Positions 1 to 48,062 of a stretch of 48,062 nucleotides of DNA are shown piece after piece. Location: contig JAFCCB010000004.1 in assembly GCA_017610445.1 (NCBI GenBank), positions 1 to 48,062 of the forward strand. Reading direction: 5' to 3'. The number at the start of each line of letters is the position of its first letter. Positions within the stretch are counted from its first letter, which is position 1. The position numbers and the translations under genes are program-made. Origin of the DNA: Candidatus Dojkabacteria bacterium. GTDB lineage: Archaea > Nanobdellota > Nanobdellia > Pacearchaeales > GW2011-AR1. The notes under the pieces are model-generated. The model was not told where the DNA came from and did not search any database. It worked only from the letters and a program-made list of their open reading frames with translations.

Positions 1-552
1 TCAACCACCCCCAATCACTTCTTCTCTCTTTTTCAATTCTTTATCTTTCAAATGGAAATACTCAAAAAAATCATTACTCAATTTTAATTCCTTGGTATGC
101 CCCATTTTCTTTCCAACAACAAGCCCGTTTTCAATAAATTTTTTGACATGCTCATAAGCTTTATTCCCTCTAATCTTAATAATAACACTCTGTTTTACTG
201 GCTGTTTATATGCAATCACAGCAAGAGTTTCCTGCTCAGCTTTATTAAACTCTGCATTTCCAGTAGCAAGTTTGTTAATCATTCCAATATATTCCTGCCT
301 AACATCCATCTTCCACATATTCCCTTTTTTAACAATCTCAATCCCAGAATCTTTTTGATTGTATTTCTCAATTAATCTCTCAATCAATTCTTTAAGCATA
401 AATGGATTAATATTAGTCAGCATAACAAGTTCTTGTAATCCAAGAAACCTCCCTGCAATAAACAAAGCTGCCTCTATTTTTTTCATTCCTTTAATCTCCT
501 TTGCTTCATCTAATTCTTCTGCTGTATCAGATGTAACATGCTCTTTTTCCAT
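1..552 (-). CDS. scpB: segregation and condensation protein B (ScpB-like)
   Basis: 183-aa ORF. IEAALFIAGRFLGLQEL and ETLAVIAYKQPVKQSVIIKIRG fit the tandem winged-helix ScpB pattern. The stop codon sits at the window edge. Confidence 0.7.
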   Translation of the reverse strand: MEKEHVTSDTAEELDEAKEIKGMKKIEAALFIAGRFLGLQELVMLTNINPFMLKELIERLIEKYNQKDSGIEIVKKGNMWKMDVRQEYIGMINKLATGNAEFNKAEQETLAVIAYKQPVKQSVIIKIRGNKAYEHVKKFIENGLVVGKKMGHTKELKLSNDFFEYFHLKDKELKKREEVIGGG

Positions 553-687
553 TAATAATTTAAGAACAAAGGGATTTTAAAGATTGTGATTAACAAATAA
601 CAATAAGTTTTAAAAATTTTTAAAAGGCAGGTATATTATGGATTAAATATTTTCTATAGAAACATTTATATATCCTAAAGAACATTT

Positions 688-1236
688 ATGTTTATTATGA
701 AACAAAAAAGTATCCTTAAATCCAGTATTTGGAAAGTTTTTGAAGTTTTTATAGATGAACCTTTAAGAATTCATTATATTAAAGAGATTTCAAGAAAAAT
801 AAATCTTGCTCCAACATCTATTAAAAAACATATTAAAGATTTAGAAAACCAAAAGTTAATTACAACAAAAAAAGGTGAAAGATTTAGGGGATATATTGCA
901 AATAGAGAGAATACCTCTTTTTTATTTTATAAAAAAATCTTCAATCTTATGAAAATTAAAGAATCAGATTTAATAGATTATTTAATAACTTCTTTATATC
1001 CTAAAACTATTATTTTATATGGTTCTTTTTTTAGGGGAGAAGATGTTAAAGAAAGTGATATTGATTTATTAATAATTTCAAAAACAAAAAAAAGATTAGA
1101 ATTAAAAAAATTTGAAAAAATTCTTAATCGGAAAATTCATATAATCATAAAAGAAAAATTAAAAAAACTGCCTGAAAATCTTCAATTAGAAATAATTAAT
1201 GGAGAAGTTTTATATGGATATTTAAAAAATGAATAA
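688..1236 (+). CDS. winged-helix plus minimal nucleotidyltransferase (MNT-type) protein
   Basis: N-terminal wHTH-like segment (ISRKINLAPTSIKKHIKDLENQKLI) followed by the Pol-beta NTase signature GSFFRGEDVKESDIDLLI. Confidence 0.65.
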   Translation: MFIMKQKSILKSSIWKVFEVFIDEPLRIHYIKEISRKINLAPTSIKKHIKDLENQKLITTKKGERFRGYIANRENTSFLFYKKIFNLMKIKESDLIDYLITSLYPKTIILYGSFFRGEDVKESDIDLLIISKTKKRLELKKFEKILNRKIHIIIKEKLKKLPENLQLEIINGEVLYGYLKNE

Positions 1237-1627
1237 TGAAATATTTAAAATAAGTAAAAATAAAATTAGAATCAAATCTTTAATAGAAATGGCTAAAGAA
1301 AGATTTAATGATATTAACAAAGAAACTAAAACTTATAAAATAATTGAAGAATATTATGAGATAATAAAAGAATTAATTACTGCTTTAATGTATTCTAATG
1401 GGTTTAAAACTTTAAGTCATAAAATGCTTATTGTTTATTTAGAACAAAATTACAAAGAATTTGATAAATCTCAAATAATTTTAATTGATGAATTAAGAAA
1501 ATTAAGGAATAATATTCTTTATTATGGGCAAAAAATAGAAAAAGAATTTCTTATAAATAATGAAAACGATATTAAATTAATAATAAATAAATTGTTTAAA
1601 ATTGTAAAATTATCATTTAAATCTTAA
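1229..1627 (+). CDS. HEPN-like helical protein, partner of the upstream NTase
   Basis: 132-aa all-helical ORF overlapping the NTase stop by 8 nt. RKLRNNILYYG occupies the place of the HEPN R-x4-6-H motif, with Tyr where His is expected. Confidence 0.5.
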   Translation: MNNEIFKISKNKIRIKSLIEMAKERFNDINKETKTYKIIEEYYEIIKELITALMYSNGFKTLSHKMLIVYLEQNYKEFDKSQIILIDELRKLRNNILYYGQKIEKEFLINNENDIKLIINKLFKIVKLSFKS

Positions 1628-2705
1628 ACCTCAAAATCGCCCCAATCCCCCCCAAGTTCCAAAACTCCCCGCCTTCTTCTGTATCAACTGAAATTAACTC
1701 AACCTTAACACTTGTCTCACTTGCTTTTTTCTCAAACTTTTTGATGTCAGATTTTTTCAGTTTCTTAGACAAAAACAAAGTATCAACAGCCCCAAATTTC
1801 AGCGCTTTTTCAACTTCTTTCACACCATAAACAGTTTTATCCCTCTCTTTCCCAAGCATATTAAAAAATTTCTCTAAAATTTTTTTCTCATAAATAATCT
1901 CCTGCTCAGCCAAAACATCTCCAGAACACTCAACCAGCAAATCCAATCCATGCTCATCAGCATAACCAATATCTTTTACAGCAATTACTTTCTCCTGCAA
2001 AGCAGTAACCAAATTCCCTTCTTTTAAAAAATCCTCTTTTGTTGGTCCAGGCCCGCCGACTAAAATCCCTTTCAAATTCTTCATATCAAAAAATTCCTCT
2101 TTCATCACCTTTGCAATTTTCCTAAAAAATTCCTTAGCCATATTATCCCTAATTCTGCTGTAACGTGCTGCACTTTGCCCCCCTTTATTTGTCTTTCCAG
2201 GAACCATAGAATCAAATTTCTGCAAAACTTTTATTTTCTTTCCAACAAGCAATCCAATTGTAGCTTCATTTCTCTCAATCACAACCAATCCATAAACCTC
2301 TTTAACTTCAAGCATTTCATCTAAAGGTTCTAAAACAAAAGTCTGGTCGCACCTGTACAATCTTACATTTAATTCTTCACCAGGCTCAAAAACCTCTGTA
2401 ATAAAATTATCCTGCCCTTCTACCTTAGAAACATTCCCAGCAAATAAAACAACACCATTTTTAGGAGTTTTCTTCATTCCTTTAGTTAATCTAATCAAGC
2501 TCTCTAAAGCATCTTTCACATTTTTCCTTGTAGTCGTGCTCTTAATATTTGTTGCAGTAGATTTCTCACTCTCAATTTGTTTAGTAATAAGATTAATATC
2601 AAAACCAGCAGGAACATAAACACTAATAAGTTCAGTATGCCTTGCTTTATACTCTTTCATCTCATCTAAAAATTCTTCCAATTTTAATTTATCTGCTTCT
2701 TCCAT
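1617..2705 (-). CDS. prf1: peptide chain release factor aRF1
   Basis: Contains the NIKS stop-codon recognition motif (ATNIKS) and the GGQ motif (KGGQSAARYSR). Confidence 0.9.
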   Translation of the reverse strand: MEEADKLKLEEFLDEMKEYKARHTELISVYVPAGFDINLITKQIESEKSTATNIKSTTTRKNVKDALESLIRLTKGMKKTPKNGVVLFAGNVSKVEGQDNFITEVFEPGEELNVRLYRCDQTFVLEPLDEMLEVKEVYGLVVIERNEATIGLLVGKKIKVLQKFDSMVPGKTNKGGQSAARYSRIRDNMAKEFFRKIAKVMKEEFFDMKNLKGILVGGPGPTKEDFLKEGNLVTALQEKVIAVKDIGYADEHGLDLLVECSGDVLAEQEIIYEKKILEKFFNMLGKERDKTVYGVKEVEKALKFGAVDTLFLSKKLKKSDIKKFEKKASETSVKVELISVDTEEGGEFWNLGGIGAILRFKI

Positions 2706-2830
2706 TTTATTTTTTATCTAAATCTTTTAATATTTTAAGATTTATTATGAGTAGTTTAATCTTCTCATCTCTCAAACTTAAATTCTTGTGAGATATTAGT
2801 TATGTAATTTAATATAGAAAAGCTTTTATA

Positions 2831-3130
2831 ATGTTTTCTGTGCACAAATCCATGACAACAAAATTAACCCTACAACAAAAACAAGATATCAGAAATCTAA
2901 CATTAATTAAAAGAATTCAAGAAAAAAGAAAAAATATTGCAATACCTTATGCAATTAAAATCTGCTCAACACGCCCTTCAGAAGTACATAAACAAAAAAT
3001 AATAGATTTAGATAATGATTTACAAATTTCACATCCAGAATACAAAACATTAACAGCAAAAATGCTTGAGATATATAATAGATTATCAAAACCTACTCAA
3101 CAAATTTTATCCCAAATTCCCCTTCCTTAA
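2831..3130 (+). CDS. hypothetical protein
   Basis: 99-aa ORF with no recognisable motifs. Its last codons are read antisense through the valS-relic repeat at 3113-3166, so the true extent is doubtful. Confidence 0.25.
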   Translation: MFSVHKSMTTKLTLQQKQDIRNLTLIKRIQEKRKNIAIPYAIKICSTRPSEVHKQKIIDLDNDLQISHPEYKTLTAKMLEIYNRLSKPTQQILSQIPLP

Positions 3131-3166
3131 TCTCTTTAGCATTCATAACATCTTTCAAATCTTCAA
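3113..3166. repeat. 54-bp direct repeat, copy A (relic of the valS 3' end)
   Basis: Identical to 4667-4720. On the minus strand it reads LEDLKDVMNAKEIKEGEF followed by GIKFVE-stop, a diverged copy of the ValRS C-terminus. Confidence 0.9.
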
Positions 3167-3201
3167 GCAAGTCTTTTAAAAGAAACCATATTCCATAAGA
3201 A

Positions 3202-4572
3202 TTATACAATATATTTATCATTATATTTACTTAACAAATCCTTTTGATATTCTCTATTTTTATTAAGAGTATTATAAACATCTTTATCTTCTTCCAAAAT
3301 ATAATTTTCCAAAGATTTTTCTTCCTTATGTCCAACATATTTATCATAACTATGAAGTAAATCATTTAATCCCCCACCCCTTTCTGCAACTTTTCTTATT
3401 GGTTCTGGAACCAATCTGCAACTATCCCTTAAAACTTCAAAAACTTCTAAAAATTTTGAAAAATCAATGCCATTAGCAATTTCAGATGTTCTGATTCCTG
3501 TTCTTCTTTCTTCCTCATAACCTGCTTCAAAACCATTAATAAATCCTTCTCTACACTGAAGATAACCAGCATATACATTTTGTCCATGTAAAAAACCCAT
3601 TTTTATATCCCTCAAACTTATTGGTCCAGCTTTTGCACTATTTTTAATAGTTTCATATTCTCTTTTCTGCATTTCTCTTATTTCAGATTTTGAAAAATCC
3701 CTAATATCGCCAGAAGCATCAAAATCTACAAATCCTAATTTTACTTTATTTGTTCCATTATAAAGAACAATATTTCCTATATGTGCATTGCTTCTACCAT
3801 TATCTGCACTCCAAGTTTGATTATTTTTATCCATTAATTTTTTTAATCTCCCAGTGGCAAAACCCATATCATAATACAAATTCCTTATAGCAAAATATAA
3901 TTCACCTCCTTTACTATTCAGAGGTAATTCTCTTTTACCTTCTCCATTAACTCTGTGAATAAAATAATTTTCAATTAAAAACATAAACTCATCTAATCTA
4001 GTATCTCCTTCTACTTCAACAACAGAAGCAGCTAATTTTCTTCCCCTTACTTTTGTTGGGTAATGCCAATATCCTTTACATTTCATAATAGGGATAATGC
4101 CCTCATTCTCAAGAACTTTATTAAACTTATCAGACATTCTTTTTTCAAATCTAGCAGATTGTAATGGTTGTCCTCCAAAAACTTCATAATCTCCATTATC
4201 ATATTCTTGAACTACTGGCTCTTTAGGATTAAATGAAACACCTTTTAATCTATACAACCCACCATTACCATTTGAAACCAACACAGACCTATACCCACTC
4301 CAAATTCCAGTTAAAGTTATTTTATCTAAATATTTTCTAACAAGGTTTTTTTGCTGTCTATTAGTAATTTGGAGATGGTTATCAATTTCAGAATAATCTT
4401 CTTGCTTTGCAATAATCAAATCATCATTAGGTATTCTTTTCTGAATCATCTTAACTTCAAAATCAGGAACAACTCTTGGAGATTTAAGAATTTTTGGCAC
4501 ACCACTATCTAATTCTGCTCTTCCTTCTGTCTTCATTAATTGGGTGGTGTCTCTCTTAATTAATAATCTCAT
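3202..4572 (-). CDS. hypothetical protein with protein-kinase-like / phosphotransferase-like motifs
   Basis: 456-aa ORF. YRLKGV, NAHIGNIVLY (resembles the HxDxHxGN catalytic loop, but with Asn for Asp) and GFVDFDAS (DFD metal-binding-like motif). Confidence 0.45.
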   Translation of the reverse strand: MRLLIKRDTTQLMKTEGRAELDSGVPKILKSPRVVPDFEVKMIQKRIPNDDLIIAKQEDYSEIDNHLQITNRQQKNLVRKYLDKITLTGIWSGYRSVLVSNGNGGLYRLKGVSFNPKEPVVQEYDNGDYEVFGGQPLQSARFEKRMSDKFNKVLENEGIIPIMKCKGYWHYPTKVRGRKLAASVVEVEGDTRLDEFMFLIENYFIHRVNGEGKRELPLNSKGGELYFAIRNLYYDMGFATGRLKKLMDKNNQTWSADNGRSNAHIGNIVLYNGTNKVKLGFVDFDASGDIRDFSKSEIREMQKREYETIKNSAKAGPISLRDIKMGFLHGQNVYAGYLQCREGFINGFEAGYEEERRTGIRTSEIANGIDFSKFLEVFEVLRDSCRLVPEPIRKVAERGGGLNDLLHSYDKYVGHKEEKSLENYILEEDKDVYNTLNKNREYQKDLLSKYNDKYIV

Positions 4573-4649
4573 CTTAATTATTCATCACAGAACTCTTATT
4601 CCCTTTCAGGTTAATTTAACAAGAAATATTCTCTTTTTAAAGCTTTCTT

Positions 4650-6992
4650 TTAAACAAACTCAACCTCAAATTCCCCTTCCTTAATCTCTTTAGCATTCAT
4701 AACATCTTTCAAATCTTCAATCATCCCGCCCAATCTCTTAATATCTTTCTTATCCAAACTTAAAACAATCTCAGATTTCATTGATTTTTTAGCTTTTGTT
4801 TTCTCCTGTCTAATCTTACTCAAAATCTCAACAAACAAATCTCCAGCCCCTAACTCCCCCCCGCTGTCAATCTTCTCAAACAAACTTAAATGAATACTTT
4901 TATCTCCTTCTATTTTTCTGTAATGCTTTTGATAAATCTCTTCTGTAATAAACGGCATTATCGGAGCAATTAACTTCAAAATAGAAAGCAATACTTTATA
5001 CAAAACATATTGGGCAGATTCTTTGCCTTTTTTATTTTGGTAAATCCGCGTCTTTACAATCTCTAAATAATTATCACAAAAATCATGCCAAAAAAAATTC
5101 TCAATTATTCTTTTAGCTCCAGCAATATTATATTTAATATATTTTTTTTCTGCTTTCTCACTTATCTCCTTGATTTTTTGCAACATCCATTTATCAATAG
5201 CATAAAGCACAGGCTTCTTGCCATTATAATCTTTTAAATTCATAAAAACAAAATTACCAGCATTATGCAATTTTGTAATAAATCTTTTTCCTGCAATTAA
5301 ATCCTGTTCATTAAAAGGCAAATCACTTCCAACACTTGCTCCACCAACCCAGTATCTAAAAACATCAACACTATATTTCTCAATCATTTTATCAGCCCAA
5401 ACAGCATTTCCTTTGCTTTTGCTCATTCCATGTCCTTTTTCATCTAAAATAAAAGTTCCAACCATTAAATCTTTCCAGGGAATCCTGTTAAATAATAAAT
5501 AACTTTTTAATATTGTATAAAAAGCCCAGGTTCTAATAATATCATGTGACTGAGGACGCAGACTCATTGGTGCTAATTTTTTATATTGTTCTGGTTTTTC
5601 TAACCATCTTAATGCAATTTCAGGACTTTGAGAAGAAGTTACCCAAGTATCAAAAACATCTTGCTCTGGAATTCCATTCCCACCGCATTTGCATTTTCTT
5701 TTTATTTGCAAAGGGTCAAGAGGTAATTCTTTTTCATCAGGCAAAATAACTTTCCCGCACTTATCACAATACCAAACAGGAATAGGAACACCATAATATC
5801 TTTGTCTTGAAATCGTCCAATCCCAAGCCAAATTCTTAATCCAATCATTATATCTAACTTTCATAAACTTAGGATACCAATTAATTTTGTTTCCCATCTC
5901 TAATAATTTTTTCTTGTGCTTTAAAGTATGAATCAGCCATTGCTCTGTAACAATATATTCAACAGGAGTGCCACATCTCCAACAACTCCCAACAGTCTGT
6001 TCTAATGGTTCTTGTTTTTTCAACCTGCCTTGTTTTTTCAATTCTTCAAGAATAGCCTGTCTGCCCTCTTTCAAATCTAACCCAGCAAATTTACCTGCAT
6101 TTTCATTTAACTTCCCTTTTTTATCTACTGAAATTTTCAAATCAAGCTTATATTTTTTATACCATTCAATATCTGTATTATCCCCAAAAGTACAAACCAT
6201 TACAATTCCTGTTCCAAAATCTTTCTCAACTTTTTCATCAGCTCTAACTTCAACCTCATAATTAAAAATAGGAACTAAAATCTGTTTTCCAATTAAAGAT
6301 TTATGTCTCTTATCAGCTGGATTAACAAAAATCCCAACACAAGAACTTAATAATTCAGGACGAGTTGTAGCAATCAAAATTTTTTTATCTTTACCAAACT
6401 CAATATAATTTAATTTAGTTGTCCTTTTCAAATCTTCAACTTCTGCTTGAGCAAGTGCTGTTTCATGATAAGGGCACCAAATAGTCGGCTCTTTTGCCCT
6501 ATAACATTCTTTTTTCTTAATCAATTTTAAAAAACTAGTCTGAGCAACTTTTTGTGCTTCAGGACTAATTGTTGTATAAAGCAAATCCCAATCATAACTA
6601 TGCCCAAGTTTCTTTAACACTTTTTCCTTATAAATATCTTCAATCTTTTTAGATTCTTTCAAACATAATTTTCTAAACTCTGTTCTATTTGTCTTTGCCT
6701 TATTTATCTTAAGTTTTTCCTCAACATATTTTTCAGTAGGCAAACCATTATTATCAAAACCAGGAGCAAAATAAACATTATAACCTAACATTCTCCTGAC
6801 TCTTGCAATAATCTCAAATTGTGTATAATGTAAAGCATGCCCAACATGCAAGTGTCCTGCAGAAGCATATGGTGGAGGTGTATCTATAGAGTAAACTTCT
6901 CCTTTTTTCTTAGGATTAAATTTATAAATCTTCTCACGCTCCCAAAAATCACGAATTCTGCCTTCAACTTCTTTTGAATTATATTTATTCAT
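4650..6992 (-). CDS. valS: valyl-tRNA synthetase
   Basis: Class Ia aaRS: PPPYASAGHLHVGHALHY (HIGH), GMSKSKGN (KMSKS), and CP1 editing-domain length. The archaeal ValRS-like N-terminus GFDNNGLPTE is present. Confidence 0.8.
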   Translation of the reverse strand: MNKYNSKEVEGRIRDFWEREKIYKFNPKKKGEVYSIDTPPPYASAGHLHVGHALHYTQFEIIARVRRMLGYNVYFAPGFDNNGLPTEKYVEEKLKINKAKTNRTEFRKLCLKESKKIEDIYKEKVLKKLGHSYDWDLLYTTISPEAQKVAQTSFLKLIKKKECYRAKEPTIWCPYHETALAQAEVEDLKRTTKLNYIEFGKDKKILIATTRPELLSSCVGIFVNPADKRHKSLIGKQILVPIFNYEVEVRADEKVEKDFGTGIVMVCTFGDNTDIEWYKKYKLDLKISVDKKGKLNENAGKFAGLDLKEGRQAILEELKKQGRLKKQEPLEQTVGSCWRCGTPVEYIVTEQWLIHTLKHKKKLLEMGNKINWYPKFMKVRYNDWIKNLAWDWTISRQRYYGVPIPVWYCDKCGKVILPDEKELPLDPLQIKRKCKCGGNGIPEQDVFDTWVTSSQSPEIALRWLEKPEQYKKLAPMSLRPQSHDIIRTWAFYTILKSYLLFNRIPWKDLMVGTFILDEKGHGMSKSKGNAVWADKMIEKYSVDVFRYWVGGASVGSDLPFNEQDLIAGKRFITKLHNAGNFVFMNLKDYNGKKPVLYAIDKWMLQKIKEISEKAEKKYIKYNIAGAKRIIENFFWHDFCDNYLEIVKTRIYQNKKGKESAQYVLYKVLLSILKLIAPIMPFITEEIYQKHYRKIEGDKSIHLSLFEKIDSGGELGAGDLFVEILSKIRQEKTKAKKSMKSEIVLSLDKKDIKRLGGMIEDLKDVMNAKEIKEGEFEVEFV
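4667..4720. repeat. 54-bp direct repeat, copy B (inside the valS 3' coding end)
   Basis: Identical to 3113-3166, offset 1554 bp. Confidence 0.9.
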
Positions 6993-7050
6993 ATATTTAT
7001 TTAAACAATAACCTTTTTAAATAATATCCTACAATAAATCTTATAATAAA

Positions 7051-7218
7051 ATGGCAAATCAAGGAATACATATGCCTTCTTCAGGCGGGGGTTTAATGCG
7101 TTATAATGAAGAATACAACAGCAGATTCAAGCTTAAACCTTCTCATATAGTTTTGTTCATAATAGGAATTATTGCCTTTGTTGTAATTTTAAAAATCTTT
7201 TTCCCAATTGGAGGATGA
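7051..7218 (+). CDS. preprotein translocase subunit Sec61-beta (archaeal SecG)
   Basis: 55-aa ORF not in the supplied track: MANQGIHMPSSGGGLMRYNEEYNSRFKLKPSHIVLFIIGIIAFVVILKIFFPIGG. It has the GL-x-RY-x-E motif plus a single C-terminal TM helix. Confidence 0.7.
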   Translation: MANQGIHMPSSGGGLMRYNEEYNSRFKLKPSHIVLFIIGIIAFVVILKIFFPIGG

Positions 7219-7440
7219 AATGAAATTAGAATATTTATTAATACCTGTGATTATTAGGATAAAAACACCTCCCAAGCTCAAGAAAGTAATTTACAAGCCC
7301 ATAAACCAATAGATAATACAATCCCAATTTCCCAACCTAAAGAACTTAAAAAAGAAAAAAATTATTAAGAAATAAACACAATATTACAAAAACAAAATAA
7401 AGTTTTAAATAAAATAAAAATTAAATATAATAAATAAAAA

Positions 7441-7767
7441 ATGTTCCCAGGATTAAACCCAAAAAAAATGCAGCAAATGATGAAAAAAATGGGCATAGCT
7501 CAGCAGGAAATTCCTGCAAACAAAGTAACAATAGAAACAAGCGACAAAAATATAATAATCAGCAATCCTTCTGTAATAAAAATCAATATGCAGGGACAAA
7601 CTAATTTCCAAATCTCAGGGGATGTAAGTGAAGAAGAAAAACAAGATAACACAGAACAAGACATTAAAACAATAATGGAAAAAATAGGTTGCTTAGAACA
7701 AGAAGCAAAACAAGCATTAGAAAAAACAGGTGGAGATTTAACAGAAGCAATTTTGAGTTTAAGTTAA
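7441..7767 (+). CDS. nac: nascent polypeptide-associated complex protein (NAC plus UBA domains)
   Basis: The N-terminal MMKKMGI, a NAC beta-barrel segment and a C-terminal UBA-like EQEAKQALEKTGGDLTEAIL are typical of archaeal NAC. Confidence 0.85.
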   Translation: MFPGLNPKKMQQMMKKMGIAQQEIPANKVTIETSDKNIIISNPSVIKINMQGQTNFQISGDVSEEEKQDNTEQDIKTIMEKIGCLEQEAKQALEKTGGDLTEAILSLS

Positions 7768-8069
7768 TAAAAAACGAGCAAATGATAACAAAAATAAAAA
7801 CAATAATGTTAGGAGCATCAGCATTTATAATACACTTTCTTTCTGTTTATGGTTTAAATTACAGAACCTTTTTATCAGATATTGCCTGCAAAAAACCAAA
7901 AACTAATTAATGAGCTCAAATAATAATTCTATTATACATAATTTTATTAATAATTTCTGCTTTATTTCTATATCAAAAACATCACTAACTTACAAAATAT
8001 GAGTTTAGGAAATAAAAAGTATACCAAAACAAAAATGCAGACAAACTCATTGCATAACCTAATAACTTA

Positions 8070-8570
8070 TTGAATTACAAACAAAATAAAAAATCTAATA
8101 ATATGGAAAAATTCCAGGAAAATCTGCAACAAGCCATCAAAGCCCTGCAAATAGCAGATCACATAACTTATGTTACTTTTCCTCTTGTAAATGACAGGCG
8201 CCTTTTATTAAAAATATTTGACGAAATTTACAAATCAATCACAAACTGCATAAATACTATACTCAACTATGAATACCTGTACAAAAGAATAAAACTCTAC
8301 TCAGATAATCAGGAAAATATCAGAACTTTCGCACAAAAATGCTCAAAAACTTACAACTTAAATAATGAACAGACAAAAAAAATTTTAGAAATCTTAGAAA
8401 TAAACAAAAAACACAAGCAAAGTGCAATGGAATTTGTAAAAAAAGATAAAATAGTTATCTTATCAGACACCCTAAAAACCCAAATTTTAGATATAAATAA
8501 AATAAAACAATATCTTTTATTGGCAAAAGAACTTCTAATGAATATAAATAATAAAATAAAAGTTAATTAA
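8070..8570 (+). CDS. hypothetical helical protein (remote paralog of 9760-10215)
   Basis: TTG start in the track; M12 (MEKFQENL) is a plausible alternative start. Shares ADH-x2-YV and a C-terminal EF-x-K...I-x-L...K-x-Y pattern with the ORF at 9760. Confidence 0.4.
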   Translation: MNYKQNKKSNNMEKFQENLQQAIKALQIADHITYVTFPLVNDRRLLLKIFDEIYKSITNCINTILNYEYLYKRIKLYSDNQENIRTFAQKCSKTYNLNNEQTKKILEILEINKKHKQSAMEFVKKDKIVILSDTLKTQILDINKIKQYLLLAKELLMNINNKIKVN

Positions 8571-8573
8571 AAA

Positions 8574-9095
8574 TTATTTCTTTGCATACTTCTTTAAATC
8601 TTTTAAAGATATAGAATAAGTATATTTACCATCCTCTGTAAACTTATGATTATCCAATCTTTCTTTTGCAATAATTTCATCTGGGCAAACAACAACTAAA
8701 ATACTCCTCATATAATTCTCTTCCGCATTCCAAGAAGTTTCAAATTTTCCATTTTTGAAATTTTTATCACAAAAAGTATTATCTTCTAATTCATAAATAG
8801 ACTTCCCACTTTTTTTGCTTATCCCTATTTTTTCTCTGTAAAATAACTTCCCAAAAACTAATCTTTTTTCAGGTTTGATAATAAAAGAAGTAATAACCTG
8901 GGGATTGAATTCTGGAATTTTTATTTTTTCCATAAAATTATTTATTCCTTTTGTGGTGTATTCTCCTTGTTTAGGTGCAATCCAAAAATCAGGCTTATGC
9001 CCATCATCTAAAGAATAATACCCTTTAAAATATTTAACTAAACTAATTTCTGGGTTTGTTTTCAATCCTTCTTCTAATGTTTCTAATAAACTCAT
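8574..9095 (-). CDS. hypothetical protein
   Basis: 173-aa ORF of ordinary composition with no motifs recognised. Confidence 0.4.
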   Translation of the reverse strand: MSLLETLEEGLKTNPEISLVKYFKGYYSLDDGHKPDFWIAPKQGEYTTKGINNFMEKIKIPEFNPQVITSFIIKPEKRLVFGKLFYREKIGISKKSGKSIYELEDNTFCDKNFKNGKFETSWNAEENYMRSILVVVCPDEIIAKERLDNHKFTEDGKYTYSISLKDLKKYAKK

Positions 9096-9184
9096 TTTAA
9101 TTTCTCCTTAATTATCAAGAACTCTCTTTCCCAAAGGTAAAACTAATACAATTTAGTTATTTAAAAACCTTTCTAATTAAATAA

Positions 9185-9325
9185 TTAATTTTTGTTTTTT
9201 AAATCCTTATTTTCCTCTATTAAATTGTCTATTTCTTGTTTCATTTCTTCAGCACCTTCACTAATTTCTATTATTGTTTCATCGTAATCTTCTCTTAAGT
9301 CCTTAAATTCTTTATTAAAATACAT
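9185..9325 (-). CDS. small acidic coiled-coil ORF (start taken at the internal MYFNKEF)
   Basis: The C-terminal 46 aa of the 78-aa track ORF look protein-like (KDLREDYDETIIEISEGAEEMKQEIDNLIEENKDLK). The upstream part overlaps the membrane ORF in another frame. Confidence 0.25.
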   Translation of the reverse strand: MYFNKEFKDLREDYDETIIEISEGAEEMKQEIDNLIEENKDLKNKN

Positions 9326-9504
9326 CTTATAATTAAATTTCCAACAATATAAATAGTAGGTAATAAAATAACTAATATTGACAATATCTGAGAAGCATAA
9401 CCATTCCAAACATACGAGCAAATTATCAAATTTACTGAAACAAAAGTTGCTATTACTGTAATGATAATATCTAATTTAATTTTTCTGTCTAATCCTTCTA
9501 ACAT
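9295..9504 (-). CDS. small membrane protein (two predicted TM helices)
   Basis: 69-aa ORF with two hydrophobic stretches (IIITVIATFVSVNLIICSYV and ILSILVILLPTIYIVGNLII). Confidence 0.3.
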   Translation of the reverse strand: MLEGLDRKIKLDIIITVIATFVSVNLIICSYVWNGYASQILSILVILLPTIYIVGNLIIRCILIKNLRT

Positions 9505-9759
9505 TCTAAGGTCTGTATTTTTTTAATTTTTTAAGACCTCTTTTAATTTTTCTATAACCAGTTATAGATTTTTTTACTTGTCTTTTTCCTTGAAGAATTT
9601 TTCTTTTTAACCCTTTTACTCTTATTTATAATAATCACAATTCTTTAAAAAACCACCAAAATTAATAATTTAATATTCTAACCAAAAATCAAAAATTAAA
9701 CAACATTTAAATATAACCCCTTCTTTTAATTTAAACCCTTTTTTAAAGAGGAGAGGATT

Positions 9760-10215
9760 ATGTCAGAGATATTAGAAAAAATAATAAAGGAAAAGATAAG
9801 CGCAGACCATCTGCTTTATGTCAGTTTGAAATACACCAAAACCTGCGATGTAATGATTAATCTTATCAAAAGATGGAAAATAATGATTGATTGCTCTTTT
9901 GAAGGATTATTAGAAAAAGCAAAAAAGAAAAAAAAGATTAAAAAAATACCAACTGCTTCAAAACTAAAATTAGATGCAGTCAAAAAAAATTTCAAAAAAA
10001 TTCCAGAAGTTATGGATGTTGTTAAAGAATATGAAATGTTCAAATTAATTGATGCCTTAAAAAAAACAAAAGCTGGAGAATTCAGAAAAGGCGTCTGCTT
10101 AACAGTCACATACAAAGGCGAGGAAATCAGAATTGACTTGGACAAATTAAAAGAATACTCTGAAATCCTTGAAAGATTCATAAATTACACCAAAATTTTT
10201 CTTACTAGCAAATAA
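9760..10215 (+). CDS. hypothetical helical protein (remote paralog of 8070-8570)
   Basis: 151-aa ORF preceded by a purine-rich gaggagagg 6 nt upstream. ADHLLYVS is shared with the ORF at 8070. Confidence 0.45.
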   Translation: MSEILEKIIKEKISADHLLYVSLKYTKTCDVMINLIKRWKIMIDCSFEGLLEKAKKKKKIKKIPTASKLKLDAVKKNFKKIPEVMDVVKEYEMFKLIDALKKTKAGEFRKGVCLTVTYKGEEIRIDLDKLKEYSEILERFINYTKIFLTSK

Positions 10216-10270
10216 ACAAATTCTAATTATCAAAGCGTTTATAAATCTCAAATCATAAATCAAATAAAAG

Positions 10271-11047
10271 ATGGCTAAAATATATGTAATAATTTCCGGA
10301 AAAGGGGGAGTAGGAAAAACAACTACCACAATTAACTTAGGAACTTCACTTAATTTATTAGGAGAAGAGGTAATTATTGTTGATGGAAATCTTACAACCC
10401 CAAATGTAGGAATTCATCTAGGAGCTCCAATAGTCCCAATAACTCTTAATCATGTTTTAAACGGACAGGCAAAATTAGAAGATGCAATCTACGAACACGA
10501 ATCAGGAACTAAAATCATCCCATCTTCTTTATCCTTAAAAGAAACAGAAAAAATAGATTATAAAAAATTCCCAGACATCGCAAAAAAACTAAAAAAAATA
10601 ACAAACCACATTTTAATTGACTCTGCAGCAGGATTAGGGCAGGAAGCAAAAACCCTAATACAAATTGCAGATGAAATTATTATTGTCACTAATCCTGAAA
10701 TGGCAGCAGTAACAGACGCCTTAAAGACAATAAAACTCACAGAAGAAATGAATAAACCAATAAAAGGGATTATAATAACAAGATGGAGAGGAGGAAAAAC
10801 AGAAATGTCAATCTCAAATATCCAGGATATGTTAGAAGCTCCTTTATTAGGAATTATCCCTGAAGAAGATTCAATCAGAGAATCTCAGGTTATGAAAAAT
10901 GCGGTAATTCACACTCACCCAAAATCAAAAGCAGCACAAAATTATGTCAATATCTCAAAAAGACTTTTAGGAAATAACATAAAAATTGAACCTCCAATAA
11001 CTCTTGGAGTTTGGGGGAGATTTTTTAGGGCTTTAGGATTAAAATAA
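10271..11047 (+). CDS. minD: MinD/ParA-family ATPase (archaeal MinD-like)
   Basis: Deviant Walker A SGKGGVGKTTTT and the DSAAGL switch region; 258 aa. Confidence 0.85.
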   Translation: MAKIYVIISGKGGVGKTTTTINLGTSLNLLGEEVIIVDGNLTTPNVGIHLGAPIVPITLNHVLNGQAKLEDAIYEHESGTKIIPSSLSLKETEKIDYKKFPDIAKKLKKITNHILIDSAAGLGQEAKTLIQIADEIIIVTNPEMAAVTDALKTIKLTEEMNKPIKGIIITRWRGGKTEMSISNIQDMLEAPLLGIIPEEDSIRESQVMKNAVIHTHPKSKAAQNYVNISKRLLGNNIKIEPPITLGVWGRFFRALGLK

Positions 11048-11207
11048 ATTTAAAAAATATATCAGTAATTTGCAAAATATAATGCTATAAAGATGAGTGT
11101 TTAAACTCAGTGAATAAGATATTCAAGCTCATTAAATTAGCTCCTCTACCTAACTCAATGTTTATAAGAATATAAAATAATAGAATAGATAAAATAAATT
11201 AATTAAT

Positions 11208-11540
11208 ATGGAAAACATATCATTCAGCGACTGGCAAAAACTAGACTTGCGGACAGCAGAAATCTTAGAAGTTGAAGATATAAAAGGGGCTGATAAATTA
11301 TACAAATTAAAAATAGATTTAGGAACAGAAACAAGAATTATTGTAGCAGGAATGAAACTTTATTACACTAAACAGGAATTAGAAGGTAAAAGATGTATTA
11401 TATTCACAAATCTTGAGCCAAAAATAATAAAGGGAATTGAATCAAAAGGTATGCTTTTAGCAGCATCAAATGATGACAAATCAGAAGTAAAACTTTTGCA
11501 ACCAGATGGAGCAATGATCTTAGGGAGTAAAGTTAGTTAA
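11208..11540 (+). CDS. stand-alone tRNA-binding domain protein (Trbp111/EMAPII/CsaA-like OB fold)
   Basis: DLRTAEILEVEDIKGADKLYKLKIDLGTETRIIVAGMK ... GMLLAA matches the tRNA-binding OB domain that is often fused to the MetRS C-terminus. Confidence 0.8.
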   Translation: MENISFSDWQKLDLRTAEILEVEDIKGADKLYKLKIDLGTETRIIVAGMKLYYTKQELEGKRCIIFTNLEPKIIKGIESKGMLLAASNDDKSEVKLLQPDGAMILGSKVS

Positions 11541-11911
11541 AAAATGCCTTCAGATAATTTTTCTGCCAGCTTAATATTCTTTTTAATTTCACCATCACTT
11601 AATATTCCTAATTGAGATTTACTTGAAATTTTAACAGGTCTGTCGTCTAAAGTTGGTAATCTAACACAATTATGCAAAGGGTCCAGAACATAAAACGTTT
11701 TTCCCCCTGCAGTAACCTCTTTATAAGGAACTGTTTGTTTATCTTTATCTCGATGAAAACAAGGGGCATTTTTTAACTGTGGAGCAATCTCAATTACTTC
11801 CTTTGGAGTAAAATGCTTAGCAGCAAATGAGTAATCAAATTTTTCAAATCTAATAGTAGGGGGTGTGGTATTTTTAAAATAAGCTATCTCAAATTTTTTT
11901 GTTGGACTCAT
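11537..11911 (-). CDS. hypothetical protein
   Basis: 124-aa ORF, convergent with the previous gene and overlapping it by 4 nt. No motifs recognised. Confidence 0.35.
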   Translation of the reverse strand: MSPTKKFEIAYFKNTTPPTIRFEKFDYSFAAKHFTPKEVIEIAPQLKNAPCFHRDKDKQTVPYKEVTAGGKTFYVLDPLHNCVRLPTLDDRPVKISSKSQLGILSDGEIKKNIKLAEKLSEGIF

Positions 11912-11972
11912 TTTTTTAATTAGCTTTAAGCTTATTTAAATAATATTGTATAGAAAAAGATATAAAAAATCT

Positions 11973-13394
11973 TCAAATCTTCTTAAACAAAATCTCCCCT
12001 TTCTTAATTTTCTTAATCTTAATTGATTTTTTAATTTCATTAAACTTAATCTTAAATCCAAACTGCTTTGCAATCTTCTCAGAAGTAGAAGGAATAAAAA
12101 CCCAAAGCAAAATCCCAATCACCTTAATACTATCAGCTAATTCATACAAAACTTTCTTATTCTTGCTCTCCCACGGCTTCTTTTTCTGAACATATTCATT
12201 GCAAACATCAATAAATTTAAAAATCAAATCAAGTGCTTTATTTAACTCAAAACCCTCAATCAATCGCTCAATCTCTTTCAGCCTCAATTTTTTCAAAAGT
12301 TTATTCTCACACTTTTCCAAACCATTTTTCTCAGCCAAAGCACTCACTCTTGAAATTAAATTACCAAGTTTATTTGCAAGTTCATTATTGTACCTTGAAA
12401 TTAAAATTTTTTCAGAATAATCAGAATCTTCAAATATAGAACTTCTTAATAAAGAATATCTGACAGCATCACAGCCATATTTCTTAATTAATCCAATCGG
12501 TTCAATCACATTTCCTAAACTTTTGCTTATTTTCTGTCCCCCCAAATTTAAATAACCATGAACTAATAATTTTTTAGGAAGTTTATACCCAGCAGACATT
12601 AAAATCCCAGGCCAAATAACAGAATGAAACCAATTAATTCCTTTTCCAATAACATGGACATCAGCAGGCCAATTCCCATCAGCACCAGAAACATAATTTA
12701 TTAAAGCATCAAACCAAACATAAATCTTAAATTTCTTATCAATTGAAGAATCAATTCCCCAATCCAAACCACTTCTTGAAACACACAAATCCCCCAACTC
12801 TTGGTTTTTCAATCTCGACAAAATTTCATTTTTTCTTTTTTCAGGAATAATATAATTCTCAATAAATTTAATTATTTTATTTTTATATTTGCTTAATTTA
12901 AAAAAATAAGCATCTTCAGAAATCTTTTCAGGAACTTTGTCGTGTTCAGGGCATTTCCCGTCAACTAAATCTTTTTCAGTAATAAATGACTCACAACCAA
13001 CACAATAAAGCCCCTCATATTTTCCTTTGTAAATTTCTCCTTTATCATAAACTTTTTTAAAAATCTCCTGGGCTTTTTTTACATGTTTTTTTTCAGTTGT
13101 TCTGATAAAATCATCATATTTTATGTTCAACTTCTCGCACAATTCAATAAAAATTTTAGAATTTTTATCTACAAATTTCTGAACATCAACCCCTTTTTCT
13201 TTTGCAGCCTGAACATTTTTCTGTGCATTTTCATCAGTCCCAGTTAAAAACCAAACCCTCTCTCCCTTTAACTTATGCCAACGAGCTAAAGCATCAGCTA
13301 TAACTTTCTCAAATGCATGCCCAATATGCGGACGAGCATTTACATAATCAATCGCAGTTGTAATATAAAATTTCTTGCTAACCATAAAAACCAT
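11973..13394 (-). CDS. metG: methionyl-tRNA synthetase (core enzyme without a C-terminal tRNA-binding domain)
   Basis: ARPHIGHAFE (HIGH), KISKSLGN (KMSKS), zinc knuckle CVGCESF...CPEH, and an anticodon-binding helical domain. Confidence 0.9.
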   Translation of the reverse strand: MVFMVSKKFYITTAIDYVNARPHIGHAFEKVIADALARWHKLKGERVWFLTGTDENAQKNVQAAKEKGVDVQKFVDKNSKIFIELCEKLNIKYDDFIRTTEKKHVKKAQEIFKKVYDKGEIYKGKYEGLYCVGCESFITEKDLVDGKCPEHDKVPEKISEDAYFFKLSKYKNKIIKFIENYIIPEKRKNEILSRLKNQELGDLCVSRSGLDWGIDSSIDKKFKIYVWFDALINYVSGADGNWPADVHVIGKGINWFHSVIWPGILMSAGYKLPKKLLVHGYLNLGGQKISKSLGNVIEPIGLIKKYGCDAVRYSLLRSSIFEDSDYSEKILISRYNNELANKLGNLISRVSALAEKNGLEKCENKLLKKLRLKEIERLIEGFELNKALDLIFKFIDVCNEYVQKKKPWESKNKKVLYELADSIKVIGILLWVFIPSTSEKIAKQFGFKIKFNEIKKSIKIKKIKKGEILFKKI

Positions 13395-13465
13395 AAAAAA
13401 TAAGAATATAAAAACCTAACTAAACTACATATTTTAGAGATTACTAAGGGATATACCCTTAGAAT

Positions 13466-13536
13466 GCATCCTTAGTTTAGTGGCAGAATCGGAGCTTCCC
13501 AAGTTCCAGGCGCGAGTTCAATTCTCGCAGGGTGCA
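13466..13536 (+). tRNA. tRNA-Gly (anticodon CCC)
   Basis: Hand-folded cloverleaf: acceptor GCATCCT/AGGGTGC, anticodon stem GGAGC/GTTCC with loop TTCCCAA, T arm GCGAG-TTCAATT-CTCGC, discriminator A. No encoded CCA. Confidence 0.85.
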
Positions 13537-13565
13537 TTTAACTCTTTAATAAATAAAATAAAAAT

Positions 13566-13589
13566 GCATCGTGCGAGTAGCAGGGTGCA
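13566..13589 (+). other. collapsed echo of tRNA-Gly (acceptor 5' end + T-stem piece + acceptor 3' end)
   Basis: gcatcgtgcgagtagcagggtgca reuses GCATC, GYGCGAG and GCAGGGTGCA of the tRNA 100 nt upstream. It can form a 5-bp acceptor-like minihelix. Confidence 0.4.
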
Positions 13590-13633
13590 TCTCTTTTCAC
13601 AACATTTATTAATTCTAAAAATTTTAATAAAAC

Positions 13634-14977
13634 ATGAATTCAAAAAAAAGGAGAATTAGAAAGTTGCAGAGAAAATCAAGACACTTTTCCATAAAAGAAG
13701 GTATTTTTGCAACAATCAAAAATTCATTTGGAAATTCTTATATTACTCCTTTTGCAGTTGCAATCAACGCAAGCAGCTCTTTAATTGCAATGCTTTCTTC
13801 TGTTACAGGATTATTAGGTCCAATAAGCCAATGGCAAAGTTCAAGATTAACTGAAAAATATTCAAGAAAAAAAATAATAACAATTTCTATCTTTTTTGAA
13901 TCATTAATGTGGATTCCCTTAATCATTTTGGCATTTTTATTTTACAAAGGAATAATAATTTCCACACTTCCTTTATTGCTTTTAATTTTTTTCTCAATTT
14001 ATGTAATCATTGCAAACATCGGAGCTCCTGCCTGGTTCTCATGGATGGGAGATGTAGTTGATAAAAACTATCGGGGAAAATGGTTCTCAAAACGGAATCT
14101 TATCATAGGGATATTTACTGTAATCTTCACAATCTTAGCAGCATTTTTTCTGGATTTTTTCAAGAAAAACAAATGCATAATGCTAGGATTTATGATATTA
14201 TTTTTCTTAGCAATGGTTTCAAGATTAATCTGCATTTATTATTTTAAAAAAACACCTGAACCAAAACAAAAAATAAACAAAAAAAATTACTTTAGTCTAT
14301 GGAAATTTTTAAAAAAAGCCCCTTCAAATAATTTCGGAAAATTCACAATCTTCAAAGCATCAACTTCTTTTGCAGTATTCATCGCCAGCCCATTATTTGC
14401 AGTTTATATGCTAAGAAATTTAGGTTTTAGTTATGTAACTTTTATGACAATTCTTCTTTCTCAAACAATATTCGGGCTGATAATAATAAAACAATGGGGA
14501 AAATTCGCAGACAAATATGGAAACTATAAAGCCCTGAAAATAACCTCTGTTTTAATTTCAATTTATCCAATTTTATGGCTGATTTCAGACTCGCCAATTT
14601 TCTTAATTTTCTGCCCTGCTTTAATCGGGGGAATCGGTTGGGCAGGATTCAACCTGTCAGCAGGAAACTTTATTTACGATTCTGTCACACCAAAAAAAAG
14701 AGCATTGGCAGTTTCATATTACAATTTATTAAATGGCATAGGGATATTCCTCGGAGCAGGACTTGGAGCCATATTAATAAAAATCCTGTCAATCAATTTC
14801 ATAGATAAATTACTTTTCATTTTCTTAATATCTAGTTTTGCAAGAATAACTGTCAATTTAATTCTGCTTCCTTCTTTCAAAGAAATAAGAAAAACAAAAA
14901 AATTCAATTCAAAAAAAATCATAGAAAAAGTTATTCACCACAAAATCCAGCTTTCTTTTTTCAGAGAACCTCATTAA
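13634..14977 (+). CDS. MFS-type transporter
   Basis: 447-aa polytopic membrane protein with about 12 hydrophobic segments in a 6+6 arrangement around a basic central loop (KKTPEPKQKINKKNY). Confidence 0.65.
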   Translation: MNSKKRRIRKLQRKSRHFSIKEGIFATIKNSFGNSYITPFAVAINASSSLIAMLSSVTGLLGPISQWQSSRLTEKYSRKKIITISIFFESLMWIPLIILAFLFYKGIIISTLPLLLLIFFSIYVIIANIGAPAWFSWMGDVVDKNYRGKWFSKRNLIIGIFTVIFTILAAFFLDFFKKNKCIMLGFMILFFLAMVSRLICIYYFKKTPEPKQKINKKNYFSLWKFLKKAPSNNFGKFTIFKASTSFAVFIASPLFAVYMLRNLGFSYVTFMTILLSQTIFGLIIIKQWGKFADKYGNYKALKITSVLISIYPILWLISDSPIFLIFCPALIGGIGWAGFNLSAGNFIYDSVTPKKRALAVSYYNLLNGIGIFLGAGLGAILIKILSINFIDKLLFIFLISSFARITVNLILLPSFKEIRKTKKFNSKKIIEKVIHHKIQLSFFREPH

Positions 14978-15633
14978 TTAACCTCTAACTCTCCCTTAAC
15001 CTCTCTTGCATACTTGCCTGCTAAATGCATTGGCTCTGGTAATTTGTGAGGGAGATTAATAAACTGCCTGCAAAGTTCAAGAGAGGTTTGAATACTTATC
15101 AAATTCCCAGGACTAACATACATTTTTCTGCTCCCTGGTTTGCTTGTAAAAATTTTTCCGACTTTTTTCCCTCCTTTTATAATGTCCTCCCCTTTTTCCT
15201 CACAGCCAAAAATAGAATTTGAAACTCCAATACTTGGAACATCAGCAAAAATCGAAAAATGACTCGCTAACCCAAACCGTGAATGAGTAATTCCCATACC
15301 AGAAATAAAAACAACATCTGGCTTTTCTTTTAATTTATTAAATGCAAGCATCATCGCAGGCAATTCTCTGTAAGCCCTAAATCCTGCAAGATAAGGAAAA
15401 TCTGTTTTCTTAAATGCATAAGCTCTGTCAACAACTTCCAGATTCCTGTTGCAAACAATTACACAGCTAAAAATTTTATTTTTAATAAAAGTGTTAAAAA
15501 AAGCCCCGAACCTATCAGCCAAAGAAAAATCCATTTTATCTTTAATCTTCAACTGCTTTGCCAATTTCAATTGCTCTTTCTCAAGCTTCTCAACATCAAT
15601 ATTGTATCTCTTAATTAACTCATCTCTTTCCAT
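14974..15633 (-). CDS. nfi: endonuclease V
   Basis: VDRAYAF...PYLAGFRAYRELP...DVVFISGMGITHSRFGLASHFSIFADVPSIGVSNS matches the EndoV catalytic core pattern. Confidence 0.85.
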   Translation of the reverse strand: MERDELIKRYNIDVEKLEKEQLKLAKQLKIKDKMDFSLADRFGAFFNTFIKNKIFSCVIVCNRNLEVVDRAYAFKKTDFPYLAGFRAYRELPAMMLAFNKLKEKPDVVFISGMGITHSRFGLASHFSIFADVPSIGVSNSIFGCEEKGEDIIKGGKKVGKIFTSKPGSRKMYVSPGNLISIQTSLELCRQFINLPHKLPEPMHLAGKYAREVKGELEVN

Positions 15634-15680
15634 AGACTATCCAAAGATTTAAATATTAAAAAACTTTCCCTTAAAAGGTT

Positions 15681-16328
15681 GTGTATTCTAATAAAATGTT
15701 CAAAAAAAAATGCCCGAAATGTAATAGAAAAATAGAAAAGAACTGTAGATTCTGTCCTTTTTGCGGACAGGACTTAAACTCAAAATACGATAAAAAAAAT
15801 TACGGGCTACTTGGAAAAGATGATTTTGATGACAGTTTTGAATCTATGTTTAATAATGTTAATCATATTCCAATAAACAAAATTCTAAAAACTGCTATGA
15901 AAATGACTGAAAAAATGATGAGAAATATACCTGAACAACCAAAAGAGCATTATAATAACATGGACATTCAGTTTTTCGTGAATGGAAAAAGAGTTTTTCC
16001 TAAAAAAACACAAATAAGAAAGGAAATTCAAAAACCAATAAAAATAGAACAAAATATGTCAAAAGAAAAAGCAAAACAATTTGCAAAACTCCCAAGAAAA
16101 GAGCCAAAAACAAAAATGAAACGGCTATCAGGAAAATTAATTTATGAACTCGAACTTCCAGGAGTTAAAAACATAAACGATATCCTAATAAACCAATTAG
16201 AAAACTCAATTGAAATCAAAGCGCTTTCAAAAAAGAAAGTTTACACAAAAATCCTTAATATGAATCTTCCAATTTTAAATTACTCTTTAAATAAAGAAAA
16301 CCTAATTCTTGAGTTGCAGGCGAGATAA
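15681..16328 (+). CDS. zinc-ribbon protein with an Hsp20/alpha-crystallin-like C-terminal domain
   Basis: GTG start. N-terminal CPKCNRKIEKNCRFCPFCGQ double CxxC. C-terminal LIYELELPGVKNINDILINQLENSIEIKA resembles the ACD core. Confidence 0.5.
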   Translation: MYSNKMFKKKCPKCNRKIEKNCRFCPFCGQDLNSKYDKKNYGLLGKDDFDDSFESMFNNVNHIPINKILKTAMKMTEKMMRNIPEQPKEHYNNMDIQFFVNGKRVFPKKTQIRKEIQKPIKIEQNMSKEKAKQFAKLPRKEPKTKMKRLSGKLIYELELPGVKNINDILINQLENSIEIKALSKKKVYTKILNMNLPILNYSLNKENLILELQAR

Positions 16329-16545
16329 CTTAAATTACTAATTTAAACATATAATAAAATTTAGGTTATTGAGCAGAGATAACTTAAATTACTAATTTAA
16401 ACATATAATAAAATTTAGGTTATTGAGCAGAGATAGAGCAGAGATAACTTAAATTACTAATTTAAACATATAATAAAATTTAGGTTATTGAGCAGAGATA
16501 ACTTAAATTACTAATTTAAACATATAATAGAATTTAGGTTATTGA
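16322..16545. repeat. tandem repeat, 54-bp unit x4 plus an 11-nt partial unit
   Basis: Unit gagataacttaaattactaatttaaacatataataaaatttaggttattgagca at 16322, 16376, 16441 and 16495. The last copy is 51 nt with one substitution. Extra gagatagagca at 16430-16440. Copy 1 contains the stop codon of the preceding ORF. Confidence 0.95.
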
Positions 16546-16596
16546 AAAGAAATAAAAACAATAAACTTATAAATTGAAATAAACAATTATTTCTAT

Positions 16597-16671
16597 GAGC
16601 CTGTAGCTCAGTCTGGTTAGAGCACTACTCTGATAAGGTAGGGGTCCTCAGTTCAAATCTGAGCAGGCTCA
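16597..16671 (+). tRNA. tRNA-Ile (anticodon GAT)
   Basis: Acceptor GAGCCTG/CAGGCTC, D arm GCTC-AGTCTGGTTA-GAGC, anticodon stem CTACT/GGTAG with loop CTGATAA, T arm CTCAG-TTCAAAT-CTGAG, discriminator A. Confidence 0.9.
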
Positions 16672-16792
16672 TTTTAAATAAATAACTTTAAAAACCAAAT
16701 TTATTACTCAATAATATCAATATCTTTATAAAATAAAAGCTACTCAAAACATAGTTTAAAATTTATAAGATTAACAGAAAACAACATAAAAC

Positions 16793-17365
16793 ATGGCAAA
16801 AGGATTACACTATTATTTAAAACAGGCTTGGAAAAAACCAGATATAAAAATTCTAAGACAAAGAATGATTGAATGGAGAAAAGGCAATACAATTGTAAAA
16901 ATTGACAAACCACTAAGATTAAACAGAGCCCACTCTCTTGGATACAAAGCAAAAAAAGGATTTATAATTGCAAGAATAAGAATTCAAAGAGGGGGAAGAA
17001 AAAGAAAAAAACCAGTTAAAGGAAGAAAAACAAGAAGACAAAGCAATAAAAAAATCCTTAAAATGAATTACAAATGGGTTGCAGAACAAAGAGTTCAAAG
17101 AAAATTCAAAAATTTAGAAGTTCTCAATTCTTACAATATCGGAAAAGATGGGAAATATTATTTTTATGAGGTTATTTTAATTGACCCAAACAGACAAGAA
17201 ATAAAAAAAGACAAACAAATGTCTTGGATAACAAAAAAGAAAAATAAAAACAGAGTTTTCAGAGGATTAACATCTGCTGGAAAAAAGTCAAGAGGTTTAA
17301 GAAGCAAATCTCCAATGAACAAAAACCGCCCAAGTGTAAGAGCTGGAAAAAGAAGAGGGAAATAA
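16793..17365 (+). CDS. rpl15e: 50S ribosomal protein L15e
   Basis: MAKGLHYYLKQAWKKP...RLNRAHSLGYKAKKGFIIARIRIQRGGRKR is the characteristic L15e sequence. Confidence 0.9.
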   Translation: MAKGLHYYLKQAWKKPDIKILRQRMIEWRKGNTIVKIDKPLRLNRAHSLGYKAKKGFIIARIRIQRGGRKRKKPVKGRKTRRQSNKKILKMNYKWVAEQRVQRKFKNLEVLNSYNIGKDGKYYFYEVILIDPNRQEIKKDKQMSWITKKKNKNRVFRGLTSAGKKSRGLRSKSPMNKNRPSVRAGKRRGK

Positions 17366-17551
17366 TTAATCAATTCTTATTGCTTCTCTAAAATCATCTA
17401 ATAATGGTTCTATAAACTCAGTATTATAAAAGCTTTGTTTACAATCTTCATAAGGTCCTAATCTCTCTGCCCTTTCTTTTTCCTCTCTTTTAAATTGTTC
17501 AGGAAGATAATGTCTAAAAATCTCCCGAACAGACCTAAATATTTTAACCAT
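17366..17551 (-). CDS. hypothetical small protein
   Basis: 61-aa ORF of protein-like composition with no motif. Confidence 0.3.
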   Translation of the reverse strand: MVKIFRSVREIFRHYLPEQFKREEKERAERLGPYEDCKQSFYNTEFIEPLLDDFREAIRID

Positions 17552-17730
17552 AATAATAAAATATGAAACAAATATTTAAAGATTTGTATAAAAACCTTAA
17601 TAAACTAAAAGATTTTCTTAATATTAATTAAAAAGAACTGATAACTTATAAAATATTCACTATGAAAATAAGAATATAAACTATTAATCAACTCAGCTAA
17701 AAGTTTTATAAAATATAAGTTAAATAAAAA

Positions 17731-19437
17731 ATGCAATATTCAAAACTCTGCGAAACATATGAAGATTTAGAAAAAAATCCAAGCAGATTAAAAAAAACAG
17801 AAATCCTTTCAAAATTTTTTAAACCATTAAAAAAAGAAAAAGATAAACAAATCATTTATCTTCTTCAGGGAAAAGTTTATCCAGATTATGATGAAAGAGA
17901 ATTTGGAATTTCAGAACAGTTATGCATTAAAGCATTAGAAAAATCTTCAGGAGTATCAAAAAAAGAAATAATAAACCACTGGAGAAAAATAGGAGATTTG
18001 GGGAAAGTTGCAGAACAAGTAATTGGAAATAAAAAACAAAATACATTATTCTCTCATAAACTTACAACAGATAAAGTTCTTGACAATTTAAAAAAACTCC
18101 CAGAACTTCAGGGAAAAGGAGCAGTGGACAAAAAATTATCATTAATATCAGAACTGCTGACTTCTGCAACAGGAACAGAAGCAAAATATATTATAAGAAC
18201 ATTAATAGGGCAATTAAGAATTGGTGTTGCATCTGGAACAATAAGAGATAGTATTGTGGAAAGTTGTCTGGAAAAAAATAAAGAAAACACAGAAGCTGTT
18301 CAAGATGCATATAACAAAACAACAGATTTTGCATTAGTTTTTGAAAAAGCCTGTAAAGGAATTAAAGAATTAAAAAAAGTAACTTTATCTCCAGGACATC
18401 CAATAAAAGCCATGCTCGCATTAAAAGCAGATAGTATTGAAGATGGATTTAAAAGAGTTGGAAAACCAGCAATTTTTGAATACAAATATGATGGATTTAG
18501 AATGATTATTAATAAAGATGAAAAAGGAAAAATTAATATTTTTACAAGGAGATTAGATAATGTCACAAATCAATTTCCAGATGTTGTTGAATACATTCAA
18601 AAATATATAAATGCAAAATCATTTATTATAGATTCAGAAGCAGTTGGTTATGACAAAAAAACAAAAAAATACACTCCTTTTCAGGCAGTCTCACAAAGAA
18701 TAAAAAGAAAACATAATATCCAGGAATTAGTTAAAAAACTTCCGATAGAAATTAATGCTTTTGATATTCTTTATTATAATGGAAAAGAATTAATCAGCGA
18801 ACCTTTTGAAAAAAGAACTAAAATTCTAAGAAAATTAATTCAAAATCATAAGTATAAAATAAGAACCGCTCATCAATTAATAACAAGCAGTGAAAAAAAA
18901 GCAGATAAATTTTACAAACAAGCATTAAAAAATAATCAAGAAGGATTAATGATTAAAAACAAAGATTCAAAATATCAGCCAGGAGCAAGGGTTGGGCATA
19001 TGCTAAAACTTAAACCTGCTGAAAATGAATTAGATTTAGTTATTACAGGCGCTGAATATGGAAAAGGAAAAAGAGCAGGCTCATATGCAACATTTACTCT
19101 TTCATGTTTAGATGAAAAAAACAATAAGTTTGTAGAAATAGGAAAATCATCTGGATTAAAAGAAAAACCAGAGTTAGGACTTTCATTCACAGAACTAACA
19201 AAAAAACTCAAACCACTAATCACAAAAGAACATGGAAGAAAAGTAAATATCCAACCAAAAATAGTTGTGACAATTTTGTATCAAAACATCCAGCGCTCTC
19301 CAACCTATAAATCAGGTTTTGCCCTGCGATTTCCAAGAATAACCCAACTTCGTCCAGATAGAAAAGCAGATGATTGCGCAACACTTTCAGAAATCACAAA
19401 AGGTTATAATAGGCATGAATTAAAAATACATTACTAA
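17731..19437 (+). CDS. lig: ATP-dependent DNA ligase
   Basis: Adenylation motif I EYKYDGFR, motifs DSEAV, EGLMIK and LKLK, plus an OB domain; 568 aa. Confidence 0.9.
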   Translation: MQYSKLCETYEDLEKNPSRLKKTEILSKFFKPLKKEKDKQIIYLLQGKVYPDYDEREFGISEQLCIKALEKSSGVSKKEIINHWRKIGDLGKVAEQVIGNKKQNTLFSHKLTTDKVLDNLKKLPELQGKGAVDKKLSLISELLTSATGTEAKYIIRTLIGQLRIGVASGTIRDSIVESCLEKNKENTEAVQDAYNKTTDFALVFEKACKGIKELKKVTLSPGHPIKAMLALKADSIEDGFKRVGKPAIFEYKYDGFRMIINKDEKGKINIFTRRLDNVTNQFPDVVEYIQKYINAKSFIIDSEAVGYDKKTKKYTPFQAVSQRIKRKHNIQELVKKLPIEINAFDILYYNGKELISEPFEKRTKILRKLIQNHKYKIRTAHQLITSSEKKADKFYKQALKNNQEGLMIKNKDSKYQPGARVGHMLKLKPAENELDLVITGAEYGKGKRAGSYATFTLSCLDEKNNKFVEIGKSSGLKEKPELGLSFTELTKKLKPLITKEHGRKVNIQPKIVVTILYQNIQRSPTYKSGFALRFPRITQLRPDRKADDCATLSEITKGYNRHELKIHY

Positions 19438-20324
19438 ATAAAATCCAGCCAATCAGAATATTTTTCATCCTCGTAATGAACAATTTCAAGAAATTTCTTT
19501 CTTATTCTTTCAGCTATCTTTCCTTCTTTAAAAAAAACATCATCCAACTGGGAAATAGGTGTAACTTCTGCAGCAGTTCCAACAAAAAAAAGTTCATCTG
19601 CAGTTTTTAATTCATCCAATGTAATATCTTCTTCTTCAACTTCATAACCCAAATCTTTTGTAACCTTAATAATACTATCTCTTGTAATCCCTGGAAGAAT
19701 TTGCCCTTTTAATTTAGGAGTTTTTATTTTTCCATCCTTAATCATAAAAATATTCTCACCAGGTCCTTCTGCAACATTCCCTTCATAATCTAAAAATAAT
19801 GATTCATCAAAACCCTGTTTTTTTGCTTCTAAACTTCCTAAAATCGAATTAACATAATGCCCGCAAATTTTTTTATCTGCCTTTAATGATTTCGGATGAA
19901 TTCTGATAAAAGAAGAGGTTTTTACTTTAGCAGATTCACCAATATAAGCTGGCCAAGGCCAAACAGCAATAACAACATTTACTTCACAACCTGTCGGGTC
20001 TAAACCCATTTTTCCATAACCATGGAAAATTATCGGACGAATATAACCCTCTTTTAATTTATTAACCCTGACTGTTTCTTTTATTGCATTAATAATCTCT
20101 TCTTGAGAGAAAAAAACTTTCATATCTAATGACTCTGCAGAATTAAAAAATCGTTTAATATGTTCTTTTAATCTGAAAACAACACTTCCTTTTTTTGTTT
20201 TATAAACTCTTATTCCTTCAAAAGCTCCACCCCCATAATGCAGAGAATGAGTTAAAACATGAATTTTTGCATCTTTCCATTTAATCAGTTTTCCATTAAA
20301 CCAAATAAATTCTGTTTCTTGCAT
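19434..20324 (-). CDS. ilvE: branched-chain amino acid aminotransferase (fold type IV PLP enzyme)
   Basis: HYGGGAFEGIRVY, EGPGENIF, LPGITRDSII and FFVGTAAEVTPI match BCAT conserved blocks. Confidence 0.85.
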   Translation of the reverse strand: MQETEFIWFNGKLIKWKDAKIHVLTHSLHYGGGAFEGIRVYKTKKGSVVFRLKEHIKRFFNSAESLDMKVFFSQEEIINAIKETVRVNKLKEGYIRPIIFHGYGKMGLDPTGCEVNVVIAVWPWPAYIGESAKVKTSSFIRIHPKSLKADKKICGHYVNSILGSLEAKKQGFDESLFLDYEGNVAEGPGENIFMIKDGKIKTPKLKGQILPGITRDSIIKVTKDLGYEVEEEDITLDELKTADELFFVGTAAEVTPISQLDDVFFKEGKIAERIRKKFLEIVHYEDEKYSDWLDFI

Positions 20325-20505
20325 ATTTTAAATTAATTACATTACTTTATAAAAATTATTATTACTACCATTCATTAAATGTTATTTCTGCCACAAGAAT
20401 TTTATTCTATATCAAAATCCTTTAATTCTAAATAGAAACCTTTATAAATCAAAACTCCTCTTTTTCATTTATAAACCTTATTATTATCCAAAAGTAACAC
20501 CAAAA

Positions 20506-21069
20506 ATGCCTATTAAAACAAAATCTAAAAATTCTTTAAAAATACAAAATATTGTAGCAACTGCTTCTTTAGGAAAAGATGTTCCATTAACAAAATTAGC
20601 TAAAACAATCCCAACTACAGAATACAATCCAGAACAATTCCCTGGTTTAGTTCTCAGAATTAAAGAGCCAAAATCAGCAGTTTTGGTTTTCTCTTCAGGA
20701 AATCTTGTCTGCACAGGCACAAAATCAATTACACAGGTTAAATTAGTAATCAAACAGGTTATTAAGACACTAAGAAAAATAAATATTAAAATAACAGACA
20801 ATCCAAAAATCACTGTCCAAAATATAGTTGCGTCTGGAAGCATAAATATATCATTAAATCTTAACTTCCTTGCATTAGAATTGGAAAATACAGAATATGA
20901 ACCAGAACAATTCCCAGGATTAGTTTACAAACTTGTCAAGCCCAATGCAACATTCCTCCTTTTCAGCAATGGAAAACTTGTCTGCACAGGAACAAAAAAC
21001 AATCAGCAGTTAAATGACTCAATGATTCAATTAACAAAAAGAATTAAAGAAGCTAATAAAAACAGATAA
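20506..21069 (+). CDS. tbp: TATA-box binding protein
   Basis: Two direct repeats, each with QNIVA...EYNPEQFPGLV...SGKLVCTG-like blocks. Confidence 0.9.
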   Translation: MPIKTKSKNSLKIQNIVATASLGKDVPLTKLAKTIPTTEYNPEQFPGLVLRIKEPKSAVLVFSSGNLVCTGTKSITQVKLVIKQVIKTLRKINIKITDNPKITVQNIVASGSINISLNLNFLALELENTEYEPEQFPGLVYKLVKPNATFLLFSNGKLVCTGTKNNQQLNDSMIQLTKRIKEANKNR

Positions 21070-21116
21070 TTCTAAAACAAGAATCTTTATAAAAAGAACT
21101 TATTTTCAATTCTTAT

Positions 21117-21401
21117 ATGTGTCTTGAAGAAGAATTAAAAGAAAAGGAAATAAAATCTCCAATAACAGGAATATTTCATGACACAAGAGCTTCCATACCC
21201 TATGAAAAAAATAATCTTCAACCCTATGTAAAAATTGGTTCTCATGTTATTCCTGAAGTAATTATTTGTGATGTAGAAGCAATAGGTGTAAGAATACCTA
21301 TTGAAGCAGGAGTATATGGAATAATTAAAGAAAAGTTAATTAAACCTGAAGAAGCAGTAGAGTACAACCAACCGCTTTTCAGAATAAAAACAGATAAATA
21401 A
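21117..21401 (+). CDS. biotinyl/lipoyl-domain-like protein lacking the modifiable lysine
   Basis: SPITGIFH...YVKIGSHV...CDVEAIGVRIPIEAGVYGIIKEKLIKPEEAVEYNQPLFRIK parallels the BCCP C-terminal domain, but EAMKM is replaced by EAIGV. Confidence 0.45.
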   Translation: MCLEEELKEKEIKSPITGIFHDTRASIPYEKNNLQPYVKIGSHVIPEVIICDVEAIGVRIPIEAGVYGIIKEKLIKPEEAVEYNQPLFRIKTDK

Positions 21402-21718
21402 TTATTTCTTATAATTCACCGAATAACCTATTTCTAATATATCTTACAAAACAAATAATTATTTATAAATCAACACATTCTCCTAAATATACAAAAGGAG
21501 AAAATAATAAATACATAAGGCTCACTCACTTCGTTCGCTCGCCTATTTAATAATACTAATACTCTGCAAAATATAATTAGGATATAACATGCTTAAGCTT
21601 TTCAGAACAGAACTTAACCAACACACAATTTAATCAACACACAACAAACTTAAGCTACTCACAACATCGCTTAAGTTTTTGAGAATTTCCAAAATAAGAA
21701 ATTAAATAAAACACAAAC

Positions 21719-23725
21719 ATGCCAAAAAAAATAAATGAAGAACTCATAATTGAAGCAAAATCTTTTTTCTCAACTTACAAAAAAGAGATAGGAGAAAGTA
21801 TAAGAAAAGGCAGGAAAGTTATTTTCATAAATTTTGACAATCTGGCTTCTCACTCGCCGATTTTAGCAGAAGCACTGATAAGCAATCCAGAAGAACTTCT
21901 TCAAATCCTCGAAACTGCATTAGAAGAAACCGGACTGATTAAAAATTCAAGAATAAGATTTAACAATCTTCCTCAAACCCAAAAAGTAAAAATAAGAACA
22001 ATCAGAGCCCATCATTTAAACCAATTAATCTTCTTTGAAGGATTAGTCAGGCAGGCATCAGAAGTTCGTCCACAGGTAATCAACGCTAAATTTGAGTGCC
22101 CAACCTGTGGAACAGTAATATCTGTTCTGCAAATAGACAAAAAATTCAGAGAACCAAGCAGATGCTCATGCGGAAGAAAAGGACAATTCAGATTAATCAA
22201 CAAATCAATGGTAGACGCCCAAAGATTAGTTATTGAAGAATCTTCAGAATCATTATCAGGAGGAGAACAGCCAAGAAGAATATCTGTATTCCTAAAGGAA
22301 GATTTAGTAGAACCTGGAATGGAAGAGCGGACAACACCAGGAAGCAAAGTAAGAATATTAGGAATATTAAAAGAAGTCCCTGTCCCATTGCCTTCAGGAG
22401 CAATCTCAACAAGATTTGACTTGGCAATTGAAGCAAACAACTTAATCCCATTAGAATCAACATATGAAGAATTAGACATTAATGAAGAAGAAGAAAGACA
22501 GATACAAGAATTAGCAGCAGACCCAAAAATATTTGAAAAATTAAGAGACAGCATCGCACCAAGCATTTGGGGTTATAAAGAAATAAAAGAATCTTTAGTC
22601 CTGCAAATGTTCAGCGGTGTAAGAAAAATAAGCCCTGACGGAACAGCATCAAGAGGAGACATCCATCTATTTTTAATGGGAGATCCTGGTGTAGCAAAAA
22701 GCGTGACCCTAAAATTCATCTCAAATATTGCCCCAAAAGGAAGATATGTGGTAGGAATGGGAACAAGTGGAAGAGGAATTACAGCGACAGTTGTCAGAGA
22801 CGAGTTTTTAAAAGGGTGGAGTTTAGAAGCAGGAGCAATGGTTCTTGCTAACAAAGGAGTTGTATGTATTGATGAAATTGAAAAAATGAATGCTGAAGAC
22901 AGAAGTGCAATGCACGAAGCATTAGAACAGCAAACAGTTACAATAAGCAAAGCTAATGTGCAAGCCACACTTTCAGCACAAACCTCTGTTCTTGCAGCAG
23001 GAAATCCAAAATACGGAAGATTTGAGCCATTACAGCCAATTACTCAGCAAATTGATCTCCCACCTGCCCTGCTTAACAGATTTGATTTAATATTTATTTT
23101 AAGAGACCTGCCAAACAAAAAACAGGATGATGCAATTGCAACACATGTTTTAAACATCCAGCAGATGAAAGGAAAAGAAGCAAAAATAAACCGAGAATTA
23201 TTCAAAAAATATGTTGCTTATGCAAAACAAAAAACCAACCCAATACTAACAGATGAAGCAGTAAAAGAAATAAAAGATTTCTATGTAAAATTAAGAGACC
23301 TTCAAACAAAAGGAGATTCAAGTTCAATCCCAATTTCAGCGCGGCAATTACAGGCATTAGTAAGACTCTCAGAAGCGCATGCAAAAACAAGATTAAGCAA
23401 CAAAGTCAAAAAACAAGATGCACAAGTCGCAATCCGTTTGATGAATTATTATTTAATGCAGGTTGGTTACGATGCTGAAACAAAAACATTTGACATAGAC
23501 AGATTTACAACAAACATCAGCTCAAGCCAAAGAAGCAAAATTATCCTTGTAAAAGAAACAATTCAAACTCTTGAAGAAAAATACGGAAAATTAGTTCCTT
23601 TAGATATATTAAAGCAAGAATTAAAAAAAGAAATTTCAGACACAGAATTTGATGAAGCCATACAAAAACTAAAAAAATCAGGAGATATTTTTCAACCTAA
23701 GTCTGGTTTTGTTCAGTTGATTTAA
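21719..23725 (+). CDS. mcm: replicative helicase MCM
   Basis: Zinc finger CPTCG...CSCG, Walker A GDPGVAKS, Walker B CIDEIEKM, arginine finger NRFDLIF, and a C-terminal winged helix. Confidence 0.9.
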   Translation: MPKKINEELIIEAKSFFSTYKKEIGESIRKGRKVIFINFDNLASHSPILAEALISNPEELLQILETALEETGLIKNSRIRFNNLPQTQKVKIRTIRAHHLNQLIFFEGLVRQASEVRPQVINAKFECPTCGTVISVLQIDKKFREPSRCSCGRKGQFRLINKSMVDAQRLVIEESSESLSGGEQPRRISVFLKEDLVEPGMEERTTPGSKVRILGILKEVPVPLPSGAISTRFDLAIEANNLIPLESTYEELDINEEEERQIQELAADPKIFEKLRDSIAPSIWGYKEIKESLVLQMFSGVRKISPDGTASRGDIHLFLMGDPGVAKSVTLKFISNIAPKGRYVVGMGTSGRGITATVVRDEFLKGWSLEAGAMVLANKGVVCIDEIEKMNAEDRSAMHEALEQQTVTISKANVQATLSAQTSVLAAGNPKYGRFEPLQPITQQIDLPPALLNRFDLIFILRDLPNKKQDDAIATHVLNIQQMKGKEAKINRELFKKYVAYAKQKTNPILTDEAVKEIKDFYVKLRDLQTKGDSSSIPISARQLQALVRLSEAHAKTRLSNKVKKQDAQVAIRLMNYYLMQVGYDAETKTFDIDRFTTNISSSQRSKIILVKETIQTLEEKYGKLVPLDILKQELKKEISDTEFDEAIQKLKKSGDIFQPKSGFVQLI

Positions 23726-23838
23726 AAAAAGGTTACTAAACATTCTTTTAAGGGATGTAAATGGAAATAAAGTTCTGTTTCCAGGGTGTTCAACGAAATT
23801 TCTAATTCTCCTAAAGTCTAAAGTAAAACAAAAAATAG

Positions 23839-24029
23839 CTAAAATCTCTCTCAGCCATCCCCCGACCACCCAACTCGAGCCCAAGTCTTGTTATTTATAC
23901 TTTAATTTGTCAAGACTTAAACTCTCGCCCCAGTTACGAGGTGTGCGCCGGTTTTCTCTTCAAGAAAGCAGATAGTTGAAAATCAAAGATTTTCAAGATT
24001 AATAATTTCCCCCAAGAAAAGAGACTCGC
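23839..24029 (-). ncRNA. candidate structured RNA / left arm of a long inverted repeat (family unknown)
   Basis: Visibly GC-richer than its surroundings. The ends pair on the minus strand (GAGUCUCUUUU with GAGAGAGAUUU, needing G-U pairs). A 14-bp helix (23877-23890 with 23911-23924) has 3 U-G pairs only on the minus strand. A 9-bp hairpin lies at 23976-23996. Shares sequence blocks with 26827-26944. Confidence 0.4.
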
Positions 24030-24078
24030 GGTTTTTCTGAATGAAAAACAGCTTACTTAACAAGATTAGAAATTTTAT

Positions 24079-24798
24079 TTACCTATAAAATGTTTTATAA
24101 TAATCTTTTTGAGAGAATCCTAATTCTTTTTGAAGATGATTTACAATTTTAAGAATTGCTCCCTCCTTACCATTTAGATGCTCTTTGATGTATTTATACA
24201 ATTGGGAATCTAATTCTTTTATTCTTGGAAGAATATACTTGGTGTGAGGTTTGTAAGTTCTTTTTGCCTTAAAATATATCTCTATGCAATACCAAAATAA
24301 ATCATTTCTTAGATATTCTTTTTGAGTTTTTTCTATATCTCTATCAAAAGCAACCAATTTATCATATAATTTCCATCCATAATAATATATTTCTTTTTTA
24401 GATAATTTAGAGAGTTTACTTTTAAGCACTTTATTTGCTTCTTCTTTTAATTTTTTGGATATTTCGTATCCATAAATACAATCTGAAAAAAATATTATTT
24501 CTGCTGTTGTTCTTTTAAAAGCATTTTTTTCTTCTTTTAATAATCTTTTAACCCATCTTAAAGGGTTTACAAAAAAGGATACTTTAACATTCCTAATTGT
24601 TTTTACTCCTTTTTTGCCACTTTTGCGGCTCTGGGTTATAATAAATATATCAATATCTGAATTTTTCGATAATTTGTTATTGAAATAAGATCCTGTTATT
24701 AAAGCACAAACAATTTTATTTTCTTTTTTTATTTTCTCTAAGAATTCTTGAGAGATTTTTAGATATTTCTTTTTTAGATTATTCATTTTGTATTTCAC
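24079..24798 (-). CDS. Pol-beta-superfamily nucleotidyltransferase with a helical C-terminal domain
   Basis: ALITGSYFNNKLSKNSDIDIFIIT fits hG[GS]x9-13DhDh. The helical C-terminal half resembles aminoglycoside/lincosamide-type NTase architecture. Overlaps the upstream ORF by 20 nt. Confidence 0.6.
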   Translation of the reverse strand: MKYKMNNLKKKYLKISQEFLEKIKKENKIVCALITGSYFNNKLSKNSDIDIFIITQSRKSGKKGVKTIRNVKVSFFVNPLRWVKRLLKEEKNAFKRTTAEIIFFSDCIYGYEISKKLKEEANKVLKSKLSKLSKKEIYYYGWKLYDKLVAFDRDIEKTQKEYLRNDLFWYCIEIYFKAKRTYKPHTKYILPRIKELDSQLYKYIKEHLNGKEGAILKIVNHLQKELGFSQKDYYKTFYR

Positions 24799-25939
24799 CT
24801 ATCCTTTTTGTAGTTAAGGGGAAGATAGGACTTATAGATTTTATCATTTTAAGATATTCTTCAATATCCTCTTTAGTGGTTTTTTCTCCTCTTTCTATTT
24901 TTTTACTTAATTCATAAATTCTACTTCTAAAAATTTCTATAGCCTCAGAAACTTGCATTGTTTCAATCATTTTTTCTATTTCTTCATTCCCTTCTTGATT
25001 ATCTTGGCGGGATTCATAATGTTTTACAAAATGTTTCGCTAAATTGCAAGCCCTATAAATCATCTTTTTACCTTTTATTAAAGTATCTGGATTTACTTCC
25101 ATATCTTCTAAAGAGTTTGTTGGTAGAAGCGCACAATACCTTAAAACATCTGAATCAATAACAGGATTCCTCACACTTTTTTTAATCTCTTCAATTTTCA
25201 TATTTTCTAATCCTCCTGCCAGATTTAAAAACCCATGAGCACATAAATTGCGCGCAAATGGTTCATCAAAAAGTGTGTTCCAAACTACAAAGGGGATAAA
25301 TGTACCTCTTGGAAGGGTTCTACATCCATCAATACCATAATCTGCCGATTCTTCCGAAAATAATGCAGGACTAACTGCTAAATCAAATATAGGATTTATA
25401 CTTTTAATACTATTAGGAATAGGTGTCGCATGTCTTCTTCTTTTAGAAACAGGATAGAGTCCGGTTAGAGTTTTTGTCAAGTCTAACATTCTTTTTCTTA
25501 AATGCAGAGGATTATATCTTACAGATTCTAAGTGTTCTCTCATCCTGGTTTGAGTATATGTTCTTGATAAATCCAGAAAATATTCTCCATTCTGTTCTAC
25601 AATAAAACCTCTTTGTAGCAATTGCATGAAATGTTTTTGGGAATTTTGTCGGGATTTTTCATCTGTATCTCTATAAGAAGTATATGATTCTTCAATACCA
25701 AAAAAGGATAGTTCTCTTCCCATGCCTTGTTCTGATATTTCTATTTGTTTTTCTAATTCCCCCCTATCTAAATGATTCACTCTTTTTCCTTGATGATTCC
25801 AAGAAGGGTAAAAATATTGTATTTTTTCCCCTTTAGATTGCATATGCCTAGCTATTACATCATTCCATACAACATTTACTCCATGCCCAAAAACTAAGTT
25901 TTGTTTTGAGCTTATTATGGCTGGCGAGTAAAACTTCAT
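24779..25939 (-). CDS. MetRS-like class I aaRS paralog with eroded HIGH and KMSKS motifs
   Basis: Collinear similarity to the MetRS in this window: KFY..., GH, D-IAR...KGE, VSKR/VSRS, FDLAV/FDALI, HGFLNLAGG/HGYLNLGGQ, VLRYCALL/AVRYSLL. It has LVFGH instead of PHIGH, ENMKI instead of KISKS, and no zinc knuckle. Confidence 0.6.
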   Translation of the reverse strand: MKFYSPAIISSKQNLVFGHGVNVVWNDVIARHMQSKGEKIQYFYPSWNHQGKRVNHLDRGELEKQIEISEQGMGRELSFFGIEESYTSYRDTDEKSRQNSQKHFMQLLQRGFIVEQNGEYFLDLSRTYTQTRMREHLESVRYNPLHLRKRMLDLTKTLTGLYPVSKRRRHATPIPNSIKSINPIFDLAVSPALFSEESADYGIDGCRTLPRGTFIPFVVWNTLFDEPFARNLCAHGFLNLAGGLENMKIEEIKKSVRNPVIDSDVLRYCALLPTNSLEDMEVNPDTLIKGKKMIYRACNLAKHFVKHYESRQDNQEGNEEIEKMIETMQVSEAIEIFRSRIYELSKKIERGEKTTKEDIEEYLKMIKSISPIFPLTTKRIGEIQNE

Positions 25940-26023
25940 AAAAATGCATTAATTAGAGGTTTTATAAATTCTTTTGTTTAATTATTTAGTAAAGATTAAA
26001 AACCACCAATCTTTATTAACTGT

Positions 26024-26776
26024 ATGGTTATGCCTATATTAAAATCATATTATGGAAAAATATTTTTTGAGTTTTTAACTCATAAAGATAAACGTGACAC
26101 TATAATCCTCTTAGCCGGATTTCCAGGTTCTAACCAAAAAGACGAAATGATGTACTTTTTTTATGAAAAAGGGTTCAATGTGTTTTTCCCTAGATTTAAA
26201 GGAACTTTTCAAAGCGAAGGAAAATTTCTAGAAACTAATCTTGTTGATGATTTATTATTTTTTATAAAAGAGCTAAAAAAAGTACAGGCTAAAAATCTTT
26301 GGGATATGAGTAAAGTGCATTTTAAAATTGGAAAAATCAATGTGGTCGGAGATAGTTTTAGTGGAGCAATTGCCTGCGGATTATGCGCTTGTTCAGAGGA
26401 TATTTCTAAGATTATTTTGGCTTCTCCAGTATTAGATTATAAAAAACATAATATTGATGGAGACGAACAAGATTTAGATGCTTTAACTTTATTTGTTAAG
26501 AGAGCATATAAGAATCTATATAGGTATTCTTTTAATTCCTTACAGAAAGAAATAAATAAGTTCAAAGAAATTTCTCCTGATTTTTATTTAAAATTGTTGA
26601 ATAAGCCAATCTTATTGTTTCATGACCCCAATGATAGAGCGGTTTCAATAAGACATAGTAAAATTCTCTTTGGAAATATGAAAAATTGCAAGATAATTAA
26701 AACAAATACAGGACATGGGTTTTGCAGGGTATTGGATAAATATTCTAATTTGATTCTTGATTTTCTGAAAGATTAA
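26024..26776 (+). CDS. alpha/beta-fold hydrolase
   Basis: Nucleophile elbow VVGDSFSGAIA (GxSxG), a later HDPNDRAV acid and TGHGF histidine in canonical order. Confidence 0.65.
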   Translation: MVMPILKSYYGKIFFEFLTHKDKRDTIILLAGFPGSNQKDEMMYFFYEKGFNVFFPRFKGTFQSEGKFLETNLVDDLLFFIKELKKVQAKNLWDMSKVHFKIGKINVVGDSFSGAIACGLCACSEDISKIILASPVLDYKKHNIDGDEQDLDALTLFVKRAYKNLYRYSFNSLQKEINKFKEISPDFYLKLLNKPILLFHDPNDRAVSIRHSKILFGNMKNCKIIKTNTGHGFCRVLDKYSNLILDFLKD

Positions 26777-26826
26777 CAATAAACTTTTACAATCTTTACA
26801 TTCTTCTTTTAGAAAAAGATGCAAAA

Positions 26827-26944
26827 GCGAGTCTCTTTTCCCAGCCCAAAATCTTCTTTCTTAAAAAGAAAGAAGCAAAGAAGGGCACGCACCTCAAATT
26901 TAATGGGATGGCTAAAAGCCCACCTGAACTAAGAGAGATTTTAG
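26827..26944 (+). ncRNA. candidate structured RNA / right arm of the long inverted repeat (paralog of 23839-24029)
   Basis: Starts gcgagtctcttttc and ends gagagattttag, the exact reverse complements of the left-arm cores. The ends pair (11 bp with G-U). 8-bp hairpin cttctttc-ttaaaaa-gaaagaag. Shares the ggcacgcacctc and gggatggct blocks. Confidence 0.4.
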
Positions 26945-27014
26945 AAATATAAAGACGGAGAATTAGAAACTCAAGCCACATTGCATTCTCGCCTACGGCT
27001 CGGGTCGTTGAATA

Positions 27015-27110
27015 GGGGATAAAGAGTTCGGCTCCTGCAGAGCCTCTCCCAAATTTTTTTCTCAGCCAGTTCGCTATCGCTCACGGGAGAAATTAACTTT
27101 CCTTATCCCC
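27015..27110. other. GC-rich three-helix structured element (strand and function unknown)
   Basis: Closing helix ggggataa/ttatcccc (27015-27022 with 27103-27110), hairpin ggctc-ctgca-gagcc (27030-27044), helix tctccc/gggaga (27045-27050 with 27085-27090). Confidence 0.3.
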
Positions 27111-27124
27111 AATGTTAAACAAAA

Positions 27125-27482
27125 TTGAAAAAGAAAAGAGCCGAGAGAGAGATACTTCGCAGTAGGAAGATTTACCTTAGGGTGCATTACACTTACAGTA
27201 GGTATTTTTTGTATTGGGGCAATTATTTTCCGAATGCTGATGTAATCAGCTTAAATCCCTTTGGCAATAGAATTATACAAAAAAGGATAGCACTTATTCC
27301 AGTAATCCAAAATAGGATGCTTCCTTTTTCTGCCAAAGAGAATACAGAAAATAAACCAATAACAATACCTAGAAACTGCAAAGTTTCATTAGTTAAATCT
27401 TTCATATTTCTTTTACCTCTCAGTAAAAGAAAGGGCTGATTAGCTTAATAGCTTTTCGGCTCTTTTTTCTACACTTTTTCAA
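27125..27482. repeat. inverted repeat pair bracketing a micro-ORF
   Basis: The left arm ttgaaaaagaaaagagccga (27125-27144) is the reverse complement of 27456-27466 plus 27474-27482, which carry a 7-nt insertion between them. The core gaaaagagcc resembles the cassette core gaaaagagac at 24016. Confidence 0.6.
27223..27405 (-). CDS. small membrane protein (two TM helices), hypothetical
   Basis: 60-aa ORF, FLGIVIGLFSVFSLA and ILFWITGISAILFCIILL. More plausible than the overlapping plus-strand 104-aa ORF. Confidence 0.3.
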   Translation of the reverse strand: MKDLTNETLQFLGIVIGLFSVFSLAEKGSILFWITGISAILFCIILLPKGFKLITSAFGK

Positions 27483-27584
27483 CTATCGTTTAACAGCAGA
27501 TAAAAAGTAAAATTCTTGCAGAATTTTTCCAAATTCGCCTTTGGCGAACTTTTTTTAATCTTAATGTTAAATCTAAATTCATAT

Positions 27585-27987
27585 CTAAATTAAAGAAATA
27601 GCCTCATCAGGCCTAATTATTTTTATCCTTTGATATTCTTTCAAGTTCAATAAATGCTTATCTTGACTAATAATTAAATCTGCATTTCCTGTTATTCCAG
27701 CTTCAAGAAATTTATTATCATCTAAATCATCTTTTATCACATTAATTTTTATAGTTGGTTCTACCATAATTAAATTTTCAATAATAATGTTTTTCCATTC
27801 ATATATCATTTCTTTTGGCATTTGAATTTTAAAATTTAATAGTGTTTTAATTAATTCATCAATAATTTCCATAGAACTAACTAAATCAATTTTTCTTTCT
27901 CTCCATTTTTCTATTATCTTAGAACAGAAATTACCTTTCCAGAAGATTCCTGATACAAATACATTTGTAATCTAAAACTAATCTCAT
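27585..27987 (-). pseudogene. PIN-domain toxin, interrupted by a 1-nt insertion after codon 6
   Basis: ATG at 27987 reads MRLVLD. Skipping one T at about 27969-27970 continues as TNVFVSGIFWKGNFCSKIIEKW...ISQDKHLLNL, a PIN fold with the D-T-N-V acidic motif at the break point. Confidence 0.6.
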
Positions 27988-28091
27988 TTTCAGAAGATTC
28001 TCAATTTTTCGTAAATTCTAAAATTTGTTTTATAACAAATTTTTTGATTTTTTCCTTGTATTTTTAATTGCTTCTTCAATATCAGATTGTT

Positions 28092-28304
28092 TTAATTCTT
28101 TCTTTTTTGCAAATTCTCTTGTTTTTTAAGTAGTTTATTAATTCCACTAAAAGAAGGCATTTCCAATTTTTTTAATACTATTGTATTATTCTCCCCAATA
28201 ACTACAAACTTTTCTCCTGCATTAATTTTAAGTCTTTCTCTTAAATTTTGCGGAATAACAACCTGCCCTCTTGAACTAATACTTGTTATTTCAATATTTT
28301 CCAT
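28092..28304 (-). CDS. AbrB/SpoVT-family antitoxin (the C-terminal tail probably frameshifted)
   Basis: SSRGQVVIPQNLRERLKINAGEKFVV is a SpoVT-AbrB swapped-hairpin domain. One more A in the A6 run (28122-28127) would continue as TREFAKKKELKQSDIEEAIKNTRKKSKNLL down to 28030. Confidence 0.65.
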   Translation of the reverse strand: MENIEITSISSRGQVVIPQNLRERLKINAGEKFVVIGENNTIVLKKLEMPSFSGINKLLKKQENLQKRKN

Positions 28305-28417
28305 TTTACTTCTTAATAAATTTATATTATTAATAAGATTATCTTATTTAAATACTTTTCGGTTATCAAAAATAACACTATCCTCTCATCTCCAAATCTT
28401 AGAAAAACAAACACAAA

Positions 28418-28594
28418 TTATTTTAATCTCTTCTCTAATTTTCCAAAATAACTATTCAAAGATTTATTCATCTTTTCAAAAACATAAGAAGAACAAATCC
28501 CTTTAAGCAAATAATCTTTTAATTTTAAATTTAAACTATTACAATTATCAATACTCTTAATTAATTTCAAAGCTTTATTAGTAGGGTAATCCAT
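28418..28594 (-). CDS. hypothetical 58-aa ORF
   Basis: Not in the track (below 60 aa): MDYPTNKALKLIKSIDNC...GKLEKRLK. It is the only open frame in a 500-nt gap. Confidence 0.2.
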   Translation of the reverse strand: MDYPTNKALKLIKSIDNCNSLNLKLKDYLLKGICSSYVFEKMNKSLNSYFGKLEKRLK

Positions 28595-28820
28595 AACTCA
28601 AAAATAAACATTTTAATTCAAAACTTTTTCCATAACACAAAACCACATAAATCTTTAAAAAACAATTTGCATAAATATCAATACCCTAAAAATCAAATAG
28701 GTTTTTGGGGCTCAGAAAACTATAAAAGTTTTCTTGGGTCTTTTAAAAATACCAGCGAACTCTACTAAGAACACGCCCCAATTTTAAGAAGATATCAAAA
28801 ATAAAATATCAAACAAAAAA

Positions 28821-29459
28821 ATGCCAGAACAATTTAAAAGAGAAACAGCATACAAACTAAGAATTGGTGAAATTCTTCAAGCAAAACAAATTTTTGAACA
28901 ATCTGAAAATAAAAATCCACGGTTGCAATTTGTAGAACTTGGGGACAGAAAAATTTCAAGAGTAAATATCATTGCAAATATTATTGACAAATTTGAATCA
29001 GAGGGAGAAAGAAAATTTGCTTCTATCACATTAGACGACGGCTCAGGGCAAATCAGAGCAAGATTATTTGGAGAAGAAATCAAAAAATTTAGTGATTTAA
29101 CCCAAGGGGACACACTAATAATAATTGGACTTCTCCGTTCATTTAATCAGGAGCTTTATGTCATCCCTGAAATAATCAAAAAAACCATCCCAAAATATCT
29201 TTTAATAAGAAAACTTGAAATAGAAAAATCTTTCACAAAACCTCAAACTCCTGAACAAAAACAAAAAGTTAAAGCACTAAAAGATGAAATTATAGAACTA
29301 ATCAAAAACTCAGAACAGTATGAGGGCATAGACAAAGAAGAAATCATCATGAAACTTAAAAATTCCAAGCCAGAAATAATTAGCCAGGAAATTCAAAAAC
29401 TTCTTGAAGAAGGCATAATCTACGAACCAAGACCTGGGAGAGTTAGGTATTTAGGCTAA
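28821..29459 (+). CDS. OB-fold ssDNA-binding protein, RPA2-like, with a C-terminal winged helix
   Basis: The OB segment RVNIIANIIDKFESEGERKFASITLDDGSGQIRARLFGEE...GDTLIIIG and the C-terminal wH (IISQEIQKLLEEGIIYEPRPGRVRYL) fit RPA32/Stn1-like architecture. Confidence 0.55.
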   Translation: MPEQFKRETAYKLRIGEILQAKQIFEQSENKNPRLQFVELGDRKISRVNIIANIIDKFESEGERKFASITLDDGSGQIRARLFGEEIKKFSDLTQGDTLIIIGLLRSFNQELYVIPEIIKKTIPKYLLIRKLEIEKSFTKPQTPEQKQKVKALKDEIIELIKNSEQYEGIDKEEIIMKLKNSKPEIISQEIQKLLEEGIIYEPRPGRVRYLG

Positions 29460-29469
29460 TTCTAAAATC

Positions 29470-29491
29470 TTCAAAATTTTCTAATTTTGAA
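29470..29491 (+). terminator. hairpin just 3' of the RPA-like gene
   Basis: ttcaaaat-tttcta-attttgaa, an 8-bp stem 11 nt after the stop. A homologous hairpin lies at 30884-30904. Confidence 0.35.
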
Positions 29492-29701
29492 TAAGTTAAA
29501 AAGCCTTAAATTTTTAAACCCACTAATTCTATAATTCTTATAATAAATATCAATATCTTATAAAAAATAAAGATACTCATCAACTCATCTTAAAAATTTA
29601 CAAGATATAAGTTTAAGATATTAGAACTTAAGTTTAAAATAGAATATACTCAAACCTGATAAATCAACTCACTACAAAACCCAATATTTACAAAATATAA
29701 A

Positions 29702-30139
29702 ATGATATGGGGTAGTGAATATAAAAACAAAATGGAAACCTACAGCAAACTTTTAGATTTAGCATATAAAGAAATAAAACCTATAAAAGCTAGCGAGAGA
29801 TTTGAACCTCAAAAAGTCCAAGGACATATAGAAGGAACAAAAACAATCCTCACAAATCTACAGCAAATCGCCTCATATCTCAGAAGAGACATCAACCATT
29901 TATTAAAATATCTTTTAAGAGAACTTGCAACATCTGGCAAAATCAAAGGAAATCAGGTAATTTTACAAAGAAAAATCCCTTCTGCAAAAATCAATGAAAA
30001 AATAGAACAATACATAAAAGAATTTGTTTTATGCAGAGAATGCAAAAAACCTGACACAGAAATAATCAAAGAAAAAGGATTTACATTTGTCCATTGTCTT
30101 GCTTGCGGAGCCAAACATAGTGTAAGGGCAAAAATTTAA
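29702..30139 (+). CDS. eif2b: translation initiation factor aIF2 subunit beta
   Basis: YSKLLDLAY..., KTILTNLQQIASYLRRDINHLLKYLLRELAT, and the C-terminal zinc ribbon CRECKKPDT...CLACG. The true start may be the internal METYSK. Confidence 0.85.
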   Translation: MIWGSEYKNKMETYSKLLDLAYKEIKPIKASERFEPQKVQGHIEGTKTILTNLQQIASYLRRDINHLLKYLLRELATSGKIKGNQVILQRKIPSAKINEKIEQYIKEFVLCRECKKPDTEIIKEKGFTFVHCLACGAKHSVRAKI

Positions 30140-30183
30140 TTTTAATACAATAATATTTATATATATAAGAAAGATTTAATAAT

Positions 30184-30525
30184 ATGACAACCTCTTATTT
30201 TCAAGGTAGAAATGCCTTAGTTAATATCTTTAGTATGTATCTAGGATTATGGGAAGGAATTCGTTTAAGAAAACAAAAAGCTTATGAAACTTCTTCACAA
30301 AAAATAGATTTTATTGATAACAATATTAAAAAAATAAAAAGAGGCTATGGATTAGCAAGCATAGAAGAATATTTTAATATAAACCCTAATAAATGGATAA
30401 ATGGATTAAATAAAGTTATTAAAGAATTAAAAGGAGAAACTCCAAATCTAGAAAAACAAGTTCAATATATAGAAGAAACAATACCCCCAATACAAACTAT
30501 TCTCCCTAAAGTACCACATTACTAA
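30184..30525 (+). CDS. hypothetical protein
   Basis: 113-aa ORF with no motifs recognised. Confidence 0.35.
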   Translation: MTTSYFQGRNALVNIFSMYLGLWEGIRLRKQKAYETSSQKIDFIDNNIKKIKRGYGLASIEEYFNINPNKWINGLNKVIKELKGETPNLEKQVQYIEETIPPIQTILPKVPHY

Positions 30526-30663
30526 TAAGAATATAATTCTACACCTAAAAAAGGAAAGATGATAGAAGAAAACCTTGGTTTTCTTGTAGTTTCACACAAT
30601 AAATACCTTTAAAAGTATGAAAAACATATAAAAATATCTAAATATTAATAAAACTAATAACAA

Positions 30664-30668
30664 GGAGG
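30664..30668 (+). promoter_or_regulatory. Shine-Dalgarno-like ggagg
   Basis: aaggaggt with a 5-nt spacer before the ATG at 30674. It is one of the few strong SD matches in the window. Confidence 0.5.
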
Positions 30669-30673
30669 TAAAA

Positions 30674-30856
30674 ATGGCAAAACCAAAACTAAGTTTTTAT
30701 GATGTGAAAACAAAGAAAAAATTTGAAGCAGATGAATATAGGGTTGTAGAAAAAAAAGGACGATTTTTCGCAGTAGCTAAGTCAAAATCAGGCCCACACG
30801 AATGTTGGAGAGTTTTATCTAAGGATCAAGCAGCAGAAATAAAAAAAGCTGCATAA
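30674..30856 (+). CDS. small lysine-rich protein, possibly nucleic-acid binding
   Basis: 60 aa, MAKPKLSFYDVKTKKKFEADEYRVVEKKGRFFAVAKSKSGPHECWRVL. Strong SD. Basic beta-rich pattern. Family not recognised. Confidence 0.5.
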   Translation: MAKPKLSFYDVKTKKKFEADEYRVVEKKGRFFAVAKSKSGPHECWRVLSKDQAAEIKKAA

Positions 30857-30883
30857 ATTTTTAATTTTTAAGGCGCCAAAATC

Positions 30884-30904
30884 TTCAAAAATTTTAGTTT
30901 TGAA
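30884..30904 (+). terminator. hairpin 3' of the small basic protein gene
   Basis: ttcaaaa-attttag-ttttgaa, embedded in a 30-nt block homologous to 29464-29494. Confidence 0.35.
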
Positions 30905-31034
30905 TAAAAAAGTAAACAAGTTTCTATAATCTTTGATTCTCAAGAAAATCTTTGGTTTAAGTGTTGTTTATTGAATTCTTTTAGATTCTATTACTAATAA
31001 CAAAATATAAAAAACCAAGGATATTAACTAATAA

Positions 31035-31331
31035 ATGCAGCTTAAAATACATAACTCATACAGAAAAATTATAGCTTTATCAGACACAGACTTAATAGGA
31101 AAAACTTTTGAACAAGGAATAAAACAAATAGAAATTACACCAAACTTTTTCAAAGGACAAGAAAAAAACAAAGAACAAATAATTCCCATTCTAAAAGCCC
31201 TGCAAAAAGAAGATGCAACATTTAACATTGTAGGCAAAGAATCAGTTCAAACAGCCCTAGAAGCAGGGATTATCAAACAAAAAGGAATAATCAAAATTCA
31301 GAATGTTCCTGTTGCTCTGATTTTGTTATAA
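31035..31331 (+). CDS. DUF424-family archaeal protein
   Basis: KIH...IIALSDTDLIGKTFEQG...FNIVGKESVQTALEAGII...IQNVPVA follows the conserved DUF424 pattern as I recall it. Confidence 0.55.
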   Translation: MQLKIHNSYRKIIALSDTDLIGKTFEQGIKQIEITPNFFKGQEKNKEQIIPILKALQKEDATFNIVGKESVQTALEAGIIKQKGIIKIQNVPVALILL

Positions 31332-31677
31332 ATATAATTTTATATTACTAATTTATAAAAATATAACACTTTAAGAATGAAGTGCTTAAACTATCTATAA
31401 GAAAGCTTAAAATATGACACCCTCTCCGCAATAAAGTGTGGTTTTCCTTAATATCCCATTATAATTTTAAGTTATAAATAACAGATTTTAAAATTCTCAT
31501 TTGTAAAGCTAAAAGTTTTATAGATTATTAATATCACATTTTAAAGAAAAAGGATTTATTTTGCAATTAACACATTATCAAAATAAAAACAAAAGGAATT
31601 TTTACACAGAGAGATTTATAAATAACTAATAATCACTAATTAAAATGTGTTCACCTTTCAGAGTGAATCCTTAGTGA

Positions 31678-32034
31678 GTTAAAATATTAAAAATAAACCA
31701 AAGAGGTTTAGAGAACAAAGTAGAAAGATTAACTAGAGATGAAGGTCTTCTAGTTCAAGCGCGCCCTTATGAACCAAGTAATCAGATTAGTTTAATAGTT
31801 TCTGAACCCAAGACTTCTATTATAAGTTTAGCAAAAGTTAGATACTCAAATGATTTTAATAAAATAATTATAGAAGAATGTGAAAAGGCAGATTTTGGAG
31901 ATTATTCACAAGTGGATTAGTCTAAAGTTGCTCCAAAATATATCCCCTGTATAAGAAATATTGCCTTGGCTTTAAATTCAGATAAAAAGATTGTTCAAGA
32001 AGTTATTTATGTAGATAAAACCAAAGAACAATAA
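31678..32034 (+). pseudogene. start-less open frame interrupted by one TAG (gene remnant?)
   Basis: 80 stop-free codons with no ATG/GTG/TTG until the last codons, then TAG at 31918, then 37 more in-frame codons to TAA at 32032. The composition is protein-like for an AT-rich genome. Confidence 0.3.
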
Positions 32035-32083
32035 ATTTTTCTCATCCCAACATTTTTAAACCAAACCCTATAATTATTTATTA

Positions 32084-32440
32084 ATGGTATTTAAAAAATT
32101 CAAAGACAAGAAAAAGAAAAATAAATCAAAGAATTTTACAGAACAACCGATAATTACAAGAGTTAAAATGCCAAGAAACCAGGAAGTTTTTGGAATAATC
32201 GAACAAAGAGTTGGTGCAAACAGGATGATTGTCAAATGCCTTGACGGAAAGCAAAGAAACTGCAGAATTCCTGGAGCCCTAAGAAGAAGATTATGGATAC
32301 GCCCAGGGGATACAGTCATAGTAAAACCATGGGAATTTGACTCAGATAAAAGAGGAGATGTTCTATTCAAATATCGCCCAGCACAAATTGAATGGCTAAA
32401 AAGAAAAGGATTTTTAAAAGATGTTGAAGGAGAGTTTTAA
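32084..32440 (+). CDS. eif1a: translation initiation factor aIF1A
   Basis: The S1-like OB core GIIEQRVGANRMIVKCLDGKQRNCRIPGALRRRLWIRPGDTVIVKPWEF is diagnostic. Confidence 0.9.
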   Translation: MVFKKFKDKKKKNKSKNFTEQPIITRVKMPRNQEVFGIIEQRVGANRMIVKCLDGKQRNCRIPGALRRRLWIRPGDTVIVKPWEFDSDKRGDVLFKYRPAQIEWLKRKGFLKDVEGEF

Positions 32441-32564
32441 ATTTTATTTAATATTCCTAATCTATAAAATATTGCACTCTGAAAATCAAATTTTAAAAGA
32501 AAAAACAAGCAAACCCCTCTCCTAACTTATTATTTGCAAAATTATAAATAAAAATAATATTAAA

Positions 32565-33062
32565 ATGCAACAAACATACACAGAATATCCTGAAAAAATT
32601 CTCCAAAACAAAAAAAAGCTTGAATTAGAACTCCAAGTTAAAATAACAAACAAAGAAAAAAACATTTTCATCAACGGAGATGCAGAAAAAGAATACACAG
32701 CACTGCAGGTTATTGAAGCAATTAATATTGGTTTTTCAGTAGAAAGAGCATTATTCTTAAAAAATGAAAACATAATCCTGCAGACAATCAACATTAAAAA
32801 CATAACTAAAAAAAAGGACTTGGAAAAAATAAGAGCAAGAATTATAGGCAAACACGGAAAAACACTCAAAACAATAAAAAATCTGACTAACTGCGTAATA
32901 TCATTAAAAAACAATCAGGTAGGGATTATTGGAAACACAGAAGAAATAGAAAACACAATCCAAGCCCTAAAATCAATAATTCAGGGAAGCAAGCAAGGAA
33001 ATGTTTATTCAAGAATTGAAAGAGAGAAAAAAAGAAAAAGATTAAGAGAGAATTTAGGATAA
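32565..33062 (+). CDS. KH-domain RNA-binding protein (Pno1/Dim2-like)
   Basis: Two KH-like modules, the second with IIGKHGKTLKTIKNLT (GxxG loop). Confidence 0.7.
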   Translation: MQQTYTEYPEKILQNKKKLELELQVKITNKEKNIFINGDAEKEYTALQVIEAINIGFSVERALFLKNENIILQTINIKNITKKKDLEKIRARIIGKHGKTLKTIKNLTNCVISLKNNQVGIIGNTEEIENTIQALKSIIQGSKQGNVYSRIEREKKRKRLRENLG

Positions 33063-33236
33063 TTAATTTAGTAATTCTAAAATCAATTTAAGTTACTCAA
33101 AGTAGAGCTTAAATTAATAATTCATAAAAACATCACGCAAGCAACAACTGATGAACAAGCGTTTATGAGCAGAGAGATTATTAGAAAAAACCTTAAATAA
33201 ATAACTTTAAATATACTTCTCCATTTTCATTTTTAT

Positions 33237-33310
33237 GTCTGGGTAGCTCAATCTGGTAGAGCATTCGACTGTTAATCGAAGGGTTGGAGGTTCGAGTCCT
33301 CCCTCAGACG
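33237..33310 (+). tRNA. tRNA-Asn (anticodon GTT)
   Basis: Acceptor GTCTGGG/CTCAGAC, D arm GCTC-AATCTGGTA-GAGC, anticodon stem TTCGA/TCGAA with loop CTGTTAA, T arm GGAGG-TTCGAGT-CCTCC, discriminator G. Confidence 0.9.
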
Positions 33311-33357
33311 TTTCCTTTCAACCAAATATTTTTATACCCTTTAGCCTTATCTAAAAC

Positions 33358-33918
33358 ATGGATTTTAACAAAGTAATAAAAACAAGAGCATCAATAAAAA
33401 ATTACTCTAACAAACAAGTAAAAGATGATAAAATAATTGATGCAATAGAATCAGCAAATTTTGCTCCTTCTCCAGGAAATTTGTCTATTTTAAAATATAT
33501 TATAATAGATAATGAAGAGATAAAAGAAAAAATAGCAAAAGCCTGTCAGCAAGAATTTATTAAAACTGCATCAGTGATAATTGTAGTCTGCTCTGACTCT
33601 AAAAATGTTGAAAGAATGTATGATAAAAGAACAGAAAAATACACAAGACAACATGCAGGAGCATCAATAGAAAACTTTTTGTTAAAAATAACAGATATGA
33701 AATTAGCTTCTTGCTGGATAGGAGCTTTTTCAGACGCAACAATTAAAAATGCACTTAAAATCCCAGACAGCATAAATGTTGAAGCAGTTCTCCCGATTGC
33801 TTATCCATTAAAAAAAGAAACAAAACAAAAATCCAAGCCAAATTTAGGAAACATAGTTTATTTTAATAAATGGGAAAATAAATATAAAAAGCCTATTAAA
33901 AAGATTGGGAGTCATTAA
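33358..33918 (+). CDS. nitroreductase-family flavoprotein
   Basis: TRASIKNYS...APSPGNLS...and C-terminal blocks typical of the NADH oxidase/nitroreductase fold. Confidence 0.7.
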   Translation: MDFNKVIKTRASIKNYSNKQVKDDKIIDAIESANFAPSPGNLSILKYIIIDNEEIKEKIAKACQQEFIKTASVIIVVCSDSKNVERMYDKRTEKYTRQHAGASIENFLLKITDMKLASCWIGAFSDATIKNALKIPDSINVEAVLPIAYPLKKETKQKSKPNLGNIVYFNKWENKYKKPIKKIGSH

Positions 33919-34103
33919 GGTAAAGGAGTATTCAAAACGTTTTTTCTGTAATTTTCAAATTGCTTCTTAGACCAATATACTGCTCCTAATTTAATAGGAC
34001 TAGAAATTATCATTATCGGCCCATCATATTTAATATGGGAAGTATCAAGTACTTTCCGATCAATTTCTTTATCTAAACTCATAGAAAAATAACAATAAAA
34101 CAA
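33915..34103 (-). CDS. hypothetical small protein
   Basis: 62-aa ORF; probable start at the internal MSLDKEI. No motif. Confidence 0.25.
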   Translation of the reverse strand: MFYCYFSMSLDKEIDRKVLDTSHIKYDGPIMIISSPIKLGAVYWSKKQFENYRKNVLNTPLP

Positions 34104-34331
34104 TATTTAAACATTATTATAATAAAACACATTAACTCGCTCACTTCATTCGCTCGCTTATCTTATAATCTACAAAAAAATACAACAGTCATACTTATAT
34201 CTTACAAAAATATCACACTCTAAAAATAAGTAGCTTAAGCTCCAAAGAAGATGTTCAAAGTCAAATCAACTCCCTTGCATAACTTAATAATTTGCAAGAT
34301 TATAAATAAAAGATAATAAAAAAAATAAAAA

Positions 34332-34353
34332 GCCTGCCTAAAAAAGGGCAGGC
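34332..34353 (-). terminator. GC-rich hairpin plus U-tract downstream of ftsZ
   Basis: The minus strand reads gcctgcc-cttttta-ggcaggc followed by tttttatttttttt, beginning about 10 nt after the ftsZ stop. Confidence 0.55.
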
Positions 34354-34363
34354 AAAAATAAAA

Positions 34364-35452
34364 TTAATTTCTTACAACATCAATACCTAATTCAGACATT
34401 TCAGGAATAGGTTCTGCCCCATACTCCCCAAGTTTTTGTTTTCCAAGTATATAAGGGCTTGAAACACCTGTCATAATTGTAATAACTCTAACTCTGCCTT
34501 CAAAATCTTTGTTAATACGAGCCCCAATTATCACCTGAGCTTCTGACGCAATGTTTTCAGTTACTAATTTTCCTATCTGACTAAATTCTTCTAACTTCAT
34601 GTCAGGTCCGCAAGTAATATGTATTAAAGCGCCATTAGCACCTTTGTAATCCACGTCTAACAATGGATGTGTTAAAGCCTGCCTAACCGCCTCATTAACT
34701 CTATCACTTGTTGAATCAGATTCACCAATACCAATAACTGCAACCTCACCTTTCTTCATAATTGAAGAAACATCAGCATAGTCTAAATTAATCAAACTTG
34801 GCAAAGTAATTGTCTCAACAATTCCTTTAATCATAGTGCTAATCAATTCATTAGCAACTGCAAATGCCTGTTGTATTGGCAGCTGTCCTGCAATATCAAC
34901 CAGCCTGTTATTATCAATAACAATTGCAGTATCAACCTGATCTCTTAATTCCTGCAAGCCAAATTCTGCCTTGTCTATTCTTGCTTTTTCGCATTCAAAA
35001 GGCATTGTCACAACTCCAATAACAACCGCTCCTGTTTCTTTAGCAAGTTGAGCTATTACTGGTAAAGCTCCAGTAGCTGTTCCGCCACCTTCACCCCCAA
35101 TAACAAAAATCATATCTGCATTAGCAACTGCTTTTTTCAATTCAGAAATTGATTCTTTTGCAGCCTCTCTTCCGATTTCTGCCTTTCCTCCAGCACCTAA
35201 ACCACGGGTTAATTCCTTGCCAATAAGAATCTTCTCATCTGCTTTTGTAATGCTAAGATGCAAAGCATCTGTATTAACAGCATAAACACCAGCCCCACTG
35301 ATTCCTTTATTAAATAGCCAAGTAACTGTATTACAACCAGCACCACCTATACCCAAAACCTTAATATTCGCCTTGCCAGCTTTCAGTCCTTCAAAATTAA
35401 TGCTATGTGTATCAATGTTTTCAATAGCTTCTTTTGTAAAATCTAAAACCAT
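34364..35452 (-). CDS. ftsZ: cell division GTPase FtsZ
   Basis: GIGGAGCNTV and the tubulin signature GGEGGGTATG, with a T7-loop region. Confidence 0.9.
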   Translation of the reverse strand: MVLDFTKEAIENIDTHSINFEGLKAGKANIKVLGIGGAGCNTVTWLFNKGISGAGVYAVNTDALHLSITKADEKILIGKELTRGLGAGGKAEIGREAAKESISELKKAVANADMIFVIGGEGGGTATGALPVIAQLAKETGAVVIGVVTMPFECEKARIDKAEFGLQELRDQVDTAIVIDNNRLVDIAGQLPIQQAFAVANELISTMIKGIVETITLPSLINLDYADVSSIMKKGEVAVIGIGESDSTSDRVNEAVRQALTHPLLDVDYKGANGALIHITCGPDMKLEEFSQIGKLVTENIASEAQVIIGARINKDFEGRVRVITIMTGVSSPYILGKQKLGEYGAEPIPEMSELGIDVVRN

Positions 35453-35666
35453 TTTTCTTTCCTTTATTTAAACCTCCTTTCAAACAGCAACATTTAAATA
35501 ATAGTGTTGCCTTTATTTTATTGTAATTAATATAATTACAGCTAGAAAAAAGAGTCACCTCTTGCAATCACCAATTTTAATGCACTGCAAATGTTCTAAA
35601 ATTGATTATTATAGAAATATCTAAACATTTTTCTTTAAAAACTTTTATGTATTGAAGAATATTAGT

Positions 35667-36272
35667 TCAAATCCTTTTTTTTAATCTCTCAATCTTTTTC
35701 CAAGCCCTTTCAAGCTTATTATTTGCTTCATCAACCACAATTTTCAAAAAATTATCATCAACTAAAACTTTCCCCTCATTCATAATCGGAAAATTTATTC
35801 TTTCAGTAGAATTTAATTCAACCATATTTCTTTTACCACCCATTATCCCAGAATGTTTCCATCCAGCAAGTTTTGCTTTATTAACTAAATCCTGCGCACT
35901 ACTTAAATCAACACAAGCAACATGCAAAATACAACTCGTTTGTTGAAATTCAACTAACTTCCCATACTTAACACTCTTCAAATTTTTCTTCAACTTATCC
36001 AAACTTATTTTATCATGCGTCCGAAAAAGAAAAACATCTCGTGCTTTTTTATCCAAATTTTTAATCAACACAATCCTTCCTGCACAACTTGAAGTAGTAT
36101 AATATTTTTTAGATTTATTCAGTTTATCACAAAGCTCTTTAATTTGAACATCCCATTTTCCAATATTGGATTTATCAATCTTACTCAGTTGTTTCTTCTT
36201 TTGTTCTATAAATTTCATGACTTCATAAATTTTATATACCTTAAATATCTTACCAAAAAATGAGATTAACAT
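35667..36272 (-). CDS. taw3: tRNA wybutosine-synthesis methyltransferase TYW3/Taw3
   Basis: The TTSSCAGRIVL motif and overall length fit TYW3. The start is more likely the internal MKFIEQ at 36218, which removes the overlap with the divergent gene. Confidence 0.65.
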   Translation of the reverse strand: MLISFFGKIFKVYKIYEVMKFIEQKKKQLSKIDKSNIGKWDVQIKELCDKLNKSKKYYTTSSCAGRIVLIKNLDKKARDVFLFRTHDKISLDKLKKNLKSVKYGKLVEFQQTSCILHVACVDLSSAQDLVNKAKLAGWKHSGIMGGKRNMVELNSTERINFPIMNEGKVLVDDNFLKIVVDEANNKLERAWKKIERLKKRI

Positions 36273-36904
36273 TAATTGGGCCTAGAAACATAAAACTTCA
36301 TTATCAAAAATTTCTAAAAATACCCAAACAAAAATTTAATTCAAAGTTAGAACAAATAGCTCAAAGTTTAGTAAACTCTAAAGTAGAAATTGAATGTTTA
36401 CCAGATAGGGGAATTAGTTTTCAAATAGCAAAATTATACAAACAAAAAGGGGGAAGAAAAGTAATAGCTACAATACCAAAATCAGACAAGACTTTTGGAA
36501 TAAAACACTTAAAACCTTACATTAATGAAAAAATAAAAAATAAACCTCTTTTTGATAAAATTATTGATTCAGGTAACTGGTTTAAACATGATATGACCAA
36601 GGCTCTTTTCGGAGACGCGGTTTTATATTTAGGCTCAAGCAAAGGAACAGATTTAGAAAGAAATGGGGCAGAATATTTATATAAATTAATGACTGGAAAT
36701 AAAAAAGGAGTTGAAGTAGCAGGAAAGTTTATTCACCCAGAAATTAAAGCAGGTAAAAATTTCACTATTTTCATTTATTCTCCTTTTTTAAAAAATAAAA
36801 AATTTCCTCCAGAAGATGAATTTTATTCAAAACAATATGGAATAAATTTAATTTATATTAAAAATTCAAAACAATTAGAAAAAGAATTGAAGAAATTTAA
36901 ATAA
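36260..36904 (+). CDS. Rossmann-fold LOG/TIGR00725-like (SLOG) protein, tentative
   Basis: IAQSLVNSKVEIECLPDRGISFQIAKLYKQKGGRKVIATIP and GDAVLYLGSSKGTDLE parallel the GG-x-G-x-M ... GGxGT-x-E layout of LOG-like proteins. Confidence 0.35.
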   Translation: MRLTLIGPRNIKLHYQKFLKIPKQKFNSKLEQIAQSLVNSKVEIECLPDRGISFQIAKLYKQKGGRKVIATIPKSDKTFGIKHLKPYINEKIKNKPLFDKIIDSGNWFKHDMTKALFGDAVLYLGSSKGTDLERNGAEYLYKLMTGNKKGVEVAGKFIHPEIKAGKNFTIFIYSPFLKNKKFPPEDEFYSKQYGINLIYIKNSKQLEKELKKFK

Positions 36905-36906
36905 TT

Positions 36907-38220
36907 TTATTCAAACTCCTTCCCAATTTTCAACAACATTTCATCATTTCCTTTCTTAGCTAAAATCTGAATTCCAACAGGCACACCAGAAATCTTCCCG
37001 CAAGGAATTGAAATTCCAGGAATCTCAGCTAAATTAGCCAAAACAGTCAAACTATCATAATTATACATGTCTTTTAAACTAATTCTCTCTCCAAGCTTAT
37101 GGGGAAGTTTAGGAACAACAGGCATAACAATCACATCAACTTTTTTAAAAGCATTTTCAAATTCTTTTTCAATTATCTTCTTAGCTTTCAAAGCTCTTCT
37201 GTAGTATTTTCCTGCAAACTCTGCCTGAGAAATCTCAGCCCCACCAAAAATCCTCCTCAAAACTTCCTTCCCACAAACATCTTCAATTTTAAATCCATAT
37301 TTTCTGCCATCAAATCTTCTGGTTCCTGAAAAAAATTCAGCATAATTAATAAGATAATATGTTTGCACACCTAAATCAATATAAGCAAGCTTAATATCCC
37401 CCTGCTCCCAACCCTTCTTATTACAAACTTCATTAATTTTATTTTTAACAATTTCCCAAATCTTTTCATCAGCCTCTATTTTCGGCACCCCAATAACAAT
37501 TTTAGATTTAACATTATCAGATTTAAAATCCCTGCTAGTAGCATCTTTTTCATCTTTTCCTTTAATCACATTGAAAACAATCTCTGCATCTCCAACACAA
37601 TTTCCTAAAGCCCCAATCTGATCTAAACTCATACTTAAATCAATCAACCCATATCTTGAAACAGCACCATAACTTGGCTTATAACCAACTACTCTGCAAT
37701 GAGAAGCAGGATTTCTTATACTTCCTCCTGTATCACTTCCTAAACTAAAATCACAAAAACCTGCTGCAACAGAAGCAGCACTTCCTGATGACGAACCACC
37801 AGGAATCCTATCTAAAGCAGAAGGATTTTTACAAACACCAAAAGCACTTGTTTCACCTGACGAACCACAGGCAAACTCATCCATATTCGCCATTCCAATT
37901 ATAACAGCATCTTCTTTCAAAAGTTTGTCAATCACAGTTGCATTATAAGCCCCAAAATAATTTTTCAAAGTTTTAGAAGCACAATTGCAAATCAATCCCT
38001 TAACATTAATATTACTTTTCACAATAACCCCTAAACCAGCTAACTTTCCTTTCTTGCCCTTTTTATCAACACCCTTAGCCTGAACAATTGCATCAGGATT
38101 TAAATGTAAAACAGCATTTATTTTAGGATTGTCTTTCCTGATTTTCAAAATAAAATTTTTAATATTCTGCTCAGCAGATAATTTACCTAATTTAATTTGT
38201 TGCAATTTTTGTTTTATCAT
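36907..38220 (-). CDS. gatA: Asp/Glu-tRNA amidotransferase subunit A (amidase signature family)
   Basis: Amidase signature GGSSSGSAASVAAGF...GSDTGGSIRNPAS; 437 aa. Confidence 0.85.
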   Translation of the reverse strand: MIKQKLQQIKLGKLSAEQNIKNFILKIRKDNPKINAVLHLNPDAIVQAKGVDKKGKKGKLAGLGVIVKSNINVKGLICNCASKTLKNYFGAYNATVIDKLLKEDAVIIGMANMDEFACGSSGETSAFGVCKNPSALDRIPGGSSSGSAASVAAGFCDFSLGSDTGGSIRNPASHCRVVGYKPSYGAVSRYGLIDLSMSLDQIGALGNCVGDAEIVFNVIKGKDEKDATSRDFKSDNVKSKIVIGVPKIEADEKIWEIVKNKINEVCNKKGWEQGDIKLAYIDLGVQTYYLINYAEFFSGTRRFDGRKYGFKIEDVCGKEVLRRIFGGAEISQAEFAGKYYRRALKAKKIIEKEFENAFKKVDVIVMPVVPKLPHKLGERISLKDMYNYDSLTVLANLAEIPGISIPCGKISGVPVGIQILAKKGNDEMLLKIGKEFE

Positions 38221-38438
38221 TTTTACTTATTATCAATATCTCATAATATTTAACACTTTAAAGATAAGTTTTAATAACTTAATTTCCTGTTCTCCACATC
38301 ATAAATTTTAATAAAACATTAATTTATTATAATCAAATTTATCAGATTCTTCCTCATTAAAAACTATACTATTAAAATACCTAATAACAAAATTATTTTT
38401 TAAATGATAATCACTCCTCATTTTATTTTGTGATATTT

Positions 38439-38669
38439 TCATTTCCAACCACCTCTCTCAGCTAGTATAAAATCATCATCATGTTCAGGAGCATTTTGCA
38501 AAAATTTTTTCTTAAAACCAGAATCACACTTTTCTCCCTCACCCTCTTGCCTTTCAAACCTCTTTCTATCAACCCCTATTTTAATTTTTTCAGAATCTAC
38601 TTTAGCTAAAGCAGAAGCAAATTTATCTAAAATTTGTTTTGCTTGTTTTTTAATTTTATCTTTGTCCAT
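38439..38669 (-). CDS. gatC: GatC-like small subunit, tentative
   Basis: 76 aa directly upstream of gatA. The C-terminal LQNAPEHDDDFILAE resembles the GatC tail (nAP-x-x-x-g-F-x-VP). The N-terminal half is divergent. Confidence 0.45.
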   Translation of the reverse strand: MDKDKIKKQAKQILDKFASALAKVDSEKIKIGVDRKRFERQEGEGEKCDSGFKKKFLQNAPEHDDDFILAERGGWK

Positions 38670-38699
38670 AATTAGAAGTAGAATAAGGTATATTTAAAA

Positions 38700-39503
38700 T
38701 TATTGAACACTTATAATAACATAATCACCAGAAGCACCTAAATTAATAACTTCTGTTTTACCAATCTTTGTTCTTCCTTTAGCTTCATGAATATGCCCGC
38801 ACAAAACATATTTAGGTTGCTTCTTCTTAACATAACCTAAAATCACTTTACTCCCTGCATGTTTTCCTAACCATTGTTTAGGAGCCCCCTTAAATCCAAC
38901 TTTATCTAAAATACCATAAAGTGGCTGATGACATAATAAAATATCAAGATTCTTAAAATTACCCAAAATCCTTTTTGCTTTAGCAGTATCTTTCTTAGCT
39001 CTTTTCATTTCCTTATCATAATCTTTAGGCTTAAAATCTCTCACCCAATTTACATCTTTAAAATATTCCAAACCCCCGATCCTAAGCCCCTTGAAATTAG
39101 CAATTTTATTATTAATTATTCTCACACTAGGAATCTTCTTTAAATTATTATACATAAAAGGTAACTCCTTACCAATCCTCTTAGATAATTTTCTTACATC
39201 AGAGTTATAATAATCTGCATTTCCATAAATCAAATAAATTAGGGCAAATTTAGAAAGATATTTTATAATATTCATAGAACTTTTATAATATCCTGCATAA
39301 AATTTCTTTTCTATTGCAGAAGAATATTTTATTTTAGATAATCCTCTTTCTTGTCTTTTAACATTCTCAAAATAAAATTTACGTGCTTCATCTGCTCCTC
39401 CTAAATCTCCAGGCAACAAAATCAAATCAACATCTTTAATTGGAATTTTCTTAATTTTATCTAATGCACCATGTGGATCACCAATCGCCAATATCCTTAC
39501 CAT
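38700..39503 (-). CDS. calcineurin-like metallophosphoesterase
   Basis: Ordered motifs GDPHG, GDLGG, GNADY, CHQP and GHIHE. Confidence 0.7.
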   Translation of the reverse strand: MVRILAIGDPHGALDKIKKIPIKDVDLILLPGDLGGADEARKFYFENVKRQERGLSKIKYSSAIEKKFYAGYYKSSMNIIKYLSKFALIYLIYGNADYYNSDVRKLSKRIGKELPFMYNNLKKIPSVRIINNKIANFKGLRIGGLEYFKDVNWVRDFKPKDYDKEMKRAKKDTAKAKRILGNFKNLDILLCHQPLYGILDKVGFKGAPKQWLGKHAGSKVILGYVKKKQPKYVLCGHIHEAKGRTKIGKTEVINLGASGDYVIISVQ

Positions 39504-39541
39504 AATTAAATTAAAAAATCTCTCCTTTTAAAACTATCCAA

Positions 39542-40822
39542 CTAAGGCGTTAAACGATCTCGATCGCGAGGAAACATACAAGCCTCTCTAATATTATCCA
39601 AACCAAGAAGACATTGTGTAAATCTCTCAAGCCCAATACTCCATCCAGAATGATAAGGTGCTCCAAATTTAAAACTGTCAATATAAGATTTAAAATCCTT
39701 GGGATTTAATCCTTTTTTTCTCAACATTTTTTCCAGCAAAGAAGGAAGATGAATTCTCTGCCCACCAGATGAAATCTCCATTCCTTTATAAAGGGCATCA
39801 AAACCTTCACTAAGTTTAGAGTCAACATTCCCTCCTTTAGGCATAATATAAAATGGTTTTATTTTCACAGGCCAGGAATGCACAAATAAAATCGTGTCTG
39901 GAAATTTTTCATTTAACTTTCTTTCATCTTCAGGAGATAAATCTTCGCCATATTTAATCTTCAACAACTTAACAGTTTTATCATAACTCAGATATTTCAC
40001 TTTTGGAATTTTTAATTTAACTCCAAGCAAATCAAGTTCTTTTTTATTATTTTTAATAATCTCAGAAACAATATATTTAACAGCACTTTCCATTTCTTTC
40101 ATAACTTCTATTTGTCCTGCAAAAGCCATTTCAATATCCATCTGCCTGCATTCATTCAAATGCCTAATTGTATTATGTTTCTCAGCCCTCCAAACAGGAG
40201 TTATTGTCATTGCTTTTTCCATAGAACACGCAACCATCTGCTTATACAATTGTGGCGATTGAGCTAAATAAGCATTTTTTTCAAAATATTTAACAGAAAA
40301 AAGTTCTGTCCCGCCCTCGCTCGCAGAAGAAATCACTGACGGCGGTTGCATTTCAATAAACCCTTTCTTAATAAAATATTCTCTAAAAGCAGTTGTAATT
40401 GTTGACTCAATTTTAAAAATCGCCTGAATTTTTGCCCTGTGTAAATCCAAAAACCTGTAATCTAATCTTTTAGAAAGTTCTGTCTTGCTTCTGTCACCCA
40501 CATCAATCAAAAGTGGCGATTCAGCAAGAGCAATCACTTCAATTTCAGTTGGAATAATCTCTTTTCCACCAGGAGCCTGCTTGCTATCTTTCAAATTCCC
40601 TCTAACTTTAATAACACTCTCCCGAGAAACAGAATCCATTAAATTAAAAACTTTTGCAGAAATCTTTCCTTTCACGCCAGTTATCTGAATTCTTCCACTA
40701 ATATCCCGCAAAATAATAAAGCGAATTTTACTTAAATCACGAATATCATGAACCCATCCATAAACTTCAACTTTCCCTTTTTTTTTAAACACATCTTTAA
40801 TATATGTTCTCATAAAAGACAT
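39542..40822 (-). CDS. aspS: aspartyl-tRNA synthetase, archaeal type
   Basis: N-terminal OB anticodon-binding domain; class II motifs FRAE-like WRAEKHNTIRHLNE, GGQRIH and GLERF; C-terminal FPRDRDRLTP. Confidence 0.9.
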   Translation of the reverse strand: MSFMRTYIKDVFKKKGKVEVYGWVHDIRDLSKIRFIILRDISGRIQITGVKGKISAKVFNLMDSVSRESVIKVRGNLKDSKQAPGGKEIIPTEIEVIALAESPLLIDVGDRSKTELSKRLDYRFLDLHRAKIQAIFKIESTITTAFREYFIKKGFIEMQPPSVISSASEGGTELFSVKYFEKNAYLAQSPQLYKQMVACSMEKAMTITPVWRAEKHNTIRHLNECRQMDIEMAFAGQIEVMKEMESAVKYIVSEIIKNNKKELDLLGVKLKIPKVKYLSYDKTVKLLKIKYGEDLSPEDERKLNEKFPDTILFVHSWPVKIKPFYIMPKGGNVDSKLSEGFDALYKGMEISSGGQRIHLPSLLEKMLRKKGLNPKDFKSYIDSFKFGAPYHSGWSIGLERFTQCLLGLDNIREACMFPRDRDRLTP

Positions 40823-40843
40823 AAAAAAACTAAATTTATAAAA

Positions 40844-41148
40844 CTAATGTTTATTCTTTCTAATAATTGGATGTGCAATTCCCACAAATTTCATTCTTTT
40901 TTCAAAAACATAATGAATAATAAGAGAAATAGCATAAAAAGCAGTAGCAATCCCAAGAAAACTATAAAAGATAGTTACAATCTTCCCAACATTTGTAACA
41001 GGAACAATATCTCCATAGCCAATTGTTGTTGCAGTTATAACAAGAAAATAAGTAGAATCTAAATAACCCATCCTTCAACATCATGATAAACACTAATCCT
41101 AATTATAAATGCTCCAATAAAGAACAATATAACTGCTATTGTATGCAA
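40844..41148 (-). pseudogene. minimal 2-TM potassium channel, split by a 1-nt frame change
   Basis: The 75-aa ORF carries the pore helix, the selectivity filter TATTIGYGD and TM2. TM1 (LHTIAVILFFIGAFIIRISVYHDVEGW) lies upstream in another frame and ends at TAG 41059-41061. One extra G in the GGG run (41067-41069) would fuse them. No ATG is present for the upstream part (TTG at 41148). Confidence 0.6.
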
Positions 41149-41202
41149 CTTAATTTTCAGATTAATTCCCCTTTTGTAGTATCTATATTAAGATTTATAA
41201 AT

Positions 41203-42612
41203 TTATTTAATTAACTTCCTTAAAATAGCATTTGCCTCACTTCCACTAACTTTTCCTTTAAACTTGCTCATTATCAAGCCCATATATGCCCCAATACTCA
41301 AACCAGGTTTTTCTTTAACAATTTTGCTAATCTCTGCTTCAATCTCACCTAAATCAATTTTCTTAATTTTAATTGCATCTTCAAAACTTTTTCCTCTGAC
41401 AATTTCAGTCATCACATGTTTAACATCTGCTCTGTTAATCCTGTTTTTCAAAACAGCCTCAGCAATACCCTCAATAATATCAGCACTAATCTCTCCTTTT
41501 CCTTCATGCCTAATAACCTCTTTTGGAATCTCAACCAAAATTTGATAAATAAACTTCGGTTCATTAATAATCTTCAATAAATTCTCAAACTCAAAAAGTT
41601 TATCATGCTTCAATAAAATCTTAATTTGCTCTTCATTCAGCCCTTTTTTCTTTAATTTTTTTCTTATTTCAGTTCTTAATTCAGGAAGAGTTTTTTTAGC
41701 TTCATCAACAATCTTCCTGCTTATTTTTAACAAAGGCAAATCTGTCTCAGGATACATACGGCTGGCGCCAGGAACAGGCCTTAAAAATTCTGTCTCTCCA
41801 TTAGGCAAAGCATTCCTAACTTCAGATTTCAAATCTTTCTTGCTTTGAATATTTTTCTTCTGTCTTTTAATTTCTTTTTCAATTACAGGGACAAACATCT
41901 TAACATCTTGAAAACCTTTAATCTCTACTCTTGGATGCCCTTCAATAGAAACATTAACATCCTGCCTAATTGTCCCAATCCCTCTTTTAACCCTGCAACT
42001 TCTTAAAACATCACCAATATGCAAAGCAACTTGTTTTGCTTCTTCTGCACTTTTGATATCAGGAGCAGTTCCAATCTCAATTAAAGGAATCCCCAGCCTA
42101 TCTAATCTAAAAATCTTTTTCCCATTTTTTTCTCCAACAATTCTTGCAGCATCTTCTTCTAGGCTAATATTCTCAATCCTTACTTTTCCAAAAGAAGTTT
42201 CAATCTGTCCATTGCGAGCAATTAAAACTGTCCTCTGAAATCCAGAAGTATTGCTCCCGTCAATAACAGTTTTCCTCATTATCTGTGTAATTGGAATAAT
42301 CTCACAATTCAAAAGCAAGGCAACATGCAAACCAATTTCCAATGCTTCCTGATTAATCAAATAAGGAGGCGCCTCATCTAATTCAATTAAACAAGTAGTA
42401 TCATAACCCTGATAAATAAACTCCCTATCTTTTTCTGCCTCATATTTAACAGCAATATCTACTGCACCTGCCTCACCAGCAACAGCATGTAATTTCCGCG
42501 AAACCTCAAAATCCGGCTCATCATTCCTCAGAACAGAAGGACAATCGCAAAACAATTTATGACTATCTAATTGCTGATGAATCTCAAGCCCTGCTTTAAT
42601 CTTCTCACTCAT
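41203..42612 (-). CDS. gatE: Glu-tRNA(Gln) amidotransferase subunit E, short form
   Basis: GLEIHQQLDSHKLFCDC, VIDGSNTSGFQRT, KRGIGTIRQDVNVSI and RMYPETDLP are GatE-type blocks. At 469 aa it is clearly shorter than characterised GatE. Confidence 0.8.
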   Translation of the reverse strand: MSEKIKAGLEIHQQLDSHKLFCDCPSVLRNDEPDFEVSRKLHAVAGEAGAVDIAVKYEAEKDREFIYQGYDTTCLIELDEAPPYLINQEALEIGLHVALLLNCEIIPITQIMRKTVIDGSNTSGFQRTVLIARNGQIETSFGKVRIENISLEEDAARIVGEKNGKKIFRLDRLGIPLIEIGTAPDIKSAEEAKQVALHIGDVLRSCRVKRGIGTIRQDVNVSIEGHPRVEIKGFQDVKMFVPVIEKEIKRQKKNIQSKKDLKSEVRNALPNGETEFLRPVPGASRMYPETDLPLLKISRKIVDEAKKTLPELRTEIRKKLKKKGLNEEQIKILLKHDKLFEFENLLKIINEPKFIYQILVEIPKEVIRHEGKGEISADIIEGIAEAVLKNRINRADVKHVMTEIVRGKSFEDAIKIKKIDLGEIEAEISKIVKEKPGLSIGAYMGLIMSKFKGKVSGSEANAILRKLIK

Positions 42613-42642
42613 AAAACAAACAAAGAAAAAAGGTTAATAAAA

Positions 42643-43464
42643 CTAGTGATTATCTTTCTCAGAATTATTTAAATGTTTAATATCAACTTCCATATAATTA
42701 AGAATATCATCTAAAGCCATATTCACTTTTCCTGCAATAAAATCAAAAAAAGGTCTTTGTTTCTCTAATTTATTATTTTTTAATCCTTGCAAAGCTAAAC
42801 AAAAAACATCCATATATGCTTTTCTTTCTCCAGGATGGATAATTGCAGGAGGAAAACCATAATCATATAAAATCCTGTCTTGAATTAATCTTGCAGTTCT
42901 TTTATTACCATCCCAAAACGGCTGAATTGCCGCTAAATTTAAATGAGTATAAGCTGCTTTCTCAATTGGAAATAAATCCCCTTGTTTAACATTATTCAAA
43001 CATCGACTAATCAAATCATGTATCTCTCTTGGTTTAGGGGGTTGATAGATTCCTGGGAAATTTAAAGAAACATCTCCTGAAGTAAATTCAGGTTGCTTTC
43101 TGTATCCCTTAATATTATTCTTTGGGTCAATTAATTTAGCAACTTTCTTTATATGCTCTTCCTCTAAATTTTTTAAAAAATTTTTCTTTAAAGCAGGATT
43201 ATTAGTAAGATAATACCAGGCATTTTTAATCTGTCTAATCCCTTCATAAACCTTTTTATGAAGTTTTTTAGAACTTTTAATATGGAGATTATCCACAATA
43301 GCATCCTGTATTTCAGGATTTTCTTGATACCAAGAATAAATATCCCCAAGAACCACCAAACTTTCATTAATTTTCAATTGTCTTTTTTTATAATACTCTG
43401 GATTTTCATCTATCTTTTTCTTTTTCTCTTTAATTCTTTTCATTAGGTTTATATCTACTGGCAT
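42643..43464 (-). CDS. Fic/DOC-family protein with a non-canonical active-site motif
   Basis: IQPFWDGNKRTARL aligns with the Fic motif HxFx(D/E)GNGRxxR, but has Gln for the catalytic His and Lys for the second Gly. Confidence 0.65.
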   Translation of the reverse strand: MPVDINLMKRIKEKKKKIDENPEYYKKRQLKINESLVVLGDIYSWYQENPEIQDAIVDNLHIKSSKKLHKKVYEGIRQIKNAWYYLTNNPALKKNFLKNLEEEHIKKVAKLIDPKNNIKGYRKQPEFTSGDVSLNFPGIYQPPKPREIHDLISRCLNNVKQGDLFPIEKAAYTHLNLAAIQPFWDGNKRTARLIQDRILYDYGFPPAIIHPGERKAYMDVFCLALQGLKNNKLEKQRPFFDFIAGKVNMALDDILNYMEVDIKHLNNSEKDNH

Positions 43465-43579
43465 ATCTTAATATGCTCATTAACATATTTAAACCTTTCT
43501 ATTATTAACCACTAAATAGTTACAACTAAATAATAACATCAACCCCAATATATTTAAATCATTTTTTCTATAATAAAAT

Positions 43580-44005
43580 ATGAAAAAAAAGAAAAATCCT
43601 ATTAAAAAAGTAAGAGAAGAAGTTAAAAAAACAATAAGCACATTCCTTCCTAATTATGGGAATAAAAAAACCTTCGGGCAAAAAGCATCAGATATCCTAA
43701 CAAAATCAATGGGAAGCTGGATATTTATTATTCTATTCCTTTCTTTTCTCTTTTTATGGATAATTTTTAACACAGTTTGGTTAGTATTTGGACAAGCATG
43801 GGATATAAAACCATTTATTATGTTAAACCTTACATTATCATGTTTAGCTGCAATTCAAGCCCCAATAATCTTAATGTCCCAAAATAGAGAAGCGCAAAAA
43901 GACAGATTAAAATCAAAATATGATTATCAGGTAAACAGAAAAGCAGAAAGAGAAATTGAAAAAATTCAGGAACAACTTAACAGAATTGAGAAAAAATTGA
44001 GATAA
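43580..44005 (+). CDS. DUF1003-family membrane protein
   Basis: FGQKASDILTKSMGSW, two TM helices, then PIILMSQNREAQKDRLKSKYDYQVNRKAEREI, the pattern I associate with DUF1003. Confidence 0.55.
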   Translation: MKKKKNPIKKVREEVKKTISTFLPNYGNKKTFGQKASDILTKSMGSWIFIILFLSFLFLWIIFNTVWLVFGQAWDIKPFIMLNLTLSCLAAIQAPIILMSQNREAQKDRLKSKYDYQVNRKAEREIEKIQEQLNRIEKKLR

Positions 44006-44205
44006 AAAATACTTCTTACATTTAAAATTATGAATTTCAATAATTCTTTGATTATCAAAAAAATCAGTTTTTTAGAAGGGGGTATCAATAACCTGCAAAA
44101 CTTTAAGTTGTGCAGATGAAAACCTTAAAATCTGTTATGCATAATTAAAATTGTAAAAAGACACTAAAAAAGCACTACATCTTAAAAAAATTTTTAAATC
44201 AAAAT

Positions 44206-45231
44206 TTATTTATCAACATTCACACCATATCTTCTCACAGCATCTTTTTTAATATAATTCATAATAACTGGAAAATCTTTAACAGGTTCAATTCTTTTTT
44301 TTCTTTTAGCAATTTTTAAAATTTTATTTTTTTCCCATTCACGAGGTTCAATTTTAAGTTTTATTGAAAAACCATATTTAGAAACATCCCAATCAGGAAG
44401 GGAATATTTTTGAGGTTCAATCCCTCTACATTCATCAATACCAGGAACTAACCAAGGAACAATAAAACCATTTAATCCAATATTAAAATTTCTTTTTTTC
44501 ATATCAACAAATAAAAAATCTCCAGAATACCATTTGCCCCTAACTTTTTCGCTTGCTTTTCTTGAAACAGCACTTGATTGAATACCAAGACTTATCAATT
44601 CTTTCTCAAGAATTAAAGTCATAGACTTATTAAAATCAGGATTATTATCTTTAAGCGCCTTGCCTGCAAGATAAACTCCTAAAAAATTTGAAAAACTATC
44701 TTCCCAAGTAAATGCGCTAGGAAACTCTGGATAAAAACCTGTTGATTTATAACCAAACCAAGTAAGCATTTCATGCCAAGTAACTCCTGTATAAGAAAAA
44801 TATTGTCCAAGTTTAATAGAAATATCTTTAGCAGCAGTTTCTTTTTCTTCCTGAAACAAATTATTCCAATTTTTAGGATAATCTAATTTAACAAAATACA
44901 TAGAAGGCTCTTTCATTTTAAAACAAAACTCTTCATCTTCTTTAATCAAATGTTTAAAAGATTCATCTGCAAAATATTTTGTCCAATCCGCAGATTTTCT
45001 TAAATGAGCCATATCAATATGCCCTGCTTTACAAGTATACACTTGTCCTCTACCTTCAAATGCAGAACCATGAGTCCTTAAATCTTTTAATCCTTGAAAA
45101 TCAGTTGCCACTGTTGCACTTGCATAAGAACCAATTCTTGATTTTATTCCATTACTTATACACCCAGAAGCAAAAGCCAAACCAATTACAGCACTATAAT
45201 CTAAATTCTTCACAATTTTCTCTAAACCCAT
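44206..45231 (-). CDS. hypothetical secreted/lipoprotein-like protein
   Basis: 341 aa. The N-terminal hydrophobic segment ends in the lipobox-like LAFASGC. No catalytic motif recognised. Confidence 0.4.
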   Translation of the reverse strand: MGLEKIVKNLDYSAVIGLAFASGCISNGIKSRIGSYASATVATDFQGLKDLRTHGSAFEGRGQVYTCKAGHIDMAHLRKSADWTKYFADESFKHLIKEDEEFCFKMKEPSMYFVKLDYPKNWNNLFQEEKETAAKDISIKLGQYFSYTGVTWHEMLTWFGYKSTGFYPEFPSAFTWEDSFSNFLGVYLAGKALKDNNPDFNKSMTLILEKELISLGIQSSAVSRKASEKVRGKWYSGDFLFVDMKKRNFNIGLNGFIVPWLVPGIDECRGIEPQKYSLPDWDVSKYGFSIKLKIEPREWEKNKILKIAKRKKRIEPVKDFPVIMNYIKKDAVRRYGVNVDK

Positions 45232-45280
45232 ATCTTAAAATAAATTAATTATTTTAAAAATATTTATGCAGTATAAAATA

Positions 45281-46573
45281 TCAAACCAAAAACTCATTGC
45301 CAAGATGGGGATTAAATTCTCCAGAAATATTCTCCAACATCTTGCGAGCAGTAGCCACAGAACCTCTCCAGTTTGGATGCCCCAATACCCACCCTAACTT
45401 AACCAATCCTGTTTCAGGCAAAATATCTTTTAAATAAACAACACCAATTTTATTTAATTTTCTTCCAGGAGAATAAACAAAAGGGTCTAATCTTCCATAG
45501 ATAGTTTGGGGAACAGCATAAACAAACATTCCTTTTTCAATTAATTTTTTTAAAACAGGAACCCAATTATTTTTCCCTTCTGATAAAACATGCCCTAATC
45601 CTGACATTTCAATCACTAAACCTCTATATCTTTTTTTTCTGTAAAAATCTAAAACATTGGGATTTTGTCCAGGATAAAATTTTAACAATGCAACTCTATC
45701 ATCAAAAACAGCATCAACATCTATTTTCTTCTTCCCCCTTTTATTTACATTATTATCAATCATTTCAATTTTCCCATCCTGCCAAATTTTTGCAATCGGC
45801 TTGCAATTAATTGGACGAAAAGTATCTCTTCTGGAGGTATGCATTTTCCTTACTTTAGTTCCTCTAAGAGCATAACAATAATTATCATTTGTAGATGCAT
45901 GTCCAACTAACATAACTTCTGCAATATCCCCTAAAGCCATATGAGCAGAACAAATCAAATTCAGCTGAGCATCAGAACTTCCCCTGTCAGAACTTCTCTG
46001 CGAATAAGTAAGAACAACAGGCTTATTCAGCTTACCAAGCATAAAACTCAGGGCAGAAGAAGTATAATGCAAAAAATCAGTCCCATGGCTGATAATAACC
46101 CCTTTAACCTGAGGATTATTCAAACTTTTCCCGACTAATTTAGCTAATTTAATCCAATCCTTGCCAAACATATTTTCGCTTGCTTTTGAAAAAGGAGTTT
46201 TAACTCTGATGTCTGCAACCTCAAAAATCCCAGGATACATAGCAAAAAGTTCTTTATCTTCAATCAGCCATTTAACCCCTCCTGTTTCAGGATCTAACTT
46301 TGATGAAATTGTCCCGCCTGTTAAATAAAAATCAATAATTGGCTTTTTCCCAGATAATTTTAACTCCTCGCTTTCTTTCTTTTCTTTTTTCTTTTCAATA
46401 ATTTTAATATTAGAAATATCTTCTTTTTTCAAACCAATATTATATCCATTCTCTAGTTTTAAAAGCAAAACACCTCTGTCATGGCTGTCAAGCAAAGTTC
46501 CTTGTTCAGTTCTCCCATCTAAAATTACTTTAATTTTATCTCCTGCTTCAGGAGTTTTAAATTGTTTTTTCAT
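45281..46573 (-). CDS. gatD: Glu-tRNA(Gln) amidotransferase subunit D (asparaginase-like)
   Basis: N-terminal barrel domain, then asparaginase blocks TGGTISS, HGTDFL and SQRSSDRGSSDA; 430 aa. Confidence 0.85.
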   Translation of the reverse strand: MKKQFKTPEAGDKIKVILDGRTEQGTLLDSHDRGVLLLKLENGYNIGLKKEDISNIKIIEKKKEKKESEELKLSGKKPIIDFYLTGGTISSKLDPETGGVKWLIEDKELFAMYPGIFEVADIRVKTPFSKASENMFGKDWIKLAKLVGKSLNNPQVKGVIISHGTDFLHYTSSALSFMLGKLNKPVVLTYSQRSSDRGSSDAQLNLICSAHMALGDIAEVMLVGHASTNDNYCYALRGTKVRKMHTSRRDTFRPINCKPIAKIWQDGKIEMIDNNVNKRGKKKIDVDAVFDDRVALLKFYPGQNPNVLDFYRKKRYRGLVIEMSGLGHVLSEGKNNWVPVLKKLIEKGMFVYAVPQTIYGRLDPFVYSPGRKLNKIGVVYLKDILPETGLVKLGWVLGHPNWRGSVATARKMLENISGEFNPHLGNEFLV

Positions 46574-46615
46574 ATTACAACAATATTTAAAACATTATAA
46601 AAAACTTGTTATTTT

Positions 46616-47016
46616 ATGAAATTAAATGTTCTTCAACAATGGGAAATAAAACACCAAGAAAAAATCCAAAAAGAACTAAAACAAGCAGGAATTGAACTAA
46701 CTCTAAAAAATATCCAAAAATAGTATCTGAAACAAGTTTTAAAATAAGAAGTAAAAAATATCCAGATGAATGCCCATATTACAAATTAAATTATTCTTGT
46801 CATCCTGAAATAAAAGATTTAAATTGTTTCCTTTGTGCTTGTCCAAATTATGATTCTTCAAAACTTGAAGGGGGATGCAAAATCAATAGTAAATTTGGTA
46901 AATGGAAATATCATCAAAATCTACCAAAAGGAAAAGTTTGGGATTGTTCTGATTGTAACATAAATCATACTCCTAAAGAAGTTAGAAAATATTTAAGAAA
47001 CCTTATTAAATCCTAA
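46616..47016 (+). pseudogene. cysteine-rich small-domain protein requiring a -1 frame change at an A-run
   Basis: A 35-codon ORF (ATG 46616, TAG 46721) is followed in the -1 frame by an open frame (46696-47016) with no start codon. That frame encodes ECPYYKLNYSCHPEIKDLNCFLCACPNY...GGCKI...WDCSDCNINH. The switch fits the heptamer A-AAA-AAT at 46705-46711. Confidence 0.45.
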
Positions 47017-47030
47017 ATCCATCTTATGTT

Positions 47031-48062
47031 ATGGCAAAAAAACAGGAAGCCCCTTGCATAGGTTTAGAAGTCCACGGCTATTTAAAAACAAAAGAAAAAT
47101 TGTTCTGCACATGCAAGAACTTCCACGATATGAAATTAATTAAACCAAATACAAATATTTGCCCAATCTGCACAGGAATGCCTGGCTCTAAACCAATGCT
47201 TCCAAACAAATCAGCAATTGATAAACTTCTTCAAATAGCATTATTACTAAATTGCAAACCAAATTTATTTCCACCAAAACCTTTAATCTTTCAAAGAAAA
47301 CATTATAATTGGCCAGACATGCCAACAGGTTATCAAAAAACAATTTCAGGAGCCCACTCAATCCCAGTTGCAGAAAATGGAAAGTTCCTAGGAATCAAAA
47401 TCACAGAAGTCCATTTAGAAGAAGACCCTGCTGCATGGAACCCCAATAAAGGAACAATAGATTATAACAGAGCAGGAGCACCTTTAGTTGAAATAGTAAC
47501 AGAACCAGATTTTACTTCAGCAGAACAAGTTAAAAACTGGTTAAAACAATTAGTCCTTACTTTATCTTACATAAAAGCATTAAACAAAGATGCAGGAATT
47601 AAAGCAGATGTTAATGTAAATATTAAAGGGCTAACACCAAGGGCAGAAATCAAAAATGTAAATTCAATAAAAGAAATAGTAAAATCAATTAACTCAGAAC
47701 TTAAAAGACATGCAAAAGAAAAACCAATTCATCAAGAAACAAGAAGATGGAATCCAACAACAAACAAAACAGAACTTATGAGAACAAAAGAACAGCAGGC
47801 AGATTACAGATTTATTCCAGATCCTGACTTGCCAATAATAAAAATATCCAAACAAAGAATTCAAAAAATACAAAACCAGCTTCCAGAATCTCCTCAGCAA
47901 AAACTTGAAAAAATAATCAAAAGACATAAAATAAATCCGAAAGATGCAGAAGTTCTTACACAAAATTTAGAAATCACAGAACTTTTTGAAAAAGTAGTTG
48001 AAAAAATCAATCCAAAAATTGCACTTCCTTGGATAACTGTTGAATTATTAGGAGTTCTTAAT
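47031..48062 (+). CDS. gatB: Asp/Glu-tRNA amidotransferase subunit B (3' end beyond the window)
   Basis: Not in the track because it runs off the window. MAKKQEAPCIGLEVHGYLKTKEKLFCTC, HYNWPDMPTGYQKT, VHLEEDPAA, DYNRAGAPLVEIVTEPD and ADVNVNIKG are GatB blocks. 344 codons are open to the last base. Confidence 0.85.
   Translation, partial: MAKKQEAPCIGLEVHGYLKTKEKLFCTCKNFHDMKLIKPNTNICPICTGMPGSKPMLPNKSAIDKLLQIALLLNCKPNLFPPKPLIFQRKHYNWPDMPTGYQKTISGAHSIPVAENGKFLGIKITEVHLEEDPAAWNPNKGTIDYNRAGAPLVEIVTEPDFTSAEQVKNWLKQLVLTLSYIKALNKDAGIKADVNVNIKGLTPRAEIKNVNSIKEIVKSINSELKRHAKEKPIHQETRRWNPTTNKTELMRTKEQQADYRFIPDPDLPIIKISKQRIQKIQNQLPESPQQKLEKIIKRHKINPKDAEVLTQNLEITELFEKVVEKINPKIALPWITVELLGVLN

Follow-up and report, generated by a model that had tools for sequence, protein, structure and literature searches.

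The two inverted arms that bracket a three-gene segment of the window, by which we mean the whole 48,062-nt stretch of DNA analysed, are probably the conserved left (L) and right (R) ends of a mobile gene cassette belonging to an integron-like array in a Pacearchaeota genome. The window itself is part of a Pacearchaeota-like (DPANN) chromosome. In a relative (locus L003) mcm lies directly beside rpa, the rpa box following immediately after mcm as expected of an empty site, and a similar box is found in L001 and L002. The window therefore holds a cassette array of about 4.9 kb, and the three-gene segment, designated cassette 1, is probably the unit that opens a small array lying as an insertion between mcm and rpa (Table 1).

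Table 1. Features of the predicted cassette array between mcm and rpa (window positions).
Feature	Position	Strand	Remarks
Degenerate 28-bp 11-6-11 palindrome (TGTAAATGGAA-ATAAAG-TTCTGTTTCCA)	23756..23783	+	dif/attI-like; 4 nt upstream of cassette junction
Core GTTCAAC	23788..23794	+	putative crossover G|TT (between 23788 and 23789), left boundary of cassette 1
Cassette 1	23789..27114		TTCAAC-GAAA, L (antisense on +), three cargo genes, R, 37-nt spacer, 114-nt hairpin ending in G
L-type end module (left arm)	23795..24050	-	aligns with 24 other L-type copies
L landmarks	23799-23811; 23839-23850; 23938-23949; 24016-24029	-	tip TTTCTAATTCTCC; GAGAGATTTTAG; GGCGCACACCTC; GCGAGTCTCTTTTC
54-nt hairpin insertion in L	23872..23925	-	bears 14-bp helix with three U-G pairs
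Cargo gene 1, nucleotidyltransferase (Pol-beta/NTP_transf_2 fold)	24079..24798	-	Pfam
Cargo gene 2, 386 aa, class-I aminoacyl-tRNA-synthetase-like Rossmann region	24779..25939	-	Pfam tRNA-synt_1g, E 1e-5
Cargo gene 3, alpha/beta hydrolase	26024..26776	+	Pfam
R-type end module (right arm)	26806..26969	+	aligns with 22 other R-type copies
R landmarks	26827-26840; 26884-26895; 26933-26944; 26957-26969	+	GCGAGTCTCTTTTC; GGCACGCACCTC; GAGAGATTTTAG; tip GGAGAATTAGAAA
Hairpin H1, attC-like	27007..27120	+	putative crossover between 27114 and 27115, right boundary of cassette 1
H1 layout, start			first box GTTGAAT, A, second box GGGGATAAAG, variable top
H1 layout, top and end			GGCTC-CTGCA-GAGCC hairpin, CCCAAATT; then CCTTATCCCC, AAT, GTTAAAC
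Cassette 2, without L or R modules	27115..27566	+	small ORF 27223-27405 (-); hairpin H2 27488-27572
Cassette 3, start	27567..28304	-	PIN-domain toxin fragment 27585-27872; AbrB-family antitoxin 28092-28304
Promoter-like box of rpa, conserved (AAACCACATAAATCTTTAAAAAAC)	28640..28664	+	right limit of inserted array

The arms had been described in a preliminary description of this DNA as inverted paralogous copies with arm-specific insertions, bracketing the cassette, and this is what we find. Their perfect cores and internal blocks lie where that description placed them and exceed chance. Each of the two cores occurs exactly once per arm (Table 1), the next-best matches to the inner core GCGAGTCTCTTTTC in the window carrying 2-3 mismatches. 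The internal block GGCRYRCACCTC has only two sites in the window, 23938-23949 (-) and 26884-26895 (+), against a chance expectation of 0.08, and the block GGGATGGCT is found in both arms. Homology extends past the ends originally given, as the outward tip GGAGAATTAGAAA is common to both arms (as its reverse complement on the left), and the functional unit reaches the GTTCAAC core on one side and hairpin H1 on the other. The characterization of the arms as GC islands suits the left arm (0.50), but the right arm fits it more poorly (0.36-0.41), the stronger island on that side being the downstream spacer and hairpin at 26950-27050 (0.51). No transposase or integrase is encoded between the arms, the three genes being those for the nucleotidyltransferase, the class-I aminoacyl-tRNA-synthetase-like protein and the alpha/beta hydrolase. 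The first has only weak matches in PADLOC and NCBIfam, and the matches of the second to MetRS/ValS are partial and far under the cut-off. The toxin-antitoxin genes of cassette 3 match NCBIfam TIGR00305 and TIGR01439 and Pfam PIN_3; the end of this cassette and a third hairpin were sought in the window array and not located.

The existence of further copies had been predicted, and L and R modules were recovered from more than 100 loci, 38 of them in related genomes and 69 in metagenomes. The arm 3' end is present in the 38 genome loci, ten of which carry one L and one R facing outward and 1-4 kb apart, as in the window. Over all loci there are about 31 outward-facing pairs of a single L with a single R, whose cargo is unrelated and measures 1–5.5 kb; none of them is empty. 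Cargo content varies from unit to unit; it includes no recurrent transposase or integrase and yielded no defence-system assignment. Several copies can occur per genome (for example one each on CAYXNX01 contigs 2, 3 and 10). The 22 R-type copies aligned besides that of the window are near-identical from GAAGCAAAGAAGG on. A search for the exact two-core pattern in genomes returned no matches, and a search of viral contigs gave none.

Located 3' of R is a hairpin that resembles integron attC sites: its GTTGAAC/GTTCAAC box is followed by an unpaired A/GAT and then by another box, which covaries. Among 16 hairpins compared, the outer boxes read G/A-Y-T-K-AAC on the 5' side and GTT-M-A-R-Y on the 3' side, with AAC in 15-16 and GTT in all 16. 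The hairpins also conform to RYYYAAC ... GTTRRRY; the window hairpin H1 reads GTTGAAT ... GTTAAAC. Next comes a single unpaired A facing GAT or AAT, and then a second, inner box of 10 bp that is 92.5% paired and shows compensatory changes in 8 of its 10 pairs. Box cells are paired in 89% of cases overall, vs 28-49% after a shift of the partner by 1-3 columns, a covariation statistic that is biased upward because the hairpin set was chosen by required arm complementarity. The hairpins are 85-210 nt long and contain bulged CC or GAT bases; attC sites are 57-141 nt long and have characteristic extrahelical bases. A generic hairpin scan gave 34 matches in reversed vs 32 in real sequence and is uninformative in such AT-rich DNA, so that only members of the specific hairpin family were used.

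The tip of L lies 4 nt from the junction G|TTCAAC, and GTTCAAC stands ahead of the L tip in about 90 instances. In metagenomes the L tip is most often found directly after the 3' arm of a hairpin (31 of 85 by a strict pattern, more by eye). R, hairpin and L directly adjoin one another in L110, L111 and many metagenome contigs, the window layout being circularly permuted there. In the two former loci L and R converge around the hairpin, and the junction reads ...GTTTAAGCCCGAT-GTTCAAC-GAAATTTCTAATTCTCC.

A further regularity concerns the first bases of each cassette. The GTTCAAC core of cassette 1 is complementary to the first box (GTTGAAT) of its own hairpin, H1. Cassette 2 starts with TTAAAC, and the first box of its own hairpin H2 (GTTTAAC) matches at 7 of 7 positions, vs 5 of 7 for the preceding box (GTTGAAT); in L140 the cassette start GTTAAGC likewise goes with an own first box GCTTAAC. 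TTCAAC opens every cassette with both L and R, and G(T/C)TGAAC is found in the hairpin of that cassette; GTTCAAC nevertheless follows hairpins with A(T/C)TTAAC. This agreement of a cassette's six opening bases with its own hairpin, and not with the one before it, is seen in cassette 2 and L140 and points to circular intermediates. Sites in the same orientation occur within a few kb of each other, H1 and H2 being 480 nt apart, and hairpin arrays are also present in L140, L141, L183, L101, L112 and L115.

In relatives, recombinase genes occur in the neighborhoods of the cassettes. A divergent XerA-family gene is found at a distance of 79-98 nt to the start of the cassette in L092, L184, L157, L127, L098 and L170, a XerA pseudogene is present in L121, and in four more loci such a gene is 0.9-2.3 kb away. 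The recombinases beside cassettes are 269-283 aa long and pass NF040815 (archaeal XerA; 228-237 bits, cut-off 220). They score 194-209 bits against TIGR02249, below its cut-off of 265 and with the match split into two stretches, and the additional domain specific to IntI is absent from them. Four flank families have 28-bp 11-6-11 palindromes located 4 nt from the junction, with an arm complementarity of 10-11/11 in the L127/L180, L098/L170 and L157 flanks (10/11 in L157, beside the XerA-like gene). The window palindrome is homologous to the L157 and L121 flanks. A crossover inside the 6-bp centre of a dif-like site does not agree with this arrangement, as the cassette starts 4-5 nt past the right arm of an intact palindrome. 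Among the observations that count against the cassette-end interpretation, the 48-kb window encodes no recombinase, its palindrome is degenerate (8/11), and the recombinases of the relatives lack the integron-specific domain.

We propose that the cassette would be excised as a circle by a XerA-family tyrosine recombinase. The acting enzyme would be encoded elsewhere in the genome from which the window derives; in several relatives its gene adjoins such arrays. The circle may then re-insert by a G|TT crossover, with either a hairpin base or a dif/attI-like palindromic site as the target. Contiguity of R, hairpin and L would arise in the circle or in single-stranded DNA, where L and R, as inverted copies, would zip into a long imperfect stem with the recombination hairpin at its tip. 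The contiguous R-hairpin-L of L111, folded as single-stranded DNA, is predicted to form one long hairpin (-86.8 kcal/mol, z -9.3). The arms may thereby lengthen or stabilise the recombination site, help to present it, or serve as binding sites for accessory factors. They are not required for cassette status, as some array cassettes, such as cassette 2, have a hairpin without L or R.

These arrangements can be compared with integrons, whose cassettes are likewise promoter-poor and variable in cargo and close with an imperfectly palindromic site made up of an outer 7-bp box (...AAC / GTT...), unpaired spacer bases and an inner box. Further shared traits are the G|TT crossover, the complementarity of the first bases of a cassette to its own site, tandem sites in the same orientation, a toxin-antitoxin cassette in the array, and a tyrosine recombinase gene divergent beside the first cassette. 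The differences are that the recombinases here are of XerA type (269-283 aa) and lack the integron-specific insertion, that the hairpins measure 85-210 nt and contain an internal hairpin that is conserved and precedes CCCAAATT, and that many cassettes bear conserved inverted end modules of 150-250 bp. To our knowledge, nothing corresponding to such modules is described for integrons. For Archaea, Pacearchaeales among them, Ghaly et al. 2022 (PMC9668308) reported clusters of attC sites that lack an integrase (CALINs).

Elements such as CTX-phi, TLC and GGI, which exploit Xer recombination (reviewed in PMC5357621), also lack a recombinase of their own and accumulate beside a xer gene and a Xer-type site of 28 bp (11-6-11). 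The attachment site of CTX-phi is a hairpin into which single-stranded DNA folds, and in Acinetobacter plasmids the cargo units known as dif modules have inverted sites on either side. Unlike in these, the junction here lies 4-5 nt outside the 28-bp palindrome and not in the 6-bp spacer, and what is repeated is a long hairpin in place of a dif copy. A 2021 review (PMC8371274) describes no such elements for archaeal XerA.

A wider proposal, which we put forward tentatively and consider possible rather than probable, is that Pacearchaeota and Woesearchaeota have an integron-like system of cassette capture run by XerA-type recombinases, in which the inverted end modules of many cassettes make a folded substrate of about 0.5 kb or encode outward RNAs controlling excision. 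We know of no description of such an architecture for bacterial or archaeal integrons. DPANN archaea have tiny genomes and depend on hosts, which lends interest to how they gain and shuffle accessory genes. If the proposal is correct, integron-like gene capture would be achieved by a housekeeping-type XerA without a specialised integron integrase, which would bear on the evolution of integrons from Xer systems, and hypervariable islands that separate core genes (mcm and rpa, for example) would be explained. The L and R tips together with the hairpin would also provide a sequence signature for mobile cargo in uncultured archaea, the conserved end modules being a discrete, testable addition to integron-like cassettes.

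The preliminary description had instead taken the arms for paralogous structured RNAs. On this account, which we now regard as unlikely, they would be two non-coding RNA genes or 3'-UTR elements, transcribed outward and regulating, for instance, cassette expression or excision, each with a promoter-like A/T box (AAAAAAGATTATTTC...) and a terminal hairpin and U-tract. Folded in the sense of the adjacent gene, both arms are more stable than shuffled sequence (left -61.2 kcal/mol, z -3.6; right -32.2 kcal/mol, z -2.95), the 11-bp closing helix reported earlier does form in each window arm, and the 14-bp helix with three U-G pairs is part of the minimum free energy structure of the left arm. Several helices fit the sense strand only, their G-U pairs becoming C-A on the other strand, and GNRA-like loops (GAGA, GAAA) are suited to RNA, which speaks against a pure cassette-end role; among them is the conserved hairpin RAGA-GAGA-UUUU(AG), followed in L by UAUUUUUU. 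There is also a TATA-like run about 25 nt upstream of the L084 module, and small 5' hairpins covary (GAAACGAAGUUUC vs CAAAACUGAAAGUUUUG and GUCCGAAGGAC vs UUUCUUGAAGAGAAA).

The wider family does not bear this out. RNAalifold covariation is close to zero, at -0.11 kcal/mol for 16 L copies and +0.31 kcal/mol for 21 R copies, although nearly all predicted pairs are invariant (two pairs in each alignment have double changes) and such high conservation weakens the covariation test. Besides the window arms, only one or two copies (L116, for example) have the closing helix, which typical copies lack. The 14-bp helix belongs to an optional 54-nt insertion found in the window, L084 and L091, and as a variant in L090, L113 and L114, but missing from the other L-type copies; the hairpin family of this insertion also occurs in L040, L052 and L082, with compensatory stem changes. 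Spacer length after GAGAGAUUUUAG is variable, the location of both arms 3' of genes is confined to the window, and stem-loops with CGAAG are also classic stable DNA mini-hairpins. In line with the preliminary description, no Rfam family is matched by the arms: at the gathering threshold the window has three tRNAs and nothing else, and nothing credible appears at E<=10 over either arm or five homologous loci. Among the outcomes which that description had named as contrary to an RNA role, the arms do belong to what appears to be a mobile-element family and do lack covariation, but further copies do exist. The near-invariant arm sequence fits a protein-binding DNA site and may equally fit a sequence-specific RNA or recent horizontal spread. 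What favors a role at the DNA level, to which one as RNA may be added, is that the arms always occupy fixed positions beside a site-specific recombination junction.

The same fixed positions bear on the idea, in our view very improbable, that the arms are terminal inverted repeats of a non-autonomous cargo transposon moved in trans by an unseen transposase and independent of the hairpin sites. Perfect 13-nt inverted tips (TTTCTAATTCTCC / GGAGAATTAGAAA) with long subterminal homology, variable cargo, several copies per genome, the lack of an internal transposase and short contigs that stop just outside the repeats would all suit a miniature or cargo transposon. However, the left tip keeps a constant distance of exactly 4 nt to GTTCAAC and the right tip always one of about 40-65 nt to the hairpin, no target-site duplication flanks them, the sequence by one tip being GAAA and that by the other CTCAA, CTTGC or CTCAC, no recurrent transposase lies near the units, and no empty or solo units were seen. 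Least credible is that the arms are insulator or terminator modules, inverted because transcription out of the cargo must be stopped both ways: each window arm does lie 3' of a transcription unit, in agreement with the preliminary description, and U-tracts occur on the sense strands, but in most other units the cargo is co-oriented toward R, so that L is upstream of the genes and antisense to them, R has a U4 run only, and more than 100 nt of near-invariant sequence would be left unexplained.

Several other identities were considered for the arms and rejected. Leaders of rRNA are contradicted by 18 loci with no rRNA downstream. An intron-bearing tRNA was considered because ARAGORN and Rfam had missed an intron-bearing tRNA-Asn in L052, and the arms have no acceptor or T-arm complement. 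The conserved motifs of 5S, SRP and RNase P RNAs were not seen in the arms by eye, nor were helices suitable for a bulge-helix-bulge intron in the 54-nt inserted hairpin. Small conserved ORFs are incompatible with the length-variable spacers, which break the frames, and with stops in L084. A diversity-generating retroelement was rejected as reverse transcriptase is absent; that idea had been prompted by gene 3' ends, which are duplicated in L082.

Among the genes of the window are those for TBP, MCM, an RPA-like protein, aIF2-beta, aIF1A, FtsZ, DNA ligase and several tRNA synthetases, and the nearest MCM loci come from metagenome-assembled genomes of Pacearchaeota and Woesearchaeota (84-87% amino-acid identity). 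The window is therefore part of the core chromosome of a DPANN archaeon with low GC content. In L003, one of the related loci from other genomes (all designated by an L and three digits), the box AAACCATATAAATCTTTAAAAAAC lies ~10 nt after mcm and is followed by rpa; given where the corresponding box stands in the window, ~4.9 kb has therefore been added there. The first added unit, cassette 1, contains both inverted arms; the second, cassette 2, carries a small ORF, and the third a PIN/AbrB toxin-antitoxin pair.

All sequence elements that the preliminary description had listed for the two arms were present where it placed them, including exact 14-nt and 12-nt cores on opposite strands. The internal block GGCRYRCACCTC is confined within the window to the two arms (0.08 expected). 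On the strand chosen there, the arms fold better than shuffled sequences (z -3.6 and -2.95), with the 11-bp closing helix contained in both folds and the 14-bp helix in that of the left arm. The cargo between the arms encodes an NTase, an alpha/beta hydrolase and a class-I aaRS-like protein but no recombinase, and Rfam gave no match within or near either arm. The further copies it had proposed to look for do exist: a pattern built on the 3' end of the arms matches 38 Pacearchaeota/Woesearchaeota genome loci. As for the cargo pair itself, the two leftward genes overlap by 20 nt; one encodes a 386-aa protein with only the Rossmann region of a class-I aaRS, the other a Pol-beta-type nucleotidyltransferase, and neither matched a curated family or known defence system.

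Searching 80 MCM loci with BLAST and nhmmer recovered the first homologues of the arms (L040, L004, L084, L082, L052). The family pattern, GAGAGATTTTAG N10-40 GGAGAATTAGAAA, combines the 3' end of both arms with an outer block that both share and that had escaped the preliminary description; it had no matches in the viral contigs searched. Two types of end module can be distinguished: L-type modules, like the left arm, have a 22-28-nt spacer ahead of the tip and end in ...GGAGAATTAGAAATTTCGTTGAAC, whereas R-type modules, like the right arm, have an 11-13-nt spacer. The L and R tips are perfect 13-nt inverted repeats. In ten genome loci a single L and a single R face outward at a distance of 1-4 kb, as in the window, and all fetched loci together contain ~31 L..R units, none of them free of cargo. 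The cargo varies among units and includes secreted proteins, Lrp-like regulators and a radical-SAM protein. Several genomes have copies on two or three contigs, and some short contigs stop just beyond the L/R repeats. Such behaviour is that of a mobile unit and not of a housekeeping RNA gene.

Features of the window and of related loci, with coordinates on the sequence named (window positions on the forward strand)
Feature	Sequence	Coordinates	Remark
Left arm	window	23839-24029	L-type
Right arm	window	26827-26944	R-type
14-nt core	window	24016-24029(-), 26827-26840(+)	exact
12-nt core	window	23839-23850(-), 26933-26944(+)	exact
Cassette 1	window	23789-27114	
Cassette 2	window	27115-27566	
Hairpin of cassette 1	window	27007-27120	GC island right of the region first described
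Hairpin of cassette 2	window	27488-27572	simpler
Box AAACCATATAAATCTTTAAAAAAC	window	28640-28664	counterpart of L003 box
Degenerate palindrome	window	23756-23783	left flank
aaRS-like gene	window	24779-25939(-)	
Nucleotidyltransferase gene	window	24079-24798(-)	
TTTCTAATTCCCC	window	25750-25762	within aaRS-like gene
Match to hairpin profile	window	13523-13565	just past tRNA-Gly
Diverged module	L040	16900-17130	
Diverged module	L117	4225-4420	antisense
Mini-insert	L095	~1060-1100	L module
Mini-insert	L092	~2110-2150	R module
Mini-insert	L104	~4150-4190	R module
Small hairpin	window	23872-23925	
Small hairpin	L040	17030-17090	
Small hairpin	L052	13480-13545	
Small hairpin	L082	3125-3000(-)	
Truncated XerA-like N-terminus	L121	1-245	
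tRNA-Asn(GUU) gene	L052	13308-13450	

Several further features of these modules were also seen. A third, more diverged type (...GUCCGAAGGACUAAGGAAAUCC...UUUUCUUGAAAAGAAAACUGCGCGCGUCCUC...GGGAGAAAAAUAUUAUUUCC) stands at the cassette start in two loci, which suggests that several end-module families exist. Relative to the L and R modules, the same Lrp-like regulator and partner gene have one orientation in L103/L086 and the opposite one in L107; the cargo may be invertible between the inverted arms. In different genomes, a mini-insert of ~25-35 nt, CCC(C)AAAGGG(G)TAC...CTCTTCGAG, with two tiny hairpins, is found at varying positions within L and R modules. The sequence TTTCTAATTCCCC, which departs from the L tip by one base, is probably a chance match.

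Every R module is followed on its 3' side, behind a 40-65-nt spacer, by a hairpin of the layout GYTGAAC-A-GGGSWTAAAS ... variable top ... STTTAWSCCC-GAT-GTTMAAY, in which the top includes a covarying hairpin with a CUUGCAG-type loop and then CCCAAAUU. In L110 and L111 the order is L, GTTGAAC|ATCGGGCTTAAAC, hairpin top, GTTTAAGCCCTGTTCAAC and an R pointing back, with L abutting the hairpin; relative to the window (hairpin-R ... cargo ... L), the arrangement is circularly permuted. Searching metagenomes for the L tip gave 69 loci, in which the 3' arm of a hairpin of this kind usually stands directly before the tip. Among 16 hairpins, compensatory changes affect 8 of the 10 pairs of the inner box, and 89% of cells are paired against 28-49% in slid controls, a figure that overstates the independent evidence because the set was selected for complementarity. 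A weak, AT-rich nhmmer match to the hairpin profile elsewhere in the window (E 0.016) is probably spurious.

Beyond ...GAT the sequence always continues with GTT and four variable bases. If crossover takes place at G|TT via a circular intermediate, a cassette is expected to begin with six bases complementary to the first box of its own hairpin and not to that of the preceding one, and this rule is obeyed wherever the bases differ. Cassette 2 of the window starts with TTAAAC and agrees better with its own first box, GTTTAAC (7/7), than with the preceding GTTGAAT (5/7); the second cassette of L140 starts with GTTAAGC, and its own box is GCTTAAC (7/7), the preceding one GCTGAAC (6/7). TTCAAC opens every L..R cassette, whose own hairpin has G(T/C)TGAAC, and hairpins with the first box A(T/C)TTAAC still precede GTTCAAC, which is part of the next cassette. 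In an excised circle, ...CCCAATG would be joined to TTCAACGAAATTTC.

Using the tyrosine recombinase that adjoins the L092 unit as a tblastn query, we found relatives at 10 loci. In L092, L184, L157, L127, L098 and L170 the start of the gene is separated from the cassette junction by 79-98 nt, and the gene reads away from the junction; L121 has a truncated copy at the equivalent position. The array-linked recombinases (269-283 aa) passed the model for archaeal XerA but failed that for integron integrases, to which the match is broken where the integron-specific domain would fall. In four unrelated flank families, a 28-bp 11-6-11 palindrome lies between gene and junction and ends 4 nt ahead of GTTCAAC; archaeal dif sites have this 28-bp 11-6-11 format (PMC8371274). 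The left flank in the window contains a degenerate copy (8/11) of the L157 palindrome, with mcm in place of the recombinase gene, and tblastn found no recombinase gene in the 48-kb window. In L121, the truncated XerA-like N-terminus (MNGLLKKLEENLQLKNYSKETIKGYLNHVKKYLEF...) runs to a GC-rich palindrome, GGGGGTGACATATGTCACGTGGGAGC, beside the cassette entry site and appears to be a disrupted recombinase gene. Comparing modules in all loci with the L127 and L180 flanks, by resemblance and not statistics, the inner box that L-type and R-type modules share, AAGATTATTTCTAAATAAA, looks like the left arm and spacer of the L127 palindrome, GATTATCAATA-ATAAAC, and the module tips look like TTCTATTTCCA, the arms of the palindrome in L157. 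Recombinase half-sites may be present in the modules.

With regard to their role, the arms keep a constant placement (L tip 4 nt from the junction, R tip 40-65 nt from the hairpin) and a near-invariant primary sequence across more than 100 nt, while MCM proteins of the same genomes differ by 20-40%. In the diverged lineage L107, identical substitutions occur in its own L and R (CGCGGAAACC and GGGGACGGCT). When the contiguous R-hairpin-L sequence of L111 was folded as single-stranded DNA, it gave a single long hairpin that carries the recombination site at the tip (-86.8 kcal/mol, shuffles -46.5 ± 4.4). On these grounds we favour a role at the DNA level: the arms would lengthen or display the recombination hairpin when the DNA is excised or single-stranded, or they would bind accessory proteins. 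Since cassettes without arms exist, the arms are dispensable for a unit to count as a cassette. The structured-RNA reading of the preliminary description appears unlikely: the arms match no RNA family and covariation is essentially nil, typical copies lack the closing helix because they carry AAAAAAGATTATTTC in place of the window's GAGTCTCTTTTC, the 14-bp helix sits in a 54-nt insertion missing from most copies, and most units have co-oriented cargo with L upstream of it. In favour of the RNA reading, G-U pairs make some arm helices feasible on the sense strand only, GNRA-like loops are present, L has a hairpin followed by a U-tract, and there is a candidate TATA-like box.

Integron cassette arrays have been reported in Archaea, and in Pacearchaeales as integrase-less attC clusters (PMC9668308); the contigs listed in that study include JAFCEP010000040.1 and JAFCFW010000002.1. 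Such arrays are the closest functional match to the cassettes described here, which differ in their XerA-type linked recombinase, in their long hairpins and in the large conserved inverted end modules that many of them carry. There is also a resemblance to Xer-exploiting elements at dif, but here the junction lies beyond the spacer of the palindrome. A literature search turned up no account of end modules of this kind or of cassette arrays linked to XerA; because the search was limited, we regard them only tentatively as new.

Finally, L modules have as an optional insertion a small hairpin of the form GGCGAG-N8-YCTTGAC...AACAAGR, whose stem shows compensatory changes. It also occurs within the duplicated 3' end of a tRNA-Asn gene (L052) and of the aRF1 gene (L082), the latter site being empty in L031, and it looks like a separate miniature mobile insertion. 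The tRNA-Asn(GUU) gene of L052, overlooked by ARAGORN and Rfam alike, has two introns (in the D-loop and after the anticodon); behind it, its own 3' end is repeated in two partial direct copies.

Follow-up and report, generated by a model that had tools for sequence, protein, structure and literature searches.

Synthetase paralogs working outside translation, among them MshC, GluQRS, the cyclodipeptide synthases, the hydrazine synthetases and HisZ, have each revealed new chemistry. The window analysed here, meaning the whole 48,062-nt stretch of DNA, raises the question of what a methionyl-tRNA synthetase (MetRS) paralog does once it has lost its class I activation signatures and is encoded in overlap with a nucleotidyltransferase (NTase) and next to a serine hydrolase. 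An earlier note on this DNA proposed that an altered MetRS paralog is functionally coupled to the NTase, with the hydrolase completing the trio, and this is strongly supported by conserved neighbourhoods, gene overlaps and two independent NTase::hydrolase fusions. The note preferred a tRNA-directed function and offered a small-molecule ligase-type role as the alternative, and it is the alternative which fits the evidence better than tRNA nucleotidylation. The trio is found repeatedly among related archaea and looks like an undescribed small-molecule pathway and not a tRNA-attacking system.

Organisation of the cassette

All three cassette ORFs lie where the earlier note had placed them. The MetRS-like paralog (24779..25939, minus strand) is a 386-aa protein in which a Rossmann core is combined with a reduced CP domain and a short C-terminal domain of helices. 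The Pol-beta-superfamily NTase (24079..24786, minus strand) has 235 aa when read from an ATG and 239 aa when read from a GTG at 24798. The third gene encodes an alpha/beta-fold, esterase-like serine hydrolase of 250 aa (26024..26776, plus strand), which is divergently transcribed as proposed and has an intact S111/D204/H231 triad. An 84-bp divergent intergenic region (25940..26023) separates the paralog from the hydrolase. A palindrome, TTTATAAA (25961-25968), lies ~22 nt upstream of the paralog start codon and is plausible as a putative archaeal TATA box for a leaderless paralog transcript.

At the junction of the two minus-strand genes (24779..24799) the paralog stop codon overlaps the NTase ATG in ATGAATAA. 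An overlap had been claimed and does exist, but its reported length of 20 nt applies only with the GTG start. As the NTase homologs are 233-235 aa in length, the ATG at 24786 is the likelier start and the overlap is then 8 nt (24779-24786). A Shine-Dalgarno-like GGTGA (24795-24799, minus strand) is positioned upstream of this ATG, and comparable overlaps of paralog and NTase are found in L001, L007, L010, and L011. The 8-nt overlap and the GGTGA element together suggest translational coupling of the paralog and the NTase.

The cassette is bounded by repeats, as first described. The left terminal inverted repeat (23799..23943) is made up of blocks 23799-23811, 23839-23871, and 23926-23943. A 54-nt insertion at 23872-23925 breaks it up and is missing in the closest relative, L016. 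The right repeat (26905..26969) is a degenerate copy, and DNA-level homology with L016 stops at ~26971. The repeat is degenerate in the window, where it scores 38 (maximum of 27 after shuffling), but is clear in L016 (104 vs. 39). Among the loci examined, inverted repeats were seen for this pair only, and neither the window nor these loci held a further copy that would make the flanking repeat a multi-copy element. Two viral-contig matches to the repeat in a 16-mer scan were judged to be due to chance. Cassette DNA shows 89% identity between genomes in which the MCM genes share 64%, its position differs from one genome to the other, and the distribution of the family is sporadic and accessory. 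The cassette looks horizontally mobile. A search of the GC-richer flanks for structured RNA gave no Rfam match at gathering threshold and chance-level microRNA matches at E<1. The tRNA genes in the window are all located outside the cassette.

A distant MetRS homolog under purifying selection

Identification of the 24779-25939 product as a MetRS paralog is borne out by Pfam, BLASTP, hhalign, and Foldseek. The protein matches Pfam tRNA-synt_1g with 24.9 bits and the window's own MetRS (11973-13394, minus strand) by BLASTP with E=4e-6. Alignment to MetRS using hhalign reached 95% over 361 columns, and 98.7% (369 columns) when the broad-family profile was used. The AF2 model (pLDDT 83) was compared with the PDB using Foldseek, and the top 50 matches were all MetRS with TM values of 0.65-0.76. 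The paralog is a real but distant MetRS homolog. A broad-family HMM scored the ValRS of the window above its MetRS. However, a ValRS or IleRS origin is rejected by profile-profile alignment, in which the alignment is global for MetRS (369 columns, E=4e-16) but confined to the second half for ValRS (251 columns, E=2e-9).

The family comprises about 60 representative clusters, which are unannotated or auto-named "hypothetical" or "MetRS". The literature found does not describe the family, and it is not mentioned in two reviews (PMC6393860, PMC9437257) or in a study of DPANN protein families (PMC9258230). Estimates of genome completeness can mistake its genes for single-copy MetRS markers.

None of the homologs has a disrupted paralog ORF. 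Purifying selection acts on all three cassette genes, with dN/dS values of 0.1-0.3. The value for the paralog of 0.19-0.28, along with dozens of invariant polar residues at class I active-site positions, indicates that it is functional and not decaying. It evolves much faster than its neighbour, with ~19% identity between the window and L026 compared to ~46% for the hydrolase.

Motifs kept and lost

The earlier note described the catalytic motifs as eroded, which is correct for the KMSKS motif, the zinc knuckle, and the first His of the HIGH motif, but not for the remainder of HIGH. Relative to E. coli H21-x-G23-H24 the first His alone is lost, with V, F, L, S, I or K at this position within the window subfamily, whereas G18-H19 (E. 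coli G23-H24) is invariant. KMSKS is missing throughout the window subfamily, where the region following H235-G236 is variable and contains indels. The zinc knuckle is absent from the paralog.

Inspection of the Met-binding residues revealed a further substitution. The position of E. coli Asp52, the anchor of the methionine alpha-amino group in MetRS, is W47 in the paralog and an aromatic residue or Leu family-wide, with an invariant N48 adjoining it. The paralog also retains N22, D27, PSWNHQGK (46-52), NPIFDLAVSP (182-191), D204, and H235-G236 along with G18-H19. The lining of the former active site is very strongly conserved (S46, W47, N48, H49, Q50, K52, D186, S190, D204, H235). Some subfamilies retain H.GN and MSKH and are probably still catalytic.

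The helical C-terminal domain had been considered a retained anticodon-binding domain. Its fold is indeed kept, but it is shorter than that of MetRS and has no net charge, and it lacks conserved equivalents of R395 and W461. These residues and N391 (E. coli numbering) are anticodon readers, as is known from E. coli and A. aeolicus MetRS. An N-L-x-K helix motif occupies the E. coli N391 position, where the equivalent N299 is partly kept, while H, Y or F takes the place of R395 and the W461 region (KIERGEK) is not conserved. The net charge of the helical domain is 0 vs. +16 in the genuine MetRS. For the whole protein it is +2, compared to +27 for the genuine MetRS and +34 for ValRS of the same genome.

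A conserved gene neighbourhood

The association with an NTase extends well beyond the window. In a survey of the loci outside the subfamily that retains H.GN and MSKH, an NTase adjoins the paralog in about 20/21 distinct informative loci across five subfamilies, and an esterase accompanies it in most. The type of NTase varies. The window group has a KNTase-like Pol-beta partner, and L004, L013, and L019 have a Pol-beta::hydrolase fusion. A MobA-like NTP_transf_3 (GT-A) partner is present in L020-L024, L027, and L030, and carries a fused hydrolase domain in L022 and L030; this MobA-like transferase is the partner in the largest subfamily and in most of the distant loci. A second Pol-beta-like type is found in L026 and L031. 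The NTase::hydrolase fusions arose independently, at least twice. The exchange of one NTase fold for a non-homologous one speaks for a generic transfer of NMP onto a small acceptor.

Genes for kinases, Nudix proteins, and phosphatases recur around family members. The neighbours in L021 include an APH-like kinase motif as well as a His_Phos_1 phosphatase, L001 is flanked by HAD and His_Phos_1 genes, and P0021 is a Nudix::NTase fusion. HDAC-like, transketolase, and epimerase genes neighbour L022 and L030. An S66 (MccF-family) peptidase lies beside the module in L011 and L012, and TruB and SPOUT RNA-modification genes are located near it in L007, L009, and L010. The distant relative P0037 adjoins an AbiEii/MenT-family NTase, which may be an unrelated toxin-antitoxin gene. 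None of the about 21 loci contains a cupin or N-hydroxylase gene. A PADLOC search for known anti-phage defence systems gave only weak generic NTase matches for window proteins (E 1e-4 or weaker) and none for the paralog or hydrolase.

The partner enzymes

The NTase had been assigned as a Pol-beta enzyme with a helical domain, and both parts are found. The catalytic motif is G32-S33...D44-x-D46, in which G32-S33 and D44/D46 are invariant. The model, of moderate confidence (pLDDT 71), shows an alpha/beta domain at the N-terminus together with helices in 107-233, giving a KNTase-like architecture. The best Foldseek matches were 1kny, 6p06, and 3jyy, with E=1e-5 and a TM of only about 0.4; the enzymes matched best are ANT(4')/KNTase, LinB, and ANT(9), at 12-16% identity. 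CCA-adding enzymes, MNT, and Tam41 were among the weak matches in the fold search. Domain matches are to Polbeta and NTP_transf_2, not AbiEii. No relationship to the AbiEii of L015 was detected (hhalign probability 0.7%), and the MntA NCBIfam score is 19 bits vs. a cut-off of 60. No HEPN neighbour or antitoxin partner is present beside the window NTase. The protein is very basic, with a net charge of +28 to +30. Net charge was rejected as a common signal of nucleic acid binding, being inconsistent across the partner NTases.

Across 9 orthologs of the hydrolase, S111 (within G-D-S-F-S-G) and D204 do not vary, and nearly all have H231. Profile matches in the PDB are cinnamoyl and feruloyl esterases and S33 enzymes, and among solved structures the hydrolase is closest to carboxylesterases of small substrates. 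It has orthologs across subfamilies (E=2e-32 for L015) and is found in L032 without the other two genes.

A possible tRNA-independent pathway

The reading that we prefer, tentatively and at somewhat under an even chance, is that the cassette encodes a three-enzyme, tRNA-independent pathway acting on a nucleotide-linked small molecule. We infer the substrate class, the order of steps, and the absence of tRNA involvement from the evidence above. The NTase would first use an NTP to put NMP on a hydroxyl or phosphoryl of a small substrate. The MetRS-like protein, in which the nucleoside-binding half of the class I site is preserved (G18-H19, N22, D204, H235-G236), would then bind the nucleotide-linked intermediate. 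It has lost the first His of HIGH and KMSKS, which stabilise the release of pyrophosphate, as well as the Asp anchoring an alpha-amino group. It may perform or chaperone a transfer like the second half-reaction of a synthetase, probably giving an ester, which the serine esterase would hydrolyse or transfer in a third step.

Several observations favour a small-molecule pathway. The kinase, phosphatase, Nudix, HDAC-like, transketolase, and epimerase neighbours fit small-molecule metabolism, as do the resemblance of the NTase to ANT(4')/KNTase, LinB, and ANT(9) and that of the hydrolase to small-substrate carboxylesterases. Independence from tRNA is indirectly favoured by the low charge of the paralog and its helical domain and by the poor conservation of the R395 and W461 equivalents. 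The pathway also has a precedent in MetRS-like hydrazine synthetases, whose esterification of a small molecule needs no tRNA (PMC8664883). Against the pathway, the helical anticodon-domain fold and N-L-x-K motif of the paralog make RNA binding possible, and the window NTase is very basic, though basicity is inconsistent among partner NTases. The moderate NTase model and the occurrence of the hydrolase alone in L032 also count against this pathway. Furthermore, Pol-beta NTases usually use a hydroxyl and MobA-like enzymes usually a phosphate as the acceptor nucleophile, hence one shared intermediate is not guaranteed. Tam41, however, is a Pol-beta-fold enzyme with a phosphate acceptor.

A more specific form of the pathway, which we consider unlikely though worth stating, is a split synthetase-like ligase. 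The nucleotide-dependent activation for which class I synthetases use HIGH and KMSKS would have been handed to a separate NTase of any fold, and the paralog would keep only the nucleoside pocket and the transfer half-reaction. The trio would synthesise or modify an esterified, DPANN-specific metabolite of nucleotide origin and would spread on a small cassette bounded by inverted repeats. If true, the two half-reactions of a synthetase would be separable between proteins. It would also point to a new metabolite in DPANN archaea, which are host-dependent with genomes that are mostly dark matter.

Alternative explanations

The strongest rival, though unlikely, is that the paralog is a non-catalytic pseudo-synthetase with a regulatory or scaffolding role. 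It would bind a nucleoside or methionine-related ligand and control or target the coupled NTase, as HisZ does HisG. Both class I activation signature elements are lost, the overlapping genes imply stoichiometric co-production, and the faster evolution of the paralog compared to the hydrolase (~19% vs. ~46% identity) is expected of a specificity or regulatory subunit. A purely regulatory role would also account for the same gene contexts. However, the former active-site residues are conserved beyond the usual need of ligand sensing, and the swapping of the NTase between unrelated folds is hard to square with a specific protein-protein interface. The subfamilies with H.GN and MSKH, which probably still catalyse, also stand against it.

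It is less probable that the module is a mobile resistance cassette against a nucleoside or aminoacyl-adenylate-mimic antibiotic, which the paralog would sequester or present, the NTase nucleotidylate, and the esterase cleave. The inverted-repeat bounds, the identity of 89% for cassette DNA vs. 64% for MCM genes at differing positions, and the sporadic, accessory distribution would suit such an element. The NTase is similar to NTases that confer resistance to aminoglycosides and lincosamides, and the S66 (MccF-family) peptidase adjoins the module in L011 and L012. The remaining neighbours point elsewhere, however, as MobA-like NTP transferases, kinases, transketolase, HDAC-like, and epimerase genes are typical of biosynthesis or salvage and not resistance. 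There is no associated transporter, and among the loci examined the inverted repeats were seen only in the window and L016 pair.

The tRNA-directed module is a little less probable again. Here the paralog would present a tRNA through its anticodon-domain fold, the NTase would nucleotidylate the acceptor end or another site, and the hydrolase would reverse or edit this. The MetRS fold with its helical domain, the N-L-x-K helix at the E. coli N391 position, and the high basicity of the window NTase are in its favour, as is the location of P0037 beside an AbiEii/MenT-family NTase. TruB and SPOUT genes near the L007, L009, and L010 modules carry little weight as translation genes are ubiquitous in these small genomes. 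The scaffold proposed in the earlier note by analogy to MenT and MNT is not upheld: the window NTase is not detectably related to AbiEii, its matches to CCA-adding enzymes and MNT are weak, and in most of the distant loci it is replaced by MobA-like NTases, whose GT-A fold is not known to act on anything but small phospho-compounds. The paralog has a truncated CP domain, no conserved R395 or W461 equivalents among the anticodon readers, and is nearly uncharged at +2. In addition, the hydrolase resembles small-substrate esterases, and no defence or toxin-antitoxin model matches.

Chance placement of a decaying MetRS pseudogene beside unrelated genes, as the lost signature motifs and weak Pfam scores might suggest, has a negligible probability and is refuted by the dN/dS of 0.19-0.28, the intact ORF in all homologs, the ~60 clusters with conserved family-specific motifs, and the recurrent neighbourhood with gene fusions.

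Comparison with known systems

The closest parallel to a tRNA-independent role is the MetRS-like domain of the hydrazine synthetases (PyrN, Spb40, Tri28), which carries out tRNA-independent ester formation on a non-tRNA acceptor (PMC8664883; bioRxiv 10.1101/2025.08.22.671884). In both cases a MetRS fold has been recruited outside translation with a dedicated partner that is sometimes fused. The hydrazine synthetases retain HLGH and KFSTG, the latter equivalent to KMSKS, and activate an amino acid with ATP (bioRxiv 10.1101/2025.08.22.671884). They are bacterial proteins of about 550 aa with one or two zinc clusters and with cupin and lysine/ornithine N-hydroxylase partners. In contrast, the window protein has no first His, KMSKS or zinc site, is 386 aa in length, and has NTase and esterase partners in DPANN archaea. 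Hydrazine synthetase structures were absent among the top fold or sequence matches of the paralog.

Other synthetase paralogs share individual features. MshC (Cys:GlcN-Ins ligase) is likewise a class I synthetase paralog, in a pathway with a glycosyltransferase, phosphatase, and deacetylase, and similar accessory genes (GT2, His_Phos_1/HAD, HDAC-like) are found near some family members. This CysRS paralog ligates a small-molecule acceptor but retains both signature motifs and ATP-dependent activation, and we know of no NTase or esterase partner of MshC. HisZ is a HisRS paralog without aminoacylation and a subunit of a nucleotide-using enzyme. However, it belongs to class II, works with the phosphoribosyltransferase HisG, and lacks an esterase, whereas the window family keeps its active-site positions strongly conserved. 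Cyclodipeptide synthases have a class I-like fold that has lost both ATP-binding signatures and reuses the pocket for transfer. They differ in being class Ic (TyrRS/TrpRS-like), with no anticodon domain, aminoacyl-tRNA substrates, and no NTase or hydrolase partners.

For the NTase, KNTase/ANT(4'), LinB, and ANT(9) share the N-terminal Pol-beta GS...DxD domain and C-terminal helical domain and transfer NMP to a small-molecule hydroxyl. Unlike the window enzyme, KNTase, LinB, and ANT(9) are stand-alone resistance determinants uncoupled from any synthetase paralog. MenT toxins extend tRNA acceptor ends (PMC10435456, PMC11541572). MenT/AbiEii and MNT-HEPN systems belong to the same Pol-beta superfamily as the window NTase but differ by their HEPN or antitoxin partner, and MNT-HEPN combines a minimal NTase (about 100-140 aa) with a HEPN RNase where the window NTase has two domains and 235 aa. 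Set against these systems, the family would be the first MetRS-derived lineage to shed both class I signatures yet remain under selection, and the first to be nearly always tied to a stand-alone NTase, with an esterase in most loci.

Conserved association of the three genes

The strongest result of the analysis is that the association of the MetRS-like paralog with a nucleotidyltransferase (NTase) and an alpha/beta hydrolase is conserved. In the window, the paralog (24779-25939, minus strand, 386 aa) is followed by a Pol-beta-type NTase on the same strand (24079-24798 from a GTG start), with a 250-aa hydrolase transcribed divergently (26024-26776, plus strand). All three ORFs are as an earlier note described them, but the 20-nt overlap it gave for paralog and NTase holds only with the GTG start. 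As NTase homologs are 233-235 aa long, the start is probably the ATG at 24786, with which the NTase overlaps the end of the paralog, including its stop codon, by 8 nt (ATGAATAA), preceded by GGTGA.

The earlier note had allowed that this pairing might be found nowhere else. Of 21 distinct informative loci (those of other genomes carry L-numbers below), about 20 have an NTase immediately next to the paralog, and about 16 encode a hydrolase ortholog or a fused hydrolase domain. In the window subfamily, six distinct loci (the window, L016, L001, L007, L010, and L011) contain paralog, overlapping Pol-beta NTase, and hydrolase. These span 44-89% identity and differ in their surroundings, with the hydrolase on either side. 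A sister group (L004, L013, L019) has, convergent to the paralog, one gene for a 475-490-aa protein with an N-terminal Pol-beta NTase and a C-terminal hydrolase homologous to that of the window (E=6e-21). In more distant subfamilies, a MobA-like NTP_transf_3 gene lies directly downstream of the paralog (L020-L024, L027, L030) and is fused to an alpha/beta-hydrolase domain in L022 and L030. In L028 the partner is a Pol-beta NTase; the one in L026 and L031 is of a second Pol-beta-like type, 307-310 aa long (mutual match E=3.5e-69). Both copies of this alternative partner (L026 7957-8880, L031 4325-5257) show G[SG]...D.D and the same N-terminal extension. A putative further member (L014 1705-2700) is encoded upstream of the paralog, which it overlaps, and reads GG...D.D. 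Pfam gave nothing significant for these 307-331-aa proteins. Family representative P0037 is flanked by an AbiEii NTase and an orthologous hydrolase (E=2e-32). The AbiEii gene is paired with a DUF5674 gene (L015 283-1297) and has no detectable relationship to the window NTase; the two may be an unrelated toxin-antitoxin pair rather than include the NTase of the module.

When the hydrolase was used as the starting point, two of three long contigs had the paralog and NTase nearby and one did not. The paralog-NTase pair thus reads as a tight core, with the esterase a frequent, not obligate, third member whose conservation is much higher than that of the paralog.

MetRS descent of the paralog

The paralog is a real MetRS-fold protein, but a highly derived one. 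Its collinearity with the genuine MetRS of the window (11973-13394, minus strand, 473 aa), proposed in the earlier note, is borne out by BLASTP (E=4e-6, spanning the post-KMSKS and helical region), profile-profile comparison, and predicted structure. Residues 13-124 give a weak above-cut-off hit to Pfam tRNA-synt_1g (24.9 bits), and NCBIfam returns metG and ValRS fragments. The subfamily profile matches MetRS with 95% probability over 361 aligned columns, and the broad-family profile with 98.7% over 369 (E=4e-16), its alignment to ValRS being confined to the second half. For the AlphaFold2 model (pLDDT 83, pTM 0.84), the top 50 PDB matches are all MetRS structures (E about 1e-12, TM 0.65-0.76).

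Residues were mapped to E. coli MetRS through a HMMER alignment, using residue roles that we take to be those of the E. coli enzyme. The described erosion of HIGH is partial, with the first His (H21) lost at position 16 and G23-H24 invariant as G18-H19. E27 corresponds to an invariant N22, the alpha-amino anchor D52 to W47 (aromatic or Leu family-wide), and A53 to N48, the sole residue invariant in all 53 diverse sequences. H323-G324 is kept as H235-G236, after which the KMSKS stretch is variable with indels. The zinc knuckle is indeed absent and the CP insertion domain is reduced to about 60 residues. The helical C-terminal domain is present, as had been claimed, but is short, and the positions of the anticodon readers R395 and W461 (H303 position and KIERGEK region) are not conserved. 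Invariant polar blocks in the window subfamily are GHG.N.VW.D, PSWNHQGK, NPIFDLAVSP, DY.IDG, HG, and SD..R.

A word-indexed search found 14 clusters of this family, and an exhaustive profile search 91 representatives (P-numbers), about 60 of them full-length at 370-400 aa, with canonical synthetases in the tail only. No meaningful names for members were found in public sources. By a motif census the family splits into five or more subfamilies, namely the window group (GHG.N / PSWNHQGK / HG, KMSKS absent), a GQ group (P0028-P0030), a zinc-knuckle group (P0032-P0037) with RMSK/RMSN remnants, a large "NPPIGIY" group, and a "PC-MPK" group. The last retains H.GN together with an intact (K/R/P)MSKH, and direct activation of a substrate with ATP may persist in it. 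Representatives with both motifs are P0045, P0046, P0049, P0052, P0058, P0060, P0067, P0079, and P0089.

Possible mobility and genomic setting

The window is low in GC (about 29%) and includes genes for TBP, MCM, DNA ligase, RPA, aIF2-beta, and ValRS besides the genuine MetRS, a gene content from which we assign it to a DPANN-type archaeon. The closest relatives of the cassette occur in genome bins of Nanoarchaeota, Woesearchaeota, and Marsarchaeota. The cassette and its flanks (23789-26971) share 89% DNA identity with L016 4985-8092 from a Nanoarchaeota MAG. Only one further DNA-level match links the two regions, MCM, which is 64% identical and placed differently relative to the cassette. Terminal inverted repeats lie where the cassette homology stops, in agreement with the repeat-bounded cassette first described. 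In L016 the repeat is clear, spanning about 95 nt of which 54 form a near-perfect core (score 104 vs. a shuffle maximum of 39), and in the window it is degenerate (38 vs. 27). Relative to the paralog-NTase pair, the hydrolase of L001 has switched sides. The cassette has no transposase inside and gives the impression of a recent transfer or of a non-autonomous mobile element.

The left repeat of the window is split by a 54-nt insertion (23872-23925) absent from L016. To the right of the hydrolase, 26777-27584 (~800 bp) lacks a convincing ORF, has locally raised GC, contains the right repeat, and matches no Rfam family. Just beyond that repeat, on the minus strand, are ORFs for a PIN-domain protein (27585-27872), which at 95 aa is short and aligns solely with the C-terminal part of the PIN model, and for a MazE/AbrB-type antitoxin (28092-28304). 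Genes for a TruB pseudouridine synthase and a SPOUT (Methyltrn_RNA_2) protein are found close to the module in L007, L009, and L010, on differing sides, reflecting either conserved local synteny or insertion at different points of one region.

Partner enzymes

G32-S33 and D44/D46 of the NTase are invariant, and the predicted structure (pLDDT 71) combines a Pol-beta with a helical domain. It is matched best by kanamycin NTase/ANT(4'), the NTase-like protein 3c18, Hailong HalB, LinB, and ANT(9), and only weakly by CCA-adding enzymes and MNT. The hydrolase keeps its S111/D204/H231 triad, and its profile is nearest to cinnamoyl and feruloyl esterases, an MHETase-like enzyme, and S33 hydrolases. 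Accessory His_Phos_1 and HAD phosphatases recur in L001 and L021, and L021 encodes a protein with an APH/choline-kinase-type motif, by motif reading only. P0021, on a 1.5-kb JGI contig, is a 378-aa Nudix::NTase fusion whose NTase part is 42% identical to that of the window, which hints at a nucleoside-diphosphate-linked product. A conserved operon (L022 3211-8383, L030 6001-11956) contains, in this order, an HDAC-like deacetylase, a transketolase, the paralog, and the MobA-like NTase::alpha/beta-hydrolase, near a sugar-nucleotide epimerase; L030 also has a stand-alone hydrolase ortholog convergent to the operon. In one lineage only, a Peptidase_S66 gene (LD-carboxypeptidase/MccF family) adjoins the module (L011 6585-7574, L012 3220-4209). 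MccF-type enzymes cleave aminoacyl-nucleotide antibiotics.

Possible mechanism

Three observations favour a small nucleotide-linked compound, not RNA, as the intermediate: unrelated NTase folds in the same position, NTase::esterase fusions that arose twice independently, and kinase, phosphatase, and Nudix genes in the vicinity. The paralog retains what we take to be the adenosine contacts of MetRS and has lost those residues presumed to act on the triphosphate and amino group. On these grounds the preferred reading, tentatively held, is a three-step pathway: the NTase would make a nucleotide-linked intermediate, the paralog would bind it and perform or guide a transfer, probably ester-forming, and the esterase would process the ester. 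The substrate and step order are what we infer beyond the observed anatomy, selection, and associations.

The same losses could mark a regulatory pseudo-synthetase of the HisZ kind, which we consider unlikely. Given its apparent mobility, the cassette might also serve detoxification of a nucleoside or aminoacyl-adenylate mimic, a reading we find quite improbable beside the small-molecule pathway. The earlier note was right that the module is real; its tRNA-directed mechanism, with the hydrolase as a possible reversing activity, is not supported and seems improbable. The helical domain that it invoked is there, but tRNA binding is argued against by near-neutral charge (+2 for the paralog and 0 for its helical domain, vs. 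+27 for the MetRS of the same genome, with +16 in the anticodon domain, and +34 for ValRS) and by the inconsistent basic charge of the partner NTases, and the unconserved anticodon readers and varied NTase folds lend it no support. A decaying pseudogene is refuted. In comparisons with three orthologs the paralog has a dN/dS of 0.19-0.28, close to the values for the NTase (0.11-0.30) and the hydrolase (0.09-0.16), and its subfamily has the invariant polar blocks given above.

Comparison with known systems

A literature search found no paper on this DPANN family or on any aaRS-like/NTase/esterase module. In the hydrazine synthetases PyrN, Spb40, and Tri28, a MetRS-like domain uses ATP to activate an amino acid for tRNA-independent esterification onto N6-hydroxylysine (PMC8664883). 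In these enzymes, of about 550 aa, HLGH and KFSTG are intact and zinc clusters are present, and cupin and N-hydroxylase proteins serve as partners (bioRxiv 10.1101/2025.08.22.671884); the present family differs from them on every one of these points. MshC, HisZ, cyclodipeptide synthases, and GluQRS are analogies and not relatives.
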